From an uncultured Candidatus Saccharibacteria bacterium (lineage in GTDB: Bacteria > Patescibacteriota > Saccharimonadia > Saccharimonadales > UBA7683), in contig CAZWBG010000001.1 of the NCBI GenBank assembly GCA_964632215.1, positions 313,336 to 377,335 on the forward strand: a stretch of 64,000 nucleotides of DNA, written 5' to 3'. A program made the translations under genes and the position numbers. Below the pieces are notes generated by a model. The model was given only the letters and a program-made list of their open reading frames with translations. It made no database searches and had not been told where the DNA came from. Position 1 is the stretch's first letter; the number at the start of each line of letters is the position of its first letter. Below, in pieces: positions 1 to 64,000 of this stretch.

Positions 1-737
1 GGTATTTTCGCAGGATCATTCGTAATCCGCCAGCGCGCTGCTAAATCTCGATCCGAGTTCAGCTCTCTATGATTTGAAACTGTAAACTTAATTTTTACTG
101 GGTTCACAAATTCCATACCACGCGTGATTAGCTTATAGAAGTGATTTGAGTGATCAGATGTACGTATCTCGTATTCACTGAGGCCATTTTTCGTATCATA
201 AGCCAACTCGTTCGCCCTTAAAGACTGCATCTCTATTGGAAATTGATTTTTATCCGTTGGAAATTCTATCGACAATAATAATTGCATATCCTCTAGCGTA
301 TCAACGGACATATTTAGTAGTGCTTTTTTGAAGCTACTCAACAATGCTAGTATTTTGTCTTTGTCTGTGACCTTCTCCACCAAATTTTCAGTTAGATCGT
401 ATAGACCGTTTTTTGATCTAATAGTTAGCGCATTATTACTACTTGTTAAAACAGACCTGGTAATATTGAGCGCTTCGACCGAGTCGGCCTCCCAGTTTCT
501 CGACAGCAACGCAATATCAGCGTCGTACTCACCAGCTTTCCCGTTTTTTGATGTGTGTTCAGTCAACGGCTTAGTGGTCGTGCCAGTTGCAAATGACCCC
601 TGCATTCTCACATCTATATCATCAAAAATAGTCCGCGCTGTACTCAATGTCGTATCGATCCGATTTTTCTGTGTTTTAGTTAATACTAAACGCTTTATGA
701 AATCTTCAAAAATCGTATCAAATTTGGATCCGTTCAT
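1..737 (-). CDS. Pol-beta superfamily nucleotidyltransferase (SMODS/CD-NTase-like or MNT-like); C-terminus lies outside the window
   Basis: Absent from the ORF track because it runs off the window. Hand translation from ATG 737 gives 245 codons with no stop. An RBS GAGGTGG lies upstream and the start overlaps the upstream stop as ATGA. Sequence: MNGSKFDTIFEDFIKRL...RMQGSFATGTTTKP...GEYDADIALL. The GS...DxD pattern is the NTase catalytic signature. Confidence 0.6.
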   Translation of the reverse strand, partial: MNGSKFDTIFEDFIKRLVLTKTQKNRIDTTLSTARTIFDDIDVRMQGSFATGTTTKPLTEHTSKNGKAGEYDADIALLSRNWEADSVEALNITRSVLTSSNNALTIRSKNGLYDLTENLVEKVTDKDKILALLSSFKKALLNMSVDTLEDMQLLLSIEFPTDKNQFPIEMQSLRANELAYDTKNGLSEYEIRTSDHSNHFYKLITRGMEFVNPVKIKFTVSNHRELNSDRDLAARWRITNDPAKI

Positions 738-1240
738 GTCTTAATCCACCTCGTTATCGTGTTCCAACTCGATCTAATCGGATTTAGCCTACGACGGCAG
801 TCTTTTGCGTGCTTTTGTGATATATCTAAAGTATCGATGCGCCTACCTTTCGGGACTGGGTCGGATGAGTACCTCAGGGGTTCCGCCCATGCGTCACGAA
901 ACATCTGTTCCGTGTGCGTTCGAAAATTTTTCACAGCATACCGATAACTCACACCCATCCAATAGCTATCAACCTCCAGAATAGCTTGGTGATTAGACAT
1001 TTCAGTCTGGTTTTGGTGCATCAACGCGACCAACTCCAGTTTACGATCCTTATCGTCTTTAGGACGGCGGAGAATCATGTAGTAGAGTTCTTCTCTATCC
1101 GAGATAAGAGTTAAACCTTTCGAGTATAAGCTTCTTCTTTCATCCCTTCGCTTTGTATAATAACTGTAAATTACGCCAGCCAATGATGATCCAACTAATG
1201 CTGTCGCGAGTGATAGTAAAATAGTCTCTAGACTCGTCAT
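734..1240 (-). CDS. small membrane-anchored protein (single N-terminal TM helix), unknown function
   Basis: 168-aa ORF with hydrophobic N-terminus ILLSLATALVGSSLAGVIYSYY followed by KRRDERR. It has 4-nt overlaps with hsdS upstream and the NTase downstream, which suggests translational coupling. Confidence 0.55.
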   Translation of the reverse strand: MTSLETILLSLATALVGSSLAGVIYSYYTKRRDERRSLYSKGLTLISDREELYYMILRRPKDDKDRKLELVALMHQNQTEMSNHQAILEVDSYWMGVSYRYAVKNFRTHTEQMFRDAWAEPLRYSSDPVPKGRRIDTLDISQKHAKDCRRRLNPIRSSWNTITRWIKT

Positions 1241-2325
1241 ACAAACATCCTCTGCAAAAGCGCTTTTTTGAATTCCTTCGCGCTGGCTAGTTTGGCTTCT
1301 TCTAGTTTGATTTTGTCATCTAATGCGGATAGGAAGTCGGCGATTTTTTGCTGTTCTTCGTCTGACTGCACGGGTACTTTAAAATCTTGTAATGTTGAAA
1401 GTTTAATATAGGGCATCGAGCCTTGTTGTTTTTGTGACTCCGCAAAAGTCTGAAACGCCTCTTTCAGATAGATGAATAAATATTTTGCTGGAATCTTAAA
1501 ATCTTGCAGCACGTAAGTTCGCTGGTATGCTTCGAATTTTCCCTTGTAATACGTGCAAAGTCCCACTTCACCGTTACCCGCAATCATAATAGCTTCGCCA
1601 TCAAAGCTATATTCATCGCTATATGTATGTTCGCGGGCGCACGTAAAGAACGGATACTCTCCTTTTGGATTGCCTTGATTTACATCTTTCTTGCCTGTTT
1701 TTATCATAACAATATCTGCAAGCTCTTTCTCTTCCCAGTCAGGATACTGATTGCCATTTGCGTCCTTGAAGCGAAGCTTGCCAGAAAATAGCGCTTGCAT
1801 GACGCCTTTTTTGTACTCATGCATAGCAGCCACCTTGGTTTGGATAGAAGTCAATTTGCTGTCTACCCCCACCATGTAATCTGCAATTTTTTGCTGTTCA
1901 ACTTCACCAGGGACGCCAACTTTAATTTTCTCTATTGTTGATTTTGACAAACTCGGCACACCAGAAGCCTCATTCCATTTTTGCCAATTAATTTTCTGAA
2001 AAATTGCGTATAAAAACTCTGGCACTGAGTCTTTATAGCCACGCGTATAAAACAATGTATCGACTGTCCAGAACTTACCGGTTAAGAACTGGGGCTTATC
2101 AATTGTACCTTTACGGCCTATACCGATGCTTTTACCATCATAAAGATAGTCATTCACATACAGCATCAAGCCACCCGTGCCATAAACAGGTACTTCACCC
2201 TTGTTGAGATGCTTATAATCCCGACCACTACCAATCTCTAACATGTCACCAAGTTTTTTAATTTGCCATCCATCAGTAAATTGCGGAAAGCGAAGTTCTG
2301 GCTCTCTTTTAGGTATCAGGCTCAT
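1237..2325 (-). CDS. hsdS: type I restriction-modification specificity subunit HsdS
   Basis: 362 aa with two target-recognition halves. Each half ends in the conserved HsdS helix (QQKIADYMVGVDSKL...KKGVMQALF and QQKIADFLSALDDKIKLEE...KKALLQRMF). Confidence 0.85.
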   Translation of the reverse strand: MSLIPKREPELRFPQFTDGWQIKKLGDMLEIGSGRDYKHLNKGEVPVYGTGGLMLYVNDYLYDGKSIGIGRKGTIDKPQFLTGKFWTVDTLFYTRGYKDSVPEFLYAIFQKINWQKWNEASGVPSLSKSTIEKIKVGVPGEVEQQKIADYMVGVDSKLTSIQTKVAAMHEYKKGVMQALFSGKLRFKDANGNQYPDWEEKELADIVMIKTGKKDVNQGNPKGEYPFFTCAREHTYSDEYSFDGEAIMIAGNGEVGLCTYYKGKFEAYQRTYVLQDFKIPAKYLFIYLKEAFQTFAESQKQQGSMPYIKLSTLQDFKVPVQSDEEQQKIADFLSALDDKIKLEEAKLASAKEFKKALLQRMFV

Positions 2326-2993
2326 GTCGTGAATTCCTTCAATGTAGAGATCGTGTCGTCTAATATGAAGTTGTAAAACTCGTTAATTCTTATATTCGTA
2401 GGTATATATTTGCAGCCGGATACTCTCGACTCAACAAACTCCATTTTTTTGATGGTCAATCGAGGCACACTTACTGATAAGTCGAGCGCGTCATGCTTTC
2501 TATTATTCCATTCTTTAACAATCAAACTACTCCTGACTCTACCATTGTACTGTGGATTTTTACTCAAATAGGACTTAAGATTTCTAGAGGCACTACCACC
2601 TTGAGTAAAGGCAAGTATGAACCTGAGTGCTTCATATAGCTCTGCAGTGTCATTGATTACGTTATTCACACTTCGTCTCAGTGACATATTGCTCTGACTA
2701 ATCATATTATTATCGTAATATACTTCTTGCGTAAATCTATCTTCATATGCCTTAAGATGTAGCTCTTTTAGAATTTCTTTGTATATATCACCTGCGCTAG
2801 ATAAGGCTATTTCAACTTTACGAACCTTATAGTGTAAGGAGGTCACTTCCTGATAGTACTTATGACTTTTATCCAACGACCTAGGCACTAGTCTACTTGC
2901 ATAGTACGGCAGCCTTACTAGCACGCTATGGTTAATCGTAACAGCAAGAGAACGAACGGATTCTTTCTTACTTATTTTTGCGGAAATATCCAT
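2322..2993 (-). CDS. hypothetical protein embedded in the type I R-M operon
   Basis: 223-aa ORF, 4-nt overlap with hsdS. I recognise no motif. Confidence 0.5.
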   Translation of the reverse strand: MDISAKISKKESVRSLAVTINHSVLVRLPYYASRLVPRSLDKSHKYYQEVTSLHYKVRKVEIALSSAGDIYKEILKELHLKAYEDRFTQEVYYDNNMISQSNMSLRRSVNNVINDTAELYEALRFILAFTQGGSASRNLKSYLSKNPQYNGRVRSSLIVKEWNNRKHDALDLSVSVPRLTIKKMEFVESRVSGCKYIPTNIRINEFYNFILDDTISTLKEFTT

Positions 2994-3011
2994 AACCTCA
3001 AAACGGCAAGT

Positions 3012-3848
3012 CTATGCCGAGTCCTTTCGTATTACTTCATCCATAGTTTTACCGTTGGCATTTTTCCAGGTTGTCCAGGCGTTTATGTTACCGCCTACAC
3101 AGAATCCTCCAGCATGGTTAGGACTTTTGAAAGTAATGTTCTCGGTAAGCTCATAGTTATTATCTTCTCTCTGTTGAGCCTTTTCGGCCAGTAAAGATCG
3201 GCGCTCAGCTGAGGCGCTGGGATATCTGACAGGAAATAGCGGGCGTTCAGTACCATCAATAACGGAGCCAGCGAGTACCACAAACCGAGAACCCCTAAAC
3301 TGCGCCTTGGCGTCTGTTTTCCTAGTTTTACAGTACCAGACATCGCTTACATCGTCTTGTTTAGTTGAAAATAGACTGAAACCTAACGACTGAGCAATAA
3401 GTGCGATGTCTTCCAGAATCATCTGCAAGCTGTGGAGTTTGAATTCATGAATGTTGTTACGAGATGGAACAGTTTTATTGAGCACCTCCATAGCTGCGGT
3501 TGCTTTCGCCTTTTCTACTGCCAAAGATTCAAGATATTTAATATCACTTTTTTCGAGACTATTGGTAGTAGAGACTATTGCAACAGCCGTATCCCAGAAG
3601 TCTTTATTCTGGTCGTGATTCTTTACACGGTCATAAAAATTTTCTGCTTCGCCAATATAGACTTGGTTCTCGCCAGAATTAATAAGTAAGTATAGAGACG
3701 GTTGTCTTATCCTACTTTCATCCTTGATGTCGTTGAGTTTAATCCTCGGTACCACAAAAGCCTTAACTGCGCTTTCAGAAACCTCAATAATCCGTACCCC
3801 CTCAAGAGTGGCATCAGGCAGATACATTTGAATTAATCTAGGCATCAT
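3012..3848 (-). CDS. GIY-YIG-like nuclease family protein with DUF4357-like C-terminus
   Basis: N-terminal LYLLINSGENQVYIGEAENFYDRVKNHDQNKDFW is GIY-YIG-like. C-terminal FKSPNHAGGFCVGGNINAWTTWKNANGKT matches my memory of DUF4357. I moved the start to ATG 3848, which has AAAGGAA upstream. Confidence 0.6.
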   Translation of the reverse strand: MMPRLIQMYLPDATLEGVRIIEVSESAVKAFVVPRIKLNDIKDESRIRQPSLYLLINSGENQVYIGEAENFYDRVKNHDQNKDFWDTAVAIVSTTNSLEKSDIKYLESLAVEKAKATAAMEVLNKTVPSRNNIHEFKLHSLQMILEDIALIAQSLGFSLFSTKQDDVSDVWYCKTRKTDAKAQFRGSRFVVLAGSVIDGTERPLFPVRYPSASAERRSLLAEKAQQREDNNYELTENITFKSPNHAGGFCVGGNINAWTTWKNANGKTMDEVIRKDSA

Positions 3849-4689
3849 GCATTCCTTTTTCTTCGAGTTTCTTCTGCTGCTCTTCTTGCTCAATGAATGA
3901 TTTATACTGCCGTGTAGCAGCATCTATGAGCGCCTGTACACGTTTCTCTTTTGTTTTGCCCTCACTAATAAAGTGTGCATTCAGGTTTTCAAGATTTGCC
4001 AGGATTACCAATTGCTGGATAGTTGCGTAGTCACGCTGGTTCTTGCCACTCTTGGCAAGCCTTGGGCTTGCTTGGCGCCATTCGGCAGCCGTTTGCCCAA
4101 AGACAATTTTGTTAAGTATATCGGCTTCGTCAGTGTAGACAAAGATTTGCTTTGACTTAGTGATGTTTAACGCTGGCAGTAAATCATTCTTAATAGAATC
4201 AGTGTGTAAACGATAGTTAACGCGTGACAAGTAACGGTGTGAGTCCCATTCAATAATATGCTGTTCTTGAGCCTTGAGTCGCTGGAACTCAACGATAATC
4301 AACAGCTTAAACTCTGGGCTCAGCCAAGTACCGAACTCGAAGGCAATATCTCTATGCGCATAGGTACCACCATACCGTCCAGCCTTGGCAATAATTCCTT
4401 TGGCGTTTACAGATTTTATCCACTGCTTCGCAGACAAGGTAAACCGATTCAATCCGGCTTGGTTTTTAATTCCCTCGAATTCGAGGGAATTAAAGCTAGG
4501 GTTATTTAATTGTTCCCAAACACCAAGAAACTCAAGTGTGTTTTTGTTACGCAGCCAATTGTCTATAACTCTGTCTGCACCGTAAGTTTTTGCCATGTCT
4601 GTTAAATAGATATAATCTTCGCCGTTTATCTTGGCGACATTAATTGCGCCACCATTTACATCCATAGATAAGTTGTTAACTGGCGTCAT
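3838..4689 (-). CDS. KilA-N domain-containing protein
   Basis: Contains YIYLTDMAKTYG...GGTYAHRDIAFEFGTWLSPEFKLLII, typical of KilA-N/ORF6N DNA-binding proteins, which are often found between hsdM and hsdS. Confidence 0.7.
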   Translation of the reverse strand: MTPVNNLSMDVNGGAINVAKINGEDYIYLTDMAKTYGADRVIDNWLRNKNTLEFLGVWEQLNNPSFNSLEFEGIKNQAGLNRFTLSAKQWIKSVNAKGIIAKAGRYGGTYAHRDIAFEFGTWLSPEFKLLIIVEFQRLKAQEQHIIEWDSHRYLSRVNYRLHTDSIKNDLLPALNITKSKQIFVYTDEADILNKIVFGQTAAEWRQASPRLAKSGKNQRDYATIQQLVILANLENLNAHFISEGKTKEKRVQALIDAATRQYKSFIEQEEQQKKLEEKGMHDA

Positions 4690-6254
4690 CTTACATCTCC
4701 AAATGGTGACTCTATACCCAACTCATCGGTATACTTCTTGATCTGAGCGTCGAGTTTAGTGGAATCTTTGTCAATCTTGCGGATTTGAGCCACCACTTCG
4801 TCAAGGTCAATTTCTTCCTCTTCTTCGAACGTATCTACGTAGCGTGGGATATTGAGGTTATAGTCATTCTCAGCTATCTCTGCAAGCTTTGCCGCGTAAC
4901 TATACTTGTCTTCTGTTTTTCTTTCTTGATACGTTGTAATGATTTTATCGATATCTTCAGGACGCAGATGATTCTGATTTTTACCTTTTTCAAAATACTT
5001 ACTTGCATCAATGAAGAGGACATCTTCGGGATGTGTTCGACATTTTTTAAAGACCAGGATACTAGCCGGAATTGATGTACCGAAAAAGAGATTAGCCGGC
5101 AAGCCGATAACTGCATCAAGATAATTTTTCTGCTCAATTAAGAATTTACGAATATGACCTTCGGCTGCACCGCGAAAGAGTACACCATGCGGCATAACTA
5201 CTGCCATGGTGCCATTCTCATCAAGTTGGTAGATCATATGCTGAATGAAAGCATAGTCCGCTTTACTTGCTGGTGCTAGCTTTCCATACTGCGCAAAACG
5301 ATCATCGCTTAGGTGGATTGGGTTGGCTGACCAGTTGGCGCTAAAAGGAGGATTCGCCACTATGGCTTCAAAGCGAAACTCTGCGTGTTGTGGGTGCTCT
5401 AGTGTATCTTCTTGTTTGATATCAAAATCGCTGTAGTGTACATCATGTAAGATCATGTTCATACGGGCTAGGTTGTAAGTGGTGTTATTCAGCTCTTGTC
5501 CGAAGAAACGATCCACATGGCTAACATACTTTGCCACACGCAGTAAAAGTGAACCTGACCCACATGTTGGGTCATACACGTTCTTAAGTTCTTTCTTGCC
5601 TGCCGTGACCAATCGAGCGAGAATTTGTGAAACTTCTTGTGGAGTGTAAAATTCACCAGCTTTTTTACCCGCACCGCTCGCAAACTGCCCGATGAGATAC
5701 TCATATGCATCTCCCAGAACATCGATCTGGGAGTTCTCTAGCTGAAAGTCAATCTTATCCAAATGTAATAGAACTTTGGAGATGAGCTCATTACGAGCGC
5801 TAACCGTTTTACCAAGTCTACTGGCGTTCAGATCAAGCTCTGAGAAGAGCTTATCAAAGTCTTCCTCGCTATCTGTGCCCATCGTGCTAGATTCAATGCT
5901 ATTTAGAATTCTCTCAAGGTCTTCGTTCAAGTCTTCATTAGTTGCACTATGTAGTGCTACGTAGTGGAATAGCTCGTTGGGCTTCAGGAAATAACCAAGT
6001 TTATCTAGTGCTGCTTTTCTAACTTCTTCAATATACACATCAGCGTTCTGTAGGTTATCATTAATTCCTTCATAGGTGATATTATCGGCTTCTAGTAGTT
6101 CGTTCGCGTAGAGTTCAATCTTCTCAGAAAGATATTTATAAAAAATAAAACCCAAGATATAATCCCGGAATTCATCAGGATTCATCTTACCTCGAAGCTC
6201 ATTAGCAATATTCCAGAGCTGAGTTTGTAATTGTTTCTTTTGATCTTCTGACAT
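4686..6254 (-). CDS. hsdM: type I R-M N6-adenine DNA methyltransferase HsdM
   Basis: 522 aa with an HsdM N-terminal domain, AdoMet motif VYDPTCGSGSLL and catalytic NPPF (IVANPPFSANW). Confidence 0.9.
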   Translation of the reverse strand: MSEDQKKQLQTQLWNIANELRGKMNPDEFRDYILGFIFYKYLSEKIELYANELLEADNITYEGINDNLQNADVYIEEVRKAALDKLGYFLKPNELFHYVALHSATNEDLNEDLERILNSIESSTMGTDSEEDFDKLFSELDLNASRLGKTVSARNELISKVLLHLDKIDFQLENSQIDVLGDAYEYLIGQFASGAGKKAGEFYTPQEVSQILARLVTAGKKELKNVYDPTCGSGSLLLRVAKYVSHVDRFFGQELNNTTYNLARMNMILHDVHYSDFDIKQEDTLEHPQHAEFRFEAIVANPPFSANWSANPIHLSDDRFAQYGKLAPASKADYAFIQHMIYQLDENGTMAVVMPHGVLFRGAAEGHIRKFLIEQKNYLDAVIGLPANLFFGTSIPASILVFKKCRTHPEDVLFIDASKYFEKGKNQNHLRPEDIDKIITTYQERKTEDKYSYAAKLAEIAENDYNLNIPRYVDTFEEEEEIDLDEVVAQIRKIDKDSTKLDAQIKKYTDELGIESPFGDVR

Positions 6255-6452
6255 CTAGCCTCCAAATGCTAAATCCAGCATAGCATTTTTATATCTGTTT
6301 TGAAATTAAATCTAGATTAAAATTGGGGTTATTTTTTGTTTGTTGAGATCTGGTATACTTGGGTGTAGGTGAAGGAGCTTAAGTTAATTATGAGAATTTA
6401 GCATCCAATTTAATTTTTGAACCAATGTTTGTAACTGGAAAGGATGTTTTGT

Positions 6453-6512
6453 ATGGCAAAAGGTAAAGGTAAACCTGGCCGCGAAGTTAGAAAACCAAAG
6501 AAAGATAAGTAG
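6453..6512 (+). CDS. possible 19-aa lysine-rich small ORF (MAKGKGKPGREVRKPKKDK)
   Basis: ATG preceded by GGAAAGGA and followed within 45 nt by a strong terminator. Too short for any statistical support. Confidence 0.25.
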   Translation: MAKGKGKPGREVRKPKKDK

Positions 6513-6555
6513 CTCACCGCTATTTCAGTGTAGTCGCCTATTGAAGGTCGAAAAA

Positions 6556-6580
6556 CCCCGCTCGTACTGAGCGGGGTTTT
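6556..6580. terminator. intrinsic terminator hairpin (bidirectional, A-run/T-run flanked)
   Basis: CCCCGCTC-gtact-GAGCGGGG followed by TTTT and preceded by AAAAA. Confidence 0.7.
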
Positions 6581-6605
6581 ATATAAAAAACTAGGAGAAT
6601 AACAA

Positions 6606-6649
6606 GTTAAGACAGGAGACCGCGTGAGCACACGATCTCCTGTCTTAAC
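6606..6649. repeat. perfect 14-bp inverted repeat with a 16-nt spacer
   Basis: GTTAAGACAGGAGA (6606-6619) and TCTCCTGTCTTAAC (6636-6649). Confidence 0.8.
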
Positions 6650-6764
6650 TCATGATATATCTATCTATAAAAGTTCTTTGGAGTAAATTGATACTCAGCA
6701 CAGGCTATCTCCTAATTATACTATTTTTAGTATATAAAGTCAACTGCTCCAATACGCCGTGTCT

Positions 6765-7004
6765 TTAGCTCAATTGAGTAGGAAGGTAACTAGACTCAAA
6801 CTGCGAGTTAACGTCAGCTAGGCTAAAAAGAGTAAAGATGGTGGCACCAATCACAAAAATGATTGCTGCGATAACTAAAATAATCAGATTACGGCTTAAT
6901 CCCCACTTTTCTTCTTCTGATTTTATCACCTTCCTCGCTTTAGTTACCTTTGTAACTTTGGTGGACTTCGGGATATTTGCTGTTTTTGCCATAAGCCCTA
7001 TCAT
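6765..7004 (-). CDS. small membrane protein
   Basis: 79-aa ORF with a basic N-terminus and one TM helix (LIILVIAAIIFVIGATIFTLF). Confidence 0.4.
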   Translation of the reverse strand: MIGLMAKTANIPKSTKVTKVTKARKVIKSEEEKWGLSRNLIILVIAAIIFVIGATIFTLFSLADVNSQFESSYLPTQLS

Positions 7005-7061
7005 ACGCTTTTTACTAGAGAGGAGGCAAGCACTACAGCGAAACGCTCCACAAGTTCGACC

Positions 7062-7364
7062 CTAGGTTCTTGCAGAAAGTGGAATATAAGCTTTGCTTTT
7101 TTTGACCGATATATTAGACGATGGGGCTAGAGTAGTAAGTGGTAATGGCACCACTAACTCGTATGCGGGCAGTGCTTTATAGGCCAACGTAGGTACCTCG
7201 GTGGCGACTTGGGGAGGGGTAGGTGACGTGGGCACACTACCCTGCTGAGCCTCTGGGTGGTGCAAGCTGATAAATAAACTCAGCAGGAATGTTATCGCAG
7301 TTATAACCAGTACTCCATTGAGTATCTGATCTACGTACGTGTGTACATAATAATTCTTACGCAT
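7062..7364 (-). CDS. small membrane protein, Pro/Thr-rich tail
   Basis: 100-aa ORF with TM helix VLVITAITFLLSLFISL. Confidence 0.4.
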   Translation of the reverse strand: MRKNYYVHTYVDQILNGVLVITAITFLLSLFISLHHPEAQQGSVPTSPTPPQVATEVPTLAYKALPAYELVVPLPLTTLAPSSNISVKKSKAYIPLSART

Positions 7365-7476
7365 GCCTCGCCTCCCTGACTAATGCTCAGTCTAGCCCAT
7401 CTCGCAAAGAAGTTCTGTGAGCTATTTCACACCAAAGTATGATCTATCTCACGATCAAGACATGGCCTAGAGAAGA

Positions 7477-9303
7477 CTAGGTTTTGTTTTGACGCTTTCG
7501 CTTGTTTGGGTCAATTTCTCGTTTGCGTAGGCGCAAGTTTTTTGGAGTTACTTCTAATAGTTCATCATTTTCGATGAAATCGAGACACTGTTCTAGGCTC
7601 AGTGGTGTTGGTGGGGTCAGTTGGACTACACCGTCAGATGATGTGCTTCGCATATTGGTTAAATGCTTTTCTTTCACTACGTTGATATCCATGTCTTCAC
7701 CACGAGAGTTAAGCCCAACCACTTGGCCAGCATAAACTTTGACACCTGGGCCGATGAAACAAGTTCCACGAGCTTCGGCATTTTGCAGAGCGTAGGCAGT
7801 CGTTGTACCAGTCTCAAAAGCAATGAGTACACCGTTTCGCAGTTGCTGCAAAGCAGGACCCTGTGGTTGGTAACCAGTCGTTAAGCTATTCATAATAACG
7901 GTACCCTTGGTGTTGGTAATAAGAATGTTACGCAGACCCAGCAACGCACGAGTTGGTAGTTCGTAGATCAATTTTGTAGCACCCTGAGAAGTCGTAAACT
8001 GCTCTTTTAAGGTTGCTCGACGTGTCCCAAGCTCCATCTGAATTGCACCAGCATGTTCAGCTGGCACTTCAATAATAAGCTCTTCGACAGGCTCAAGTAT
8101 TTTGCCATCTTCTTCTTTAGTTACCACTTGTGGGCGGCCAACTTCAAATTCAAAGCCTTCGCGGCGCATAGTTTCTATAAGTACAGAAAGATGGAGTTCA
8201 CCTCGTCCAGCAACCAAGAAGCCAATACCGTCTTCTTCAACCCGCAGGCCAATATTAGTCTCTAATTCGCGCTTGAGACGTTCGCTAATTTGGCGAGAAG
8301 TTGTAAATTCGCCTTCCAGACCCTTAAATGGACCGGTATTAGGACCAAGGTACACTTGTAGAGTTGGCGCCTCTACCTCAAGTACTGGCAAGGCCTCGGG
8401 CTTTTCGCTATCTGCTACTGTTTCACCAATCTGGATATCCTTCAGACCAGTTAGTTGCACAATATCACCTGCAATACCACCTGGTACCTCAAACTTACTA
8501 ACACCGCGACTCATAAAGACTAGCTCTACTTTAGCTTTTGTAAAACTGCCGTCTTTTTTGCACACCGTTACTATTTGTCCGGCCGCAACTGCGCCCTGGC
8601 TAATACGACCAATGGCGTACTTACCCTTAAAACTGTCGTGTGCTAAGGCAGTCACGAGCATCTGGAAAGGAGCCTCGGCATTAACGCGTGGAGCAGGAAC
8701 TTCGTTCATAATCGCCTCAAAAATAGATTCAAGATCGCCAGCTTCGGTTGAGTCGGCTGGTGGTGTTGTCCAGGCTTTACCTTCACGGCCAATTGCATAG
8801 TAAACTGGGTAGTGCAGTTGGTCTTCGTGAACAGCTAACTCTAAAAAGAGGTCAGCTAGCTCGTCTTCTACTTCTGTAATACGACTACCTGGCTTGTCAA
8901 TCTTGTTAATAACGACGATCGGTTTAAGACCGCCAGCTAGAGCTTTGGTTAATACAAACTTAGTCTGTGGCATCGGACCCTCTTGAGCGTCTACAATCAA
9001 CAAACAGCCATCGGCCATGTTCAGTGTTCGCTCTACTTCACCAGAAAAATCGGCATGTCCTGGAGTATCGATGATATTAATGCGGTAATCGTTATGCTGA
9101 ACGGCGGTAACTTTGGCAGTAATGGTAATACCACGCTCTTTTTCTTGGTCGCCACTATCCATGATGAGCTCTTGAGTCATCTCAGCTTGGTTGTCGCGGA
9201 AAGTCTGTGATTGCTTAAGCAACCCATCAACCAAAGTAGTCTTACCATGGTCAACGTGAGCAATAATAGCAATATTACGAATTTTTTTTGGGTCTTGTTG
9301 CAT
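7477..9303 (-). CDS. typA: translational GTPase TypA/BipA
   Basis: Motifs [23 protein letters not shown] and NKID, with TypA-type C-terminal domains. Start moved to ATG 9303, which has GAGGAGG upstream. Confidence 0.9.
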
Positions 9304-9415
9304 AGAAAAAGCGCCTCCTCGGCGCACACTAGATACTAATATACGTTATAGCCCAGTATAACAGATCTGGAGACTTTTGGCTATAGCATATTGAATCAAG
9401 TGTGTGTAGGTTTGG

Positions 9416-9622
9416 TTAGTCTTCGATGTTGCGTAAAATTACAAAACTAATCATTACAATAGCAATGGCAGTACCGATACCAAGTACAAAATCTGGCCAC
9501 AGTTCAGTACCATAACCAAGCGTAAGTCCAATGCTCAAACCTGCCAGACCTACAATAGCCGTAAATATACCACCGCGGATACCGCTGAGCTCGGGTTTCT
9601 TTTGTTTTTTCTTGGTTGCCAT
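9416..9622 (-). CDS. small two-TM membrane protein
   Basis: 68-aa ORF with a basic N-terminus and two hydrophobic segments. Confidence 0.45.
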   Translation of the reverse strand: MATKKKQKKPELSGIRGGIFTAIVGLAGLSIGLTLGYGTELWPDFVLGIGTAIAIVMISFVILRNIED

Positions 9623-9715
9623 GTTTGTATTCCTTTTTTTAGGTTGTTAAAACTACATCGAATTATACGCTCTATCTGATGTGGTCGTCAAATCAAAAGG
9701 GTTTATACTAGGTGT

Positions 9716-10168
9716 ATGAGCGAACGAGCTCCCGAGAGTGAACCGTGCATAAAGGTATTCATTGCCTTTGAGGCGGTCTGCCCGAAGAGCGAAGACAGCT
9801 GGAAACAGGTACTTCGAGTACACCATGTCCTGGATCAAAGATTAAATGAAAACGGTAAAGCCTGGCAAACTAACCTATCACCACAACCAGAAGACGAGTT
9901 GCTAAGGGCAAGATTTGGACTGAAGTCAGTCCACACCTTCACAGAAGGGCAACAGGAAGACATTCTTGTCTACCTGCTTCTACAGCTAACTCACTGTCTT
10001 GAAGAAGAACACTTGCCTGCCTCTATTGAGACTGCAACTATGGGACTTCTTAATGTCCGAACTCACGATATCCGTATCTACCATGAAGACGAGACTATAC
10101 CGCAGTTTCAGCAAACACTCGAAGATTTTAGAAATGTCGACCCCGAAGCCTTTCCCGGGCAAGAATAA
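9716..10168 (+). CDS. hypothetical protein
   Basis: 150-aa ORF filling the gap before rarA. No recognised motif and the start is uncertain. Confidence 0.35.
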   Translation: MSERAPESEPCIKVFIAFEAVCPKSEDSWKQVLRVHHVLDQRLNENGKAWQTNLSPQPEDELLRARFGLKSVHTFTEGQQEDILVYLLLQLTHCLEEEHLPASIETATMGLLNVRTHDIRIYHEDETIPQFQQTLEDFRNVDPEAFPGQE

Positions 10169-10195
10169 GTGTAGCCGTGCGTTATAATAAAGGGT

Positions 10196-11434
10196 ATGGA
10201 GCAACCACTGGCCGAACGAATGCGGCCGAGAACACTGAAGGAGTTTATTGGACAAAATCATCTTACGAAACAAGGTGAGATTATTCGTGAGATCATCAGC
10301 AAGAAACAGCCAACTTCTCTTATTTTCTGGGGGCCACCAGGTAGTGGTAAGACAACACTGGCTCGTATTATCGCCAGTGAACTAGAAACAGATTTTGTAG
10401 AACTATCGGCCGTTACGGCTAGCAAGAAAGATGTGCTAGCCGTAATAGAAAGAGCTCGCCGCAATTGGGTTTCAACAGACCCACAAGATACCCAGACTGA
10501 CTTATATCAAACAGTTAATGAGGCTGCACCTCAATCCGAATCTAGTAAGCGGATGATTCTATTCGTAGATGAAATTCACCGTTTTAATAAGGCTCAACAA
10601 GACAGCTTTTTGCCACATGTCGAGAGTGGTCTGATTACTCTGATTGGCGCCACGACCGAAAACCCTAGTTTTGAGGTCATTACGCCACTACTTTCACGCT
10701 CCCGAGTGATAGTACTCCAACCGCACAACAAAGAAGATATGATCAGTATTATTAAGCGAGCACTCAAGCTAGAAAAAGCCAGCAAGCGCATTACACCCAC
10801 GGCGATTGATCTGCTGGCCGAGATGAGTGGCGGTGATGCCCGAATAGCCCTTTCTAATTTGGAGCTAGCCTTACAGCTGAGCAAGAAAGTAACGCCAGAA
10901 GTTATCAAAACAGCGGCCCAAAAACGCCTACCGGGCTATGACAAAGGGGGCGAATACCATTACAACTTGGTGAGTGCCTTTATAAAAAGTATGCGCGGCG
11001 GTGATGCCAGTGCTTCGCTTTATTATTTGGCTCGCATGTTGCAGGCTGGTGAAGATCCTAAGTTTGTAGCGCGACGAATGGTTATATTTGCCAGTGAAGA
11101 CATAGGTCTAGCAGGTAATGGTGCGCTCAATCTTGCGGTTTCAACTTTCTTGGCAGTTGAGCGAATTGGGATGCCCGAATGCCAATACAGCCTTTTTCAC
11201 TGTGCAGCAGCGCTTGCCAAGGCCGAAAAATCCCGCCAGCTAACTGATGCCATGAGCTTAGCACTACAAGCAGCTAAAGATTTCCCCGAAGCACCCGTGC
11301 CGCTACATCTGCGCAACGCTCCAACAAAGCTCATGAAGGACCTCGGCTACCAAAAAGGTACCAAATGGGAAGCTGGCTTTAAGCACCCCGAGGGCTTCCT
11401 GCCCGAAGAACTCGAAGATCTTAAACTATTTTAA
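10196..11434 (+). CDS. rarA: replication-associated recombination protein A (AAA+ ATPase)
   Basis: Contains PRTLKEFIGQNHL, Walker A GPPGSGKTT, Walker B FVDEIHRFNK and the MgsA C-terminal region YYLARML..GEDP. Confidence 0.9.
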   Translation: MEQPLAERMRPRTLKEFIGQNHLTKQGEIIREIISKKQPTSLIFWGPPGSGKTTLARIIASELETDFVELSAVTASKKDVLAVIERARRNWVSTDPQDTQTDLYQTVNEAAPQSESSKRMILFVDEIHRFNKAQQDSFLPHVESGLITLIGATTENPSFEVITPLLSRSRVIVLQPHNKEDMISIIKRALKLEKASKRITPTAIDLLAEMSGGDARIALSNLELALQLSKKVTPEVIKTAAQKRLPGYDKGGEYHYNLVSAFIKSMRGGDASASLYYLARMLQAGEDPKFVARRMVIFASEDIGLAGNGALNLAVSTFLAVERIGMPECQYSLFHCAAALAKAEKSRQLTDAMSLALQAAKDFPEAPVPLHLRNAPTKLMKDLGYQKGTKWEAGFKHPEGFLPEELEDLKLF

Positions 11435-11515
11435 TAATGTATGAGTGACTTTTTAGGTTCAATTCTGTATAATCAATCTGTTACGAAGTGCTAGTTACTG
11501 TCAGCACTGTCATGA

Positions 11516-11590
11516 TAGGGTGTGGCCAAGTGGTAAGGCGCCAGGTTCTGGTCCTGGTATTCGGGGGTTCGAATCCCTCCACCCTAGCCA
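11516..11590 (+). tRNA. tRNA-Gln(CTG), CCA encoded
   Basis: Hand-folded cloverleaf: acceptor TAGGGTG/CACCCTA with U1-A72, anticodon loop TTCTGGT, T-loop TTCGAAT. Confidence 0.85.
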
Positions 11591-11595
11591 TTCTA

Positions 11596-11624
11596 TTGAC
11601 AAATAGTAGTTCATATGATATTAT
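11596..11624 (+). promoter_or_regulatory. near-consensus sigma70 promoter TTGACA-17-TATTAT
   Basis: Located 6 nt after the tRNA-Gln 3' end. Followed by a leader hairpin AAGCGATT/AATCGCTT (11633-11653). Confidence 0.6.
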
Positions 11625-11688
11625 ACATTACTAAGCGATTCTAGAAATCGCTTGAACCGGGACAATCCGACTACCCAAGGAGAATACT

Positions 11689-12123
11689 GTGGATCTCGCC
11701 CTCATGGAAGAGAGCCTGAAGACTGCCCCCAGCCCTGGCGCAGCTGCTGCCATCTGGTGGACAACGGTCCTTCGGGACCCCAAGCACGACAACGGTGGTG
11801 ATGACCGAGCCAGCATGGTGAGCCAGATGATGGCTGACATGCTGACGCAGGAGAACCCCGTCGAAGCTGATGCCCTCGAGATCTTCGCTGGTTTCCTCAA
11901 AGAGGACATCGACAAACAAATCGAGGAAGGTCGAGAGGAGATCTCCATCGAAGTGGACTACCACCCCGACCGCATGCTCTCCGACTGCGCCGTGCGTGCC
12001 AACCTCAGGGTTCCCGAGATGGGATGGCCGTGGAAGACCCGCATGTGGGTCACTCCCAAGAGCGTCGAAGTCAGTTACGGCTACGGTGCCGAGGTCAAGA
12101 TCATCTGGGGCCAGGAGAGCTGA
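11689..12123 (+). CDS. hypothetical protein, GC-rich (cassette D)
   Basis: 144 aa, GTG start with AAGGAG upstream. Local G+C is 39/60 in 11701-11760 versus 18/60 in 12241-12300. All frames are open here, as expected for GC-rich DNA. Confidence 0.55.
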   Translation: MDLALMEESLKTAPSPGAAAAIWWTTVLRDPKHDNGGDDRASMVSQMMADMLTQENPVEADALEIFAGFLKEDIDKQIEEGREEISIEVDYHPDRMLSDCAVRANLRVPEMGWPWKTRMWVTPKSVEVSYGYGAEVKIIWGQES

Positions 12124-12155
12124 CACACTACCTGGGTAGTGGATCGAATCCAATC

Positions 12156-12207
12156 GGGTGCATGTGCCAAAGTTGAGCCTTCAAGCTCCTCTCTGTGCAC
12201 TGCACCC
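12156..12207 (+). other. long bipartite GGG...CCC RNA hairpin after the ORF stop
   Basis: GGGUGCA..UGCACCC outer stem encloses the inner hairpin UUGA-GCCU-UCAA. A CCUGG motif lies upstream at 12131-12135. This is the same layout as the hairpins that precede the hammerheads. Confidence 0.5.
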
Positions 12208-12238
12208 GAACTACCATGCATATTTGTAAGATTATTTT

Positions 12239-12261
12239 CAGAACAGAAGTTCTGTTTTTTT
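12239..12261 (+). terminator. intrinsic terminator
   Basis: CAGAAC-agaa-GTTCTG followed by T7. Confidence 0.75.
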
Positions 12262-12302
12262 ATTGGCTTAGATTAGCCTTGGTATCTGATATTATTGAAA
12301 CT

Positions 12303-12932
12303 ATGAATATTGAGTTTCTAGACGAATTCGACCCTGAACTAAGACAGCTTCTAACTAAGAATACTGCTCTTTGGCAGAAGGAAGTTGAGTCTCTATTGCC
12401 CGACAATCCTAAGCCAGCTCTTGTAAAGTTCGACAACGATTATCTGATCGAGGGTCATGGTACGGGTGGTTTCGCTGATACTGGTGATGTTTTGGTTCTT
12501 GCTTTTGATATAGATTATGCAGATAGAAACGAACAGTTAAGTAAACTTCGTGCTAGTTATCTTCATGAATCATATCACTTGGGTCAAGGATGGGTCGGCG
12601 ATATTTTGCTAGATCCAATCGCAGAAGCAATACTTGAAGGAGCCGCCACTGTCTTTGAAAGAGACAAGGCTGGAACCAACCCCGAATGGTCACAGTACTA
12701 CGAAAGAGAAGAAATGGTCACCTTGCTTGAGCAGGTGCTCGAACTTGACAGTGATTATGACCATCAAAAGTGGAAGTATCTTGATCCTGTATCTGGTAAG
12801 AGTCATCTACTTTATCGACTGGGTACATTTATAACCGATGAAGCACTGCGCAAAAACCCTGGTACTACTATCGAGATGCTCGCAGATAAAAGCGCGGATG
12901 AGATATTAGCTCTGAGCAACCTACATACTTAG
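12303..12932 (+). CDS. putative Zn-metalloprotease (HExxH; DUF2268-like)
   Basis: Contains LHESYHL (HExxH). Start moved to ATG 12303 because the track's N-terminal extension crosses the terminator at 12239-12261. Confidence 0.5.
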   Translation: MNIEFLDEFDPELRQLLTKNTALWQKEVESLLPDNPKPALVKFDNDYLIEGHGTGGFADTGDVLVLAFDIDYADRNEQLSKLRASYLHESYHLGQGWVGDILLDPIAEAILEGAATVFERDKAGTNPEWSQYYEREEMVTLLEQVLELDSDYDHQKWKYLDPVSGKSHLLYRLGTFITDEALRKNPGTTIEMLADKSADEILALSNLHT

Positions 12933-13015
12933 TTCATACTTTACGGGTACGGTATAATGAAAGTGTAGAAAATGCGTTTTTATTAAGCAATCAACTTAAA
13001 ACCATAGGAGATACT

Positions 13016-13378
13016 ATGAAATTAATCGGTGTAATGCTCGGATCAGATCAACCTAGGGTTCTCGGTAAATTTTATACGAAGATTTTTGGCGAACCAGGCT
13101 GGCAACAAGATGATTGGTATGGCTACGATATTGATGGTGGAACTCTCATGATAGGTGCGCACAGTGAGGTACATGGCAAAAATGATATGCCTGGGCGACA
13201 AATTATTAGCCTCGTGACCGAAGATGTTCCGACTGAATTTAAGCGTATTAAGGGGCTCGGCGCTAAAGTTGTCGCAGAGCCCTACAATCCAGATGAGAAT
13301 GATGAGAAGGCGTGGTTGGCTACATTTGCTGACCCCGATGGGAACTACCTTCAATTAGCAACCCCTTGGGAGAAATAA
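13016..13378 (+). CDS. VOC (glyoxalase/bleomycin-resistance fold) family protein
   Basis: 120 aa. The C-terminal FADPDGNYLQL is typical of the VOC fold. Confidence 0.6.
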   Translation: MKLIGVMLGSDQPRVLGKFYTKIFGEPGWQQDDWYGYDIDGGTLMIGAHSEVHGKNDMPGRQIISLVTEDVPTEFKRIKGLGAKVVAEPYNPDENDEKAWLATFADPDGNYLQLATPWEK

Positions 13379-13387
13379 GGAGACTTT

Positions 13388-13987
13388 ATGTTTACATTAC
13401 CAAAACTAGACTACGGCTACGATGCGCTGGGTAAATACATCAGCAAAGATATCATGGAACTACATCACTCCAAGCATCATCAGATTTACGTTGATAAGCT
13501 CAATGCAACGATTGAGCAAGCACCAGAACTTGAGGGGAAATCACTTGACGAGCTGCTAGGTAACCTCGACGCTGTGCCTGAAAATGTGCGTAAAGCTATC
13601 CGCAACTTTGGCGGTGGTCACTACAATCATACGCTGTTTTGGAAATTCCTCTCACCCGAAGGTGGGCAGGAGCCACTTGGCGAACTAGCCGATGCTATTA
13701 AGGCAAAATATGGTTCGTTCCAAGCGTTTACCGATGAATTTACCAAGGCTTCACTAGGAATCTTTGGTGCTGGTTGGGCATGGCTTCAACCAGATCTCAG
13801 TATTACTACTACACCAAACCAAGATACCCCCATTAATTTTGGTCAACCTGAGCCACTTTTGGGGCTTGATGTCTGGGAGCACGCCTACTACCTTGACTAC
13901 ACGTATAACCGAGCCGATTACGTATCCGCCTGGTGGCACGTTGCCAACTGGCACGAAGCCAGTGAAAGATTTAAAAAAGTCTCATAA
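13388..13987 (+). CDS. sodA: Fe/Mn superoxide dismutase
   Basis: Contains LPKLDYGYDAL...HHSKHH...GGGHYNHTLFW...DVWEHAYYLDY. Confidence 0.9.
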   Translation: MFTLPKLDYGYDALGKYISKDIMELHHSKHHQIYVDKLNATIEQAPELEGKSLDELLGNLDAVPENVRKAIRNFGGGHYNHTLFWKFLSPEGGQEPLGELADAIKAKYGSFQAFTDEFTKASLGIFGAGWAWLQPDLSITTTPNQDTPINFGQPEPLLGLDVWEHAYYLDYTYNRADYVSAWWHVANWHEASERFKKVS

Positions 13988-14028
13988 ACTTGTGCTAAAC
14001 TACTAGGTAATAAAAGGAGATAGATCTT

Positions 14029-14220
14029 ATGATGTTCATGGGAATAGTAATACTTGTGGTCTTACCTCTGTTTCTCGTAATTAGTGCTCGCATGGTAGCC
14101 CAAAGCGACGCCGGTCATAAACTCATTGGTACCATTGGACAGGTTATACTCTATGGAGTTGCAGCTCTTTGCGTACTCGGGCTGATTTCACTGATCTTCC
14201 AACTCGTACGTACTATGTAA
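14029..14220 (+). CDS. small two-TM membrane protein
   Basis: 63-aa hydrophobic ORF with AAGGAG upstream. Confidence 0.4.
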   Translation: MMFMGIVILVVLPLFLVISARMVAQSDAGHKLIGTIGQVILYGVAALCVLGLISLIFQLVRTM

Positions 14221-15799
14221 CCTTCTTATTAGGGATGTTTCTCGAGAATAACATAGTCAACACAGCCAGTACTACAACAGCAAAGAGTGAAAGCCTCAGA
14301 GCATTAACCTGTGAATCCGTATAAGCGCTTTCTATACCGGGAATATCACTATCCGGAACACCAACCGAGCTTGCATAAGCCGATACTTCTGAAACCGGAA
14401 CAATAGAGACTCCAGCCTGACTATTTTGCTGCACGTAGGTTTTAATTTGTGGTGGTAAGGTGCTACCTTGCACGTTCGTAACAAAAGAAGTTGTAAGTGT
14501 TGCGATAAGCACAGAACCAATTAAAGCAGTACCCAGTGAGGAGCCAAGATTCTGTGAGACACCCTGTAGGCCGCCAGCCTCGGCCGTCTGCCCCTCATCA
14601 ACTGCCGACATATTCACGTTACCAAGCTGTGAGGCAAGTAATCCGAGGCCACCACCAACAATAAACATTCCGATCAGAAAGAGGGTATCTTTGAGCTGAA
14701 TCGAAACTGCACCCACCAGGGCAACTGATCCAATTACCAACAGTGTCTGTCCGATACGGACGATCCTCCGCGGTGCCCATCTACCCGACAAGCGTGTACC
14801 AACAATAGAGAAGAGAATGACTGCAAATGAAAGGGGTAATATCTTAAGCCCTGTCTGCAAAGCATCATAGCCGAGCGTCATCTGTAAATATACTGGTACA
14901 ACAAAGAATATTGAGCCAATAATCATGTACTGAGATCCAAGTACGGCCAGACCACTTCTCAGCGGCTTAATACTGAGCATCGAAACCTTAAGGAGCGGAT
15001 TTTTATGTGCCGTTTCAAGTTTCTGTTGACGGGTGTAAAAGAGTCTCAGAATAATAATACCTGCAAGCATAAGATAAGCGACGATCGAGATACCGAACGG
15101 ATTAATATCATAGCCATTTATACTCGGAATAGCCCTGGGCTCCACCCACCCCCATACCTTACTTTGTAACATGCCGTAAACGAGTAGAATTAGACCACTC
15201 GCGGAAAGGACGACACTGGCAATATCAATCTTCTGTGCGACTTTCTTGGTTGCATCTTTGAGCACACCACTACAAAGTAACACACCTATCATAATGAACA
15301 CCTCTGCCAAGAACACGTAGCGCCAAGAGAGATAGGTCGTTACATATCCACCAATCAACGGGCCAACTGCAGCTGCCGCACCAGAGATACCACCAATTAC
15401 CGCATAGGCCACTACTCGGTCTTTGCCCTTATAGTTTGTTGCAACCAATGCTGCCACGGCCGGAATCACCAAAACTGCGCCAATGCCCTCTGTAAACGAC
15501 CAGCCTATCATGAGTACCGTAATATTTGGGCTTATGGCTGTGATAAAAGAACCGATACCATAGATAACTGAGCCGATCATAAAAGCGCGTTTACGCCCAA
15601 ATACATCACCCAGCTTACCACCCAAAAGCATGAATGCCGCCATAGTCAGTGCATAAAATGTAATGGCCGTCTGCATAGCTGTCACTGTGGTATCAAGATC
15701 ATTAACCACTGTTGATATCGAGACGTTCATGACGGTACTATCAAGAACCATCACAAACTGAGCAAGCGCTAGTAAGATAACGACATACCACTTCTTCAT
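14213..15799 (-). CDS. MFS transporter, DHA2 (EmrB/QacA-like, about 14 TM)
   Basis: 528 aa with the MFS motif GKLGDVFGRKR and many TM segments. Confidence 0.8.
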   Translation of the reverse strand: MKKWYVVILLALAQFVMVLDSTVMNVSISTVVNDLDTTVTAMQTAITFYALTMAAFMLLGGKLGDVFGRKRAFMIGSVIYGIGSFITAISPNITVLMIGWSFTEGIGAVLVIPAVAALVATNYKGKDRVVAYAVIGGISGAAAAVGPLIGGYVTTYLSWRYVFLAEVFIMIGVLLCSGVLKDATKKVAQKIDIASVVLSASGLILLVYGMLQSKVWGWVEPRAIPSINGYDINPFGISIVAYLMLAGIIILRLFYTRQQKLETAHKNPLLKVSMLSIKPLRSGLAVLGSQYMIIGSIFFVVPVYLQMTLGYDALQTGLKILPLSFAVILFSIVGTRLSGRWAPRRIVRIGQTLLVIGSVALVGAVSIQLKDTLFLIGMFIVGGGLGLLASQLGNVNMSAVDEGQTAEAGGLQGVSQNLGSSLGTALIGSVLIATLTTSFVTNVQGSTLPPQIKTYVQQNSQAGVSIVPVSEVSAYASSVGVPDSDIPGIESAYTDSQVNALRLSLFAVVVLAVLTMLFSRNIPNKKVT

Positions 15800-15898
15800 A
15801 CTTGCACTATAGCACGTGGTTAGCCGATGTTAAACACGCTACTCTAAAATCGTTCCTGGTCACAAGTTTAACGGTCGATTGAAGGCTATTTTGTTGGA

Positions 15899-16729
15899 TT
15901 AATTTTTTAGCGGAAGCTTTTGCTCAGCTAATCGGAAGGTTGCTATAGCAACTGGCATACCCAGTCCGAAGAGGGCAATAAGCGCCATAGCCTGCTGTAA
16001 TTCTGTCGGGTTGGTAGTTGTTTCTTTAATCACGATAGAAAAAGCATTAGCGGCCATATATACAATCGGTAGCGCCAGAAAAGCTTTGGTAGGCTTTTGA
16101 ATATAGTCTTTGTCTTTTGAACCATAATGTAGATATACCGAGATGATGCAGTAGAAAGTTAGAGTTGTGAGAAACCAGCCTATAAAATTATGGAACGGTA
16201 CGCCGAAATAGACGCCACCCGTTTCCCAGGTCCACCGCTGTTGCACATAGGAGGTAATCGGGTCGAATGCCATATCCCACATTGTCATAAATAAGGCCGC
16301 CAAGATTGGTACACCCAGCAACATCCAACCTTGTAACTTTTTGTACTGCGCCAAAATAATACGCGCCAATACGTAAGATATATATCCCATAGAAACGTAG
16401 CTAAATGTCACCAATGGTGGTACGCCACCTATTAGAAAACCATTAATCTCAGGGTTTGTATTGTAAAAATAATGCCCAAATATCTTGCCTGTATGTACAC
16501 CTATTACCTCTGCTGTAAATGAGGTGAGCATAATAATAGCAAAAATAATCAGTGTGTGCTTTTTACCGAAGAACATAAAGCTATGTAGCAAAGCAAAAGT
16601 GAACGGCAGCAAGAAGATGACAAATGATAAGCCTGGATTTTTAACAATATAGATGTTGGTTATAGCAATAATTATTAAGATAACCCAACAGATGAGTGTC
16701 ATAGGTGAGCTTTTTTTGATTTTTTTCAT
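15899..16729 (-). CDS. polytopic membrane protein (DUF422 / carotenoid-biosynthesis-like)
   Basis: 276 aa, 7-8 TM. GKIFGHYFY...GGVPPLV and FGVPFHNFIGWF resemble that family from memory. Confidence 0.45.
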   Translation of the reverse strand: MKKIKKSSPMTLICWVILIIIAITNIYIVKNPGLSFVIFLLPFTFALLHSFMFFGKKHTLIIFAIIMLTSFTAEVIGVHTGKIFGHYFYNTNPEINGFLIGGVPPLVTFSYVSMGYISYVLARIILAQYKKLQGWMLLGVPILAALFMTMWDMAFDPITSYVQQRWTWETGGVYFGVPFHNFIGWFLTTLTFYCIISVYLHYGSKDKDYIQKPTKAFLALPIVYMAANAFSIVIKETTTNPTELQQAMALIALFGLGMPVAIATFRLAEQKLPLKN

Positions 16730-17042
16730 AAAGTTCCCTTGAAAATTATTAAATGATGCTTATGGCAATAAGTGTAGCATATTTATCTACGCGTCTATTC
16801 ACCGTCTTGTAAATTCGTCTGTAGTAAACCTCTACATATAGTGCTTACGCTACCTATGGCACACCACCCCTAGTACATGTTGATAGAAAGTTAAAAAAGT
16901 AATAAAAAACTCTTTACAAACTGCTTATATGGTTGCTAGTATGGTGACAAGCTCAGGGAAACAAAAATCTAAAATAAAAAAGATCTTCCCACGGTGAGCG
17001 TTCCATCACCACAACAACTTATTATATTTAAAAGACGATCCC

Positions 17043-17067
17043 CAAGGGTCGTCTTTTATCTTCCCTG
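17043..17067. terminator. bidirectional intrinsic terminator downstream of trmD
   Basis: AGACGATCC-ccaa-GGGTCGTCT flanked by an A-run and a T-run. Confidence 0.65.
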
Positions 17068-17091
17068 AAGTTCAATCAGTATTTTATAAGT

Positions 17092-17733
17092 TTATTTATT
17101 TTCTTGGCGCCACTTAGCAATTTCGCTGTGGTTACCGCCCAATAACGTTTCGGGTACCTGCATACCGCGGAACTCTGCTGGCCGAGTATAATGCGGTGCT
17201 TCAACTGTTTCATCATCTTCTACAAAGCTTTCTATCTCAGCACTGGTTTCACCACCCAGAACTCCAGGCAACAACCGCACAACGCTATCTGCAATTATCA
17301 ACGCCGCCAGCTCACCACCAGTTAGTACGTAATGACCAATGCAGATCTGCTCGTCTACCACACTCATAATTCGCTCGTCGTAGCCCTCGTAGCGCCCACA
17401 AATGATTATGAGCCCGTGATCCGCCTTTGCATATCTATCGGCTACAGACTGCCTCCAGAGCGTGCCGCGTGGTGTTGCAAGCATCACTTTGGCGGTTGGA
17501 TCTTGAGATTTAGCATGCCCAACTGCTTTTATAAGCGGCTCCACCATCAAAACCATGCCGTCTCCCCCGCCGTAAGGTGTGTCATCTACTTGCTGGCGCG
17601 GACCAAGGCCAAAATCACGTAGTTGAATGATCGCAAACTCTGCTGCTTTAATATCTTGGGCTTTGTAAAGCATTGAGCTATTTAGGTAGCCCTCTACCAT
17701 TTCTGGAAATAATGTAATAATCTGTATTTTCAT
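17092..17733 (-). CDS. trmD: tRNA (guanine37-N1)-methyltransferase
   Basis: Contains ITLFPEM...DDTPYGGGDGMV...ICGRYEGYDER...YVLTGGE. Confidence 0.9.
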   Translation of the reverse strand: MKIQIITLFPEMVEGYLNSSMLYKAQDIKAAEFAIIQLRDFGLGPRQQVDDTPYGGGDGMVLMVEPLIKAVGHAKSQDPTAKVMLATPRGTLWRQSVADRYAKADHGLIIICGRYEGYDERIMSVVDEQICIGHYVLTGGELAALIIADSVVRLLPGVLGGETSAEIESFVEDDETVEAPHYTRPAEFRGMQVPETLLGGNHSEIAKWRQENK

Positions 17734-17755
17734 CTTATATACAGTGTAGCTTGTA

Positions 17756-17784
17756 TTGACATTTTTTACAATATCTGCTATAAT
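17756..17784 (+). promoter_or_regulatory. consensus sigma70 promoter TTGACA-17-TATAAT (cassette A)
   Basis: Exact consensus hexamers with a 17-nt spacer, divergent from trmD. Confidence 0.7.
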
Positions 17785-17788
17785 CCCA

Positions 17789-17863
17789 TTAATCTTTTGG
17801 AGTTTTCAGGAGATAGCACCGTGTGCGGAAATATAAGTACGCACCAAACAACCAGGAGAAGAT
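17789..17863 (+). promoter_or_regulatory. conserved 5' leader RNA, copy 1
   Basis: 17789-17852 is 64/64 identical to 18467-18530. It contains the hairpin GUGCG-N12-CGCAC and three GGAG-type boxes. Confidence 0.6.
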
Positions 17864-18262
17864 ATGTTGGATACAGTCACGGAGTCCATCGATCTCGCTG
17901 AAGTCACCCCGGAACAGGAAGTACGAATCAGTATTGATGACAAGCACGCCTTATTGTTTCGTATCGACCCCCCTTCCATCTTCGATGAAAGCTATGTTTT
18001 CGGTATTGAGATCTCACGTCTCAAGCTGATCATGGGTGCATCCGAAGGTCACGTCGGTGGCCAATTCATCGACCTCAATGAGGTCAATATGGATGACATA
18101 ATCGAGGTAGTGGGGTTCATCGTTCCGCCAAGTCCCCATACCAGTGTGCAGCGCAACCTGGAGATCGGAAGAAGCTTCTATATCACGGGCGTTGGCTACG
18201 AGTACCTTCGACAAGAGACGCGCGGAACCATCACCTCCATCGAGGTATATGAAAGGTTTTAG
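17864..18262 (+). CDS. small hypothetical protein, cassette A (paralog of 18542-18955)
   Basis: 132 aa with AGGAGAAG as RBS. Shares IEV..IVP.S..T.V...L..G......ITG.GY......G.I.SIEV with cassette B. Confidence 0.6.
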   Translation: MLDTVTESIDLAEVTPEQEVRISIDDKHALLFRIDPPSIFDESYVFGIEISRLKLIMGASEGHVGGQFIDLNEVNMDDIIEVVGFIVPPSPHTSVQRNLEIGRSFYITGVGYEYLRQETRGTITSIEVYERF

Positions 18263-18291
18263 ACTTCCTGTATACCTTTTCACCCTGGTTG

Positions 18292-18344
18292 GGGCAGTTG
18301 TATCTAAGTAGCACATTTGGTGCTAACAAACGATATGACTGCCC
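18292..18344 (+). other. 13-bp-stem bipartite hairpin preceding hammerhead 1
   Basis: GGGCAGUUGUAUC pairs with GAUAUGACUGCCC, enclosing the inner hairpin UAGCAC-AUUUG-GUGCUA. It covaries with copy 2. Confidence 0.7.
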
Positions 18345-18347
18345 AAA

Positions 18348-18402
18348 ATCACTTCAGTAATTGTGTAATTACTCTGATGAGTTCAAAAGAACGAAAAGTG
18401 AT
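18348..18402 (+). ncRNA. type III hammerhead ribozyme, copy 1
   Basis: AUCACUU C AGUAAUU-GUGU-AAUUACU CUGAUGA GUUC-AAAA-GAAC GAA AAGUGAU. All invariant core positions are present (C3-A9, G12-A14, A15.1-U16.1, C17, G10.1-C11.1). Predicted cleavage is between 18355 and 18356. Confidence 0.85.
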
Positions 18403-18432
18403 GTAAATGATTGATATGGTTTTCGGGTTATA

Positions 18433-18461
18433 TTGACTTATCTTGTAATATCTGCTATAAT
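18433..18461 (+). promoter_or_regulatory. sigma70 promoter TTGACT-17-TATAAT (cassette B)
   Basis: Starts 31 nt after hammerhead 1. There is no terminator between them. Confidence 0.65.
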
Positions 18462-18466
18462 TTAGC

Positions 18467-18541
18467 TTAATCTTTTGGAGTTTTCAGGAGATAGCACCGT
18501 GTGCGGAAATATAAGTACGCACCAAACAACTAGGAGAAATT
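18467..18541 (+). promoter_or_regulatory. conserved 5' leader RNA, copy 2
   Basis: Identical to copy 1 over 64 nt. Confidence 0.6.
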
Positions 18542-18955
18542 ATGCTGGCAACGCAGCAGGCTGTTGATCTTTCGACCTGCAACACGGATCAAGTTATACG
18601 TGTCGTATTCAGTGACAAAGACGGGTTCGGGTCCATCTTCGACTTGAGACTTAAGACACAAGACGACTCGTTCACCGTCAGCGATGACTACCTTACGGGG
18701 GTAGAAATTGCGGTTATTACGACCACCTTCGAAAGCATCGACCCTAAACCAGGTGGCCGCCACCTCAAGAGCAATGAAACCACACGCATGATCGAGGTCA
18801 CAGAGCTCATCGTTCCTGCGAGTGCCTACACCAACGTGTGTCGGCATCTAACAGTTGGTAACTCCTCTCTACCACTCATTACTGGCATAGGATACCTCAG
18901 GCTTGCAGACGAGATCCACGGATCCATTAAGAGCATTGAAGTCAGAGCAGCCTGA
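18542..18955 (+). CDS. small hypothetical protein, cassette B
   Basis: 137 aa. A diverged paralog of cassette A, at roughly one third identity by eye. Confidence 0.6.
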   Translation: MLATQQAVDLSTCNTDQVIRVVFSDKDGFGSIFDLRLKTQDDSFTVSDDYLTGVEIAVITTTFESIDPKPGGRHLKSNETTRMIEVTELIVPASAYTNVCRHLTVGNSSLPLITGIGYLRLADEIHGSIKSIEVRAA

Positions 18956-18980
18956 ACGCTCACAACATATCTCCTGGTCG

Positions 18981-19033
18981 GGGCAACCATGTCTAAACAG
19001 TACATTCGGTACTCGTAAACGATGTGGTTGCCC
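18981..19033 (+). other. 13-bp-stem bipartite hairpin preceding hammerhead 2
   Basis: GGGCAACCAUGUC pairs with GAUGUGGUUGCCC, enclosing the inner hairpin AGUAC-AUUCG-GUACU. Changes relative to copy 1 are compensatory. Confidence 0.7.
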
Positions 19034-19036
19034 AAA

Positions 19037-19091
19037 ATCACTTCAGTAATTGTGTAATTACTCTGATGAGTTCAAAAGAACGAAAAGTGAT
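19037..19091 (+). ncRNA. type III hammerhead ribozyme, copy 2
   Basis: Sequence identical to copy 1. Predicted cleavage is between 19044 and 19045. Confidence 0.85.
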
Positions 19092-19118
19092 GTGAGCACA
19101 AATTAGATAGAAACTAAA

Positions 19119-19145
19119 AGAACCCCGTAAGTGCAGGGTTCTTTT
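19119..19145. terminator. bidirectional intrinsic terminator (cassette B converging on the KH gene)
   Basis: AGAACCC-cgtaagtgca-GGGTTCT flanked by AAAA and TTTT. Confidence 0.6.
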
Positions 19146-19239
19146 ATCACATATAAAGCTCTCTAGTTTTCCTAGACTCGCAAGCGAGCTTTGGTTTTGT
19201 CATGTGTTTATTTTTGTTTGTCCGTGGTGAACATAAGAA

Positions 19240-19671
19240 TTATATATCAAGATCATCGAGGTCCGCAAGCTCTTTTCGAGTCTTTTCGGTTAGATTCTCT
19301 TCCTCGTTTTCCACAGTCTCATCTTGAAACTCCTCCACAGGCTTGTCATCAGTACTATCATCTGATGTAGTATCATCATCTTGAGCTACCGAATGGATAG
19401 GTGTAGTGGCACCACTGCCGCCATCACTATCAACAATCTTGAGGTTATAGCGAGCATCATTCTTTGTACCAAGCGCTCGTAGCAATGTGCGAATGCTCTG
19501 CGCCGTACCACCGCGCTTACCAATAACTCGGCCGAGATCGTCAGGAGCTACGGTAAGTGCCAAAAGTACACCTTTCTCATCAATAGTACGTTCGACAGAA
19601 ACTTCATCAGGGTTACTGACAAGAGCTTTTACTACAAATTCTACAAATTGCTGGTCAATGCTTGCTGACAT
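19240..19671 (-). CDS. KH-domain RNA-binding protein (KhpA/YlqC-like) with an acidic C-terminal tail
   Basis: Contains LGRVIGKRGGTAQSIRTLL, the GxxG KH motif. It sits directly downstream of rpsP, the conserved position. Confidence 0.8.
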   Translation of the reverse strand: MSASIDQQFVEFVVKALVSNPDEVSVERTIDEKGVLLALTVAPDDLGRVIGKRGGTAQSIRTLLRALGTKNDARYNLKIVDSDGGSGATTPIHSVAQDDDTTSDDSTDDKPVEEFQDETVENEEENLTEKTRKELADLDDLDI

Positions 19672-19772
19672 AAGGTCTCCTCTGTTAGATAACTTCTCAA
19701 TCTAGTGTAGCATAAAAATAAAAGCTGCCGAAAGATATACTCGGCAGCTCTACTATATTATGAAGTTCAGAT

Positions 19773-20282
19773 CTATTTCTTTGATTCTTTTTCTTCAGCT
19801 TCAGGCTTCTCTTCTGAAACTTCTTCTGTCTCTGGCTTAACTTCTGCCTCAGGAGCAACAACCTCTGCCGCAGGAGATTCGGCTACTTTAGCTGGAGTTT
19901 CTTCAACCACAACTTCTGTCACAACCTCAGCTGGAGTCTCGGCAACCTCTTCAACTACCTCTTCCTTGGGAATGTTTCGTCGAAGTTTTTCAGCATGCTT
20001 GATAGTCTTAGTCTTATCGGTTGCAGTCTTCTTAACCCAACCTGGTAGAGTAACTTTTTCTGATTCAAAAACACGTACCACACGGTCAGATGGTTGAGCG
20101 CCATGTGTTAGGTAATATTCAGCTTTTTCTTTATCAAGTGTGACTGCTTTAGTGTGCGGATCAAAACTACCTAAATTAGCTACTACACGGCCGCTGGTAG
20201 GCTGACGGTGAGATTCTTGTACGATTACTCGATATTGGGCGAGACCTTTACGGCCAACTCTTTGCATACGAATTGCTAACAT
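19773..20282 (-). CDS. rpsP: 30S ribosomal protein S16 (bS16) with an acidic C-terminal extension
   Basis: Begins MLAIRMQRVGRKGLAQYRVIV. Confidence 0.9.
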   Translation of the reverse strand: MLAIRMQRVGRKGLAQYRVIVQESHRQPTSGRVVANLGSFDPHTKAVTLDKEKAEYYLTHGAQPSDRVVRVFESEKVTLPGWVKKTATDKTKTIKHAEKLRRNIPKEEVVEEVAETPAEVVTEVVVEETPAKVAESPAAEVVAPEAEVKPETEEVSEEKPEAEEKESKK

Positions 20283-20334
20283 CTAAAAATTACTTCCCTT
20301 CGACAATATGAATTTAATAAAACAATCTTGAGTA

Positions 20335-20363
20335 ATTATACAGATGATGACCCCTAAAGTCAA
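20335..20363 (-). promoter_or_regulatory. sigma70 promoter TTGACT-17-TATAAT for rpsP
   Basis: Read on the minus strand. It starts 17 nt downstream of hammerhead 3. Confidence 0.6.
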
Positions 20364-20380
20364 CTGAGGTACACTACTTT

Positions 20381-20435
20381 GTCACTTTTCGCGTTTTTAC
20401 GCTCGTCAGAGTAACCGCACAGTTACTGAAGTGAC
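20381..20435 (-). ncRNA. type III hammerhead ribozyme, copy 3
   Basis: Minus strand: GUCACUU C AGUAACU-GUGC-GGUUACU CUGACGA GCGU-AAAA-ACGC GAA AAGUGAC. The core is intact (N7 = C is allowed). All three stems carry compensatory changes relative to copies 1 and 2. Cleavage falls after the C complementary to 20428. Confidence 0.8.
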
Positions 20436-20437
20436 AC

Positions 20438-20524
20438 GGGTTAGCGGAGAAAAAGATAATAGGGAGAGTCAGTATGAGCTGACATCGAATCCATATTATA
20501 GAACTTTTTCTACGACGCTACCCC
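20438..20524 (-). other. long imperfect GGG...CCC hairpin preceding hammerhead 3
   Basis: GGGGUAGCG pairs with CGCUAACCC, AGAAAAAG with CUUUUUCU, and AUAAUA with UAUUAU. CCUGG lies just upstream. Confidence 0.5.
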
Positions 20525-20587
20525 ATGACCTGGAATCTCCAGGGTTTTACTCGAGTTTAACGCTTCGAGCACGCGTAACGCCCTTAT

Positions 20588-20941
20588 CTAGGAGACTGTC
20601 TTGCTGTTGAGAATGATCTCTCGGACGACACCAGTTCTCCCATTGTTGATAAAAATGATACCGCCCACTCGGAATATCCGAGAGATAACGTTATGTTTAG
20701 GATATCGAGTGACAACACCATGTATGTCAGTGTCCGTCTGAATGGCAACACCGTTGATATTATCCCGAGCAATTTTCGGCTCCTTCACCGTGATGAAGTG
20801 CCAAGTTGAATTTTCCGTACACACGGTGACAACGTCACCGGGGTCAGTACTAGCGAAATCGAGTTCGACTTGACGTATACCATCTCGAACACGATTGTCC
20901 GAGAACCTTGCTACTCCGGATATCCCGCTATGTTCATCCAT
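20588..20941 (-). CDS. small hypothetical protein, cassette C
   Basis: 117 aa with GGAGAT as RBS. Only weak C-terminal resemblance to cassettes A and B. Confidence 0.55.
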   Translation of the reverse strand: MDEHSGISGVARFSDNRVRDGIRQVELDFASTDPGDVVTVCTENSTWHFITVKEPKIARDNINGVAIQTDTDIHGVVTRYPKHNVISRIFRVGGIIFINNGRTGVVREIILNSKTVS

Positions 20942-21019
20942 TGGATCTCCTGTCCAATAGTTATCTGTCAGCGTTTCTAACAGATATAAACATTCGCCGA
21001 ATGCGAATGTTCAATATAA

Positions 21020-21048
21020 ATAATACAATTTAAGTGTTATTGGGTCAA
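21020..21048 (-). promoter_or_regulatory. sigma70 promoter TTGACC-17-TATTAT (cassette C)
   Basis: Lies immediately after the rnc stop. Followed by a leader hairpin AACAUUCGC/GCGAAUGUU (20989-21011). Confidence 0.55.
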
Positions 21049-21049
21049 T

Positions 21050-21754
21050 TTATTTGGATTCGTAAAATTCAAGGGCTTCTTCGGCGGCTTTTTGTTGGGC
21101 AGCTTGTTTGCTGCTACCAGATCCTGAGCCTCGAAGCTGTGAGCCAATAAACACGCCAAGTGTAAAGATTTTGTCGTGATCAGGCCCGTCTTCAGAGAGC
21201 ACTTTGTACTGAGGCGTTTGATTGTCTTTCTCCTGCGCTACCTCTTGTAAGTAGCTCTTTGGGTCACGCCACGAGCCAGTTTCTAGAATTTGTGGCAAAG
21301 TAGCAATAATTTGAGCATCTATAAACAACTTGGCGTGGTCATAGCCTTTGTCTAGGTAAATAGCACCAACGACAGCCTCAAAACTATTGGCTAAAATCTG
21401 CTGACGGGCTCGATCGGTACCGCGTTTCTCTCCGCGGCTTAAACGGAGCATACTCTCGAAGTTCAATCTGGTAGCTGCCGCACCAATGCTCTCAGTTCGC
21501 ACTAAAGCACTGCGCCAGTTAGTTAAAATTCCCTCTGGCTCGGTGTAGGTTTTATACAAAAATTCGGTTACTACCAACTCCAGCACAGCATCACCAAGAA
21601 ACTCGAGACGCTCATTGTGTTCTTGAGCTGACTTTTTGTGTTCGTTAATGTAGCTACGATGCGTAAAAGCCTGCATTAACAGAGCGGGGTCTTCGAAGGT
21701 AAAGCCAAAATTGGCCTGGGCAAAGTCTTGGTAAGGTTGCGTATTAAGGTTCAT
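21050..21754 (-). CDS. rnc: ribonuclease III
   Basis: Contains NERLEFLGDAVLELV (the RNase III signature) and a C-terminal dsRBD. Confidence 0.9.
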   Translation of the reverse strand: MNLNTQPYQDFAQANFGFTFEDPALLMQAFTHRSYINEHKKSAQEHNERLEFLGDAVLELVVTEFLYKTYTEPEGILTNWRSALVRTESIGAAATRLNFESMLRLSRGEKRGTDRARQQILANSFEAVVGAIYLDKGYDHAKLFIDAQIIATLPQILETGSWRDPKSYLQEVAQEKDNQTPQYKVLSEDGPDHDKIFTLGVFIGSQLRGSGSGSSKQAAQQKAAEEALEFYESK

Positions 21755-21829
21755 GGTGTGTAGGTTTTTGGTTATCGACTATGGAACTCTTGCAACTTCA
21801 ATACTCGATAACCGAAAATCTCTCCTTTC

Positions 21830-22324
21830 TTATAGTTTATCCTGTCTAATTTGTTTCATGGCAAGTAACATTAACTTTTCAATACCTTCGTATTCAATCT
21901 TATCAAGCGCTTCATTAAACTTAAACCAGCTGATGCCATTCATCCATTCTTCTTTCACTAAATGGTCACTATCACCCAGGGCCTTCACTAAGAAAACGTG
22001 CATAGTCATGAGAATTAAGCTATTTTGGCGGCGGTAACGGAATTGAGTTTTACCTAAGTGGTTTAGGACTTTCATCTCCTGAAGTCCCGTTTCTTCATTA
22101 ATCTCACGCTCAGCAGTTTGCCGAGGAGTCTCACCAGGCTCAATATGACCTTTAGGAATAGTCCAGCGGTCTTTAGCATCTTGAGCAAGTAGGATTTCTA
22201 CGCCACCCTTGTCGTCGCGCCTAAATACCACACCACCGGCAGTCGTCTCGCGAACTACCTCTTGAATAGCAGGTTTGCGCTTGAAATACTTTTTAAATTT
22301 ATTGAATGGTTCTGGTGTTTTCAT
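21830..22324 (-). CDS. NUDIX hydrolase
   Basis: Nudix box GHIEPGETPRQTAEREINEETG. Confidence 0.8.
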   Translation of the reverse strand: MKTPEPFNKFKKYFKRKPAIQEVVRETTAGGVVFRRDDKGGVEILLAQDAKDRWTIPKGHIEPGETPRQTAEREINEETGLQEMKVLNHLGKTQFRYRRQNSLILMTMHVFLVKALGDSDHLVKEEWMNGISWFKFNEALDKIEYEGIEKLMLLAMKQIRQDKL

Positions 22325-22833
22325 ATTGTTCCACCTTTCTTCTCTTCTGCTAGAATTGCAGGCTCAGCCTCTTTGGCTGGTTTTTTAGATCTCTCACCTT
22401 CATCAGGATGATCTTTTCGCCAGGCAGTACCGAGTACGCCGTTGATAAACTTACTCGAATTCTCAGCTCCAAAGCCCTTGGCAAGCTCAACCGCTTCATT
22501 AATAGTTACCTTGGGCGGAATATCACTCTTTTTAATGTCAAATAGTTCATAGAAGGACAGTCGCAAAATAGCGTGGTCAATTCGTGAAACCTGGGTCAAT
22601 GGCCACTCTGGAGCGAGCGGCTGAATTCGGGCATCAAGCGTGTCTAAATTGTCTACAACTCCGCGAATCAACCCCTCTACAAAGGCGAGGTCTTCAATAG
22701 TATCTTTATAGCGTCCCAGATGACGCTCTATTAGCTCGTCAATATCTGGTATATCACCAGAACGGACACGAAAATCGTATTCGTAAATAGTCTGCAGGGC
22801 AACAATACGGCCCAAATGTCTATTAGAAGCCAT
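22321..22833 (-). CDS. nusB: transcription antitermination factor NusB
   Basis: Contains RIVALQTIYEYDF...INEAVELAKGFG...FINGVL. Confidence 0.85.
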   Translation of the reverse strand: MASNRHLGRIVALQTIYEYDFRVRSGDIPDIDELIERHLGRYKDTIEDLAFVEGLIRGVVDNLDTLDARIQPLAPEWPLTQVSRIDHAILRLSFYELFDIKKSDIPPKVTINEAVELAKGFGAENSSKFINGVLGTAWRKDHPDEGERSKKPAKEAEPAILAEEKKGGTI

Positions 22834-22947
22834 GCAGGACCCCCTTATTAACAGAAGTAAGTATCGGCAAGTGTGCTACATACATGGTTATATCTTACTC
22901 CTTTCTGATCGTTAATGTACAAAAACGCTTACGCTTTATAAAACGCC

Positions 22948-23115
22948 CTACGCTTTGGTGGTTTGTTCGACAGTCTTCTTTTTAGCACTTTCGCGCTTAG
23001 TCGTATAGACCTTAACTGGACTCTTACTGTTGACGACTCGTGCAAGCTCAAGTTGCAGGTGGCTACGGCGTAGACCAGTCTTGCGCTTTGAGGTTTGTTT
23101 CTTAGGTTTACCCAT
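22948..23115 (-). CDS. rpmF: 50S ribosomal protein L32 (bL32)
   Basis: Below the ORF-track size cutoff. Hand translation gives MGKPKKQTSKRKTGLRRSHLQLE... (55 aa). Confidence 0.75.
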   Translation of the reverse strand: MGKPKKQTSKRKTGLRRSHLQLELARVVNSKSPVKVYTTKRESAKKKTVEQTTKA

Positions 23116-23236
23116 AGTTAGAAAAACTCCTTACGGTTATTTATTGATTAACTTAGAGCTATTATACCGCATTAAACTCCAAAACTCAACTGACCTATAC
23201 TTGACAAAAAGCATAAGCCTTGCTATAATATAGAGT

Positions 23237-23656
23237 ATGGTAAAACCTACACATTCTACAGGATATGAATCAGTTACTACAGGTATTAAACCTGAACGGA
23301 ACCTCAAGGCAAGAGTTCTACTCACCGCACTTGGTGTCGGTGGACTCGGGCTATTCCTTGCGGCTACCGCTGGTGCTAGCCAAAATACTACACCTAAGGC
23401 TGAAGTGCCGATTTGTATAGTTCCGGTGGATGCAGGTACGCACAACTTTACGCTTGAATCTGGTATGGGTGTTAATGATCTTATACATAGCATTCGTGGC
23501 TCCGGTGCTGGCGAAGGCGACCCCTGCTGGAATGCAGCTGAGGCTATCGCTCAGGATGCACTTGATACTCAAGAAGCGATTGCTGGTCATAATCAAGCCC
23601 GTGCAGTGGGTGCAACAGTTATACTTCCTGATGTAATTGTACAAGTGGGTCGATAA
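23237..23656 (+). CDS. membrane-anchored or secreted hypothetical protein
   Basis: 139 aa with TM/signal anchor VLLTALGVGGLGLFLAATAGA. Confidence 0.5.
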   Translation: MVKPTHSTGYESVTTGIKPERNLKARVLLTALGVGGLGLFLAATAGASQNTTPKAEVPICIVPVDAGTHNFTLESGMGVNDLIHSIRGSGAGEGDPCWNAAEAIAQDALDTQEAIAGHNQARAVGATVILPDVIVQVGR

Positions 23657-23663
23657 CTACCCT

Positions 23664-23999
23664 ATGCATAGATTTAATACATTTCCTAACTCTAGTGCAC
23701 GCCGTAAATTCTCGACTGCTTCAGCTGCACTTGGAGCCATAACTGGCTCAGGGGAGAAATTCAGATAGCCAAAGCATGTCCAGATCATTGAACCCGAACT
23801 TGATGACCTAGAGTCTTTCGCACAAATAATTGACCTTACCGCGGAGCGTTACGCAAGACGCCCGGTCGAAGAACAACCGAGTTTACTTGGAAGAACAGCC
23901 TTGGCTATAGGTAAAAAAGCTATTGATATCTTTACACCACAAGCTGAATTCAACCAAGATAGTCAAGCGAACAACGACACGCACGAACTTCCCGCTTAA
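23664..23999 (+). pseudogene. possible 111-codon ORF interrupted by one in-frame TAG (23766-23768)
   Basis: The frame from ATG 23664 stays open to TAA 23997-23999 except at codon 35. The downstream 76 codons have no start codon of their own. Confidence 0.3.
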
Positions 24000-24054
24000 A
24001 TTAGGTTAACGTCCCAATACTATTTAACGAAAGTGATTTATCTTGCCCACCGAT

Positions 24055-24495
24055 ATGCGTGCGGAACAACCGACAATTGAAGAGCAAGAACTTTGGCAAA
24101 AAGTTGACTTACAAATAAGTCCCCTTCAACGTGCGCTGCATCTACCGAGAGAAGCATGGGATAAAGCACAACCTTGGGAGCAATTTAAAGAGAAGACCTC
24201 TAAGAAATTCAAGATAGCCCTTGGAGTGTATGCGGTAGGTATTGTAGCAATTTGTGGCGTCAAAGGTACCTTTATTTGGACTGAGATGATCGAGAAGGAT
24301 AACCAACAGTCAGAGCAGAAACACGCAGATGCTCGGCGTGCTGCATGTGCTCGAGAGATCGGCAACAGATATGTCTCGATATCCTTGCCGCGTGATCCAG
24401 TACGAATCGCTTCTGATTTAGAAATCTGCGTGCAAAGTGGAAGTAGCGGGATTATAGAAACACTCAACCAAGCTTCGGAAGATAGTGGTGACTAG
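24055..24495 (+). CDS. hypothetical single-TM protein
   Basis: ORF with TM helix IALGVYAVGIVAICGV. Start could be ATG 24055 or TTG 24043. Confidence 0.45.
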   Translation: MRAEQPTIEEQELWQKVDLQISPLQRALHLPREAWDKAQPWEQFKEKTSKKFKIALGVYAVGIVAICGVKGTFIWTEMIEKDNQQSEQKHADARRAACAREIGNRYVSISLPRDPVRIASDLEICVQSGSSGIIETLNQASEDSGD

Positions 24496-24513
24496 CCCTT
24501 ATTCGCTCACTTA

Positions 24514-27405
24514 TTAGACGACGAAGTTAATGATTTTTCGTGGAACGTAAATAGTCTTTTTAATCTGATTGCCTGCAAGATACGGGGCAATTTTTTCATT
24601 TTCTTGAGCAGTTTGTACGACAGATTCCTGAGTGGCATCAGCAGCGACCTCAATAGTGGCGCGTAGCTTACCGTTAACCTGCACCACTAGTTTGATGGTA
24701 TCGGTAGTCAAATCAGCCTCACTCCATTTTGGCCAGCTATCAACATGTACGCTTGAGCTGTGACCTAACTGCTGCCAAAGTTCGTCGGTAATATGCGGAG
24801 CAAACGGTGCGCTACAGGCTACAATTGCCTCGAGTGCCTGCTGCCAGACTTCGTCTTTTACGAGCGAATCCGTCTTCAGCTTATAGAGTTCATTAAGACT
24901 ACCCATAGCTGTAGCGATAGCGGTATTGTAGCGATTCTCTTCAATATCTTCAGTAATTTTTTTGACCATACGGCTTGTTAAGCGACGTAGCTCAGCTTGC
25001 GTAGTCGCATCTAGCTCATCTGCTTTGGCTTCTTGGTATTCTTGTACTAAATTCCAGAGCCGTGTTAGGAACCGAAATGCTCCTGGCACACCCTGTGGAT
25101 CCCACTTAGCACTAAATTCCAGCGGTGCTGCAAACATCAAATATGTTCTGAGCGCATCTGCTCCATAACCGCTTTCAATAATCTCCAACGGATCAATACC
25201 GTTACCTTTAGACTTAGAAAATGCACTACCATCACTGGCCATGACTTTGCCGTTGAAAAGCATCTGCCTGAACGGTTCGGGATTATCAACCAAGCCAATC
25301 TTAGTGAAGAAGCGGGCTACGAAGCGAGCATACAGCAAGTGAGCCGTGGCATGGTCGCCACCGTTGTAGAAATCGAATGGTGCCCATTTGTTGGCAAGTT
25401 CAGTTTCAAAGATCTTCTCCTGATTGTGCGGGTCGAGGTAGCGGTACATATACCAACTACTACAGATGTAGGTATCAAGCGTATCAGTCTCTCGCTCGGC
25501 TACCCCACCGCACTCTGGGCAATCTACTACAAGCCAATCTTTGGCTCTGGCTAGAGCACTGCGTCCATCGCCACTTGGCTGAAAGTCGGTCAACTCAGGT
25601 AGAACCACAGGCAGATCGGTATCTGGAATTAATACCGGCCCGCATTTTTCACAGTTAACGATTGGAATCGGTGCACCCCAGTACCTTTGACGGCTAATGC
25701 TCCAATCTCGCATTTTGTAATTCACTTTTTCCTGAGCAATTCCCTGTTTTACGAGATCTGCAACAATTGTCTCACGAGCCGCAGCAGATGAGACACCACT
25801 GTACTGTCCAGAATCAATAAGCAGACCATCACCTGAAAATGTTACCCCGCCAGTATTTAACCACTGCAAGATGTAAGGAAGTTCAGCTACTGGCCTAAGC
25901 GTCGGTAGTACATCAGCCCCAACCCATTGTGATTCAAAATCTTCATGAGCTTCGCGTTTTGTATCAACCTGCTCCAAGCTACCTAGCTCAAACAATAACA
26001 CCTGGGTGTAAATGTCTCTGTTGACGTCTTTGTGCTTTGCATAGAACTTGCTATTCATCTTGAGCGGTAGAGTGTCTATAAATTTTAGATCAGTATAGCC
26101 CGTTTCTTCTTCAATCTCTCGGCGAGCCGCAGCTACAACATCTTCGCCATCTTCAATACCCCCCATCACAAAGTTGTGCCAGTCAAATTTATTCCATTTA
26201 AGGGTAAGATACGTGCCGTCCGATGGATGCTTAATCAAACACATCACTACATTCCTGGTTGTATCTTTCTTGCCGATTTGAGGTGGATTTTCTTGGTCAA
26301 ATAACTCGGGTGCAACCACTTGCTTTATTGGCAGATCGAACTTCTTGGCAAATTCGTTATCACGTTCGTCGTGAGCTGGAACGGCCATGATGGCGCCAGT
26401 TCCGTAACCAGTTAGTACGTAGTCTGCAATCCAAACTGGAACCTCTTCGTTATTGACCGGATTGATGACATAGCTACCGGTGAAGACACCAGTTTTCTCT
26501 TTGTTCTCTTGGCGCTCTACTTCACTTTTTAACTGAGCTTGCTTAACGTACTCTTCTATTCCTGTCTTTTGCTCGGTTGTAGTGAGTTTTTCTACCAAGT
26601 GATGTTCGGGTGCAAGTACCAAGAAAGTGGCACCAAAGAGAGTATCTGGCCGAGTGGTGAAAACAGTTATGTTCTGAGTACTGTCTTTAATCTTAAAATC
26701 GACTTCGGCACCGATGCTGCGGCCGATCCAGTTCTTCTGGGCAAGCTTGACGCTTTCTGTCCAATTAAGATCGTCTATCGCCTCAAGTAGTTCATCGGCA
26801 TACTCAGTGATCTTAAAGAACCACTGTTTGACTTCTTTCTTCTCAACTAATGGATCATCCGGACCGTCGTGACGCCAACACTTGCCTTCAATAATCTGCT
26901 CATTCGCAAGCACCGTTTGACACTTGGTGCACCACCACTGCATACGGGCATCTTGATAAGCAAGATCATTGCGATACATCTCGCTAAAAATCCACTGTGT
27001 CCATTTATAGTATTCGGGCACAGAAGTTATGATTTCTTTCTCCCAGTCGTTGCTCCAACCCATCGCTTTGTACTGTTTATGATAGCTCGGGATAATAGTT
27101 GCCATACTCTCCTGCGGCGAGACACCAGCTTTAATAGCGTAGTTCTCGGCAGGTAAACCAAAAGAATCCCAGCCGATAGGGTGATAACTTTCGTAACCTT
27201 GCTGACGCTTAAAGCGAGCTTTTACATCGCTGATGGTGTAGTTCATAGCGTGACCAATATGAATACCAGCACCACTCGGATAGTTAAACATGCTCAGAGC
27301 CATATATTTTGGCTTATCGCTTTTTAAGTTGGCAGTGTAGACATTTGTCTCACTCCAAATAGCTTGCCATTTCGGTTCAATCTCTTTTGGGTTATATCGT
27401 CGCAT
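24514..27405 (-). CDS. leuS: leucine--tRNA ligase carrying an inserted Nudix domain
   Basis: HIGH motif (GIHIGHAMNY), CP1 editing motif TRPDTLFGATF, KMSKS-like FSKSKGN. Residues about 383-517 contain a complete Nudix box. Confidence 0.9.
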   Translation of the reverse strand: MRRYNPKEIEPKWQAIWSETNVYTANLKSDKPKYMALSMFNYPSGAGIHIGHAMNYTISDVKARFKRQQGYESYHPIGWDSFGLPAENYAIKAGVSPQESMATIIPSYHKQYKAMGWSNDWEKEIITSVPEYYKWTQWIFSEMYRNDLAYQDARMQWWCTKCQTVLANEQIIEGKCWRHDGPDDPLVEKKEVKQWFFKITEYADELLEAIDDLNWTESVKLAQKNWIGRSIGAEVDFKIKDSTQNITVFTTRPDTLFGATFLVLAPEHHLVEKLTTTEQKTGIEEYVKQAQLKSEVERQENKEKTGVFTGSYVINPVNNEEVPVWIADYVLTGYGTGAIMAVPAHDERDNEFAKKFDLPIKQVVAPELFDQENPPQIGKKDTTRNVVMCLIKHPSDGTYLTLKWNKFDWHNFVMGGIEDGEDVVAAARREIEEETGYTDLKFIDTLPLKMNSKFYAKHKDVNRDIYTQVLLFELGSLEQVDTKREAHEDFESQWVGADVLPTLRPVAELPYILQWLNTGGVTFSGDGLLIDSGQYSGVSSAAARETIVADLVKQGIAQEKVNYKMRDWSISRQRYWGAPIPIVNCEKCGPVLIPDTDLPVVLPELTDFQPSGDGRSALARAKDWLVVDCPECGGVAERETDTLDTYICSSWYMYRYLDPHNQEKIFETELANKWAPFDFYNGGDHATAHLLYARFVARFFTKIGLVDNPEPFRQMLFNGKVMASDGSAFSKSKGNGIDPLEIIESGYGADALRTYLMFAAPLEFSAKWDPQGVPGAFRFLTRLWNLVQEYQEAKADELDATTQAELRRLTSRMVKKITEDIEENRYNTAIATAMGSLNELYKLKTDSLVKDEVWQQALEAIVACSAPFAPHITDELWQQLGHSSSVHVDSWPKWSEADLTTDTIKLVVQVNGKLRATIEVAADATQESVVQTAQENEKIAPYLAGNQIKKTIYVPRKIINFVV

Positions 27406-27447
27406 ACTAACTAGTGTAACAGATTAGGATACTAGAATTCTACAACC

Positions 27448-28152
27448 CTATTCCAATTCGGTAATAACAGCTACGTTTGCAGCCTTTGCTAAAGCTCGTT
27501 GCCTACGAATTTTGCGACGTTCACGCTCACTCATACCACCCCAAATGCCAAACTTCTCACTATTACTAAGCGCATACTCCAGGCACTCTTCACGAACAAT
27601 ACAGCCCCTACAAACTTCTTTCGCTTCACGAGTACTTGCTCCTCTTTCGGGAAAGAAAAGAATAGGGTCAACTCCTAAGCAGTTTGAGTAGTCCTGCCAT
27701 ACCTTCTCATCCTCTTCTGATTTATTTGATTCTACGGTCGCAAAGGTCTTTGAGGTCTTTGAGAGCTTTGACTGTTTTTGCTTTGATGGCTTAGGCTCAT
27801 TAATCTCTGTCTGAAATTGTGGTACAGCGCCGGAACCGTAGAAATAATGACTCAATGAACCAACTGCGGCCTGTGTGTGCTCATTGGTTAAGTATTTTTC
27901 ATCATTCATGGCTTTTTGTAGAGCACGCTTTACACTTGCATTTGTTATCTGAGTTTTTGGATCGTCCTCAGGCGCGACTTCCAAAAAGGCCATGCACTCC
28001 GCAAGAACATGGATACTCTCCGGATCGTCAGCCCTAAGCAAGGCATCTGTAATTTGCCTCACGACCGCTAAGTCAGTAGTCGCCGATCTATGCTCTGCCT
28101 CCAAAGTAGTCGTTTCTCCATAGTTGATGCCATAAAGTATTTCTTTTGCCAT
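27448..28152 (-). CDS. WhiB-like (Wbl) Fe-S transcription factor with a 150-aa N-terminal extension
   Basis: C-terminal C-x25-C-x2-C-x5-C followed by GIWGG and the basic tail RRKIRRQR. Confidence 0.7.
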   Translation of the reverse strand: MAKEILYGINYGETTTLEAEHRSATTDLAVVRQITDALLRADDPESIHVLAECMAFLEVAPEDDPKTQITNASVKRALQKAMNDEKYLTNEHTQAAVGSLSHYFYGSGAVPQFQTEINEPKPSKQKQSKLSKTSKTFATVESNKSEEDEKVWQDYSNCLGVDPILFFPERGASTREAKEVCRGCIVREECLEYALSNSEKFGIWGGMSERERRKIRRQRALAKAANVAVITELE

Positions 28153-28241
28153 AGGACCCTCCTTTTTTAGCTTGCAGACAGTGTAGTCCTAAATTTAATA
28201 TTTGCCAAGCATAAGCATTTTATTATATAGATATACTTCAC

Positions 28242-29411
28242 ATGCCTCGACTTAAAAATGTTAAACTACGTGTAATGAAGCTACTGAGTAAAAGACAATT
28301 TACTGTCATGAACCGTGTAGAACTTTCCCGCGATGCGCTCCTGCATAATTTACGTCTGCTTACCAAAATAAGTGACGACAAAAGCTGCATACCCGTTCTT
28401 AAGGCCAATGCCTATGGACACGGGCTCGTAGAAGTCGTAAGAATACTTGCTAATTCAGGTGCAAAGCTCGTAGCAGTAGACGGCTACCACGAAGCGCTCA
28501 CCGTGCGTAAAACAAACACCCGACAGAGAATTTTGGTTATGGGAGCCATTGACCCTGCTAATTTTGCACAGCTACGCACTGAGCAAACTTCTTTCGTGGC
28601 ACACGATTTTGACTCGCTAGCAGGCTGGGCCGCAACCAGGCGAAAGGTTAATTTGCATTTAGAATTTAATACTGGCATGAATCGACAAGGTTTTAACGAA
28701 TCAGATTTACCACATATTATAGAGCTCATACATCAACATCCCCAGCTCAAAGTAGAGGGAATCATGAGCCACTTGGCTGATGCCGATAACGCTACGAGTG
28801 AAAGCTTTACTACGAAGCAGGCGCAACAATTTGATGCAATCGTGAAGATTTGTCTTGAGAACGGACTTACGCCCAAGTACATACACCTAGGCCAAAGTGC
28901 TGGGCTCACAAAAGTACATTCTTGTTATGCTAATGCTATCCGGCCAGGTATTGCCCTATATGGCATTAACCCACTCAGCAAGAATGATAAAAAATTTGAG
29001 AAACTTGAGCAGACGAAGCCAGTCCTAAGACTTATTAGTCGCGTTGGAGAAATACGCGAATTATCTGTTGGTGAAGGCATCAGCTACAACATCACCTACA
29101 AGGCAAGTCAGCCAACAAAGATTGCAGTTATTCCCCTAGGCTACTACGAAGCTCTTCCACGCACACTCAGTAATAAAGCAAAACTCTCCGTGAAAGGCGT
29201 ACCCTGCCCAATACTCGGTAGAGTTTGCATGAACCACACCATGATTGACGTAACAGGTCTTGAGGTTTCCGTTGGAGACGAAGTAGAAGTCATCAGTGAT
29301 CAGCGCAAGCAGCCCAATAGTCTACAGTCCCTGGCCGACCAAACTGGCCTACTCAACTATGAATTTATGGTACACATAAACTCCAGCATCCGCCGGGTTA
29401 TTATAGATTAG
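28242..29411 (+). CDS. alr: alanine racemase
   Basis: PLP site VLKANAYGHG and typical C-terminal barrel motifs. Confidence 0.85.
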   Translation: MPRLKNVKLRVMKLLSKRQFTVMNRVELSRDALLHNLRLLTKISDDKSCIPVLKANAYGHGLVEVVRILANSGAKLVAVDGYHEALTVRKTNTRQRILVMGAIDPANFAQLRTEQTSFVAHDFDSLAGWAATRRKVNLHLEFNTGMNRQGFNESDLPHIIELIHQHPQLKVEGIMSHLADADNATSESFTTKQAQQFDAIVKICLENGLTPKYIHLGQSAGLTKVHSCYANAIRPGIALYGINPLSKNDKKFEKLEQTKPVLRLISRVGEIRELSVGEGISYNITYKASQPTKIAVIPLGYYEALPRTLSNKAKLSVKGVPCPILGRVCMNHTMIDVTGLEVSVGDEVEVISDQRKQPNSLQSLADQTGLLNYEFMVHINSSIRRVIID

Positions 29412-30712
29412 TTTGCAGTCAGCACTTTTTTGAGAGTCTGCAGAATCTGCTCAAATTTTGTATCGTCTGATTCTAAGAGAGTCATGCGGAAGCCTGGAAC
29501 ATGACTATTGAAGCCAGTCGTGAGTGGTACGACACAGATACCCGTGCTAGCCATGAGTTGGTAGCAAAAACGTTTGTCAAACTCATCAGCCTTGATATTT
29601 TGTAGCTCACCATCCAGTAACTTTTGAGCCCCGGGGTTATCAGCTTTAAGATGCGGTAGCTGCTTAAGTAACCCTTCATCAAACGCGACTACCAAATAAA
29701 AAGCACCTTTCGGCTCTACAACCTGAACGCCTGGGATATTGTCAAGAATCTCTACTGCTTTTTGTGCCCGAACCTTGTAGTGGTCTCGCCGAACTTGAAG
29801 GTGGGGTTGGTAGCGCACATCGCTAAGAATTTTTGGCAAAACTGTTTGCGGCAATGTAGTTGAGCAGACTTCAATCATCTTTGCCTCTTCTATAGAACGA
29901 GCATAACGGGCAAAAGCTGGATCAGCATCAATATTATAGAACTCCACCCAGCCACAACGACTACCCGGCCACGGCACTTCCTTAGAAAGTCCTCGCATGA
30001 TCATAGTTGGCACACCATCTGCGAGCTGAGCCAGAGATGTAAAATCATCTGAATCATAAGCGAGGTTGGCGTAAATTTCATCTGCTACCAAATACAGATC
30101 GAATTCTTTAGCAAGACCTACAAACTCTTCCAGAATCTCTTTTGGATAAATCATTCCTGTCGGATTATCTGGGTTAATAATCAGAAGGCCCGCAATCTGT
30201 GGATTATACGTAACTTTGTTTCTGATATCAGCCATATCTGGTAGCCAGTTGTTATGCGGATCGAGGTTATAGGTTAGATGACGCGAACGAGCGTGAGCTC
30301 CCTCTACCGAAGAGTGTGTGGGATAAGCTGGGTTGGGGCCAAGCACTCGAGCAATCGGGTTGATCCAAGTGTGAATCTTAGTGATAGCATCGCCAAGTCC
30401 GTTGAAAAACAGAATATTCTCAGGCGAAAGTTCGACACCGTTTTCTTGACTACGAGTCTTTGCTAAGTATTCCCGAGCCTCAGGAAGACCTTTCGTCGGT
30501 GAATAAGCGTAGGAGTTGGACATGTTCTTAGCCTCATCGGCCACGATGTCGCGGATCCACTCCGGAATCTGCTCACCCTTTGCCACAGGGTCGCCTATAT
30601 TTTCCCAAATTATTTCTATACCTGTTTTTTCAAGCTTAGTTGCAAACTCAACAATACCCCTAATTTCGTACTGCAACTCGCCTGCACCAGGGTGGACAAT
30701 ATCAACTCGCAT
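29408..30712 (-). CDS. class I/II PLP-dependent aminotransferase (alanine/aspartate type)
   Basis: 434 aa with the PLP-lysine context RGLSKE. Confidence 0.75.
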   Translation of the reverse strand: MRVDIVHPGAGELQYEIRGIVEFATKLEKTGIEIIWENIGDPVAKGEQIPEWIRDIVADEAKNMSNSYAYSPTKGLPEAREYLAKTRSQENGVELSPENILFFNGLGDAITKIHTWINPIARVLGPNPAYPTHSSVEGAHARSRHLTYNLDPHNNWLPDMADIRNKVTYNPQIAGLLIINPDNPTGMIYPKEILEEFVGLAKEFDLYLVADEIYANLAYDSDDFTSLAQLADGVPTMIMRGLSKEVPWPGSRCGWVEFYNIDADPAFARYARSIEEAKMIEVCSTTLPQTVLPKILSDVRYQPHLQVRRDHYKVRAQKAVEILDNIPGVQVVEPKGAFYLVVAFDEGLLKQLPHLKADNPGAQKLLDGELQNIKADEFDKRFCYQLMASTGICVVPLTTGFNSHVPGFRMTLLESDDTKFEQILQTLKKVLTAN

Positions 30713-30713
30713 A

Positions 30714-31886
30714 TTAGAATTGCTTCAGATAATTAGTATTGAAACTTGTGATGATCTTTTGGTTAGATTGCCAACGAACTTCTGCATATTCAATCAACCT
30801 TTTGACTAGCTCCACGCTTGATACACCGGCTTGATGCCAGTTATGACGATAGAGATCACCCGGTAAGGGGTTGATTTCATTAAAGAATACTTCACTTGTC
30901 TTGTTATCAATTAGCATATCTACGCGAGCCGTACCACTGCAACCTACTGTCCTATAAACATTGAGACCCAGATTCACAGCGGAGTCATATATTTTCTTGG
31001 GCACATCAGCAGGAAGTTTGCTATAGCCCTGGGCGCCCTGCTTACCCTTGCCGCCTTTCTTGCCACCATTCATATACTTTGTCTCAAAATCGAAGAAATC
31101 TTCATCAGTAAGTAAGGGTTGCTCTAACAAGCCTGGAATCGGATCTTCATTCCCCATAATCGGCAGTGTCACCTCGATTAAGTTTTGGACGCCCTGCTCA
31201 ACAATGACCTTATTATCGTAGTGAGCGGCCACTTCTAAGGCGTTGGTGAGCTGTTCTTTACCGTCTACCTTGGTAATGCCGATGCTTGATCCGAGATGTG
31301 CAGGCTTTACGAATAACGGATACTTAAGTTCCTCAATCTTTTTTAAGATATTCTGATGACTACGCTCAAGATCACGAGAGTAAAACCATACCCATGGCGT
31401 GCTTGGTATCAGTGCCGACTGCGTTACTTGCTTAGAAAGCACCTTATCCATGGCTACAGCACTGGCTGCGACATCACACCCAACATAGGGAACATTAGCC
31501 ATCTCTAAAATACCCATTAAATCACCATCTTCTCCGTGAGTACCATGCATAGCAGGGAAAACTAGATCAATCTTTTTATATTTCTTACGCCCGGCAAGCT
31601 GACTTGATTTTACAAGTGTTAAGCCGTCGTCAAATAAAATATGTACTTTTGGGGCTTTGCGCATAAAATCTTCAATGCCACCACTTTGAAACAATGAAAT
31701 ATCCTTAAGTTTTTGATCCCAATACCAACTACCGTCCTTCGAGATATAAATAGCTTCTACCTGATAATCACCCGTTAACTCTAGCGGCTTTACAATACTG
31801 GCAAGCGCTGTGACGATAGAAACATCATGCTCGGTTGAACGTCCGCCAAAGATAACAGCGATAGTCTTCATGTCACTAGTATACAA
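30714..31886 (-). CDS. ddl: D-alanine--D-alanine ligase
   Basis: GGRSTEHDVS, the ATP-grasp motif and C-terminal FNEINPLPG. Confidence 0.85.
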   Translation of the reverse strand: MYTSDMKTIAVIFGGRSTEHDVSIVTALASIVKPLELTGDYQVEAIYISKDGSWYWDQKLKDISLFQSGGIEDFMRKAPKVHILFDDGLTLVKSSQLAGRKKYKKIDLVFPAMHGTHGEDGDLMGILEMANVPYVGCDVAASAVAMDKVLSKQVTQSALIPSTPWVWFYSRDLERSHQNILKKIEELKYPLFVKPAHLGSSIGITKVDGKEQLTNALEVAAHYDNKVIVEQGVQNLIEVTLPIMGNEDPIPGLLEQPLLTDEDFFDFETKYMNGGKKGGKGKQGAQGYSKLPADVPKKIYDSAVNLGLNVYRTVGCSGTARVDMLIDNKTSEVFFNEINPLPGDLYRHNWHQAGVSSVELVKRLIEYAEVRWQSNQKIITSFNTNYLKQF

Positions 31887-31896
31887 TTAATCACCT

Positions 31897-33336
31897 TTAA
31901 TTGTAATTATCTGTCCAGTCATTTTGCATAAGCACAAGGTCCCCAGCAGCAACCGAATGTTCAAGTCCTTGATAAAATCCCAACGGATCGGACTCTATCT
32001 TAATTTCCCCTGTAAACTTATGGGTCTGTAAATACCTACTGATGATATTTGTGGCAGAATTATCCATCAAGACCACCTTGTCTGGAGAGGCATCAATTAT
32101 TGCCTGAGCTATCTTCTCATGCACCGCATGGGTTTCCTCGCCCTGATCAACCAATCCCGGAGTAACGTAAATTTTGCGCTTAGCCTCGAGCTCAGACAGT
32201 AGCTTCAGCCCAGCAAGGATACCTTCAAGGTTGCCATTGTAGGTATCATCTATTACCCAAGCACCACCTAGCATAAAAGGCTGCATCCTATGCTCAAAAG
32301 GGATCGTCTTGGCGACACCACTCTCAACTTCACTCAAAGTTAGTCCAAGCTCAGCAGCAAGAGCCGCTACTAACCCAAGGGGAGCTACTTGGTGTCTTCC
32401 AAGCAATCCACTTTTGATATGCATTTTTCTGACACCATCTTTCATAACGAACGATACGCCTTCGATCGTCGTTTCAACTTTAGAAATCCTCCAGCCCAAT
32501 ACGCTATCCTCAGAAAAAGTTAGGTCTTTAGTTTGTATATATTTATGAATCAAAGATGAATCATAGGAAATGAATAGCTTGTCATTATTTATAAAATCCC
32601 TTAATGAGAAAAGGTCGCGAGCTAGTGTATCGAGTGTCTCGTAGTGATCTAGGTGGTTCGGCGCAAGGCCTGTAATAATCCCGTACTCTGGGTGCGTAGT
32701 TTGTGCGAAATGCTCAATATCTCCAGGTGCACCTTCACCATATTCAATTACTAAAATTTCTTCATCTCCCTTGAGTTTTGAGATAAATCTGGCGTGAGCT
32801 ATCGGTGTATTCATATTACCTGGGGTTATCGCAATGTTAAATTTCTCAGAAAGAACGGTTGCAAGCAACTCCTTCATCGTAGTTTTACCATAACTACCGG
32901 CTACAGCAATCTTAATTGCTCGGTGATTTTTAAATAGTTCTTTGCTCTTTGCAACGATTCTTTGCTGGCTTGGTTTGGCTATTAGCCCATAGGATAAGCC
33001 GATAGTAATCACTAAAATACCTATTGTTGACAAAGGTGATATAAGCACAAAGAGTACTATCGACATTAACATAGCTATACCACTCCAAGCACTTAATCCG
33101 ATATACACACCGAAGCCGATAGTTGTAAACCAGACAATATAAGTAAAAACTGCTAGCGACAGAGCTCTCTTGGTGAGTACTAACTTTTTACGGTGCATTA
33201 CTCTCAGCAAGTTTGGACTTCTACGAATCCATTCAATGAACTTTCGTTGATCATACTCAACCTGTTGCAACATATACACAGCGTAGAGTGGCATCTTAGG
33301 TGAAAATAATGATAGATAGAAAATTACGTCTTTCAT
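31897..33336 (-). CDS. Mur ligase family protein (MurF-like) with an N-terminal multi-TM domain
   Basis: About 125 hydrophobic N-terminal residues, then AVAGSYGKTTMKE and Mur ligase middle and C-terminal domains. Confidence 0.7.
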   Translation of the reverse strand: MKDVIFYLSLFSPKMPLYAVYMLQQVEYDQRKFIEWIRRSPNLLRVMHRKKLVLTKRALSLAVFTYIVWFTTIGFGVYIGLSAWSGIAMLMSIVLFVLISPLSTIGILVITIGLSYGLIAKPSQQRIVAKSKELFKNHRAIKIAVAGSYGKTTMKELLATVLSEKFNIAITPGNMNTPIAHARFISKLKGDEEILVIEYGEGAPGDIEHFAQTTHPEYGIITGLAPNHLDHYETLDTLARDLFSLRDFINNDKLFISYDSSLIHKYIQTKDLTFSEDSVLGWRISKVETTIEGVSFVMKDGVRKMHIKSGLLGRHQVAPLGLVAALAAELGLTLSEVESGVAKTIPFEHRMQPFMLGGAWVIDDTYNGNLEGILAGLKLLSELEAKRKIYVTPGLVDQGEETHAVHEKIAQAIIDASPDKVVLMDNSATNIISRYLQTHKFTGEIKIESDPLGFYQGLEHSVAAGDLVLMQNDWTDNYN

Positions 33337-34079
33337 AGTAAAAATTTCCTCATACTTTCTGCAACCTGTTGACTATCCCTTTGGTGAATCCAGTGATCTT
33401 GACCTGGAGTAACTATCAGTTTCGAGTCCGGTATCAGTGCAGCGAGTCTTTGACCCATCGAAGCTGGCGTATGACTATCCACCTCCCCGTATATTAGTAG
33501 TACAGGACACGTAATCTTCGGCGCATACGTCTGGATGTCGGTTATTAGAAGTTTATTAATTATCTTTTTATGAACTGGTCGAAGATCAGTGCTATAGTCA
33601 GACCCTACTTTCTTATATAGCTTGTTCTTTACGGATCTTGGCACGAGTTTACGCAGTGGCTTTACTCCATACCGTAATACTTGCTTGAGGAAGTGCTGAT
33701 CACTTCTGACGCCAGCAGATGCAAGCAGTACGAGTTTTTTAGGTTGTAATATCTTCTCACCAATCGCATAGATTTCGATCTGTCCACCCATAGAGTGGCC
33801 TACGAGTGAGTACTCTTTTATTCCGAGCTTTCCTAAGAATGAACTTAAAAAATGGGCATAGGAATTCAAATCTATTACCTCATCAGACTGTTGACTAGCA
33901 CCGAAGTTTGGTAGATCCAGTGCTATGCATCGGAAATTACTCTTCAATTCATCTATAAGAGCCGTGAATGTCATACCACTATCAAGCCACCCATGGACAA
34001 ATATAAGAACCGGGCCATTACCTTCATCGGTATATCGGATTGCAAGATTATCAGTTATGATTTCCTTGGCTTTAGGCAT
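33333..34079 (-). CDS. alpha/beta hydrolase
   Basis: HGW oxyanion region and nucleophile elbow GHSMGG. Confidence 0.75.
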   Translation of the reverse strand: MPKAKEIITDNLAIRYTDEGNGPVLIFVHGWLDSGMTFTALIDELKSNFRCIALDLPNFGASQQSDEVIDLNSYAHFLSSFLGKLGIKEYSLVGHSMGGQIEIYAIGEKILQPKKLVLLASAGVRSDQHFLKQVLRYGVKPLRKLVPRSVKNKLYKKVGSDYSTDLRPVHKKIINKLLITDIQTYAPKITCPVLLIYGEVDSHTPASMGQRLAALIPDSKLIVTPGQDHWIHQRDSQQVAESMRKFLL

Positions 34080-35343
34080 TTTTAAACTGGTTTTCTTTTA
34101 TGCGCAGCCAATGTCTGCTCTGACGGACAAGTTTTTCTACATCACGCTCAGAGTAGAGCAGCTCTTTGGTCACCTCTTCAGCAAAGACTCCGTTTTGCGA
34201 ACCTTTAATCAGTACTACGGTGCCTTTTTTAAGAAGTCTCAGGGCAACATCAGCCGCGTGATCTGGCGAAGGGCAACGCATGACTTTACAGCCTTTTTTC
34301 GCAGCAGCCGCTGCAAGATATTTGTTAGCGTCTTTACCAATTGTGATCACAACTTCAAGCTGCTTTGGATCACAATAACTACCCACTTCCTCATGGAGTT
34401 TTCTACTCTGATCTCCAAGTTCGTTCATCTGCCCAAGCACGGCAATTTTATTTGGTGCTTTTATCTCATAGAGCGTATCTAGCGCTGCTTTTACAGCTTC
34501 TGGACTTGCGTTGTAGGTATCGTCTAGTAAAGTGCTATCCTTAAGGCCTCTTAAAACCTGCATTCTGCCAGGTGCTGGCTCGAGCTTTGCCAGGCCCTCT
34601 TTAATCTCTGCCGTTGTTAGCTCAAGTTCATCAGCTATCAGTACGGCAGGTGCAGCTGCACTGGCATTATGAACACCCAGTAAAGAAATGTCTGCTTCAA
34701 TTTGTCCATCATTTTTAAGCGCAAAAACTACCCGCCGCTTCAAATCAGCCGTTAAACCTTTGGGCGCATAACGGCAATCGTAGTGCCCTTGACCATATGT
34801 CAGATAGTTTTTTACACGAGTGAGGTATTTTTTATCTACATCATCGGCATTCACGATAAGGGTCTCTACGAGGTTGTCTAGATATAGCTCCTCTTTGGCA
34901 ACCGCCTCTAAATCATGGAATTGCAGCATGTGTTCTGGTGCGATAGCGGTCAGTACCCCGTAATTAGCGTGCAGATATGGTTCAAAGGCTTGCATGTCGC
35001 CAGGCTTATCAGTACCAAGCTCCACGACAACTGCCGTAAATGGGTACGCTCCTTGTATTAATACTTCACTTCTTAAAAAAACTCTTAACCAACCAAACGG
35101 GTTGTAGAGCATTGGCATCTTCTCGCCAAAAAAGATTAGTGGCACGCTGGTAATCTCATTATAGTTACCGTCTTGCCACTGTATTTTTGCATGCTGAGCT
35201 AGCACCGTTGCGATTGCACTCTTTGTACTTGTCTTGCCAACACTTCCAGCCACTGCAATAACCAGCGGCTGATGCTTATCACGAAGCCGCCTTACTTGGT
35301 GCCATAGTAATCGTGCGATAACTGATTTGAAGTATGTCTTCAT
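34072..35343 (-). CDS. murF: UDP-MurNAc-tripeptide--D-Ala-D-Ala ligase (MurF-type)
   Basis: Contains AVAGSVGKTSTK, DDTYNASP and Mur ligase domains. Confidence 0.75.
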   Translation of the reverse strand: MKTYFKSVIARLLWHQVRRLRDKHQPLVIAVAGSVGKTSTKSAIATVLAQHAKIQWQDGNYNEITSVPLIFFGEKMPMLYNPFGWLRVFLRSEVLIQGAYPFTAVVVELGTDKPGDMQAFEPYLHANYGVLTAIAPEHMLQFHDLEAVAKEELYLDNLVETLIVNADDVDKKYLTRVKNYLTYGQGHYDCRYAPKGLTADLKRRVVFALKNDGQIEADISLLGVHNASAAAPAVLIADELELTTAEIKEGLAKLEPAPGRMQVLRGLKDSTLLDDTYNASPEAVKAALDTLYEIKAPNKIAVLGQMNELGDQSRKLHEEVGSYCDPKQLEVVITIGKDANKYLAAAAAKKGCKVMRCPSPDHAADVALRLLKKGTVVLIKGSQNGVFAEEVTKELLYSERDVEKLVRQSRHWLRIKENQFKNA

Positions 35344-35392
35344 TGGTTGTAAAAATCCTTTAGCCCACTCCTGGGATTATGGCGATTTGTAA

Positions 35393-35791
35393 CTAAGCTG
35401 CGAGCCCAAGATCAGCTAAGATGTCGGCGTTGCTCGAACGGTTATCTTTAATCCATTGCTTGGCATCATTCTGTTCCCAAAATGCCTCACCTTCATCTTC
35501 CAGCTTTTCAAGGCGCGTATAATAATCTGGCACTTCATAAAGATGGGCCAGGGCAATTTTAGCTGTAGATTCGAGATCGTCGCCTGTTACATTCGTTTGT
35601 TCGCAGGCAATCGCAAAAGTACAACCATGCTCAAGTTCTTCTTTCACTCCTTGCATGAACTCACCAAAATCAACTTCGTTCCAGTTTACGCCAATTGTAT
35701 CGCCAACTTCTTTAACCTCTTTTGCTGTCAGGTTATATTTTGCATACTTTCCGTCACGAATCTTCTGATAAAAGTCTACTGCTTGTGCCAT
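35393..35791 (-). CDS. hypothetical acidic protein
   Basis: 132-aa ORF with no recognised motif. Confidence 0.5.
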   Translation of the reverse strand: MAQAVDFYQKIRDGKYAKYNLTAKEVKEVGDTIGVNWNEVDFGEFMQGVKEELEHGCTFAIACEQTNVTGDDLESTAKIALAHLYEVPDYYTRLEKLEDEGEAFWEQNDAKQWIKDNRSSNADILADLGLAA

Positions 35792-35838
35792 ATTAATTTC
35801 CTTTCTAAAAAATCTAGTGGATTAACTCTGTAGAAATG

Positions 35839-35915
35839 TGGTGGAGATACAGGGACTCAAACCCTGGACCTCTGCCATGCCATGGCAGCGCTCTAATCAA
35901 CTGAGCTATATCCCC
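35839..35915 (-). tRNA. tRNA-Ala(GGC), CCA encoded
   Basis: The cloverleaf folds. The G3:U70 identity pair is present and the anticodon loop is ATGGCAT. Confidence 0.85.
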
Positions 35916-35949
35916 ACGTGGGCTGAACCCAACTATTATTATATCAGCT

Positions 35950-36399
35950 CTAGCCAGCAAGTTCACCGAGTTCGTCTTGCTCTTGTAGCGTAAATTGAAT
36001 AATCCTTCGACTCTGCCTACCAAGGCCCATCGGCATCACACCGCTCTGCATTTCAGCTAATATATCTGCGACCTTTTGGGTGCGTAGTAGCAATCGCTCT
36101 TGCTTCCAATTTTTATCATACAATCCAAATACATGACACTTCAGATTAGCGAAAACGTTATCTGCACGTATTTGGTTGAAACAATCCCATAATACTATAT
36201 GAGTAAGCTGAGTCATGGCGTAAGTACCGTTACCCACATTAGTTCCAATTGACTCAGCAGCTTGTTGAAAATCTTCCACATTAAGGTAGTCTCCTGTTGC
36301 TAGGGCTTCATTTAGAGATCTTGCGTGGCCAACATATCTTAGGTCTTCTGATATGACGAGATCGCCTCTTTGTGGTGGTCTTTCAAAACTTAACTTCAT
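35950..36399 (-). CDS. hypothetical protein
   Basis: Start moved to ATG 36399, which has GAGGTG 4 nt upstream. Confidence 0.5.
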   Translation of the reverse strand: MKLSFERPPQRGDLVISEDLRYVGHARSLNEALATGDYLNVEDFQQAAESIGTNVGNGTYAMTQLTHIVLWDCFNQIRADNVFANLKCHVFGLYDKNWKQERLLLRTQKVADILAEMQSGVMPMGLGRQSRRIIQFTLQEQDELGELAG

Positions 36400-36409
36400 A
36401 AACACCTCA

Positions 36410-37159
36410 CTACTGTTCACGAGCCCGTTGCTGCATGTCTGCTATGCAAAGTAAAGCCACCAGACTTTTAGGACCACAGTTAGAGAAACTATAAGAGTGC
36501 TCATGAAACTTGAAGGGATCAGCTACTATAAATGATTTTATAAGACTTCTCCCTTCTCTGTCGATAGATACAACGTCCGCAATAATACCTTGCTCAATAA
36601 GCATACCCATAGAAGGAGTATCGAGATGCGTAAATACCCGTTCCATAACACCTGCCATGCGCGACATAGCGCTACCTACATCCTTTGATCCATATTGTTT
36701 TCTTATTTCTGTTCTATTTTTCTCTATCCAACCTCGTAACGAAGGCTCTCTTTCTCCCGCGTATTCAATTGAGAAGGGAGGTATGTTTTTAAACAGTTCC
36801 TCCACCTGGTGGTCGCCAAGCGATCGCCGATTAGTAAGCATACCAGTCATTTCTTCAGTCCAGTCGCTCAGATCTTCGAGACGAGATTTGTTACTGTTAA
36901 AACCCAGCGCTCCTCCGATTATCTCGCGCTCACTTTTAACTGATGCCATCTCTCGACTTAATTCGTTCTCACTTACTTGAAGATCTTTATCTCTCTTGTA
37001 GAGTTCTTGGGCGAGACTATCAACCACTAGCTGGACTCGACTTGCTTGAACAGCTCCAATAGCAACATCCTTTTCATCCACAGCCAAGCCTTCGGGGAAT
37101 TCCGATGCAATAGTTGCTTTGTCCACCCAATCATAAATTAGATCGGTCTCTTTACTCAT
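36410..37159 (-). CDS. hypothetical protein
   Basis: 249-aa ORF with no recognised motif. Confidence 0.5.
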   Translation of the reverse strand: MSKETDLIYDWVDKATIASEFPEGLAVDEKDVAIGAVQASRVQLVVDSLAQELYKRDKDLQVSENELSREMASVKSEREIIGGALGFNSNKSRLEDLSDWTEEMTGMLTNRRSLGDHQVEELFKNIPPFSIEYAGEREPSLRGWIEKNRTEIRKQYGSKDVGSAMSRMAGVMERVFTHLDTPSMGMLIEQGIIADVVSIDREGRSLIKSFIVADPFKFHEHSYSFSNCGPKSLVALLCIADMQQRAREQ

Positions 37160-37198
37160 ATTATCTATATTATATCGTAAATATCCGATTTTTGCAAT

Positions 37199-37966
37199 TT
37201 ATTCTTCTCGCCTAGGAATATCCAGCGACCTCTTTAGCTCGGGGTCTGACGTTGTATAGAACTGAGCTGTAGACCAATATCCCATTGTGCGTAATCGCCT
37301 TTGTGACGTCATCACCATCATGCGCCTGTCATAACGCATTCCGGCAGTACCGTAATATTTTGACACAAGTCTCGTGTAGGCTATATCCTCACTCTCTGTG
37401 ATGAAGTCAGTTCGTGGAAACCCACCAGTTATATAGTAAGCCTCAGCAGTAGTTGCCATATTATGTCCTGGAGCAAAATAAAGAAGCCCTGGATCGGCAA
37501 ATCTAATAGCCCTTATAATTCTTGCTGCATTCTTTACGCGAGGTAAGACCATTATCTCAAAAAAAGTTGAGCCTCCATCACCACCTGAGATAGCTGGCCC
37601 CGAAACTAATGCTGTGTGTTTCTTTTTTAACTGATGACTCACTCTTGTAGCCCACCCAGGGAGTGCCTGCGTGTCACTATCAATCCGAGCTATATGCTCA
37701 GCACCCAACTCTTCCATGGCGTACCGAAAGCCAGTATCGGCAGCAGCACCAGTGCCCTGAACCTCTTCCGTCAGTAAGTGTAGTGTTGTGTTCCGGAAGT
37801 TTTTACTCACATCAAGAGCTACGCTAGCAGTTTCGTCCGTAGAGTTATTATCAACCACAATAACATCCAATGCCACGTCTTGAACCTCAAGACTCAGTAG
37901 AGAGCCAGCAATTCGTGATTGCTCGTTATAGGCTGGAATCACTACTGCTAGTCTTTTTTCTGCCAT
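37199..37966 (-). CDS. family 2 glycosyltransferase
   Basis: Contains VVIPAYNE, DNNSTDET and DSD. Confidence 0.75.
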   Translation of the reverse strand: MAEKRLAVVIPAYNEQSRIAGSLLSLEVQDVALDVIVVDNNSTDETASVALDVSKNFRNTTLHLLTEEVQGTGAAADTGFRYAMEELGAEHIARIDSDTQALPGWATRVSHQLKKKHTALVSGPAISGGDGGSTFFEIMVLPRVKNAARIIRAIRFADPGLLYFAPGHNMATTAEAYYITGGFPRTDFITESEDIAYTRLVSKYYGTAGMRYDRRMMVMTSQRRLRTMGYWSTAQFYTTSDPELKRSLDIPRREE

Positions 37967-37970
37967 AATC

Positions 37971-41076
<3,106 letters not shown>

Positions 41077-41077
<1 letters not shown>

Positions 41078-41946
41078 TACAAGTTTTCTCCCATATGCTG
41101 AAGCTTGGTAATGCGCTCGCTAATTGGTGGATGTGTACTGAAAAGTTTTGAGATCCGCTTACCCTTAAGTGGATTGGCAAAGAATAGATGGGCAGTGGAG
41201 CTATTTTGGCGTTTCATAATAGAGCCTGAGGCCTCAATCTTACGCAGAGCCGCAATGAGGGCATCGGGGTAACGCGTAAGCAGAGCACCGCTGGCATCAG
41301 CAAGATACTCCCGTTGACGCGATACTGCTAACTGTATCAAAAGCGCTACAATAGGCGCTAAAATTGCCAGTATAACCGCGACAATTGCAGCTATCGGACT
41401 AGTGTTATCTCTGTCTCCCCACCACATCATGCGTATCAAGAAGTCACTCAGTAGGCCAATAATTGAAACGCAGGCAAAAACTACCATCATAAGACGAATA
41501 TCGTAGTTTTGAATATGCCCTAACTCATGACCCACTACCGCCTCTAGTTCTGTATCATCAAGTGAATCAAGCAGCCCCTGAGTAACTGCTACGCTTGCGT
41601 GGTCTGGATTACGCCCAGTTGCAAAGGCATTGAGTGCAGCATCTGGCATGATGTAGACCTTCGGCATTGGTAGCCCTGCTGTAATTGCTAGATTCTCGAC
41701 AATTCGGTACAGTCGCGGATTATCCTTCTTCTCTATTGGCTTAGCACCGTTGAGAGCCAACGCCACTCGGCCAAACGTAAAGTAGCTGATGGCGCTATAA
41801 ATCAGTGCAAAAATTCCAATGACAAAAATGGAGCGAAAGTCACCAACGTAGAGACCATAGGCATACCCAATCACTCCCATAACGACAAGAAAGAGACTCA
41901 TGACAATAACTGTTTTTAACTTGTTGGCTGCAATTTGTGAATACAT
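41077..41946 (-). CDS. htpX: M48 zinc metalloprotease HtpX
   Basis: HELGHIQNYD plus 4 TM helices. Confidence 0.85.
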
Positions 41947-41969
41947 GAATGTGCTATCAGAAAACTATA

Positions 41970-42533
41970 TTAAAATTTTACGTCAACTGGCTTTTGAGCA
42001 GTTGCTGATTCAGCTTCATCAAGCTCAAAGAAGTCACGTTTTTTAAAGCCGAGGCTGTTGGCAAAAATATTGGTTGGGAAAACAGTAACCTTAATATTAA
42101 GTTCACGCACCGCACCATTGTAAAAACGGCGTGAGGCTTGAATCTTATCTTCAGTATCAACAAGTTCATCCTGCAACTGTAGGAAGTTTTGGTTTGCCTT
42201 TAGATCTGGGTTACTCTCAGCAACTGCAAAAACGCTTTTTAGGGCACCAGCAAGAGCATCTTCAGCCTGAGCAGTCTCTTTCACAGAACCGCCAGTAATG
42301 GCGCCAGCTCGCTCTGCTGCAACCTTCTCAAGTACATCAGCCTCGTGCTTAGCGTATCCCTTAACTGTATTCACGAGGTTAGGAATAAGATCAAGTCGTC
42401 GCTTAAGTTGCACGGTGATGTCGCTCCAAGCTTCTTCAACCCGAATATTTGTCTTAACTAAACCGTTATATGTTGCCCACAGCCAGATCAATAGCAGAAC
42501 AACTACTACCCCGATACCGATTAATATAAACAT
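41970..42533 (-). CDS. lemA: LemA family protein
   Basis: N-terminal TM helix and a LemA-type helical domain (YNGLV...RRFYNGAVRELN). Confidence 0.8.
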   Translation of the reverse strand: MFILIGIGVVVVLLLIWLWATYNGLVKTNIRVEEAWSDITVQLKRRLDLIPNLVNTVKGYAKHEADVLEKVAAERAGAITGGSVKETAQAEDALAGALKSVFAVAESNPDLKANQNFLQLQDELVDTEDKIQASRRFYNGAVRELNIKVTVFPTNIFANSLGFKKRDFFELDEAESATAQKPVDVKF

Positions 42534-42581
42534 GGTTACTTCTCCTTTTATAATACCCTTCTAGTATATCACCTAAGAAGC

Positions 42582-42602
42582 AAAAAACTCCCAGTTAGGA
42601 GT
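42582..42602 (-). terminator. intrinsic terminator; 22-nt block identical to 43171-43192
   Basis: Minus strand reads ACUCC-UAACUG-GGAGU followed by U6. Confidence 0.65.
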
Positions 42603-42720
42603 TCCTTGGACTGACCGATTCCTAGTATTGCTATCCACTCATCAAGAGTATCTGACCTGATTCGAAACTTAGTGCTACGACACAATATTCATCTTCAGTC
42701 AGAAAAGAATGATGTTGCTA

Positions 42721-43062
42721 CTAGACTGAGTCTTCTTCGGCCACTACTTGTGTTACAGAAAGGTTAGCAACTTGCTCGCTAAAGTGTCGGTCGAAAATTG
42801 CCTGGACTGCTGGCGTCAGAGGGTCTCGTCGGCTGGCTTCCAGAGCTTCCATATAGGCTACTCGTTCCTCTTCAGAGTAACTATAGTAAAGTTGTCCAGT
42901 AGCTGGGTCGTAGCTCCAAGGAGCTTGAAGCTCATCGGGGGTCACCTCTCCCTCGAGAACCTTAAGTATGGTTAGACCTTGAGGGTCACCTCCGAAGCAA
43001 CGCTGCCCCTGGGTCTCTTTGCCGTTTCTTGATTCTCCTGTAGTACCTGTGATTTCTGCCAT
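42721..43062 (-). CDS. hypothetical protein (GC-rich island)
   Basis: 113 aa with GGAGG as RBS. Confidence 0.5.
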   Translation of the reverse strand: MAEITGTTGESRNGKETQGQRCFGGDPQGLTILKVLEGEVTPDELQAPWSYDPATGQLYYSYSEEERVAYMEALEASRRDPLTPAVQAIFDRHFSEQVANLSVTQVVAEEDSV

Positions 43063-43171
43063 ATACTTTTACCTCCTATCCCTCAATCTTCTCACGCCTT
43101 AGTCTATTCGTCCACACCTAGCACTGCACAAAATCGAAAGCGTGTAGCTCCTGTATAGGTTATGAGCTTAC

Positions 43172-43192
43172 AAAAAACTCCCAGTTAGGAGT
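43172..43192 (-). terminator. intrinsic terminator, second copy
   Basis: Same hairpin and U-run as 42582-42602. Confidence 0.65.
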
Positions 43193-43236
43193 CTTTGTTA
43201 GGGTGGTCCATGATAATCAGGAAGTTATTAAAACAA

Positions 43237-43821
43237 CTAACTCTCAAGTCCCTGCTTGGCCAGCTGAGAAACCATGTCTCTTGCACCACCCTGAAGAGCT
43301 TCGTAAGGAGATAACCCATCTAGTTGCGGACTGCTCGCCACCCACCAGAACCACATTGTCCACGGATCTCGTGTAGGCGACAATGATCGATTCACATCTG
43401 CGAAGTCTTCAAGCATCTCCGGTGTGAACTGTATCTGAAACCGTGGGAGCAATAAGGCTCCATGGTCTTCGACCACTAGTAATCGCCCATCGACAACCAG
43501 ATCGTGAGCCTCATCACCGTCAACAACTTGATAGTCCCCACTACCCAGCAGCGTCTCGCGCAGCCGAGCCTGAAACATCTGACGGTCAGCAATCAGATCC
43601 TGCTCAAGCTGATCTCGGTCTGGCATTGGACGGACCCCTAATAGTACGTCCATCGACTCACCTTGCGGTACAAAAGACTCCGACCGACTCGGCTGTAGTA
43701 ACCGCTGAAGGAGACAACATGCCTCCTCACGAGCTAACTCCTGTAACCCAGCGTCAATCCCTAGTGAGATTCTGTCTGATAGATTAAGGTGATCTTCTTT
43801 GGCAAGTTCCATTGCTAGCAT
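43237..43821 (-). CDS. hypothetical protein with a DUF2384-like (Xre/MbcA/ParS antitoxin-type) C-terminus; paralog of 43934-44494
   Basis: C-terminal WFWWVASSPQLDGLSPYEALQGG. Shares HGALLLPRFQ with HGRLLLPVFQ in the paralog. The start was trimmed to remove the overlap and remains uncertain. Confidence 0.5.
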   Translation of the reverse strand: MLAMELAKEDHLNLSDRISLGIDAGLQELAREEACCLLQRLLQPSRSESFVPQGESMDVLLGVRPMPDRDQLEQDLIADRQMFQARLRETLLGSGDYQVVDGDEAHDLVVDGRLLVVEDHGALLLPRFQIQFTPEMLEDFADVNRSLSPTRDPWTMWFWWVASSPQLDGLSPYEALQGGARDMVSQLAKQGLES

Positions 43822-43933
43822 CCAGTCCGTGTAAGTGTCGTCAGTTATTAATATATAAAGAAGAGTAACAGAGATCGATAGTATCGGCAATTCTTCCCTA
43901 GACAGAGCCGAGGAAGCTGATACTCCTAGAGTA

Positions 43934-44494
43934 CTAAAGCTGACTAACTGAAAGACGGCTCGATGTTTTCGTTGCAAGCCTGAGTACATCTTCAGCCTCT
44001 TCAAGCGTCCCGCTGGAAACGATATCAGCACAGCTTCGTCCACCAAAGGTATCTCGAGATACAGACCACCAGTGAGCTAAAAACCATGAAGACCCCGTAA
44101 TCCCGATAGTTGTATTGGCCAGCTCCACGACAGATCGTAGGCGACCCATCTGTGACTCGCTATCATAAGGTTCGAACTGGAATACCGGTAACAGCAGTCG
44201 ACCATGTTCAGCTACTGAAACAATTCCGCCAGCATAATGTTCGGCCAGTATGTCCACATCCTCAAGAAGACAGGACACAAATCCTCCCTCGAGAATTTCT
44301 CGTCGCTTCTCATCCCACCGCTGTCGAACATTAGCTAAATACTCCTCGGGTGACGAACCTTCTTGGTCAAGGTATAGCCGAAACATCTCAGACTTCTTAA
44401 CCAAGCCCTCATCAATGGAGGGATCTACACCCCGCGAAATCCAGTCGTTAACTTCTGTTGATCGTTCAGTCAATTCGTGTGTTGTATTTTTCAT
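43934..44494 (-). CDS. hypothetical protein, paralog of 43237-43821
   Basis: Start at ATG 44494 with GGAG 8 nt upstream. C-terminal WFLAHWWSVSRDTFGGRSCADIV. Confidence 0.55.
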   Translation of the reverse strand: MKNTTHELTERSTEVNDWISRGVDPSIDEGLVKKSEMFRLYLDQEGSSPEEYLANVRQRWDEKRREILEGGFVSCLLEDVDILAEHYAGGIVSVAEHGRLLLPVFQFEPYDSESQMGRLRSVVELANTTIGITGSSWFLAHWWSVSRDTFGGRSCADIVSSGTLEEAEDVLRLATKTSSRLSVSQL

Positions 44495-44766
44495 ATAATA
44501 ACTCCGACAGCTCACCATAGCCAACACGGAGTACATGCAAAAAGGTGGCTGCTTTTAGTTAAATTACTCCTTCTTTGAGAATACTTGCGTCTTAACAAAG
44601 ATGCAAGAGGTGGGTATCTAATCAAATACACCCCAGTGAAGCCAACCCCTTCAGAAACAGAAACACCCCGACTGGCGTCGGGGTGGGTTCGAGTAAGACA
44701 CATTTGGTGCGCCATTAGCTATGAAAGTAAAACCTTACTTCTTAGACTATCAAGCTTCTTAATAGA

Positions 44767-45120
44767 TTAAGCTTCATCCGACTTATCAAGTACTGGTGCA
44801 AGATAGCCTATTGCGAAGTCACCAACTTCACCTGGCAACATTTCATCAAGCTCATCGGCAGTTCTGCCTTCCATACGTGATAGTAATTCTTCTGGGTCAC
44901 CAAATGCGTGCCTCAAAACTGTACTCATAGAAAATGAATTAACCTCTACTCCACGCTTCCGCATTTCTTCAAGAGTATCAACCGCAAACTGTGTGCCAGA
45001 AACTCCACCAGTGGCGTCAGCCAGCTCAGACATGCCACGAATCAAATCGTTTAATTCGTTATCCTCGCCTTGTTCAAAACTAGCCCGTAATATTTCCGGG
45101 CTCTTATTCTGGGTGCTCAT
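44767..45120 (-). CDS. hypothetical acidic protein
   Basis: 117-aa ORF. Confidence 0.5.
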   Translation of the reverse strand: MSTQNKSPEILRASFEQGEDNELNDLIRGMSELADATGGVSGTQFAVDTLEEMRKRGVEVNSFSMSTVLRHAFGDPEELLSRMEGRTADELDEMLPGEVGDFAIGYLAPVLDKSDEA

Positions 45121-45281
45121 ATAGAAGTATTATACAATGTTGTGCTACCTACTTCAACAAAAGAGGTTAAAACGCATTCGTACAACTATTAACATCTCTG
45201 TTAAACGACTAACTTTCTAACATTTTCGTCTCGTCTCCTCTTGCTAAGAATTTGAGATGTTAAAACCCGAAATTAACAGAT

Positions 45282-45304
45282 AAAAAAGAGCCCTATTCGG
45301 GCTC
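45282..45304 (-). terminator. intrinsic terminator
   Basis: GAGCCC-tattc-GGGCTC with a U-run on the minus strand. Confidence 0.65.
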
Positions 45305-45432
45305 AAAGTTGCGAATGGTGCACATTTACAGAATCTTCTCAAACTTTTTGATGCGCTAGTTTATGGTCAGTTGCTAGGTGCTCTTACCATCCTACCGAGT
45401 AACTTATCTGAGAACAAAGTGATCTATTGAAG

Positions 45433-46032
45433 TTATTTGCCGACATTCCCGGTTTCAATTGCTCCCGCCCGTGCATACCGGGCGACGATGACTCCCGACT
45501 TACCGACATGATTTTCAATGAGTTTAAATGTTCTTGGAGCTGCACCATCGCTAAAAAGTTTTTTTCCTTGACCAAGAATAATCGGATAGGTCATAAGACA
45601 TAGTTCGTCTACAAGATCGTTTGCAAGGAGTAACTGCACCAACTTACTGCTACCCCACACATGGAGGTTAGGACCGTTTGAGTTCTTCAACTTTGTAATG
45701 TCTTTAACGCTTCGCAGGAAAGTAGTGTTCTGCCAGTTCGTTTCGGTCTTTGTAGCCGATAAAACATACTTCATATTGTCATTTATAAATGGCCAAATTT
45801 GGTTATGCTTAGGCCAATAATCTGACCAGATCTCGAATGTATATCCCCCTAGTAAAAATTCAACATCAGCTTTGAGTGCTGGATTAGTTACCAGTTCTGC
45901 AGCGTCATCGTCCATAAATGGAGCTTGCCATCCTCCGAATTCGAATTTAGCTGTCTGATCTTCCTCCGGAGCGCCTGGTGCTTGCATGACGCCATCAATT
46001 GTTACAAATTCTAGGACAATAATTTTTCGCAT
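45433..46032 (-). CDS. dihydrofolate reductase family protein (RibD C-terminal domain type)
   Basis: Begins MRKIIVLEFVTIDGVMQAPG, which is typical of the family. Confidence 0.7.
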   Translation of the reverse strand: MRKIIVLEFVTIDGVMQAPGAPEEDQTAKFEFGGWQAPFMDDDAAELVTNPALKADVEFLLGGYTFEIWSDYWPKHNQIWPFINDNMKYVLSATKTETNWQNTTFLRSVKDITKLKNSNGPNLHVWGSSKLVQLLLANDLVDELCLMTYPIILGQGKKLFSDGAAPRTFKLIENHVGKSGVIVARYARAGAIETGNVGK

Positions 46033-46081
46033 GATACTCCTCCGTTTATAAACCTATAATAGGACTATAACGTATAGTATC

Positions 46082-46106
46082 AAAAAGAGACCTCGAGGTC
46101 TCTTTT
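46082..46106. terminator. perfect 18-nt palindrome terminator (bidirectional)
   Basis: AGAGACCTCGAGGTCTCT flanked by AAAA and TTTT. Confidence 0.65.
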
Positions 46107-46216
46107 ATTGTGCTTATACTTGGTGCGAGCAACAGATCACTTCTCAAATCTTCGCCCAGAGGTCAAAAGACTCCTGGATGCGCTATTCCAGTCGGACGTT
46201 CCGTCCGACTCGTAGC

Positions 46217-46675
46217 TCAGGCCACCTCATCTTCGTGCTCCTCGGCCATCTGTACGGCGATCAGCTTGAGAGCCATCGCTAGTTTCTGAACATCCGGTTG
46301 TGGTCGAGCGACACCCATCACAGGTACCTGGTTCCGCTTCGGTGGCTTCATCACTGAGTCCCTCGAAACTGCGTATAGCAGGCGGTTGAAGGTCTGGACG
46401 TCACCATGAGCGTTGTCAAACGCCCTCCCGTAGATTCGCTTCATGCGGAGAAAGGCTTTGCTGGCCCGATTCGGCAAGCTCTTGTCTTGGGTGCCGATAG
46501 TCTTCCAGTGCTCTCTGAGCTGTTCGTCGGTCAGATCCTCGGTAGGGCGGTAGTACTGGTGTACATCCAGCTGCTGGGCATGGGGAATCACCGCGAAGAG
46601 GGTCTGGCATATTTCCCAGGCATGCTTTAGTGTGTCGTGTCGCTCCCAGAAGCTGATGTAGGTGATGCGAGGCAT
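46217..46675 (-). CDS. hypothetical protein
   Basis: 152 aa, tightly packed behind 46678-47562. Confidence 0.5.
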   Translation of the reverse strand: MPRITYISFWERHDTLKHAWEICQTLFAVIPHAQQLDVHQYYRPTEDLTDEQLREHWKTIGTQDKSLPNRASKAFLRMKRIYGRAFDNAHGDVQTFNRLLYAVSRDSVMKPPKRNQVPVMGVARPQPDVQKLAMALKLIAVQMAEEHEDEVA

Positions 46676-46677
46676 GC

Positions 46678-47562
46678 TTAAGGGTGTAGTTTTCCGAGAG
46701 CTTTGGCTTGTTCACTCATTACCTCTAAAGCTGTTTCCAGCAAGTCCTTTTCGTCCTTCTGCGGATGCTTCGAGATACTCTCCGAGGGGGACGCCATGAT
46801 CGTCTGGATGGCAGTTGCAAGAACGGGGATGACCTGCTCTCTTGTTGCCTCGACCTCGGCCTCTTTTCGAATCATGTCTCGGTATGCTTCGAGTGATAGA
46901 GAGACTGATGATTTGAATCCGTACTCTTCACGGTATCGCTTGGCTTTGGAGAATTGCCTTGTCGAGAGGACAACCCAATAGACCACAGGTGCGCCAATCA
47001 AGAGCTTACGGACAATTAGCTGAGGACTGATGTCTTGACCAGCAGTTGCATCTTGAAACCAGAGTGCAAGCACAAGGCTTACGGCTAGTGCAATAGCGGT
47101 CGAAACGCACCACAGTAGGGCGCTCTTTCTGTATCGTTCCTGAGCTTCATCGAATGCGTGAAATAGGCCAGCTGCAGTCGCAGTTTTGAGTAGGGCAGTA
47201 ACGGTCTCTTCCTGACCCTTCACCTCAACTGCAACCGCCTGAGCCTCCTGCACTAGCGTAGCAGTCTCCTTCTCAAGTGTTTCTTGAGTGATCTGGGCCT
47301 GCTCCTGAGCCTTCTTTGCTTTCGTGATCTCCTCTTCGAGACTCTGCCGTCGGGTTTCTAGGTCAGCGTGAAGCTGTTCGACCTGAGCCCTCGACACGTC
47401 CGTCTTGTTGAAGTTAGCTTCGGTTTCTGATGCCTTTTGCGCACTACTGGAGACTGTCTGCTCGAGTTCGGTCTTGAGTTCTTCTATCCTGGCCTTCAAA
47501 TCAGCAACCTGCTGAACCTGGGTTTTCCAAAGTCGTTGTGCGTCTCGTGTAGTGGTACTCAT
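46678..47562 (-). CDS. coiled-coil protein with a central 2-TM hairpin
   Basis: The N-terminal 130 aa show a heptad-like E/K/Q-rich pattern, followed by two TM helices (LLWCVSTAIALAVSLVLALWF, LLIGAPVVYWVVL). Confidence 0.55.
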   Translation of the reverse strand: MSTTTRDAQRLWKTQVQQVADLKARIEELKTELEQTVSSSAQKASETEANFNKTDVSRAQVEQLHADLETRRQSLEEEITKAKKAQEQAQITQETLEKETATLVQEAQAVAVEVKGQEETVTALLKTATAAGLFHAFDEAQERYRKSALLWCVSTAIALAVSLVLALWFQDATAGQDISPQLIVRKLLIGAPVVYWVVLSTRQFSKAKRYREEYGFKSSVSLSLEAYRDMIRKEAEVEATREQVIPVLATAIQTIMASPSESISKHPQKDEKDLLETALEVMSEQAKALGKLHP

Positions 47563-47636
47563 CTTGAATACAATTGTGACTCTATGAATTCAGAAAGGCA
47601 AGCATAAGCATATTGTCGCCTGTCTCGTTCTATGAG

Positions 47637-47690
47637 TCACCGGTACACCCCACCCCTGGTAGGAAAATGGGAAAGAAGGTGTACCGGTGA
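47637..47690. repeat. perfect 13-bp inverted repeat TCACCGGTACACC / GGTGTACCGGTGA (28-nt spacer)
   Basis: A third copy of the TCACCGGTACA core lies at 47768-47778. All are upstream of the 47562 operon start. Confidence 0.75.
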
Positions 47691-47781
47691 CCGAAGAGAG
47701 GAGACAGCTCGAACCCTGATAACAGGGGTCGTAGTCCATCGGCAGATTCTCAAGTCAAGGCCGAACCTGTACCGGTGAACG

Positions 47782-47808
47782 CAAAACAGAGGTCTCTGAC
47801 CTCTGTTA
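47782..47808 (-). terminator. intrinsic terminator of tRNA-Gly
   Basis: ACAGAGGTC-N3-GACCTCTGT with a U-run on the minus strand. It mirrors 48249-48273. Confidence 0.7.
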
Positions 47809-47830
47809 GTAATAATGGTTATCGTTATCG

Positions 47831-47906
47831 TGGTGCGGGTAAGGAGACTCTAACTCCTGGCCTCTTCCTTGGCAAGGAAGCGCTCTAACAACTGAGCTAT
47901 ACCCGC
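47831..47906 (-). tRNA. tRNA-Gly(GCC), CCA encoded
   Basis: Cloverleaf with anticodon loop TTGCCAA. The T-loop is TTAGAGT and position 19 is U, which looks like a U19-A56 swap of the usual G19-C56 pair. Confidence 0.8.
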
Positions 47907-48015
47907 ATGTCAGGCGATATTATACGGAAAGTATCCGTTGTATTCAAGGTGTATGGTGTCTAAGGGCTAGTTTTGTTAAGATAAGAGCCGACGTATAATG
48001 CGTTTTATCAAATAT

Positions 48016-48089
48016 GGCGCCGTGGCCGAGTGGTTAGGCAGGGCTCTGCAAAAGCTCGTACACCGGTTCAAATCCGGTCGGTGCCTCCA
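48016..48089 (+). tRNA. tRNA-Cys(GCA)
   Basis: Acceptor GGCGCCG/CGGTGCC, anticodon loop CTGCAAA. Confidence 0.85.
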
Positions 48090-48135
48090 AATACAACTTT
48101 GCAAATCAGTAGGTTGTATCTATAATTTTTGATAC

Positions 48136-48224
48136 GGGCGAGTGGCGGAATTTGGTATACGCGGTGGACTTAAAATCCGCTGGTTGAATAAACCTTGAGG
48201 GTTCAAGTCCCTCCTCGCCCACCA
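48136..48224 (+). tRNA. tRNA-Leu(TAA), long variable arm
   Basis: Acceptor GGGCGAG/CTCGCCC, anticodon loop CTTAAAA. Confidence 0.85.
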
Positions 48225-48248
48225 ATGAGAATCAGTCTCAAACCCCTA

Positions 48249-48273
48249 ACAGAGGTCACAGACCTCTGTTTTG
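48249..48273 (+). terminator. intrinsic terminator of the tRNA-Cys/Leu unit
   Basis: ACAGAGGTC-aca-GACCTCTGT followed by TTTT. Confidence 0.7.
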
Positions 48274-48501
48274 CATGCTCCGATACACCCCAGCCCGCTT
48301 GAGATTTCAGCCGATACACACTCTTACCCCTGTTGAGGGTGCTTTAATCCTTACCTATCATAGGGTACGAGGTTTTTAGTTGCACTTAGTCACATTTGAA
48401 TTGCTGACTGCAACAGGTTACAGCATACCGCTATTCTATAACTTGTATTTCCATCATCTGTTAAAGGTCAGACCTTCCCAATCCCAAGTAAGTTATAATT
48501 A

Positions 48502-50646
48502 ATGGTAATGAAAAAGCTTTCTCTCAAACTAGAAAATACATACGGCATTCGAAAGCTAGAACACACTTTTAACTTTGAAGACCATAAGGCATACGCGATT
48601 TATGCCACAAATGGCTCAATGAAAACATCCTTCACTAAGACATTCAACGACCTTGGTGCAGGAAGAGCCTCTTCGGATCTTATCTTTCCCGAGAGAACTA
48701 CAGTTCGTGAAGTTATGGACGAGGCAGGAGAACTCGATGCAAGTAAGATTTTTGTAGTTGAACCTTACAACGAAGGCTACTCATCTGAGAAAACTTCTAC
48801 TCTGTTGGTAAACAAAGAACTCAAAGAACAATACGACAAGATATGGTCGGATATAAAAAGCCTTGAAGACGAGCTTTTAAAGAAACTAAAGAAACCATCA
48901 GGTCTGACAAAAGATATAGACGATGAGGTATCAAGAGTTTTTATTAGTACAGAAGGAAAGTTTCTAGAAGCAATTCAGCGTATAAATGGCGAGGTTAACG
49001 ATGGCAAAGCGCCAGTTTTTAGTGATGTTTCATACAAGATACTATTTCATGGCAAAGTCCTCAAAGTACTTGGAGACATACAGCCAGAACTCGGGGAATA
49101 CATAGCCCGATACAATGAATTAGTCGACGTTTCTAAATACTTCAAGAGAGGTGTCTTCAACCATACCAACGCTACAGTAATTGCCGATGCACTGGTAAAG
49201 AATGGTTTTTTTGATGCGTCACACACTGTTACATTGTCGGATGGCAGCAGTATTTCCAATAAGAATGAACTACAGGAAATTATTGAGAGCGAACTACAGG
49301 AGATACTAAAAGATGAGAAGTTGCGCAAAGCCTTCGATAAAATTGACAAAAAATTGACAGGAAATCAGGATTTAAAAGATTTCCGCGAATACATTACGGA
49401 ACACCCAGAGCTTATACCGGAGCTTGCTAATGTAGGTCATTTCAAACAGCGGGTCTGGGTTGATTACTTCAAGGTATGTCTAGCCGATTTTAATAATCTT
49501 GCTACCGCACACACTGATGCCAAGAAAGAACTCGACAGCATAAGAGAACGTGCTAATGAAGAGCGTACACGCTGGGCTGAGGTAGTTGAACTTTTCAACC
49601 AGAGGTTTGTGGTACCATTTACTCTTTCTGTAGATAACCAAGACGACGTAATACTTGATGATATTTTGCCGTCATTGAGTTTCACATTCAACGATGGCGA
49701 TAGCAAGCCTGTAAAGCGGGATGACCTTCTAAAAGTTCTTAGTACGGGAGAAAAGAAAGCACTCTATATTCTTAACATTTTGTTCGAAGTAGAAGCGCGA
49801 CTAGATTTAAAACAAGAAACTCTTATGATTGTTGACGATATAGCCGATTCGTTCGACTATAAAAATAAGTATGCAATCATTGAATATCTTAAAGATATTT
49901 CCGAGAAAGAAGGGTTCTATCAGATTATCCTCACGCATAATTTCGACTTCTTTAGAACCATTCAGTCTAGATACCCTGTTTCACGAGATTGTTGTTTTAT
50001 GGTCAATAAAGATGGTGTTGGAATAGAGCTGGTTAAGGCAGAGTATGTCGAAAACCCTTTCAAGTACTTCCTGAGTAACACGAAGGATGACGCAAAGCTA
50101 CTAGCCTTAGTTCCGTTTGTACGAAATGTAGTTGAGTACAATACCAGCGACACTACAAACTTTGACTTACTAACATCTACCCTTCACGTTAAGGACAATT
50201 CGAACACTGTAGCTGTGAGCGAAGTGAAGAGAATAATCAAAGAAGTTTTCGGCAAAGACATCACAGTTAATGATGATAGCAAGGCAGTAGCCAACCTGTT
50301 TATTGAGACTGCCGATGCTTTCGATAGGGACGGTAATCTTGGTCTTGAAGGGAAGATTGTAGTCTCGGTTGCAACTAGGCTAAAAGCCGAGATGTTTATG
50401 ATTAAAGAAATTAACGATGATGCTTTCGTGAAAGGTATCAACAGCAACCAGACCAGAGCGCTTGCAGATAAGTACACTACTGATAATTCTGACAAGGAAA
50501 GTGAAGTTGCAATTATCAAGAAGGTCAACTTAATTACGCCTCAGAACATACACCTAAACTCTTTTATGTATGAGCCAATCTTAGATATGTCCGACGATGA
50601 ACTTAAAGGTCTGTACGAACAGGTATCTGCTCTTCAAACAGTCTAG
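48502..50646 (+). CDS. AAA_13-type ABC/SMC-like ATPase, PrrC/RloC-like architecture
   Basis: Degenerate Walker A (YATNGSMKTSF), a long helical insert, signature LSTGEKKALYIL, Walker B LMIVDDIADSFD. The tail has VRNVVEY and HLNSFMY, which resemble the PrrC-family tail motifs. Confidence 0.65.
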   Translation: MVMKKLSLKLENTYGIRKLEHTFNFEDHKAYAIYATNGSMKTSFTKTFNDLGAGRASSDLIFPERTTVREVMDEAGELDASKIFVVEPYNEGYSSEKTSTLLVNKELKEQYDKIWSDIKSLEDELLKKLKKPSGLTKDIDDEVSRVFISTEGKFLEAIQRINGEVNDGKAPVFSDVSYKILFHGKVLKVLGDIQPELGEYIARYNELVDVSKYFKRGVFNHTNATVIADALVKNGFFDASHTVTLSDGSSISNKNELQEIIESELQEILKDEKLRKAFDKIDKKLTGNQDLKDFREYITEHPELIPELANVGHFKQRVWVDYFKVCLADFNNLATAHTDAKKELDSIRERANEERTRWAEVVELFNQRFVVPFTLSVDNQDDVILDDILPSLSFTFNDGDSKPVKRDDLLKVLSTGEKKALYILNILFEVEARLDLKQETLMIVDDIADSFDYKNKYAIIEYLKDISEKEGFYQIILTHNFDFFRTIQSRYPVSRDCCFMVNKDGVGIELVKAEYVENPFKYFLSNTKDDAKLLALVPFVRNVVEYNTSDTTNFDLLTSTLHVKDNSNTVAVSEVKRIIKEVFGKDITVNDDSKAVANLFIETADAFDRDGNLGLEGKIVVSVATRLKAEMFMIKEINDDAFVKGINSNQTRALADKYTTDNSDKESEVAIIKKVNLITPQNIHLNSFMYEPILDMSDDELKGLYEQVSALQTV

Positions 50647-50675
50647 ATCTAGTAAGGTGCAATAGAACGAGCTTG

Positions 50676-51842
50676 TTATGCGGCAATAGGAGCAGGCACA
50701 AAATACTCTTGGAGATGTTGGTTGTAACGAAAATACTCATAAAGTATGTTTTGCGTACGCTCTAGGCTAAGGTTTCCCTCTACAAGAAATAGCTTGTGCC
50801 TTTTACCAATCTTAGATCCAGGATCACGTCCCTTCATTACGATTTTATAATGAGCATCATATTCATCCAGACTAAACACTCTAACTGCTCCATCCACGTG
50901 GGAGATAGTTTCGCTAGCTTGGTCAAATACAAAGTGTGCAAATTTTTGAATGCAATACTTCTCTCCGAAGCCAGGCGTGATTTTTCCTTTAAAGCTTGGG
51001 TCGATCTTAGGCGTGAACTCTTCAATCGTAAATTGCCGAAGACCTTTGTCCATCATGTTGCTACGGAAGATTGTAAACGCCACAGGGTAGCTAGAAAAGT
51101 TATAGTTATCTGTACGATGAATTGTAAATAATTCTTTTTTGTCTACGCTCATCAGGATATTTTCGTTAAACGGCTTTCCGTGCCAATGGTCAGCCTCGAA
51201 AATATTTTGATAAAAACGAGGCTCTGTATACGATCTAAGGGGGTCCAGTCTTAGTTTTACGGCTAGACCATTCTTGATGCAATCAGAAAGAATTACCAGC
51301 ATGTCTACAAAGTTTGCTGAATAATATCTACGTAGAAATTGATGAGGGTAAATCAGCTTGTCGTTAGACACTATCAAGCCATGTTTCCTAAGTTCAAAAC
51401 TAGAAGACGATACATCAACTAGGAGATCGCTCTTATAGGCTAGTCCCAACTTATCCAGTAAATGAACGTCATCCAAGTTCTTAATGTTTTCGTCAATCTT
51501 TGGCATGTACGTAGAACATAGAATTACAACTAGCCACTTAGCCAGCAGGCTATTATCCAAGTGACCGTTCTTATCTTTGGCAAACCATAGAGCTTGACGT
51601 AGGCTTTCGTCAGTAACGCTTTCCTCGTGTATATCAGCTTGACCTAGCTTAGCTGAAATAATCGATATAAGACCCGAGTAATCTGTAGTTAGGCTATCTC
51701 CCTCGATGGCTTTTCCAGAATAAAACTGGATTAAGGTCATGGGGAGTAGATTTCTGTTGATAATATGTCGTGTTAAAGACTTAACAATTTTTATTGTTTC
51801 ATCTGAGTTCTTTAGATTGGTATACAGTTCATCTAGGCTCAT
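50676..51842 (-). CDS. hypothetical protein (388 aa), convergent with the ATPase
   Basis: Long low-GC ORF with no recognised motif. Confidence 0.55.
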   Translation of the reverse strand: MSLDELYTNLKNSDETIKIVKSLTRHIINRNLLPMTLIQFYSGKAIEGDSLTTDYSGLISIISAKLGQADIHEESVTDESLRQALWFAKDKNGHLDNSLLAKWLVVILCSTYMPKIDENIKNLDDVHLLDKLGLAYKSDLLVDVSSSSFELRKHGLIVSNDKLIYPHQFLRRYYSANFVDMLVILSDCIKNGLAVKLRLDPLRSYTEPRFYQNIFEADHWHGKPFNENILMSVDKKELFTIHRTDNYNFSSYPVAFTIFRSNMMDKGLRQFTIEEFTPKIDPSFKGKITPGFGEKYCIQKFAHFVFDQASETISHVDGAVRVFSLDEYDAHYKIVMKGRDPGSKIGKRHKLFLVEGNLSLERTQNILYEYFRYNQHLQEYFVPAPIAA

Positions 51843-51892
51843 ACATCAATTCTAAACCTACCGAGCTGAAAGCCGCCTGTTATTATTAGAGT

Positions 51893-52613
51893 ATGCCAGA
51901 TATAACAGAGCCTACAAAAGAAGAAGTAGAAGCCGTAATTGCAGGCGGAGATCTGAACAGCCTCCTAAATAAACAGGAGACTTCTTGGTTTGAATTCCGT
52001 GAAAAGCACTATGCAACCACCTCACCTGAGCCAGGTGGCTCCAAGGCAAAATACGAGCTTGCGAAAGACTGTTCCTCAATCGCCAATTCAGGAGGAGGTT
52101 ATATTTTTATTGGTCTCAAACCAGCGATAAGTGAAAGCTAAATGACCGAGTATGTTACCGCCGTTCCAGGAATTAAAAAGACGGACATCAACCTAACATC
52201 TTGGCGTGATTCGCTCATGCACGCATTAACGCCACGGTTTTCATTGGAAGATATAGAACACGGCTACATCGATATTGATGACTTCTCTGTAGTCCAAAAA
52301 GCAAAGCTTATCGAGCTACGTAAAATTATCCGTGAGACACTACCAGGTACAGACGAAGACCTTAAATGGGGTGCACCAGCCACGTTAGATAGAGACGGTA
52401 TGATCTTGGTAGTCTTTTCTGGCCATAAGCAACACATGAACTTAGTCTGTACACCAAGCACAAAAAAGCTTTTGAAAAAGATTTGGCAGATTTCGAAACT
52501 GGTAAGGGTTCAATTAAATTACCCTACGACAAGTCTTTACCTGAAGCCTTATCAAAAAAGTAGTAAAGTATCGAGCCGATGAGTACCGCAATCACGGTGT
52601 TAAGTGGATGTAG
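51893..52613 (+). pseudogene. composite pseudogene: AlbA_2 (Schlafen-type) N-terminal fragment fused to a DUF1801 remnant
   Basis: WFEFREK...IANSGGGYIFIG is AlbA_2-like. There is an in-frame TAA at 52139-52141. From about 52285 the sequence aligns to the intact DUF1801 paralog at 57582-57944. A frameshift sits in the A6 run 52462-52467. Confidence 0.6.
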
Positions 52614-52640
52614 ATATTAGTAGATAATATTTTCGTCGCT

Positions 52641-52730
52641 ATTACGTCTGGTTGGTTCAGGTATGGTGAGGCTACCACCTTCAGCTAACCATACAAAAAG
52701 TTCAAGTAAATTCTGTAGCTCCGCATCAAC
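52641..52730. repeat. intergenic repeat family, copy A
   Basis: Shares ...ccatacaaaaagttYaagtaWattctgtag... with copies B and C. The minus strand reads as a peptide remnant: DAELQNLLELFVWLAEGGSLTIPEPT. Confidence 0.6.
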
Positions 52731-52735
52731 TAAAG

Positions 52736-52759
52736 AATCCTGTCAAGCGCAGGATTTTT
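52736..52759 (+). terminator. intrinsic terminator
   Basis: AATCCTG-tcaagcg-CAGGATT followed by TTT. Confidence 0.6.
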
Positions 52760-52770
52760 AGTTGATCTTG

Positions 52771-52882
52771 GGCTGACGAGCCGCAAACTCCGTCAAGTGA
52801 TCCGCCCAGGCGGAGAACGGGTAGTTTGGCGAAGCGAGCACGCCATAGCGGAGGAGCGAAGCGCGTCTCCTTACCCGCACCA
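52771..52882 (+). other. GC-rich structured element ending in an 18-nt copy of the tRNA-Gly(GCC) 3' end
   Basis: 52865-52882 (GTCTCCTTACCCGCACCA) is identical to the T-stem, acceptor and CCA of the tRNA-Gly at 47831-47906, in the opposite orientation. Upstream ACGGGTA can pair with TACCCG(C). Several GC hairpins are present. Confidence 0.55.
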
Positions 52883-52895
52883 AGTAGGTCAATTC

Positions 52896-52916
52896 GGACA
52901 CTCCGGCGTCCTTTTT
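52896..52916 (+). terminator. probable intrinsic terminator
   Basis: GGACAC-tccg-GCGTCC followed by T5. Confidence 0.5.
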
Positions 52917-52975
52917 AGTGTTGTTAGCCTGTGTTAAAATTAGTTAGGATAAACTTAATAAAAAGGAGTATAGGA

Positions 52976-53365
52976 ATGGCTAAATATATCGATGGATTTG
53001 TACTTGTAGTGCCTAAAGGAAAAGAAGCTGAGTACCAAAAAATGGCAGAAGAAGGGCGAGATTCTTGGATGAAGCATGGTGCGCTTCAATACTTTGAATG
53101 TAGAGGTGATGATCTTAAACAGCAGGAAATGGGTGACCAAAAATCACGATCTTTTGAGGAGATGGCTGGCGCTAACGGGAATGAAAATGTCTGGTTTTCA
53201 TTCATTGTTTTCGAATCAAAAGAGCACCGCGATGAGGTAAACAAGAAAGTTATGGCTGAGATGGATGAATCATATAGCGATCAGACTGACTTTGAAATGC
53301 CGAACGATATGAAGAAAATGGCGTACGGAGGATTTGAAGTAGCAGTTGAAGGTCAAAAGGCTTAG
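52976..53365 (+). CDS. DUF1428 family protein
   Basis: Begins MAKYIDGFVLVVPKGKEAEYQKMAEE...HGALQYFEC. AAGGAG RBS. Confidence 0.65.
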   Translation: MAKYIDGFVLVVPKGKEAEYQKMAEEGRDSWMKHGALQYFECRGDDLKQQEMGDQKSRSFEEMAGANGNENVWFSFIVFESKEHRDEVNKKVMAEMDESYSDQTDFEMPNDMKKMAYGGFEVAVEGQKA

Positions 53366-53421
53366 TTTGCCGAACCTTTTCTGTACTTTGTCGCTTCCCA
53401 CCTAGCTTTGGGAGTATAAAA

Positions 53422-53480
53422 CTACCGCCTTCAACTACCCATACAAAAAGTTTAAGTATATTCTGTAGAGTTGCACCGAT
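53422..53480. repeat. intergenic repeat family, copy B
   Basis: ctaccgccttcaactacccatacaaaaagtttaagtatattctgtagagttgcaccgat. Confidence 0.6.
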
Positions 53481-53532
53481 TTAGTCAATCTGTCGAATAT
53501 GCCGTTAAGTGTGTTTTTGTTATTATAAGCAT

Positions 53533-53733
53533 ATGAATACACCATTACCAACAAGCATAGGACGGCCAGCAACGAGTGCACTTGAAGCTGCGAATATTAC
53601 TAGCCTTGAAGATTTAAGTAGAATGACCGAAAAAGAACTTGCAAATCTTCATGGTGTAGGACCGAAAGCAATTGGCATATTGAAGCAATGTTTAGATGAA
53701 AATAAAATGTGTCTACTAACGCTAAAAGTATGA
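53533..53733 (+). CDS. small helix-hairpin-helix DNA-binding protein
   Basis: LEDLSRMTEKELANLHGVGPKAIGIL is an HhH motif. Confidence 0.5.
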   Translation: MNTPLPTSIGRPATSALEAANITSLEDLSRMTEKELANLHGVGPKAIGILKQCLDENKMCLLTLKV

Positions 53734-53911
53734 AGCCTAAAAAAGCCGAGTTAAAGGAAAAGTTGTAGACGGACAGCCTGACGGTTACTGGGAGTGGTAT
53801 CGTCTTGATGGGATGCTAAAGCGTTCTGGCCACTTTAAATTAGGTGAAGCGATCGGTGAATGGACTACCTATAGTGATAAAGGCGAGGTTTATAAAGTAA
53901 CTAATAGATAA
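53730..53911 (+). pseudogene. MORN/YwqK-like repeat protein, frameshifted in the A6 run 53739-53744
   Basis: The downstream frame reads VVDGQPDGYWEWYRLDGMLKRSGHFKLGEAIGEWTTY. One extra A would join it to ATG 53730. Confidence 0.5.
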
Positions 53912-53926
53912 TCTTATTTTTTTATT

Positions 53927-54018
53927 ATTAGTCGGTTCGGGTAGTTTCAGTGAAGGTCGGTCTGCATCAATAATGATCCACTCAGAAAGTTTAAGTATAT
54001 TCTGTAGCTCCGCACCAA
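53927..54018. repeat. intergenic repeat family, copy C
   Basis: attagtcggttcgggtagtttcagtgaagg...cagaaagtttaagtatattctgtagctccgcacc. Confidence 0.6.
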
Positions 54019-54052
54019 TTTACTGCATAATCATTGGGTGCCTATTGGTTGG

Positions 54053-54910
54053 CTAGCCAAATAACGAAACTTGTTCTGGCTCTGGCTCAATCACTTTTAT
54101 CTCTTTGCTTAATTCCACTTTGAAGCCAGAAAGATCACTAAGCCAGAAACCATATAGCCGATCATTATTATCCAATACTAAATAGCGACCAACGATACCA
54201 CTAATTATTCCGGATATTGGGTTTTCTCCTATGGGTTTTATGCCTTTGTTTGGGTAGTTACCAAAGAAGAAGTGGTCTAGATTTGAGACTATCTCCTTAT
54301 CGGCTAGATCTAGACCTTTTAGAATGTTTGAGAATGTTTCTCGTTCGTTATCCTTGTTGAATGGCTCAGATAGAACCTTCTCTTTCTGTCTTTTGGTTAT
54401 GCTATTCTTTAACCCGCCGTTAATTAGCTCAGACTCAATTCTATGAGCTGCATTTGCATTTTCAAAAGTCCCAACAATACAGTAAAAAAGCGCACCCTGC
54501 TCAAACAGTCTTTCTAAACCTCTGCTATCTGACATTATCCCTGCCTTAGCCAGACCATCACCAAAGTAAGATATGTAAACTGAGTGTGGCTTGTTGTTGT
54601 AGTCTTGCTGTACGGCGGATATATCTGAGGTATTGTAAAAAGCCGGATTAAACCCAGTTCTTTGTCTACATTCAAAACAAGAGTCATACTTAATATCTAC
54701 TTCACGACTACCATCACATACGTGGTTTGTATGAGTTGTCACATCATACCAACCAACACAATATTTCTTACTTGGATCGGTAATAGCTAGGAGAATGAGT
54801 TCACCTTTGTTCAATACATACTTTTCAAGACTATGGTCTTCGTTCTCTAGTAGCACGTAAGCACTGGAGGAGTCGGTTATGGGGCGAGAAATAATAGTGA
54901 GTTTTGACAT
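54053..54910 (-). CDS. DUF2797-like protein
   Basis: Cys cluster C..C..C(FECRQ), then HSVYISYFGDGLAKAGIMS...FEQGA, as I remember for DUF2797. Confidence 0.45.
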   Translation of the reverse strand: MSKLTIISRPITDSSSAYVLLENEDHSLEKYVLNKGELILLAITDPSKKYCVGWYDVTTHTNHVCDGSREVDIKYDSCFECRQRTGFNPAFYNTSDISAVQQDYNNKPHSVYISYFGDGLAKAGIMSDSRGLERLFEQGALFYCIVGTFENANAAHRIESELINGGLKNSITKRQKEKVLSEPFNKDNERETFSNILKGLDLADKEIVSNLDHFFFGNYPNKGIKPIGENPISGIISGIVGRYLVLDNNDRLYGFWLSDLSGFKVELSKEIKVIEPEPEQVSLFG

Positions 54911-54962
54911 AGTTTAAGTATAGCTAATAAACAATTTTAGTTTGACTACTTGCTGGGACTTT

Positions 54963-55400
54963 TTAGTTCTTTTTTTCAGCCAATTCTTTAACTCGCTCCA
55001 GAGCTTTAGGGTAGTTGGCCTTAAAATATTCTTCCATTTCTGGCGGAACACCAAATACAACGGTTAACGCCGTAGTGCCGTCTTTCTCTGCAAGTGAGTA
55101 AGTTTCCTCACCGCCAGTCCACTCCTGGGCGCGTTCTCGCCTTCCCTCTTCCTGCGTATCTGCACTGTGTCTGAGTCGCAAAAATTCGCCTGGCACGAGC
55201 TTTTCGACCAAACTTGTTACGCCGTACCCACCGGCAGCAGAGATAAATTGTACTTCGTTGCCTTCTTTCAGATCACCGACCATGTATGTTTCAGGGTCAA
55301 TAATACTTGCCCATTCACGCAACGTTTCGTCTTGCCACAGAGTATCCCAAACTCTTTCTTTAGTGGCATGTATCTCAACTAGGAATTGCATTTCTTTCAT
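54963..55400 (-). CDS. SRPBCC (AHSA1/START-like) domain protein
   Basis: Contains IHATKERVWDTLWQDETLREW. Confidence 0.65.
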   Translation of the reverse strand: MKEMQFLVEIHATKERVWDTLWQDETLREWASIIDPETYMVGDLKEGNEVQFISAAGGYGVTSLVEKLVPGEFLRLRHSADTQEEGRRERAQEWTGGEETYSLAEKDGTTALTVVFGVPPEMEEYFKANYPKALERVKELAEKKN

Positions 55401-55551
55401 AGTTTTATTCTAGCTCAAGAATTACATTTGCACCATAAAGATTTTATCTAATAAGGGGTTTCGGTGTATTCCCCCCAGCGAGCTATCTCATACTTAACTT
55501 CGTGTAAAAACTAATCCGAGGTATTGCACCGCTTTTTGTTATTATGGGCGT

Positions 55552-55932
55552 ATGATTATCGCAGCTGTCATCGGTCTTTTTATTCTTATTAGCTTATCGG
55601 TATTTCAACTTCTATTGGCTCTTGGTTATCCTCTGGGTGAATTTGCCTGGGGTGGTCAACACAAAATACTGCCTAAAAAACTTCGGGTCGCTAGCATTTT
55701 CTCTATCGTTTTGTACATCGTGTTTACCCTATTCTTAGTAAGTAAAGCTGGTATCGTAAGCATCATCCCCGACTCACCACTCCTCACTATTGGTATGTGG
55801 GTATTCACTAGCTACTTCATATTAGGTATTTTCATGAACGCCATATCTCGCAGCAAGAAAGAACGGGCACTAATGACTCCAATAGCCTTATTACTAGCGG
55901 CTGTCTTTTTTGTCACAACCATAATATCCTGA
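55552..55932 (+). CDS. 4-TM membrane protein
   Basis: 126-aa hydrophobic ORF. Confidence 0.55.
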   Translation: MIIAAVIGLFILISLSVFQLLLALGYPLGEFAWGGQHKILPKKLRVASIFSIVLYIVFTLFLVSKAGIVSIIPDSPLLTIGMWVFTSYFILGIFMNAISRSKKERALMTPIALLLAAVFFVTTIIS

Positions 55933-56065
55933 GTTTTTGTGACTTTACCGTATAAACTATTTCCCTAGATTTTACCGACCTGCAAGTCTTCGCTTCCCCT
56001 ACTAGCACAGCTTCTGTCTCGGTTATGGTTGCGCTTACAGCGACAACAGAATAATATGAAGTAAT

Positions 56066-56761
56066 ATGGTAAGCCCCGAAGATCTCCCAATGAGCTTAGT
56101 TGAAGGTGCGGAAGCAATAGGAAGAAATTTGACTACTCCTGGTCAAGCCATTAGTGCTGCTGTAGATCAGCTCAATGTTGACCTTTTAGTGATTGGTTGC
56201 GAAGCCTCTGTTAGCATCGAGCCAATCACTGGATCATGGGGCTCAACATCCTTACGCCAAAATACACCACCATTCTCACGAGCAGTTCGTGCCGCAACAC
56301 GAGCTATCATTCGGCGCGAAGATCAGCAGAACACAACAACTGAGCCACAGTTTCGCCCGATATCAGACGGCCTCATCGAACAAGCAATGAGGGATACAAC
56401 AGAGGGCGCGACCTGGATTGATTCGAATGCAATCACTTTTCGCGAGCACATAGCAAGACAAAATGCTCTCTTAATGGGTAGTATGATCCTGGGACTGGAA
56501 AATGGTGGGTATAAACCCAAAGCTATCAGACGAGATGTGCGTAGTGAGTTTGACGAGATACTAGACGGACTATGGACAAGGGGCTCGTATAGTAGCTTCT
56601 CAGAATCTCGTGTTGTGGCTGCAATTATGCGTCTATCCGGTGTTAGAAACCCCTTGAGCACTGCGCATACATTCAGACGTACTTTTAGTTTTGCAAGAGA
56701 ATATGGAGCAGGACTAGCCTTTACGAGACTACTCCCAGACAGACTAGCGGCCGAAATCTAG
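56066..56761 (+). CDS. hypothetical protein
   Basis: 231-aa ORF with no recognised motif. Confidence 0.5.
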   Translation: MVSPEDLPMSLVEGAEAIGRNLTTPGQAISAAVDQLNVDLLVIGCEASVSIEPITGSWGSTSLRQNTPPFSRAVRAATRAIIRREDQQNTTTEPQFRPISDGLIEQAMRDTTEGATWIDSNAITFREHIARQNALLMGSMILGLENGGYKPKAIRRDVRSEFDEILDGLWTRGSYSSFSESRVVAAIMRLSGVRNPLSTAHTFRRTFSFAREYGAGLAFTRLLPDRLAAEI

Positions 56762-57073
56762 ATAGCCTCGATTGAAATATAACCCGTTACACATACCGAC
56801 ACACAAGGCATCCGTCAGGCAAGGCGCCACTGTCTATGCGGCACCCGCCCCTGAAACAACTACAGGTGGTGAATCCAATATTGGCGACAAGGTAATTAAC
56901 CGTGTGATTGAGACCACCCCTCTTGAGGTTCGCTATCTACTGAAACACATGCCGCCTCAACCTAAAGAAGAGAGCCGCTTAGGCATACTTTTTCTGACCT
57001 TGACTCAGCTCTGCGTGGTGAGTAGATGATGATTTTCTGCTAAAATAAGAACTACTAAGGCAAAGGAGGCATC

Positions 57074-57574
57074 ATGACATCAGTACAAAAAATAACACCA
57101 AGTCTTTGGTTCGAGACAAACTGTGAGGAAGCGATAAACTATTACGTATCTGTGTTCCCTAACTCTAAGATTGAGACGATTCAGTATTATCCTGAAGGAG
57201 CAACCGAAGGCCCAATGGCAGGCATGGCTGGCAAGGTACTAACAGGTGTGTTCGAACTTGAGGGTCAGCGTTTCATGGCGTTGGATGGTGGCCCTATTTT
57301 TAAATTTAATGAGGCGGTCTCGTTTGTGGTGGATTGTGCAACTCAAGAAGAGATTGACCATTATTGGGAAAAGCTCTCTGCCGTACCCGAAGCCGAACAA
57401 TGTGGCTGGTGCAAAGATAAGTACGGTGTTTCATGGCAGATTATCCCAACTGCTCTAGGCGAGATGATGGGTGACGAAGATCCAGAAAAAGTGGCACGCG
57501 TCACCGAAGCATTCCTCAGCATGAAAAAGTTTGATATTGCAAAACTTAGAGACGCATACGAGAACAAGCTGTAG
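57074..57574 (+). CDS. VOC family protein, PhnB / 3-demethylubiquinone-methyltransferase-like domain
   Basis: Contains ITPSLWFETNCEEAINYYVSVFPNSKI and CGWCKDKYGVSWQI. Confidence 0.7.
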   Translation: MTSVQKITPSLWFETNCEEAINYYVSVFPNSKIETIQYYPEGATEGPMAGMAGKVLTGVFELEGQRFMALDGGPIFKFNEAVSFVVDCATQEEIDHYWEKLSAVPEAEQCGWCKDKYGVSWQIIPTALGEMMGDEDPEKVARVTEAFLSMKKFDIAKLRDAYENKL

Positions 57575-57581
57575 ATTTCGT

Positions 57582-57944
57582 ATGGCGAAAACAGATTTTA
57601 AGACAATAGACGAATACATCACTACTTTTCCTAAAGAGGTTCAGGTCACTTTAGAAACGGTCAGACAAACTATCCACAAGGCCGTACCCGAGGCCGAAGA
57701 GGTGATAAGTTATCAAATACCAGCGTTCAAATACCATGGGTTCATCCTTTATTTTAGTGGCTACGCAAACCACTTCTCTATTTCTTCTCCGCCACCAACG
57801 CTTGATGTTTTCAAAGACGAACTAGCTAACTATAAAGTCTCAAAGAGTACCGTTCAATTCCCCTACGACCAGCCAGTTCCGAAAGAGCTGATTAGTAAGA
57901 TTGCAAAATATCGAGCCCAGGAAAACCTCAAGAAAGCAAAATAA
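57582..57944 (+). CDS. DUF1801 (YdhG-like) protein, intact
   Basis: Begins MAKTDFKTIDEYITTFPKEVQVTLETVRQTI. Start moved to ATG 57582. Confidence 0.65.
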   Translation: MAKTDFKTIDEYITTFPKEVQVTLETVRQTIHKAVPEAEEVISYQIPAFKYHGFILYFSGYANHFSISSPPPTLDVFKDELANYKVSKSTVQFPYDQPVPKELISKIAKYRAQENLKKAK

Positions 57945-57963
57945 TAGTCATTAGGAGTAGTAT

Positions 57964-58545
57964 CTACCGTAAAATCTTAGTAACGGTCTTTTGCAAGACA
58001 GGTACTAAATCACTTTCAAACCACGGATTTTTACTTTGCCACCTAAAGTTAAGTGGCGAAGGATGAACGAGTGGAAAATACGTAGGTAAATAATCCTCAT
58101 ATGACTGCACGGTGAGCGTTAGGTTCACTTTTGCCGCTGCACCTAGGTAGTACTTTTGTGCGTAACCTCCTATGAGAATAATTAGCTGTACATCAGGCAT
58201 ATGAGCCAATATTTGAGAATGCCACTTTGCAGCAAAATATTTACGTGGTGGCAAGTCTCCATGCACGCCTTTTCCTGGGTAGAAAAAGTCCATCGGTATC
58301 AGTGCAATCAGCTCTGGATCGTAAAACTGGGCATCAGTCACCCCAAGCCATGAACGCAGCTTAATACCACTTGCATCCTTCCAGGGAGTACCACTCTCCT
58401 GCGCCTTTCTACCTGGCGCCTGCCCGATAATTACAATTTTGGAGTGCTCAGAAGCAGTATATAAAGGCTGGTAACCTAGGGTCTTCGCCTGCGCATCGGA
58501 GGGGTCGTCAATTATTGCTTTACGGATTTTTTCTAGATTGGTCAT
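57964..58545 (-). CDS. uracil-DNA glycosylase family protein
   Basis: Motif A variant IIGQAPG and motif B HPSPLN. Confidence 0.7.
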   Translation of the reverse strand: MTNLEKIRKAIIDDPSDAQAKTLGYQPLYTASEHSKIVIIGQAPGRKAQESGTPWKDASGIKLRSWLGVTDAQFYDPELIALIPMDFFYPGKGVHGDLPPRKYFAAKWHSQILAHMPDVQLIILIGGYAQKYYLGAAAKVNLTLTVQSYEDYLPTYFPLVHPSPLNFRWQSKNPWFESDLVPVLQKTVTKILR

Positions 58546-58595
58546 ATAGTACTTCTTATTATATTACACCTCTCTTATCTGTGTTTTACAAAGTA

Positions 58596-59213
58596 CTACT
58601 GATGTAAGTCGCGAATTATACCAGGAGCGCGCCACAGACCTCCAGCAATGCCCCTGACATGGTCTCTGGCGGATGTCCGTTGCACTGCAATACCATCCTT
58701 AAACATATATTCAACAGGTACCCTCTGATCGTCGGCTGGTATAGCATGGACAATTCGCAGTCTCTGCGCAGTAGTTAAGTCTTCCGTGTTAATAGATTCT
58801 ACGGATTCTACAAAAGCTGGGCTTGGTCCTTCACTGGGGCGAACTAACGCAGCATGCTCTAGCTCACCCGGCTCACCTACCTGCAACCAACCGCTTAAGA
58901 GCAGTGCGTAGAGATCAGCCTCAGGATTGCGCCTTACCACCTCGCAGAACGTATTGAGTGTAAGGCTCGCACCAGCGCTTGCGCCAATCAGGGTATAGCG
59001 CCCATACTTGCGGAGTCCTTGTTCAGTCTGCTCAACCTCACGCTCTCTTAGCTGTGAGAATGTCGGGCCCTCATGCCATGATATTTTGGCATGCATCATA
59101 CGCAGACCTCGTACCCGAAGTGCACCCATTAGAAATAGTTCCGGAGTTCCGACGCCTGTACGTTCCAAGCCATTATGATAGCGAGCGTAAATTGGAGGTT
59201 CTCTCTCACTCAT
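58596..59213 (-). CDS. hypothetical protein, possible alpha/beta hydrolase (GASAG)
   Basis: 205-aa ORF that is more GC-rich than its neighbours. Confidence 0.45.
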   Translation of the reverse strand: MSEREPPIYARYHNGLERTGVGTPELFLMGALRVRGLRMMHAKISWHEGPTFSQLREREVEQTEQGLRKYGRYTLIGASAGASLTLNTFCEVVRRNPEADLYALLLSGWLQVGEPGELEHAALVRPSEGPSPAFVESVESINTEDLTTAQRLRIVHAIPADDQRVPVEYMFKDGIAVQRTSARDHVRGIAGGLWRAPGIIRDLHQ

Positions 59214-59303
59214 CGTAATCTATATAATAAAATATCTATAACTTATACACAAGTCTATGCGTCCACTGACCACCTTCTAACATTTATTTGATATACTCTA
59301 CTC

Positions 59304-59879
59304 ATGACTGAATTTGACCCAAGAACTAAAGAAAAGACCCGTGAGCCAATCGTTATTGAACGAGCAGTACCTGAAGACGCAGAATCCCTTGTACGACTCA
59401 AGCGTGATGGGTGGCTTGCAGCCTACACCAGTGAAGAGCACGGGGTTACAACTGAAGATATTCAGAAAAAATTCCCAGAAGATGCCATCCCGACTGCAAT
59501 TGAAAACTGGCAAAAAGGTTTAGCGAATGAAAAAGAAGATGGCGAACGAGCAACCTTCGTAGCCCGTCTCAACGGCAAAGTAGTAGGCTTTACCTCACCA
59601 CATACTGAAAATGGGCAGCGCCGAGTCGGTCAGCTCTACGTTGCACCAGATGAATGGGGCAAGGGTATCGGTAGCCAGCTTCTACAAAAAACGTTGGACT
59701 GGCACGGGCCAGAAGAACCTGTTTATCTACACGTGCTGAGCCACAATGAAAATGCAATCCGATTATACGAACAGTTCGGATTCCAAAAAACTGGCGTAGA
59801 ATTCCCGGAAGAATTCGATAAAGCACAAGGCATAAAGTTACTAGCTGAAATTGAAATGGTACGCCAACCAAAGGCTTGA
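59304..59879 (+). CDS. GNAT family N-acetyltransferase
   Basis: Motif A VGQLYVAPDEWGKGIGSQLL. Confidence 0.75.
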   Translation: MTEFDPRTKEKTREPIVIERAVPEDAESLVRLKRDGWLAAYTSEEHGVTTEDIQKKFPEDAIPTAIENWQKGLANEKEDGERATFVARLNGKVVGFTSPHTENGQRRVGQLYVAPDEWGKGIGSQLLQKTLDWHGPEEPVYLHVLSHNENAIRLYEQFGFQKTGVEFPEEFDKAQGIKLLAEIEMVRQPKA

Positions 59880-60020
59880 AAAGTAGGTCGATATCAGATA
59901 TGATACTTAGGTTCACAGCTCTTTAGTTCATCGTCTGCGAAACAGTGTCAGCAGATAAGCAGAGACCAGACCGTTCGACACTTGCGGCATAAAATAAGTC
60001 GTGTAGAAATCTCAAAATGT

Positions 60021-60096
60021 GGCTCTTTAGCTCAGTTGGTAGAGCAGAGGCTTGAAGAGCCTTGTGTCCCCAGTTCAAGTCTGGGAGGAGCCACCA
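60021..60096 (+). tRNA. tRNA-Phe(GAA)
   Basis: Cloverleaf with anticodon loop TTGAAGA. Followed by the terminator AAACCCGGA/TCCGGGTTT at 60101-60127. Confidence 0.85.
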
Positions 60097-60283
60097 CAAT
60101 AAACCCGGAATCCGGGTTTTTATTTTTGCAATCAAAAAAGGTTTGAATGGAGTCCCGTTTGGCATACCTAAAGTATCTTATTCAAACCCGAGCCTGAAGC
60201 GAGATATTTAATCTGTAAAACTATCCCGTTACCCTAGAAATACCTCCGTATATGTGCTATTATCATCTGGTACTTTTAGACAC

Positions 60284-60360
60284 GGGCGCTTAGCTCAGTT
60301 GGCTAGAGCATCTCGTTTACACCGAGAGGGTCGGGGGTTCGAGTCCCTCAGCGCCCACCA
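60284..60360 (+). tRNA. tRNA-Val(TAC)
   Basis: Acceptor GGGCGCT/AGCGCCC, anticodon loop TTTACAC. Confidence 0.85.
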
Positions 60361-60507
60361 CTAAATGTAGTTACCTCAGCATTTTAGTAGAAGTACCAAT
60401 TCAACAAACAAAACGTAGTGACTTTGTTGGATTGAGAGGAGACATTATGAAGAGTGTAGGCTTTTAGTCTTTAGACTAAAACTGAAACTTGAAATAAATG
60501 TCGACGA

Positions 60508-60595
60508 GCGCGAGTGGCGGAATTGGTAGACGCGTCAGCTTGAGGGGCTGGTGCCCGCTTAGGGCGTGGAGGTTCAAGTCCTCTCTCGCGCACCA
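60508..60595 (+). tRNA. tRNA-Leu(GAG), long variable arm
   Basis: Acceptor GCGCGAG/CTCGCGC, anticodon loop TTGAGGG. Confidence 0.85.
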
Positions 60596-60661
60596 CATAG
60601 ATATATTAACAACTCGAAGAAGTGCAGACCGAGAATGAACTTCGGAGATAAGCACCTATAT

Positions 60662-60739
60662 GGCGGATGTAGCTCAGTTGGTTAGAGCGCCGGGTTGTGG
60701 TTCCGGAGGTCGTGGGTTCAATCCCCATCATTCGCCCCA
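60662..60739 (+). tRNA. tRNA-His(GTG) with encoded G-1
   Basis: Anticodon loop TTGTGGT. An extra 5' G sits opposite discriminator C. Followed by the terminator AAGACCTC-ttcg-GAGGTCTT at 60756-60778. Confidence 0.85.
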
Positions 60740-60795
60740 AGCATTTGCATAACAAAAGACCTCTTCGGAGGTCTTTTTATTTGTATAATATCCAT

Positions 60796-61335
60796 ATGCT
60801 AGGACGACTAATTTTAGTATCAGGGATATCGGGCGCAGGAAAGACAACGCTCATTCGTTACGCCTTAGAGAACTCAGCAAACCTTATTTATTTAATAACG
60901 TTTACCACTCGGCCCCAAAGGCTGGGCGAGGAAGACTCGTTGGAGTACAGATTCATCACCGCCGATAAGTACGAAGAGGTAAGGTTATACTCCAAGAAGT
61001 GGGACCACACAGAATATAAAGGTTTTAACTATGGGGCTAATGTTGAGCTTATACGGCAAAGATTAGCCCAAGGAACTAATATAATTTGCTCCATAGCACC
61101 TGACATTGACACCATAAATAGCATGAAGCACCTATACGGCATAGAGCCTGTGCTACTATGGATCGACACACCTGCGTTGGTCGCACAGCAACGAACCACG
61201 GGTGACAGCATCAGGTCCTCTCGCGATGACGACAACTCAGTAAAACAATATTTTAAGTATTTTTTTACACCAAAAGGTGAGCTCGATAAAGACTACACTA
61301 ATTTCTTGGTAATGTTGGAAGAGTTACTAAAATGA
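60796..61335 (+). CDS. guanylate kinase-like P-loop kinase
   Basis: GISGAGKTTL and TTRPQRLGEEDSLEYRF. Start moved to ATG 60796 because the track's start overlaps tRNA-His. Confidence 0.65.
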   Translation: MLGRLILVSGISGAGKTTLIRYALENSANLIYLITFTTRPQRLGEEDSLEYRFITADKYEEVRLYSKKWDHTEYKGFNYGANVELIRQRLAQGTNIICSIAPDIDTINSMKHLYGIEPVLLWIDTPALVAQQRTTGDSIRSSRDDDNSVKQYFKYFFTPKGELDKDYTNFLVMLEELLK

Positions 61336-61411
61336 CAGTTCAAACTTTGCTTACTACCTCGACCCAAGTTAGGAATCGATCAAACTGATCTGTTTTTTTA
61401 TTTGGGAAACT

Positions 61412-63043
61412 TTAGGTGCGAGGGAGGTGGGCACCGAGGTGATCCATATCGTATTCGTGACGAAGTTCACGCAGTTGGTCTTCTTTGGTAACATTTATCT
61501 TCACACCAGGATTCAGTACGTTGAATGGATCAAATATCTTCTTTACCGCGGTGAAGATCTTGTAAATTTCAGGGCCATACAGCCGAGGTAGATATGGCGC
61601 ACGTAGACGGCCATCATTGTGCTCACCTGCCGTACTACCACCCATTTGCACTATCATCTCATAATACTCGTCCATAATCTTGAAAACCTTCTGGCGATCA
61701 CCCACCTTGGCAAGATCCAAGAAAGGCTGCAGGTGCAAATTGGCATCACCAGCGTGCCCCCATACTGCAGCATCGAGATCATACTTTTTGAATATTTCGT
61801 AGATGCGTTTAACAAAGTTTTCAAACTGGTCATGCGGTACCACACCATCTTCTATAATTGGTAGGGCTTTTTTAGTTCCTTCGCTGTGCGCAATTACCGC
61901 AGCGGCTGAATGGCGGATCTTCCAAAGCTCTTCACGCTCAGCGTAATCACTGGTAATCTGAAAATCTTGAGTAACTTTACGCAGAATTTTGCTTAACTTC
62001 TTCGCTTTTTTGGCTTGGATATTACGGCCAAGATCATCAAATTCAATAAGTAGCAGCACTTCTGGGAAAGGTTGTTCTATAAGCCCCTTAAGTTGATTTG
62101 GGTAGTGCTTTTCAATAAAGTCTAGTAAGTGCCGATCTACCATCTCAATTGTAGCCGGAGCCAATTTTAGAACATCAGGCACTACGTCGTTGGCATCACC
62201 GATATGCTGGAAGCCCGCTACAACCAAAGTTCGGTTCACATTGTTCGGTACAACCCTCAACGCTGCCTCGGTTACTACACCGAGTGTACCCTGCGATCCA
62301 ACAAAAAGAGGTGTAAGATCAAAACTGCCATCAGAGCGTTTCACATCAGCTAAGTCATAACCAGCCGAATTCTTACTTACATTCTTATGCATTGTGCCAA
62401 TAAGGTCTTGGTTGTCGCTCAGTAGACCATCCAACTGGCGATAAATTTCACCCTCAAATGTTGAAAGACCTTTCTTCTGATTCAAGCCACGCTTACTTAG
62501 TCGCTCTGTTTGAATCAGCTCACCATTGGCCAACACTATTTGCAACCCGGAAGTATACGCCCGAGTATCACCGTATTTAACCGTACGTTCACCAGAGGTA
62601 TTATTAGCCACAGCACCACCTAAAGTAGCGTAATCAATCGAACTTGGATAAGGTGGCAAAAATCTACCGTGAGTCTTTATGGTATCTTGGAAGTTTCGAT
62701 AATTAAGCCCTGGCTGAACCCGAGCAAAGTTTTTGCGAGTATCAAGCTCCAGAAGCTTGTTCATATGAGCTGGGAAAACTAACACAATACCGCTACCAAT
62801 AGCTGCCCCAGCCTGATCACTACCGGCACCACGAGCAGTAATAGGAATACCTTTACCGCGGGCTGCCAATTGCCATGAAAAGCGAGCAATCTTGCGTACA
62901 TCGTCAGTGTTACGTGGATATACAACAATTTGTGGCATCACCTCAAACACACCACCATCAGTGCTGAAGAACTTCCGAACTGATGGTGTGGTAACAACCT
63001 CACCCGTAATGTGTTCACGCAAATAGTCTGCAACTTTACTCAT
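61412..63043 (-). CDS. FAD-binding oxidoreductase (GlcD / D-lactate dehydrogenase family)
   Basis: FAD_binding_4-type N-terminal domain (GAGSD..G) and a C-terminal FAD-oxidase domain. Start at ATG 63043 with a GGAGGG RBS. Confidence 0.8.
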   Translation of the reverse strand: MSKVADYLREHITGEVVTTPSVRKFFSTDGGVFEVMPQIVVYPRNTDDVRKIARFSWQLAARGKGIPITARGAGSDQAGAAIGSGIVLVFPAHMNKLLELDTRKNFARVQPGLNYRNFQDTIKTHGRFLPPYPSSIDYATLGGAVANNTSGERTVKYGDTRAYTSGLQIVLANGELIQTERLSKRGLNQKKGLSTFEGEIYRQLDGLLSDNQDLIGTMHKNVSKNSAGYDLADVKRSDGSFDLTPLFVGSQGTLGVVTEAALRVVPNNVNRTLVVAGFQHIGDANDVVPDVLKLAPATIEMVDRHLLDFIEKHYPNQLKGLIEQPFPEVLLLIEFDDLGRNIQAKKAKKLSKILRKVTQDFQITSDYAEREELWKIRHSAAAVIAHSEGTKKALPIIEDGVVPHDQFENFVKRIYEIFKKYDLDAAVWGHAGDANLHLQPFLDLAKVGDRQKVFKIMDEYYEMIVQMGGSTAGEHNDGRLRAPYLPRLYGPEIYKIFTAVKKIFDPFNVLNPGVKINVTKEDQLRELRHEYDMDHLGAHLPRT

Positions 63044-63138
63044 TGTTCCCTCCAAGAGTTGTAATCATATGCATTATCATACCATAAAAAGTAGCCTGTT
63101 GAGTCTCGTGTTCGTCATAGATCGGTAAAGAATGGAAA

Positions 63139-63789
63139 CTAAATTTCTTTAGTGGTGCCGCTTTTAAGCGGGATAAATTTTACGCCAAATTTTTCCATAA
63201 CTTCAGGCAGCTTTGCATATATTGCCTCACGTGCACTTTCGTTCCAATGCCAATCATGGAGAGGAATAACGATTTCTGGACGATCTTTCATTGATTCAAT
63301 CATTTTAGCAAACCCTACTACGGCACCCCATGGACCACCATTAACTGCAGCCGCAAGGATCCTGGCACCGTGCGAACTAGCCAAGCTCTGACAGTCGCCA
63401 CTTATAAGTAAATCACCGAAGAGAACATAGCTAGTATGCTCCGGCTGTTCATCGAACCAAGGGGATAAATCGGCATGCTTGGAGTCAACGAATTGGATGT
63501 CTTCATCATCGCTAGCAGTAGAACCTTCGATCCCAATGGCCTTAAGCTGGTCTATCGCCTGTTGAGTCCCCTGCCATTTTGCACCCGGAGAGGCCTGAGC
63601 CACTACTTTTGCGAAGTCTTCATTCAGGTGGTCGGGGTGATTGTGTGTTATCACTACAGCGTGTATTCCCGAGAAGTTTATACCTTTCACCTTCTCATCT
63701 TGCCAACTATAGATCCCTGGATCAACAAGAATCTTCTTGCCATTACTTTCAATCAACAAACACGAATGTACTAACTTGGTTATTTCCAT
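63139..63789 (-). CDS. MBL-fold metallo-hydrolase
   Basis: ITHNHPDH is the HxHxDH motif. Confidence 0.75.
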   Translation of the reverse strand: MEITKLVHSCLLIESNGKKILVDPGIYSWQDEKVKGINFSGIHAVVITHNHPDHLNEDFAKVVAQASPGAKWQGTQQAIDQLKAIGIEGSTASDDEDIQFVDSKHADLSPWFDEQPEHTSYVLFGDLLISGDCQSLASSHGARILAAAVNGGPWGAVVGFAKMIESMKDRPEIVIPLHDWHWNESAREAIYAKLPEVMEKFGVKFIPLKSGTTKEI

Positions 63790-63842
63790 AGTTTCATAAT
63801 AGCAAAAACAGCCCGATGATTACACGAGCCGTTTGGTTATTT

Positions 63843-63929
63843 TGGTGCCGCAGAGAGGACTTGAACCTCCACAGGATTACTCCCACTGACTCCTGAAGCC
63901 AGCGTGTCTACCAATTCCACCACTGCGGC
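63843..63929 (-). tRNA. tRNA-Leu(CAG), long variable arm
   Basis: Acceptor GCCGCAG/CTGCGGC, anticodon loop TTCAGGA. Confidence 0.85.
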
Positions 63930-64000
63930 ATAAATTATAAGGTTTTTAGTAGTTTAGTGTCATGCTTGGACGGAATCTGACGCGCTTGGTGTCTACGATT

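Follow-up and report, generated by a model that had tools for sequence, protein, structure and literature searches.

Type III hammerhead motifs close compact small-ORF cassettes in a housekeeping region of a Saccharibacteria genome

Three hammerhead motifs, each preceded by one small ORF, lie within 2.1 kb of one another in a 64,000-nt stretch of DNA (hereafter, the window) from an uncultured Candidatus Saccharibacteria bacterium (contig CAZWBG010000001.1). All of the defining sequence and secondary-structure features support their identification as type III hammerheads, and self-cleavage is predicted for each. The units that they close share one order of parts, in which a consensus promoter is followed by a structured 5'UTR, an orphan ORF, a long hairpin, and the hammerhead. 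We infer that these are genuine type III hammerheads closing compact units, and that the hairpin and hammerhead together probably constitute a 3'-end-forming, insulating module. How hammerheads catalyze cleavage is well understood; the function of those encoded in bacterial genomes is described as still unsettled (reviewed in PMC6765202). The locus provides a clean and compact case for this question, with three ribozymes, a housekeeping region, a genome of ~0.69 Mb, and an orthologous cassette for comparison.

Hammerhead 1 (HHR1; 18348-18402, plus strand) reads AUCACUU-C-AGUAAUU-GUGU-AAUUACU-CUGAUGA-GUUC-AAAA-GAAC-GAA-AAGUGAU, with predicted cleavage after C18355 (between 18355 and 18356), and hammerhead 2 (HHR2; 19037-19091, plus strand) is identical to it, with predicted cleavage between 19044 and 19045. 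The preliminary description had claimed two identical, complete type III hammerheads at these coordinates, 689 nt apart and each about 85 nt past the stop codon of a small ORF; the letters are exactly as claimed, the spacing is confirmed by the sequence, and the measured distances from the stop codons are 85 nt for HHR1 and 81 nt for HHR2. Its count of two cassettes captured both plus-strand units and missed a third on the minus strand. Each motif is 55 nt long, and every catalytic-core position is present in HHR1 and HHR2 (CUGAUGA at positions 3 to 9 and GAA at positions 12 to 14). We adopted the hammerhead criteria of an earlier survey, namely A, C, or U at nucleotide 17, an A15.1-U16.1 pair, and no mispair at 10.1-11.1 or 1.1-2.1 (PMC3088659). 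In all three window hammerheads position 17 is C, and the pairs adjoining the core are A15.1-U16.1, G10.1-C11.1, and A1.1-U2.1, with no mispair. Folded in isolation, the 55-mer of HHR1 and HHR2 adopts the three-helix hammerhead as both its minimum-energy and its centroid structure. The identical run around the two copies extends to 65 nt (18340-18404 and 19029-19093), and the 23-mer spanning core and stem II, CTGATGAGTTCAAAAGAACGAAA, occurs twice in the window and in none of 100 shuffles.

A scan with Rfam at the gathering threshold reported nothing for the HHR1/HHR2 region. In E-value mode, the RF00008 model (Hammerhead_3) matched HHR2 end to end (19037-19091) at 42.8 bits with a local E value of 1.3e-7, and gave only a partial local match to the identical HHR1 (18354-18396, 29.1 bits), a difference that we attribute to search filters. 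The covariance-model check proposed in the preliminary description hence yielded a significant match, but one whose score falls short of the gathering cut-off of 48.5 bits, a threshold set in curation as opposed to a biochemical property. None of the three window hammerheads reaches it, so standard annotation misses HHR1 and HHR2, and neither does any of ~45 members of their subfamily in 16 loci. The subfamily as a whole, lying below the Rfam threshold, is probably unannotated in candidate-phyla genomes.

The third hammerhead (HHR3; 20381-20435, minus strand), placed after orphan ORF C and just before the rpsP promoter, was undetected in the Rfam search and was found with a custom covariance model (R1) built from relatives of HHR1 and HHR2 (50.6 bits, E 3e-13). 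R1 scores HHR1 and HHR2 at 72.5 bits. The training set of 76 sequences includes the window sequence; HHR3 lies outside that set. It reads GUCACUUC and then, past the predicted cleavage site after C20428 (between 20428 and 20427), AGUAACU-GUGC-GGUUACU-CUGACGA-GCGU-AAAA-ACGC-GAA-AAGUGAC. Its minimum-energy fold is a hammerhead, its core is CUGACGA...GAA (position 7 being free in the hammerhead core), and where it differs from HHR1 and HHR2 in stems I, II, and III, the changes are compensatory.

The window hammerheads belong to a much wider set of relatives. An exact-word scan with the 23-mer recovered 21 genome loci, mostly of Saccharibacteria and Patescibacteria, together with 65 viral contigs. 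The 23-mer is embedded in a complete type III hammerhead in 85 of the 88 checkable occurrences, and in 83 of these complete hammerheads stem I is 7 bp long, represented by 58 distinct sequences. Position 17 among the 88 checked occurrences is C in 72, A in 14, U in 2, and G in none. Among the relatives, 76 of them distinct, pairing in stem I reaches 99.2%, and six of its seven pairs show double-sided changes; in stem III, the four inner pairs are 97 to 100% paired, three of them covarying while A15.1-U16.1 is invariant; and the covariation score is 0.697, compared with 0.177 for shuffled and at most 0.13 for slid alignments. Stem II also covaries among members recovered with the model instead of the seed word, which had not been selected on that stem. 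Taken together, all three stems are backed by covariation across ~150 relatives. The subfamily can be recognized by its 7-bp stem I, whose loop is GUGU or GAGU, and by its 4-bp stem II, which is capped by an A-rich tetraloop (AAAA, GAAA, or AAGA). The sequences of loops 1 and 2 are conserved, the A-rich loop 2 being kept even where stem II differs, a pattern compatible with a putative tertiary contact between the two loops, of the kind that allows fast cleavage at physiological Mg2+. Judged from these scans, the subfamily appears to be a large one below the Rfam cut-off that is common in Patescibacteria and Saccharibacteria genomes and in uncultured phage contigs. Among GenBank phages it was found in none, the matches in Pelagibacter phage HTVC109P being weak (19 and 15 bits) and lacking stem II, and none of the papers searched deals in a relevant way with both hammerheads and Saccharibacteria.

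These data make it extremely improbable that we are dealing with inactive relics, or with selfish repeats that contribute nothing to cassette expression. The motifs do lie within short, perfectly repeated segments, and their Rfam scores are sub-threshold. The core is intact, however, in all three copies and in an orthologue; the differences between copies are compensatory; the structure is conserved over ~150 relatives; and, in a related genome discussed below, the hammerhead is retained in synteny while the adjacent ORF has diverged to ~35% identity.

The cassettes themselves are compact. ORF A (17864-18262, plus strand; 132 aa) and ORF B (18542-18955, plus strand; 137 aa) are paralogues with 32% identity (E 3e-17), and ORF C (20588-20941, minus strand; 117 aa) is an orphan unrelated to either (hhalign probability 0.4). 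Beyond ORF B, the sole relative of ORF A in a full HMMER profile search of 1.84 billion representatives is one protein (P0003, E 6.6e-11); a second match (P0004) was rejected as a low-complexity false hit. Profile searches of Pfam, PHROG, PADLOC, NCBIfam, and PDB gave no match for ORFs A and B. For ORF C there were no family matches, and a homologue search returned ORF C alone. In all, three word-indexed homologue searches, the one with ORF C included, returned only the query proteins, and a metagenome scan found no relatives of the cassette ORFs. Two AlphaFold runs on these ORFs gave pLDDT values of 44 and 46. The genes of the neighborhood are trmD, khpA, rpsP, rnc, a NUDIX gene, and nusB, and no integrase or phage gene was found among the neighborhood genes scanned.

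Promoters were predicted as matches to a sigma-70-like consensus only, scored out of 12 positions, and the four best sites in 17000-21800 are those of cassette A, cassette B, and rpsP, together with a site of 10/12 before ORF C. The cassette A promoter (17756-17784, plus strand; TTGACA-17-TATAAT with an extended -10 TG) is the best of all at 12/12. A copy of it 677 nt downstream is the predicted cassette B promoter (18433-18461, plus strand; TTGACT-17-TATAAT with an extended -10 TG; 11/12), which begins 31 nt past HHR1. The predicted rpsP promoter (20335-20363, minus strand; TTGACT-17-TATAAT; 11/12) begins 18 nt past HHR3. The candidate promoter of cassette C (21020-21048, minus strand; TTGACC-17-TATTAT; 10/12) lies just past the RNase III gene, and the evidence for it is weaker because a terminator-like hairpin (21013-20987) directly follows it. 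From the inferred transcription starts, the 5'UTR of cassette A would occupy 17791-17863, with a 5'-terminal hairpin (17792-17814), a second hairpin (17821-17842), and an AGGAG Shine-Dalgarno sequence (17854-17858), and that of cassette B would occupy 18468-18541, with hairpins at 18470-18492 and 18499-18520; 64 nt at the 5'UTR of cassette A (17789-17852) are identical in cassette B. The only cassette-associated terminator-like site identified by a terminator scan is an intrinsic terminator hairpin at 19115-19146, after HHR2, common to cassette B on the plus strand and the convergent khpA-rpsP unit on the minus strand. Its stem comprises 13 pairs; on the minus strand a T tract comes next, and on the plus strand runs of A and T flank the hairpin. 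Since this terminator lies 25 nt past HHR2, HHR2 is not needed there to produce a hairpin-ended 3' end.

Directly before each ribozyme is a long 3'UTR hairpin. Hairpin A (18292-18344, plus strand) has a 13-bp stem around a 6-bp inner hairpin and ends 3 nt (AAA) before HHR1; hairpin B (18981-19033, plus strand) ends 3 nt before HHR2; and hairpin C (20436-20526, minus strand), a long imperfect hairpin delineated from folds, abuts HHR3. Positions in the stem of hairpin A differ from those of hairpin B, and of the hairpin in the related genome, by compensatory changes. All three window hairpins run through AAA or GU into the hammerhead without a U tract, and they were rejected as intrinsic (Rho-independent) terminators since no U tract directly follows. 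Each window ribozyme in this way has a long hairpin on one side and, on the other, a promoter, a terminator, or a convergent gene.

The subfamily as a whole shares this placement of a stable hairpin immediately ahead of the ribozyme. For 114 distinct hammerheads, the 70 nt on the upstream side fold with a mean of -20.1 kcal/mol and a mean z score of -2.8, compared with -7.6 kcal/mol for the 70 nt downstream and a comparable value of -11.5 for co-directional intergenic regions of these loci that contain no hammerhead. The gap between hairpin and stem III is 0 nt in 63 of 117 hammerheads and at most 3 nt in 93 of them, and the length of stem III correlates weakly with hairpin distance (rho 0.19, p 0.045). 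Ahead of the hairpin, a conserved CCUGGYYG is potentially able to pair with CAACCAGG, located at the Shine-Dalgarno site, suggestively so in cassette A and in the related genome. We do not rely on this 5'UTR-3'UTR pairing; a duplex test over the whole length was significant for cassette A alone (0 of 200 shuffles), and not for cassette B (15 of 200) or the related cassette (12 of 200).

Folds of the whole 3'UTR contain predicted alternative pairings that compete with stem III or the GAA core, so constitutive cleavage is not guaranteed. The hammerheads might accordingly be conditional switches, with folding of the ribozyme, and through it the level of small-ORF expression, set by alternative 3'UTR pairings or by a factor that binds. 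In the minimum-energy folds of complete 3'UTRs, upstream sequence pairs with the GAA and the 3' strand of stem III in cassette A, and with the stem II region in cassette C, at the expense of the active junction, and the 100% identity of HHR1 with HHR2, and of the 5'UTRs, despite an ORF identity of 55%, could reflect a sequence-specific factor. We nevertheless judge a switch to be very unlikely, given that the competing pairings are not conserved among cassettes A, B, and C or in the related genome, that there is no aptamer-like conserved domain and no match to an Rfam riboswitch, and that the isolated motif folds correctly.

Comparison with a related genome (L022) is informative about which gene the ribozyme serves. 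L022 carries a single cassette of this kind, likewise located near trmD in the corresponding position. Its housekeeping proteins are 70 to 73% identical to those of the window, whereas the cassette ORF is only ~35% identical; the cassette keeps the promoter, both 5'UTR hairpins, albeit with a different sequence, the long hairpin, and the hammerhead. Downstream of both HHR2 and the L022 hammerhead there are only convergent genes. Two of the three instances of the ORF A/B family hence have no co-directional gene after the ribozyme, which argues that the ribozyme belongs to the upstream unit. The preliminary description had cast the hammerhead as the 3' module of promoter-bearing cassettes, and that view holds in silico on the strength of the promoter scan, the L022 orthologue, and the missing co-directional gene downstream.

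Synthetic ribozyme insulators such as RiboJ would have their natural counterpart in a hammerhead leader that serves the gene downstream, and the window ribozymes could be of this kind, with cleavage giving the next mRNA a defined, structured 5'-OH leader that insulates it or changes its stability. Nearly the whole of a type III ribozyme does remain on the 3' product. In viral contigs, the hammerheads sit in short co-directional gaps (median, 32 nt after the stop codon and 30 nt before the start codon), with promoters in just 2 of 78, and at several Patescibacteria loci a co-directional housekeeping gene begins 26 to 70 nt past the ribozyme. Set against this, a near-consensus promoter separates HHR1 from ORF B, and another separates HHR3 from rpsP, such that the main downstream transcripts would lack the ribozyme; HHR2 and the L022 hammerhead have no co-directional gene to serve; and the strong structure is upstream of the ribozyme and not downstream. 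More broadly, a promoter-like site scoring 10/12 or better occurs in the 110 nt downstream of 8 of 31 genome-locus hammerheads, compared with 0 of 31 for a control stretch upstream. A role for the downstream gene is consequently an unlikely explanation of the window ribozymes.

The two identical tandem hammerheads, 689 nt apart, raise another scenario, in which HHR1 and HHR2 excise the unit between their cleavage sites (18356-19044), whose ends would re-pair through stem III and be joined by the ribozyme or by an RtcB-type ligase into a circular, translatable RNA akin to a retrozyme or viroid. The 3' end of the unit would indeed pair perfectly with the stem III strand at its 5' end, related loci carry 3 to 4 same-strand hammerheads 300 to 1100 nt apart, and circular products were among the possibilities considered by Perreault et al. 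(PMC3088659). The same authors, however, sought circular or spliced products and found none (PMC3088659). L022 has a single hammerhead in 10.4 kb, so a conserved role cannot need two, and HHR3 is solitary on its strand. The cassette B promoter lies inside the 689-nt unit, the unit, when folded as a circle, does not form a rod (median pair span, 27 nt; only 17% of pairs in one diagonal band), and no RtcB was found among the window proteins scanned. We regard circularization as highly improbable. An identity as an Obelisk or viroid-like RNA was rejected, as the unit is encoded in DNA and lacks a rod-like fold.

We return to the reading that we favor, that of a 3'-end-forming, insulating module. 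Once transcribed, the 55-nt motif would cut its own RNA after C17, at 18355, 19044, and minus-strand 20428. The upstream product would be an mRNA ending in the long hairpin and a tail of 8 to 11 nt with a 2',3'-cyclic phosphate, an end that would resemble one made by a terminator and may resist 3' exonucleases. The downstream product would start with a 5'-OH and carry the body of the ribozyme. Cleavage would thereby uncouple the cassette mRNA from read-through RNA, whether this comes from the next cassette, from the rpsP unit, or from transcription antisense to the convergent khpA. A bolder proposal is that hairpin plus type III hammerhead is a dedicated, protein-free 3'-end-forming or insulating module that Patescibacteria and their phages use widely as a counterpart of RNase III sites and terminator hairpins, and that it is deployed here on independently promoted, fast-evolving small-protein cassettes spread among housekeeping operons. 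We advance this tentatively, as a possibility somewhat short of even odds. Were it to hold, hammerheads in bacteria would have a defined function. The arrangement of hairpin and then ribozyme supplies a concrete, falsifiable hypothesis, that 3' ends are protected by the hairpin and that read-through is uncoupled, and cultivable, genetically tractable Saccharibacteria exist (PMC10633639).

Several known systems bear comparison with the window units. The RF00008 family (clan CL00010) has the identical core of C3-U4-G5-A6-N7-G8-A9, G12-A13-A14, A15.1-U16.1, and a non-G nucleotide 17, with stem III likewise open; its seed consists mostly of viroid, satellite, and plant sequences, whereas the window subfamily is DNA-encoded in bacteria and phages. 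The early mRNAs of phage T7 contain intergenic RNase III processing hairpins that leave a 3' hairpin on the upstream mRNA and separate cistrons, the very outcome that we propose for the window units. The window RNA, in contrast, would be cut by itself, beside the hairpin and not within it, with predicted 2',3'-cyclic phosphate and 5'-OH ends. A further parallel is with retrozymes and viroid-like circular RNAs, where identical type III hammerheads are likewise directly repeated at a spacing of a few hundred nucleotides (PMC7761336, PMC7229834). Such RNAs are non-coding and fold into a rod or a highly branched structure. They require two ribozymes where the L022 orthologue has one, and the window unit differs further in encoding a 137-aa ORF and a promoter and in a fold that is not rod-like.

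The closest precedent is that of Perreault et al., who in 2011 described clustered hammerheads that flank single genes or short gene blocks in prophage DNA and cleave in vitro, a triple arrangement around ardA in Agrobacterium tumefaciens being one example (PMC3088659). That report makes the preliminary description's claim of an unusual context an overstatement. The proposed role of such clusters is mRNA processing, in which long transcripts are cut to gene-length mRNAs (PMC3088659; reviewed in PMC6765202). As in those clusters, several hammerheads of the same orientation lie within ~2 kb in the window, each after a small gene of variable identity. The neighborhood, however, is one of housekeeping genes (rnc, rpsP, khpA, and trmD) and not of prophage or integrase genes; a near-consensus promoter of their own precedes cassettes A and B, with a weaker 10/12 candidate before cassette C, in place of a long polycistronic transcript; a long hairpin, of which we found no mention in PMC3088659, lies directly before each ribozyme; and the host is an ultrasmall candidate-phyla bacterium. 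What sets the units here apart from the 2011 clusters is the non-prophage housekeeping neighborhood, the individual promoters, and the candidate-phyla host.

The sequence at 18348-18402 (+; HHR1) matches the preliminary description letter for letter: the 5' strand of stem III (AUCACUU, 7 nt) is followed by C17, the stem I hairpin (7 bp, GUGU loop), the core CUGAUGA, stem II (4 bp, AAAA loop), GAA, and finally the stem III 3' strand. The second copy reported there, 19037-19091 (+; HHR2), is indeed identical, and the identity runs over 65 nt (18340-18404 and 19029-19093). Within the window, these two sites alone contain the 23-nt sequence of core and stem II, which is absent from all of 100 shuffles. 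The ribozymes start 85 nt (HHR1) and 81 nt (HHR2) downstream of a same-strand ORF stop, in keeping with the spacing of about 85 nt first given, and folding of the isolated 55-mer predicts the hammerhead junction as both minimum-energy and centroid structure. At Rfam gathering thresholds the window yields ten tRNAs only. Under permissive filters, RF00008 (Hammerhead_3) aligned end to end with 19037-19091 at 42.8 bits, so that the covariance-model search initially proposed returned a significant match (E 1.3e-7 for a 1.6-kb search) that nonetheless falls under the gathering cut-off of 48.5 bits; HHR1 gave only a partial match of 29.1 bits despite its identity with HHR2, which we attribute to the search filters.

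An exact-word scan for the 23-mer CTGATGAGTTCAAAAGAACGAAA recovered 21 loci in species-representative genomes, 17 of them labelled Saccharibacteria, Patescibacteria, or another candidate-phyla lineage, and 65 uncultured viral contigs. Though the scan demanded the 23-mer alone, a complete type III hammerhead surrounds it in 85 of the 88 checkable occurrences; 83 cases have a stem I of 7 bp (58 distinct sequences), stem III spans 3 to 9 bp (42 distinct sequences), and position 17 is C in 72, A in 14, U in 2, and G in none. In an alignment of 76 distinct sequences, pairing reaches 99.2% in stem I, where six of seven pairs show changes on both sides, and 97 to 100% in the four inner pairs of stem III, of which three covary and A15.1-U16.1 is invariant; the covariation score is 0.697, versus 0.177 when shuffled and at most 0.127 with partners slid. 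A covariance model built from this 76-sequence alignment (R1) gave 151 matches in 88 sources, and stem II covaries in about 55 distinct members without the seed word (for example, GUCC/GGAC, GCCC/GGGC, GACC/GGUC, GCGU/ACGC, and UUCC/GGAU), all the while keeping its A-rich tetraloop. The complete hammerheads at 85 of 88 related sites and the stem covariation bear out, at the level of sequence, the type III identity originally assigned. Such compensatory evolution contradicts the notion that these hammerheads are inactive relics, and their conditional switching through competing pairings would rest on pairings that are not conserved. Because none of about 45 subfamily members (16 loci, a subset of L005-L082 in our collection) reaches the RF00008 gathering score, routine annotation misses a real hammerhead subfamily, whose members probably stand unannotated in public genomes.

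A third hammerhead, HHR3, lies at 20435-20381 (-), where R1, whose training set lacks this sequence, matches at 50.6 bits (E 3e-13) and Rfam gives no match. It reads GUCACUUC up to the predicted cleavage site and AGUAACU-GUGC-GGUUACU, CUGACGA, GCGU-AAAA-ACGC, GAA, and AAGUGAC beyond it. Compared with HHR1 and HHR2, it bears compensatory changes in stem III (A-U to G-C), stem I (U-A to C-G), and all of stem II, and free position 7 also differs. Upstream lie a 117-aa orphan ORF (ORF C, 20941-20588) and then a 91-nt hairpin (20526-20436); the rpsP promoter (11/12) begins 18 nt past the HHR3 end.

The minus-strand genes of the region are nusB, a NUDIX gene, rnc, ORF C, rpsP, and the gene of a KhpA-type KH protein, with trmD farther on, and two cassettes, A and B, each running from promoter to hammerhead, occupy the plus strand between the KH gene and trmD. 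The four best sigma-70-like sites in 17000-21800 are 17756-17784 (12/12, with TG), 18433-18461 (11/12, with TG), 20363-20335 (11/12), and 21048-21020 (10/12). Cassettes A and B share 64 identical nt of 5'UTR, with two hairpins of which one is 5'-terminal and 10 bp long, and identical hammerheads; their ORFs are 32% identical in amino acids and 55% in nucleotides, and the long hairpins before the ribozymes differ in sequence with the same pairing. A bidirectional terminator (19115-19146) follows HHR2. Logan contigs of the same strain (L088-L092; SRR16797976-81, independent short-read assemblies) end at 17818 and 19064, exactly 30 nt inside the two perfect repeats, as expected of a k=31 assembly graph; these breaks confirm the repeats at the DNA level and are uninformative on RNA ends.

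The remainder of the window is ordinary chromosome, encoding type I restriction-modification (S and M subunit genes, 1237-6254, -), BipA, MgsA, alanine racemase, a Mur ligase, and LigA, and no phage signal was found among the window proteins scanned. The ten tRNA genes include a cluster at 60021-60736. A membrane protein (15899-16729, -) has sub-threshold NCBIfam matches to CruF-type carotenoid hydratase families, and a Logan-contig gene matching it is listed under Pfam Caroten_synth, which is unexpected in a reduced genome of ~0.69 Mb.

Among 1.84 billion representatives, a profile search yielded a sole real relative of ORFs A and B (P0003, E 6.6e-11), encoded in a related genome (locus L022, GCA_964397855.1) divergently from the adjoining trmD and upstream of a KH-rpsP-rnc-NUDIX-nusB block. 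This cassette keeps the promoter (TTGACT-17-TATAAT), both 5'UTR hairpins in different sequence, a long hairpin of 14 bp, and a hammerhead (5477-5531) in which position 17 is A, stem II includes a U-G pair, and stems I and III differ by compensatory changes. TrmD is 73% and S16 70% identical between window and L022; since the hammerhead is kept though the cassette protein is only ~35% identical, the ribozyme is a conserved part of the unit and the protein fast-evolving. L022 holds one hammerhead only in 10.4 kb and no cassette between rnc and rpsP. Excision of a circular RNA between HHR1 and HHR2, while chemically possible, is disfavoured by this single ribozyme in the orthologue, by the promoter inside the unit, and by a fold that is not rod-like.

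Several other features emerge from the same comparison. S16 in the window (19773-20282, -; 169 aa) carries an acidic, E/V/P-rich C-terminal extension of ~60 aa that is missing from its L022 orthologue (133 aa). The 5' end of the 5'UTR, UCUUUUGG, is predicted to pair with the nearby CAGGAGAU into the 5'-terminal hairpin (window 17792-17859 and 18470-18536; L022 4923-4995) or, alternatively, with the true Shine-Dalgarno region, CCAGGAGA, L022 following the same logic in different sequence; this could be a translational switch or no more than a stabilising hairpin at the 5' end. CCUGGYYG, conserved just upstream of the long 3'UTR hairpin (window 18284-18291 and 18973-18980; L022 5411-5418), is complementary to a sequence, CAACCAGG or CAGCCAG, at the Shine-Dalgarno region of its own cassette; the L022 pairing shows one compensatory change, and that of cassette B a mismatch.

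In the collected loci, folding predicts strong structure directly upstream of the hammerhead: over 114 distinct hammerheads, mean fold energy is -20.1 kcal/mol in the 70 nt upstream versus -7.6 in the 70 nt downstream (mean z -2.8), and -11.5 in co-directional intergenic regions of the same loci without a hammerhead. The hairpin abuts stem III directly in 63 of 117 cases and lies within 3 nt in 93. The ORFs that precede the ribozymes are diverse, 109 sequences falling into 59 clusters, with a median length of 132 aa. Median distances in viral contigs are 32 nt from a stop to the ribozyme and 30 nt from the ribozyme to the next start, an arrangement that agrees with a ribozyme serving the downstream gene; gaps are longer in genome loci, where a promoter-like site of at least 10/12 lies within 110 nt downstream of 8 of 31 hammerheads, versus 0 of 31 upstream control stretches. 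Service to the downstream gene fits the present locus poorly, because a promoter separates the ribozyme from the gene after it, or no gene lies beyond it in the same direction.

Of the viral loci (L023-L087), 27 contain ~136 copies of a palindromic hairpin, GUGUCU-N4-6-AGACAC (e.g., L023:13310-13338 and L062:8503-8530), 36 of them abutting a hammerhead; this appears to be a general intergenic element of these phages to which hammerheads are sometimes added. Two 65-nt stretches (L010:5922-5986, +; L006:7276-7340, -), each 17 nt downstream of a hammerhead within a hammerhead-punctuated small-gene array, score 60 to 66 bits against the Rfam tmRNA gathering cut-off of 47; they comprise the tRNA-like domain only, GGGGAUGAUAGGUAUCGAC...GGACUGGGGUUCAAAUCCCCACACCUCCACCA, without the mRNA-like part, and ARAGORN made no call on them.

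Most likely, the ribozyme would cut the nascent or finished transcript just past the long hairpin, the cassette mRNA would keep a hairpin-protected 3' end with a 2',3'-cyclic phosphate, and the RNA transcribed next (cassette B, the rpsP unit, or antisense RNA of the convergent gene) would be detached. Terminator replacement alone is not the whole story, because a good terminator follows HHR2. Sequence and structure place these ribozymes in the hammerhead class, they are conserved within the cassette, and hairpin and promoters are arranged around them; in these essentials the preliminary description is supported, with cleavage a prediction from sequence. The worth of the locus lies in the unannotated subfamily that it exposes and in its clean, testable architecture.

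Hundreds of bacterial hammerheads were reported by Perreault et al. in 2011 (PMC3088659), who showed that three tandem arrangements cleave in vitro and proposed a role in processing into gene-length mRNAs; a 2019 review (PMC6765202) still lists their purpose as undefined. The window hammerheads belong to this kind, and the novelty of context initially claimed is correspondingly more modest. We found no mention of the hairpin association in PMC3088659 and no relevant link between hammerheads and Saccharibacteria in the literature searched. What the locus contributes beyond the 2011 account is a host from the candidate phyla, a setting among housekeeping genes and not in a prophage, individual promoters, and the association with a hairpin.

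What the first reader, a model, noticed from the sequence alone, without database searches (positions are those of the whole stretch)
25855..26259. A complete Nudix hydrolase domain is inserted inside leucyl-tRNA synthetase
LeuRS here is 963 aa. After the CP1 editing domain (TRPDTLFGATF ... AVPAHDERDNEF) and before the GLLIDSGQYSG / NYKMRDWSISRQRYWG segment, about 135 residues (383-517) form a Nudix fold. It carries a textbook Nudix box, GGIEDGEDVVAAARREIEEETGY, which fits GX5EX7REUXEEXGU. In E. coli LeuRS the equivalent linker is about 30 residues. A catalytic-looking Nudix domain fused into an aminoacyl-tRNA synthetase could act on Ap4A-type by-products, or on misactivated adenylates, or could have a regulatory role. 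I am not aware of a description of this architecture, but I cannot search.
Basis: partly seen in the sequence, partly recalled or inferred. Interest (0 to 1): 0.55.

Follow-up and report, generated by a model that had tools for sequence, protein, structure and literature searches.

The report
Swappable Nudix hydrolase nested in LeuRS
The leucyl-tRNA synthetase of this Saccharibacteria-like genome really does carry a complete, apparently active Nudix hydrolase domain inside its proofreading domain. It belongs to a Nudix subfamily tied to tRNA synthetases across ultra-small bacteria and archaea, and it is swapped like a cassette between otherwise near-identical synthetase genes. Its substrate is unknown.

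Summary
Confirmed. leuS (24514-27405, minus strand, 963 aa) contains a full Nudix fold (aa ~376-524; Nudix box 415-437). It is nested in the I4b loop of the CP1 editing domain, where insert-less LeuRS have 12-18 residues.

- **Domain evidence:** Pfam NUDIX scores 46 bits. The AlphaFold2 domain model has pLDDT 95. Foldseek and profile searches point to RppH, Ap4A hydrolases and a decapping enzyme.
- **Host enzyme:** the synthetic and editing motifs of LeuRS are intact.
- **Spread:** about 100 of the 120 closest LeuRS carry the domain. 107 of the 150 best representatives of this Nudix subfamily are LeuRS. It also occurs in other CPR (Candidate Phyla Radiation) lineages, in DPANN archaeal contigs, in low-GC gut MAGs and in a few ProRS, with up to three copies per LeuRS.
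- **Free-standing homologues:** these lie beside aaRS genes (LeuRS, ArgRS, ThrRS, ProRS, a class I Val/Ile-like enzyme).
- **Conservation:** the catalytic Glu triad is kept in 279 of 282 LeuRS-embedded copies.
- **Cassette behaviour (unexpected):** LeuRS bodies 91-95% identical carry inserts only 26-32% identical, and some close relatives lack the insert.

The function is untested. The most likely reading is an active pyrophosphohydrolase acting on aaRS-related nucleotides of the Ap(n)N type. I found no description in the literature.

The parts
24514..27405 (-). leuS, bacterial-type leucyl-tRNA synthetase, 963 aa (end includes the stop codon)
   Evidence: ORF; TIGR00396 952 bits vs cut-off 548; phmmer E 3.5e-230 to T. 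thermophilus LeuRS; Foldseek TM 0.82-0.85 to LeuRS structures
27250..27261 (-). HIGH signature (aa 49-52)
   Evidence: translation; H49, G51 and H52 invariant in 106 sequences
26311..26736 (-). CP1 editing domain, N-terminal part (aa 224-365)
   Evidence: PF13603 aa 224-370 = profile positions 1-146 of 185
26641..26658 (-). T-rich editing motif TTRPDT (aa 250-255)
   Evidence: translation; T251, R252, D254 and T255 invariant; motif role from PMC3747510
26359..26373 (-). editing-site HDERD with the conserved Asp residues (aa 345-349)
   Evidence: translation; H345, D346, R348 and D349 invariant
25837..26310 (-). whole insert relative to T. thermophilus LeuRS (aa 366-523), replacing Tt residues 364-377; lies in the I4b loop
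   Evidence: query 1-365 = Tt 1-363 and query 524-723 = Tt 378-579; insert-less relatives; I4b topology
25852..26268 (-). Nudix fold core (aa 380-518): strands 380-392, 399-404, 409-416, helix 423-435, strands 440-456, 461-474, 490-495, helices 497-502, 509-518
   Evidence: AF2 models; Pfam PF00293; Foldseek
26095..26163 (-). Nudix box GGIEDGEDVVAAARREIEEETGY (aa 415-437), with E430, E433 and E434
   Evidence: translation; conservation 91-92 of 92 and 279 of 282
26017..26031 (-). subfamily-conserved KDVNR (aa 459-463; K459 in 86 of 92, N462 in 77 of 92)
25924..25944 (-). subfamily-conserved E488 (86 of 92) to W494 (92 of 92)
25711..25836 (-). CP1 editing domain, C-terminal part (aa 524-565), including helix alpha3
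   Evidence: alignment to Tt 378 onwards; PF13603 positions 150-184 follow the Nudix in homologues
25207..25221 (-). KMSKS-type loop FSKSK (aa 729-733); the leucine-specific domain that normally precedes it is absent
   Evidence: translation; query 723 to 727 aligns to Tt 579 to 636
21830..22324 (-). separate free-standing Nudix gene (164 aa) in a NusB-Nudix-RNase III-S16 cluster; context only, a different subfamily

Best explanation
**What it is.** A working bacterial-type LeuRS carries an extra, catalytically competent Nudix pyrophosphohydrolase domain. The domain is plugged into the I4b surface loop of the CP1 editing domain. In S. pneumoniae LeuRS this loop borders the mouth of the editing pocket.

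**Family.** The Nudix belongs to a distinct subfamily that is tied to aminoacyl-tRNA synthetases in small-genome prokaryotes (CPR bacteria, DPANN archaea, some low-GC gut lineages). The tie is either nesting inside the enzyme (mostly LeuRS, rarely ProRS) or a free-standing gene directly beside an aaRS gene.

**How it most likely works (inferred).** The domain binds Mg2+/Mn2+ through E430, E433 and E434 and cleaves a pyrophosphate bond in a nucleotide compound linked to aaRS chemistry. The best candidate is the dinucleoside polyphosphates (Ap4A, Ap3A, Ap4N) that synthetases make when the enzyme-bound aminoacyl-adenylate is attacked by ATP or another NTP. Cleavage would return ATP/ADP plus AMP close to where the by-product is formed.

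**Status in the enzyme.** The module is accessory and exchangeable. LeuRS works without it, and different Nudix alleles are swapped in and out by recombination in the conserved flanks.

**Shown:** architecture, fold, conserved catalytic residues, distribution, aaRS linkage, cassette behaviour.
**Inferred:** catalytic activity, the substrate, and action in cis.

**On the confidence figure.** The 0.4 applies to the whole statement including the Ap(n)N substrate. The architectural part alone I would put at about 0.95, and 'catalytically active' at about 0.85.
For: - **Fold and motif:**
- **Intact LeuRS and editing motifs:**
- **Insertion point:** the secondary-structure order of the model (beta1-beta2-alpha1-beta3-[three helices]-beta4-beta5-beta6-alpha2-[insert]-alpha3-beta7) matches the published CP1 topology. 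In that topology I4b lies between alpha2 and alpha3, and its Thr373 is about 4 A from a ligand in the editing site (PMC3747510).
- **Catalytic residues under constraint:** E430, E433 and E434 are kept in 91-92 of 92 close homologues and in 279 of 282 LeuRS-embedded copies. This holds although the insert averages only 35% identity against 72% for the LeuRS body.
- **Nearest characterised relatives are enzymes for 5'-5' polyphosphate-bridged nucleotides:** a profile search of PDB gives the AvrM14 decapping Nudix (1.7e-11), lupin Ap4A hydrolase (2.3e-11), CT771 and RppH. Foldseek gives RppH at TM 0.71-0.74 and Ap4A hydrolases at 0.64-0.72. The best NCBIfam hits are RppH models.
- **Dedicated subfamily:** only 370 representatives among 1.84 billion reach E<=1e-3, and 107 of the best 150 are LeuRS.
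- **Link to aaRS beyond LeuRS:** there are ProRS fusions. Free-standing homologues abut LeuRS twice, and ArgRS, ThrRS, ProRS and a class I Val/Ile-like aaRS once each; AspRS is one gene away in another case. That is 6 of 11 contexts with an adjacent aaRS. With roughly 3% of genes being aaRS, I estimate the chance expectation at about 6% per gene.
- **Same partnership fused or unfused:** one free-standing copy sits 3 bp upstream of an insert-less LeuRS.
Against: - No enzymatic data exist, and the substrate is inferred only from distant similarity (16-25% identity). All curated NCBIfam cut-offs are missed by a wide margin.
- The domain sits on the editing domain, not at the synthetic site where Ap4A would form.
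- LeuRS is a modest Ap4A producer and ArgRS does not make it (my own knowledge, not tested here). Yet one homologue abuts ArgRS.
- Related LeuRS and IleRS also host Ham1/ITPase, HAD, serine-hydrolase, ASCH and His_Phos_1 domains at various loops. This fits a general landing-pad or house-cleaning picture as well as a specific Ap4A role.
- Cassette-like turnover is more typical of conflict or accessory functions than of housekeeping.
- Close relatives lack the insert altogether.
Confidence: 0.4

Rival explanations
1. tRNA-end hydrolase. The Nudix acts on the tRNA held by the synthetase, like RppH or a decapping enzyme. It would remove a 5'-triphosphate, or an Np4/NAD-type cap, from tRNA-Leu whose acceptor end is docked in the neighbouring editing pocket.
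For: The top structural and profile relatives include RNA 5'-end enzymes (E. coli RppH, AvrM14 decapping enzyme). The best NCBIfam hits are RppH models. The insertion point is at the rim of the pocket that binds the tRNA 3' end, next to which the 5' end lies (inference from tRNA geometry). tRNA is the one ligand common to all the aaRS partners, including ArgRS. ASCH, a predicted RNA-binding domain, is co-inserted in some relatives.
Against: Mature tRNAs normally carry a 5'-monophosphate after RNase P (my own knowledge). The genome already has a free-standing Nudix in a NusB-Nudix-RNase III operon that is a better RppH candidate. Second and third copies sit at other loops, including the catalytic body. 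No RNA-binding residues were tested.
Confidence: 0.18
2. Autonomous passenger. The Nudix is a general house-cleaning nucleotide pyrophosphatase (non-canonical NTPs, NDP-X) with no mechanistic coupling to LeuRS. Surface loops of a large, essential, constitutively expressed enzyme simply serve as permissive landing pads in streamlined genomes.
For: Related LeuRS host other house-cleaning families at several different loops: Ham1/ITPase (197 bits), HAD, serine hydrolase and ASCH. An IleRS hosts His_Phos_1. There are up to three Nudix copies per LeuRS. The insert is dispensable and exchangeable. NudI-type NTPases are among the top fold hits. Three free-standing homologues have no aaRS nearby.
Against: The subfamily is overwhelmingly found in or beside aaRS genes of both classes. 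A pure passenger model does not predict this, least of all for the unfused gene pairs. Internal in-frame nesting at the same loop in hundreds of lineages suggests that proximity is selected.
Confidence: 0.2
3. Conflict or immunity module. The cassette detoxifies a nucleotide-type toxin or a toxin-made modification aimed at tRNA or aaRS (adenylate-mimic antibiotics, pyrophosphorylated or ADP-ribosylated tRNA ends, toxic alarmones). An arms race would then drive its turnover.
For: Identity of the LeuRS body and identity of the insert are uncorrelated (Spearman -0.06 over 4186 pairs). Near-identical LeuRS carry inserts 26-32% identical with sharp mosaic boundaries. There are about 16 insert types, and presence or absence varies among close relatives. 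The carriers are episymbionts living on other microbes (taxonomic labels).
Against: There is no match to known defence families beyond generic Nudix similarity (PADLOC 17 bits). There are no close viral relatives. No toxin partner was identified. LeuRS genes in these lineages are mosaic elsewhere too (the C-terminal region of P0056/P0059), so general recombination may explain the pattern.
Confidence: 0.12
4. Non-catalytic role. The Nudix fold serves as a structural cap over the editing pocket (analogous to the I4ae insertion of archaeal and eukaryotic LeuRS), as an extra tRNA-binding surface compensating for the missing leucine-specific domain, or as a nucleotide-sensing regulator.
For: It occupies the bacterial counterpart (I4b) of the I4ae site that caps the editing pocket. 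The leucine-specific domain is absent. High pLDDT through both linkers suggests fixed packing on CP1. Some insert types have lost E421 and R429 of the box.
Against: The metal-binding Glu triad is kept in 279 of 282 copies despite about 65% divergence elsewhere. Insert-less close relatives also lack the leucine-specific domain yet persist. Free-standing homologues exist.
Confidence: 0.07

Closest known systems
RppH/NudH and Nudix-type (asymmetrical) Ap4A hydrolases (E. coli RppH, lupin Ap4A hydrolase 1F3Y, Chlamydia CT771, human NUDT2) and the AvrM14 decapping Nudix
   Same: Same fold and a complete Nudix box. These are the best hits by sequence profile (E about 2e-11) and by Foldseek (TM 0.64-0.74). 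There is an aromatic residue 17-18 positions after the box.
   Different: Identity is only 16-25%. It scores 25-29 bits against RppH equivalog cut-offs of 116-118. It has its own conserved residues (K459, N462, E488, W494, W409). It is nested inside a synthetase rather than free-standing. The substrate is unknown.
Peripheral insertions of the LeuRS CP1 editing domain (bacterial I4b; archaeal/eukaryotic I4ae)
   Same: Same position, between helices alpha2 and alpha3 of the CP1 core, at the edge of the editing pocket. The site is variable among bacteria (PMC3747510).
   Different: Known I4b and I4ae are loops or a helix of roughly 10-40 residues without enzymatic motifs. Here the loop holds a 140-aa autonomous enzyme fold.
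Bacterial aaRS with an added enzyme domain, e.g. NCBIfam NF040702 'isoleucine--tRNA ligase, N-acetyltransferase domain-containing'; ProRS INS/YbaK-type editing modules
   Same: A class I synthetase that carries a second catalytic domain. The family appears in the NCBIfam list.
   Different: The added domain is a different fold (Nudix) and is nested inside the existing editing domain. It is present in several copies in some relatives and is exchanged as a cassette.
LysRS-Ap4A-NUDT2 axis (synthetase makes Ap4A, a Nudix enzyme degrades it, in trans)
   Same: A functional pairing of an aaRS with a Nudix Ap4A hydrolase (my own knowledge; a lead, not tested here).
   Different: In that case the two are separate proteins in animals, with a signalling role. 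Here the tie is a physical fusion or operon linkage in prokaryotes, with no evidence yet that Ap4A is the substrate.

Membership tests
Nudix hydrolase superfamily (Pfam PF00293) | Nudix box GX5EX7REUXEEXGU | tested here: met
   GGIEDGEDVVAAARREIEEETGY at aa 415-437. The last U is Tyr, as in 64 of 92 homologues.
Nudix hydrolase superfamily (Pfam PF00293) | Profile score above the curated gathering threshold | tested here: met
   46.3 bits (whole protein) and 50.7 bits (segment) vs 21.1
Nudix hydrolase superfamily (Pfam PF00293) | alpha/beta/alpha sandwich fold with the box on a loop-helix-loop | tested here: met
   AF2 pLDDT 95.1 with helix 423-435 carrying REx2EE; Foldseek probability 1.00 to more than 500 Nudix chains
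Nudix hydrolase superfamily (Pfam PF00293) | Metal-dependent hydrolysis of a nucleoside diphosphate linked to X | not testable with these tools
   Only indirect support: the Glu triad is conserved in 279 of 282 embedded copies.
RppH / NudH RNA pyrophosphohydrolase (NCBIfam PRK00714 equivalogs) | Score at or above the equivalog cut-off | tested here: not met
   Best 28.9 bits vs 118, and 25.1 vs 116. Free-standing homologues reach 20-28 bits.
RppH / NudH RNA pyrophosphohydrolase (NCBIfam PRK00714 equivalogs) | RNA 5'-end binding cleft and activity on 5'-ppp RNA | not tested
   Only overall fold similarity, TM 0.71-0.74
Nudix-type asymmetrical Ap4A hydrolase | Close sequence relationship to characterised members | tested here: inconclusive
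   1F3Y is the top single-sequence PDB hit (E 1.3e-4) and the second profile hit (2.3e-11 over 69 residues). Identity is low and other Nudix classes score nearly as well.
Nudix-type asymmetrical Ap4A hydrolase | Tyr 16-18 residues downstream of the box (motif recalled from Dunn et al. 1999; my own knowledge) | tested here: inconclusive
   Y455 is 18 residues after the box. Position 455 is Y or F in 76 of 92, and position 454 is F or Y in 83 of 92. The motif's specificity was not verified here.
Bacterial-type leucyl-tRNA synthetase (TIGR00396) | Equivalog score above cut-off; HIGH and KMSKS signatures | tested here: met
   952 bits vs 548.4; HIGH at aa 49-52 and FSKSK at aa 729-733
Bacterial-type leucyl-tRNA synthetase (TIGR00396) | CP1 editing domain with T-rich motif, GTG loop and catalytic Asp | tested here: met
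   TTRPDT 250-255, GTG 335-337, HDERD 345-349, all invariant in 106 sequences
Bacterial-type leucyl-tRNA synthetase (TIGR00396) | Leucine-specific domain before KMSKS (typical, not universal) | tested here: not met
   Query 723 to 727 spans T. thermophilus 579 to 636. The same situation is described for Mycoplasma mobile LeuRS (abstract of PMC3643597).

The most novel reading that the evidence does not exclude
The Nudix cassette is a new kind of cis-acting quality-control or immunity module for the tRNA/aaRS system. It would be a hydrolase parked at the rim of the LeuRS editing pocket, with free-standing copies serving other synthetases. It would strip pyrophosphate-containing caps or toxin-made adducts from tRNA ends, or destroy nucleotide-type aaRS poisons. 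Its allele-swapping among near-identical LeuRS genes would reflect an arms race in episymbiotic CPR bacteria and DPANN archaea.
Probability: 0.15. Interest if true: 0.9.

Novelty: new variant of a known kind. Interest (0 to 1): 0.66.

Why it matters
Added domains on aminoacyl-tRNA synthetases are well known in eukaryotes, mostly as non-catalytic appendages. A second, apparently active enzyme nested inside the editing domain of a prokaryotic synthetase would be a new architectural class.

- **It defines a family.** The Nudix subfamily is tied to synthetases of both classes, by fusion or by operon, in the least understood small-genome lineages (CPR, DPANN). These organisms depend on salvaged nucleotides.
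- **It gives a direct test.** It offers a way to ask whether synthetase by-products such as Ap4A are handled on the enzyme itself.
- **It is an evolutionary oddity.** Highly divergent domain alleles are exchanged within an essential, otherwise conserved gene.
- **It affects annotation.** Several of these proteins are named only 'class I tRNA ligase family protein'.
- **It matters for drug work.** The I4b/editing-pocket region is the target site of benzoxaborole LeuRS inhibitors.

Tried and rejected
- **Insert-only word-indexed search:** returned just 6 hits and missed the LeuRS family. The full-length search and the exhaustive search replaced it.
- **Foldseek with the full-length model:** returned only LeuRS structures, so a domain-only model was needed.
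- **Model coordinates:** these are not exposed, so I could not measure the distance or orientation between the Nudix cleft and the editing or synthetic sites.
- **The search for related loci with alignment A2:** failed because no stretch was conserved enough. The single-sequence scan is biased towards copies containing EIEEETGY.
- **The window's free-standing Nudix (21830-22324) as source of the insert:** rejected. The similarity is confined to the box (30 bits over 32 aa) and the NCBIfam profile is different.
- **Recent foreign insertion:** rejected. There is no GC or GC3 anomaly and there are no flanking repeats.
- **Known defence system or phage origin:** only generic Nudix hits were found.
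- **Assembly chimera as the cause of the mosaic pairs:** judged unlikely. It would need two crossovers in each of at least three independent pairs from different samples.
kept only as a remote possibility, because the acyl-phosphate is not a Nudix-type pyrophosphate substrate (my own knowledge).
- **Literature:** eight searches found no description.


Full report
**Observation.** The window holds a 963-aa ORF on the minus strand, 24514-27405.
- It is a bacterial-type leucyl-tRNA synthetase. TIGR00396 scores 952 bits against a cut-off of 548. phmmer gives E 3.5e-230 to T. thermophilus LeuRS.
- Residues 383-517 correspond exactly to 25855-26259. The sequence GGIEDGEDVVAAARREIEEETGY is residues 415-437.
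- Pfam NUDIX (PF00293) matches aa 387-504 with 46.3 bits (gathering cut-off 21.1, E 5.6e-12). The excised segment scores 50.7 bits.
- An AlphaFold2 model of the whole protein (106-sequence alignment) has mean pLDDT 90.2, with 88-97 across the insert and its linkers.
- A model of aa 376-524 alone has pLDDT 95.1. It matches solved Nudix enzymes with Foldseek probability 1.00.

**Boundaries and position.**
- Against T. thermophilus LeuRS, query 1-365 aligns to Tt 1-363 and query 524-723 to Tt 378-579. About 158 residues therefore replace a 14-residue loop.
- The same loop is about 18 aa in E. coli and about 15 aa in N. gonorrhoeae. It is about 12 aa in insert-less Saccharibacteria LeuRS.
- The insert is inside CP1, not after it. 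Pfam PF13603 positions 1-146 lie before it and positions about 150-185 lie after it.
- The order of secondary-structure elements in the model reproduces the CP1 topology described for S. pneumoniae LeuRS. In that enzyme the variable I4b insertion is a loop between helices alpha2 and alpha3, and its Thr373 lies about 4 A from a ligand bound in the editing pocket. The archaeal/eukaryotic counterpart, I4ae, caps that pocket (PMC3747510).
- The Nudix is thus nested in I4b, at the rim of the editing site.
- The LeuRS machinery is intact. HIGH (49-52), FSKSK (729-733), TTRPDT (250-255), GTG (335-337) and HDERD (345-349) are all invariant in 106 relatives.
- The leucine-specific domain is missing.
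- There is no GC or GC3 anomaly, and no repeats flank the insert.

**Spread.**
- About 100 of the 120 closest LeuRS carry PF00293. They are 63-71% identical, and the named ones are Saccharibacteria/Saccharimonadales. About 15 equally close relatives of 809-824 aa lack it.
- An exhaustive HMMER search with the insert against 1.84 billion representatives found only 370 proteins at E<=1e-3. Of the best 150, 107 are LeuRS or LeuRS fragments. This is a dedicated subfamily, not generic Nudix similarity.
- A scan of species-representative genomes found LeuRS::Nudix in several groups:
  - MAGs labelled Saccharibacteria, Parcubacteria/Paceibacterota, Zambryski-, Nomura-, Kaiser- and Moraniibacteria;
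  - a low-GC gut group labelled Bacilli/Erysipelotrichaceae/Tenericutes (labels not verified);
  - contigs labelled Woesearchaeota/archaeon.
- Two of the archaeon-labelled contigs carry archaeal-type neighbours: a tRNA-intron endonuclease and a presenilin-type signal-peptide peptidase.
- That scan is biased towards copies containing EIEEETGY.
- Some LeuRS carry two or three Nudix domains. These sit at the same loop, at the beta1/beta2 hairpin of CP1, after helix alpha3, or in the catalytic body.
- A small clade of DPANN ProRS has the same Nudix between the anticodon-binding domain and the C-terminal domain.

**Is it an enzyme?**
- Among 92 close insert-bearing homologues the box residues are nearly fixed: G415 in 91, R429 in 81, E430 in 91, E433 in 92, E434 in 92 and G436 in 91.
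- Further residues are conserved across the subfamily: W409 in 85, K459 in 86, N462 in 77, E488 in 86 and W494 in 92.
- Over all 282 LeuRS-embedded copies in hand, 279 keep the three glutamates. About 45 of these were selected by a pattern that includes two of the glutamates.
- This constraint holds although the insert averages only 35% identity to the window's, against 72% for the rest of LeuRS.
- Such a pattern is what a retained metal-dependent active site predicts. It argues against a purely structural role.

**Which Nudix?**
- No curated family claims it. The best NCBIfam hits are RppH equivalogs, at 25-29 bits against cut-offs of 116-118.
- A profile of 37 inserts searched against PDB sequences ranks the AvrM14 decapping effector (1.7e-11), lupin Ap4A hydrolase (2.3e-11), assorted MutT/ADPRase/NudI proteins, CT771 and RppH.
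- Foldseek ranks E. coli RppH (TM 0.71-0.74), NudI and several Ap4A hydrolases (0.64-0.72).
- The nearest characterised enzymes therefore cleave 5'-5' polyphosphate-bridged nucleotides or RNA 5' ends. At 16-25% identity this is a lead, not an assignment.

**Link to synthetases in general.** I examined free-standing homologues of 154-200 aa in their contigs.

| Free-standing homologue | Genomic context |
|---|---|
| P0137 | Ends 2 bp before a LeuRS that itself has a Nudix |
| P0166 | Ends 3 bp before an insert-less LeuRS |
| P0281 | Starts 13 bp after ArgRS; the same locus has an IleRS carrying a His_Phos_1 domain, followed by another Nudix gene |
| P0277 | Precedes ThrRS and MiaA |
| P0218 | Follows ProRS by 15 bp |
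| L015 copy | Abuts a class I Val/Ile-like aaRS |
| L047 copy | One gene from AspRS |
| L026 copy | Abuts Sua5/TsaC |
| Three others | No aaRS nearby |

- Six of eleven contexts have an adjacent aaRS.
- If about 3% of genes are aaRS, I estimate that about 6% adjacency is expected by chance. The association is strong, although the sample is small.
- Fusion in some genomes and adjacency in others indicates a functional partnership.

**Unexpected: cassette behaviour.**
- Across 4186 pairs of insert-bearing LeuRS, identity of the LeuRS body and identity of the insert are uncorrelated (Spearman -0.06).
- Three pairs have bodies 91-95% identical but inserts only 26-32% identical.
- In 30-residue windows, identity is 90-100% up to about residue 360. 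It falls to 17-40% across the insert and part of helix alpha3, then returns to 90-100%.
- An insert-less LeuRS (P0090) is 88% identical in body to an insert-bearing one (P0016).
- Single-linkage clustering at 45% gives about 16 insert types, each spread over LeuRS bodies 61-91% identical. Seven of 16 tight body clusters are mixed in insert type or in presence of the insert.
- The module is therefore accessory. It is exchanged by recombination whose breakpoints fall in the strongly conserved flanks (AVPAHDERD... and ...KVNYKMRDWSVSRQRYWG).
- LeuRS genes of these lineages are mosaic elsewhere too.
- I could not check these pairs at the DNA level.

**Wider context.** Related LeuRS also host other small hydrolase domains:
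- ASCH;
- a serine hydrolase, PF06821;
- HAD;
- Ham1/ITPase at 197 bits.

Class I synthetases in these organisms therefore act as scaffolds for nucleotide- or ester-hydrolysing modules, and the Nudix is by far the commonest.

**Explanation and rivals.**
- *Best-supported reading.* An active Nudix pyrophosphohydrolase is tethered to LeuRS and works on a nucleotide compound tied to synthetase chemistry. The most plausible substrate is Ap(n)N by-products of the adenylate intermediate. The architecture, the conservation and the aaRS linkage are shown. Activity, substrate and cis action are inferred.
- *Rivals.* These are a tRNA 5'-end hydrolase, an uncoupled house-cleaning passenger, a conflict or immunity module (favoured by the cassette turnover), and a non-catalytic cap or sensor.
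- *Points against the best reading.* The domain sits on the editing domain, not the synthetic domain. One homologue abuts ArgRS. Other hydrolases are co-inserted. The turnover pattern is unusual for a housekeeping function.
- *A point against a generic RNA-end role.* The genome has a separate Nudix in a NusB-Nudix-RNase III-S16 operon (21830-22324). It belongs to a different subfamily and is the better RppH candidate.

**Novelty.** Eight full-text searches found no paper describing a Nudix domain in LeuRS or in any aaRS of CPR or DPANN organisms. A 2026 survey of domain insertions treats the LeuRS editing domain only as an insert, never as a host (PMC13114784). The architecture is, however, abundant in public sequence data and is picked up by automatic Pfam annotation. 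I rate it a new variant of a known kind: a real feature of unknown function, with several unusual properties that are directly testable.

Noticed in passing
related proteins P0018, P0020, P0031, P0061, P0035, P0036, P0039, P0048, P0087, P0127, P0128, P0143, P0160, P0293: Some LeuRS carry two or three Nudix domains with intact boxes. The copies are in tandem at the same loop, at the beta1/beta2 hairpin of CP1, after helix alpha3, or in the catalytic body near the CxxC knuckle. The proteins reach up to 1430 aa.
   Followed up: partly
P0088, P0066, P0038 (ASCH); L007:2396-5995, P0238, P0230 (Ser_hydrolase PF06821); P0139 (HAD_2); P0145 (Ham1p_like, 197 bits); L075:6386-9886 (IleRS with His_Phos_1): Class I synthetases of CPR/DPANN lineages host several other small hydrolase domains at different surface loops, often together with the Nudix. 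This suggests that synthetases serve as scaffolds for nucleotide- or ester-hydrolysing modules.
   Followed up: partly
P0266, P0295-P0298 (ProRS, 641-674 aa): A small clade of Nanoarchaeota/Woesearchaeota-type ProRS carries the same Nudix subfamily between the anticodon-binding domain and the C-terminal domain. In L086 an unfused ProRS-Nudix gene pair is separated by 15 bp.
   Followed up: partly
L007 and L009 (contigs labelled Woesearchaeota/archaeon): A bacterial-type LeuRS with Nudix sits on contigs whose neighbours are archaeal-type genes (tRNA-intron endonuclease, presenilin-type signal-peptide peptidase). This implies inter-domain transfer of the gene between CPR-like bacteria and DPANN archaea.
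   Followed up: partly
window 19773-22833, minus strand: Conserved cluster NusB (22321-22833), free-standing Nudix (21830-22324, start overlapping the NusB stop), RNase III (21050-21754) and S16 (19773-20282). The same cluster lies downstream of leuS in insert-less relatives (L081, L082). This Nudix is a different subfamily and a candidate RNA pyrophosphohydrolase.
   Followed up: partly
window 25207-25240 (aa 723-733 of LeuRS): The leucine-specific domain is absent. About 3 residues replace T. thermophilus 580-635 just before the FSKSK loop, as reported for Mycoplasma mobile LeuRS. The absence is shared by the aligned Saccharibacteria relatives.
   Followed up: no
P0004; L072:4127-4960, L073, L074: A free-standing 277-aa protein is made of a degenerate piece of CP1, a Nudix domain and the last ~35 residues of CP1. 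It is encoded next to DegV and ECF-sigma genes and looks like an excised copy of the CP1-Nudix module.
   Followed up: partly
P0056 vs P0059, C-terminal ~180 residues: LeuRS genes of close relatives are mosaic outside the insert as well. Identity is about 90% over most of the protein but 40-60% in the C-terminal region, which points to frequent recombination within leuS.
   Followed up: no
window 27448-28152, minus strand: A WhiB-family domain (aa 152-214, 87 bits) has an N-terminal extension of about 150 residues with no family match. It lies directly upstream of leuS. Alanine racemase is at 28242-29411, and the arrangement is conserved in L083.
   Followed up: no
window 23237-23656 (+) and 24043-24495 (+): Two ORFs of 139 and 150 aa between leuS and NusB have no Pfam match. 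Called genes of 146 and 139 aa occupy the equivalent positions in L083, on the strand opposite to leuS.
   Followed up: no
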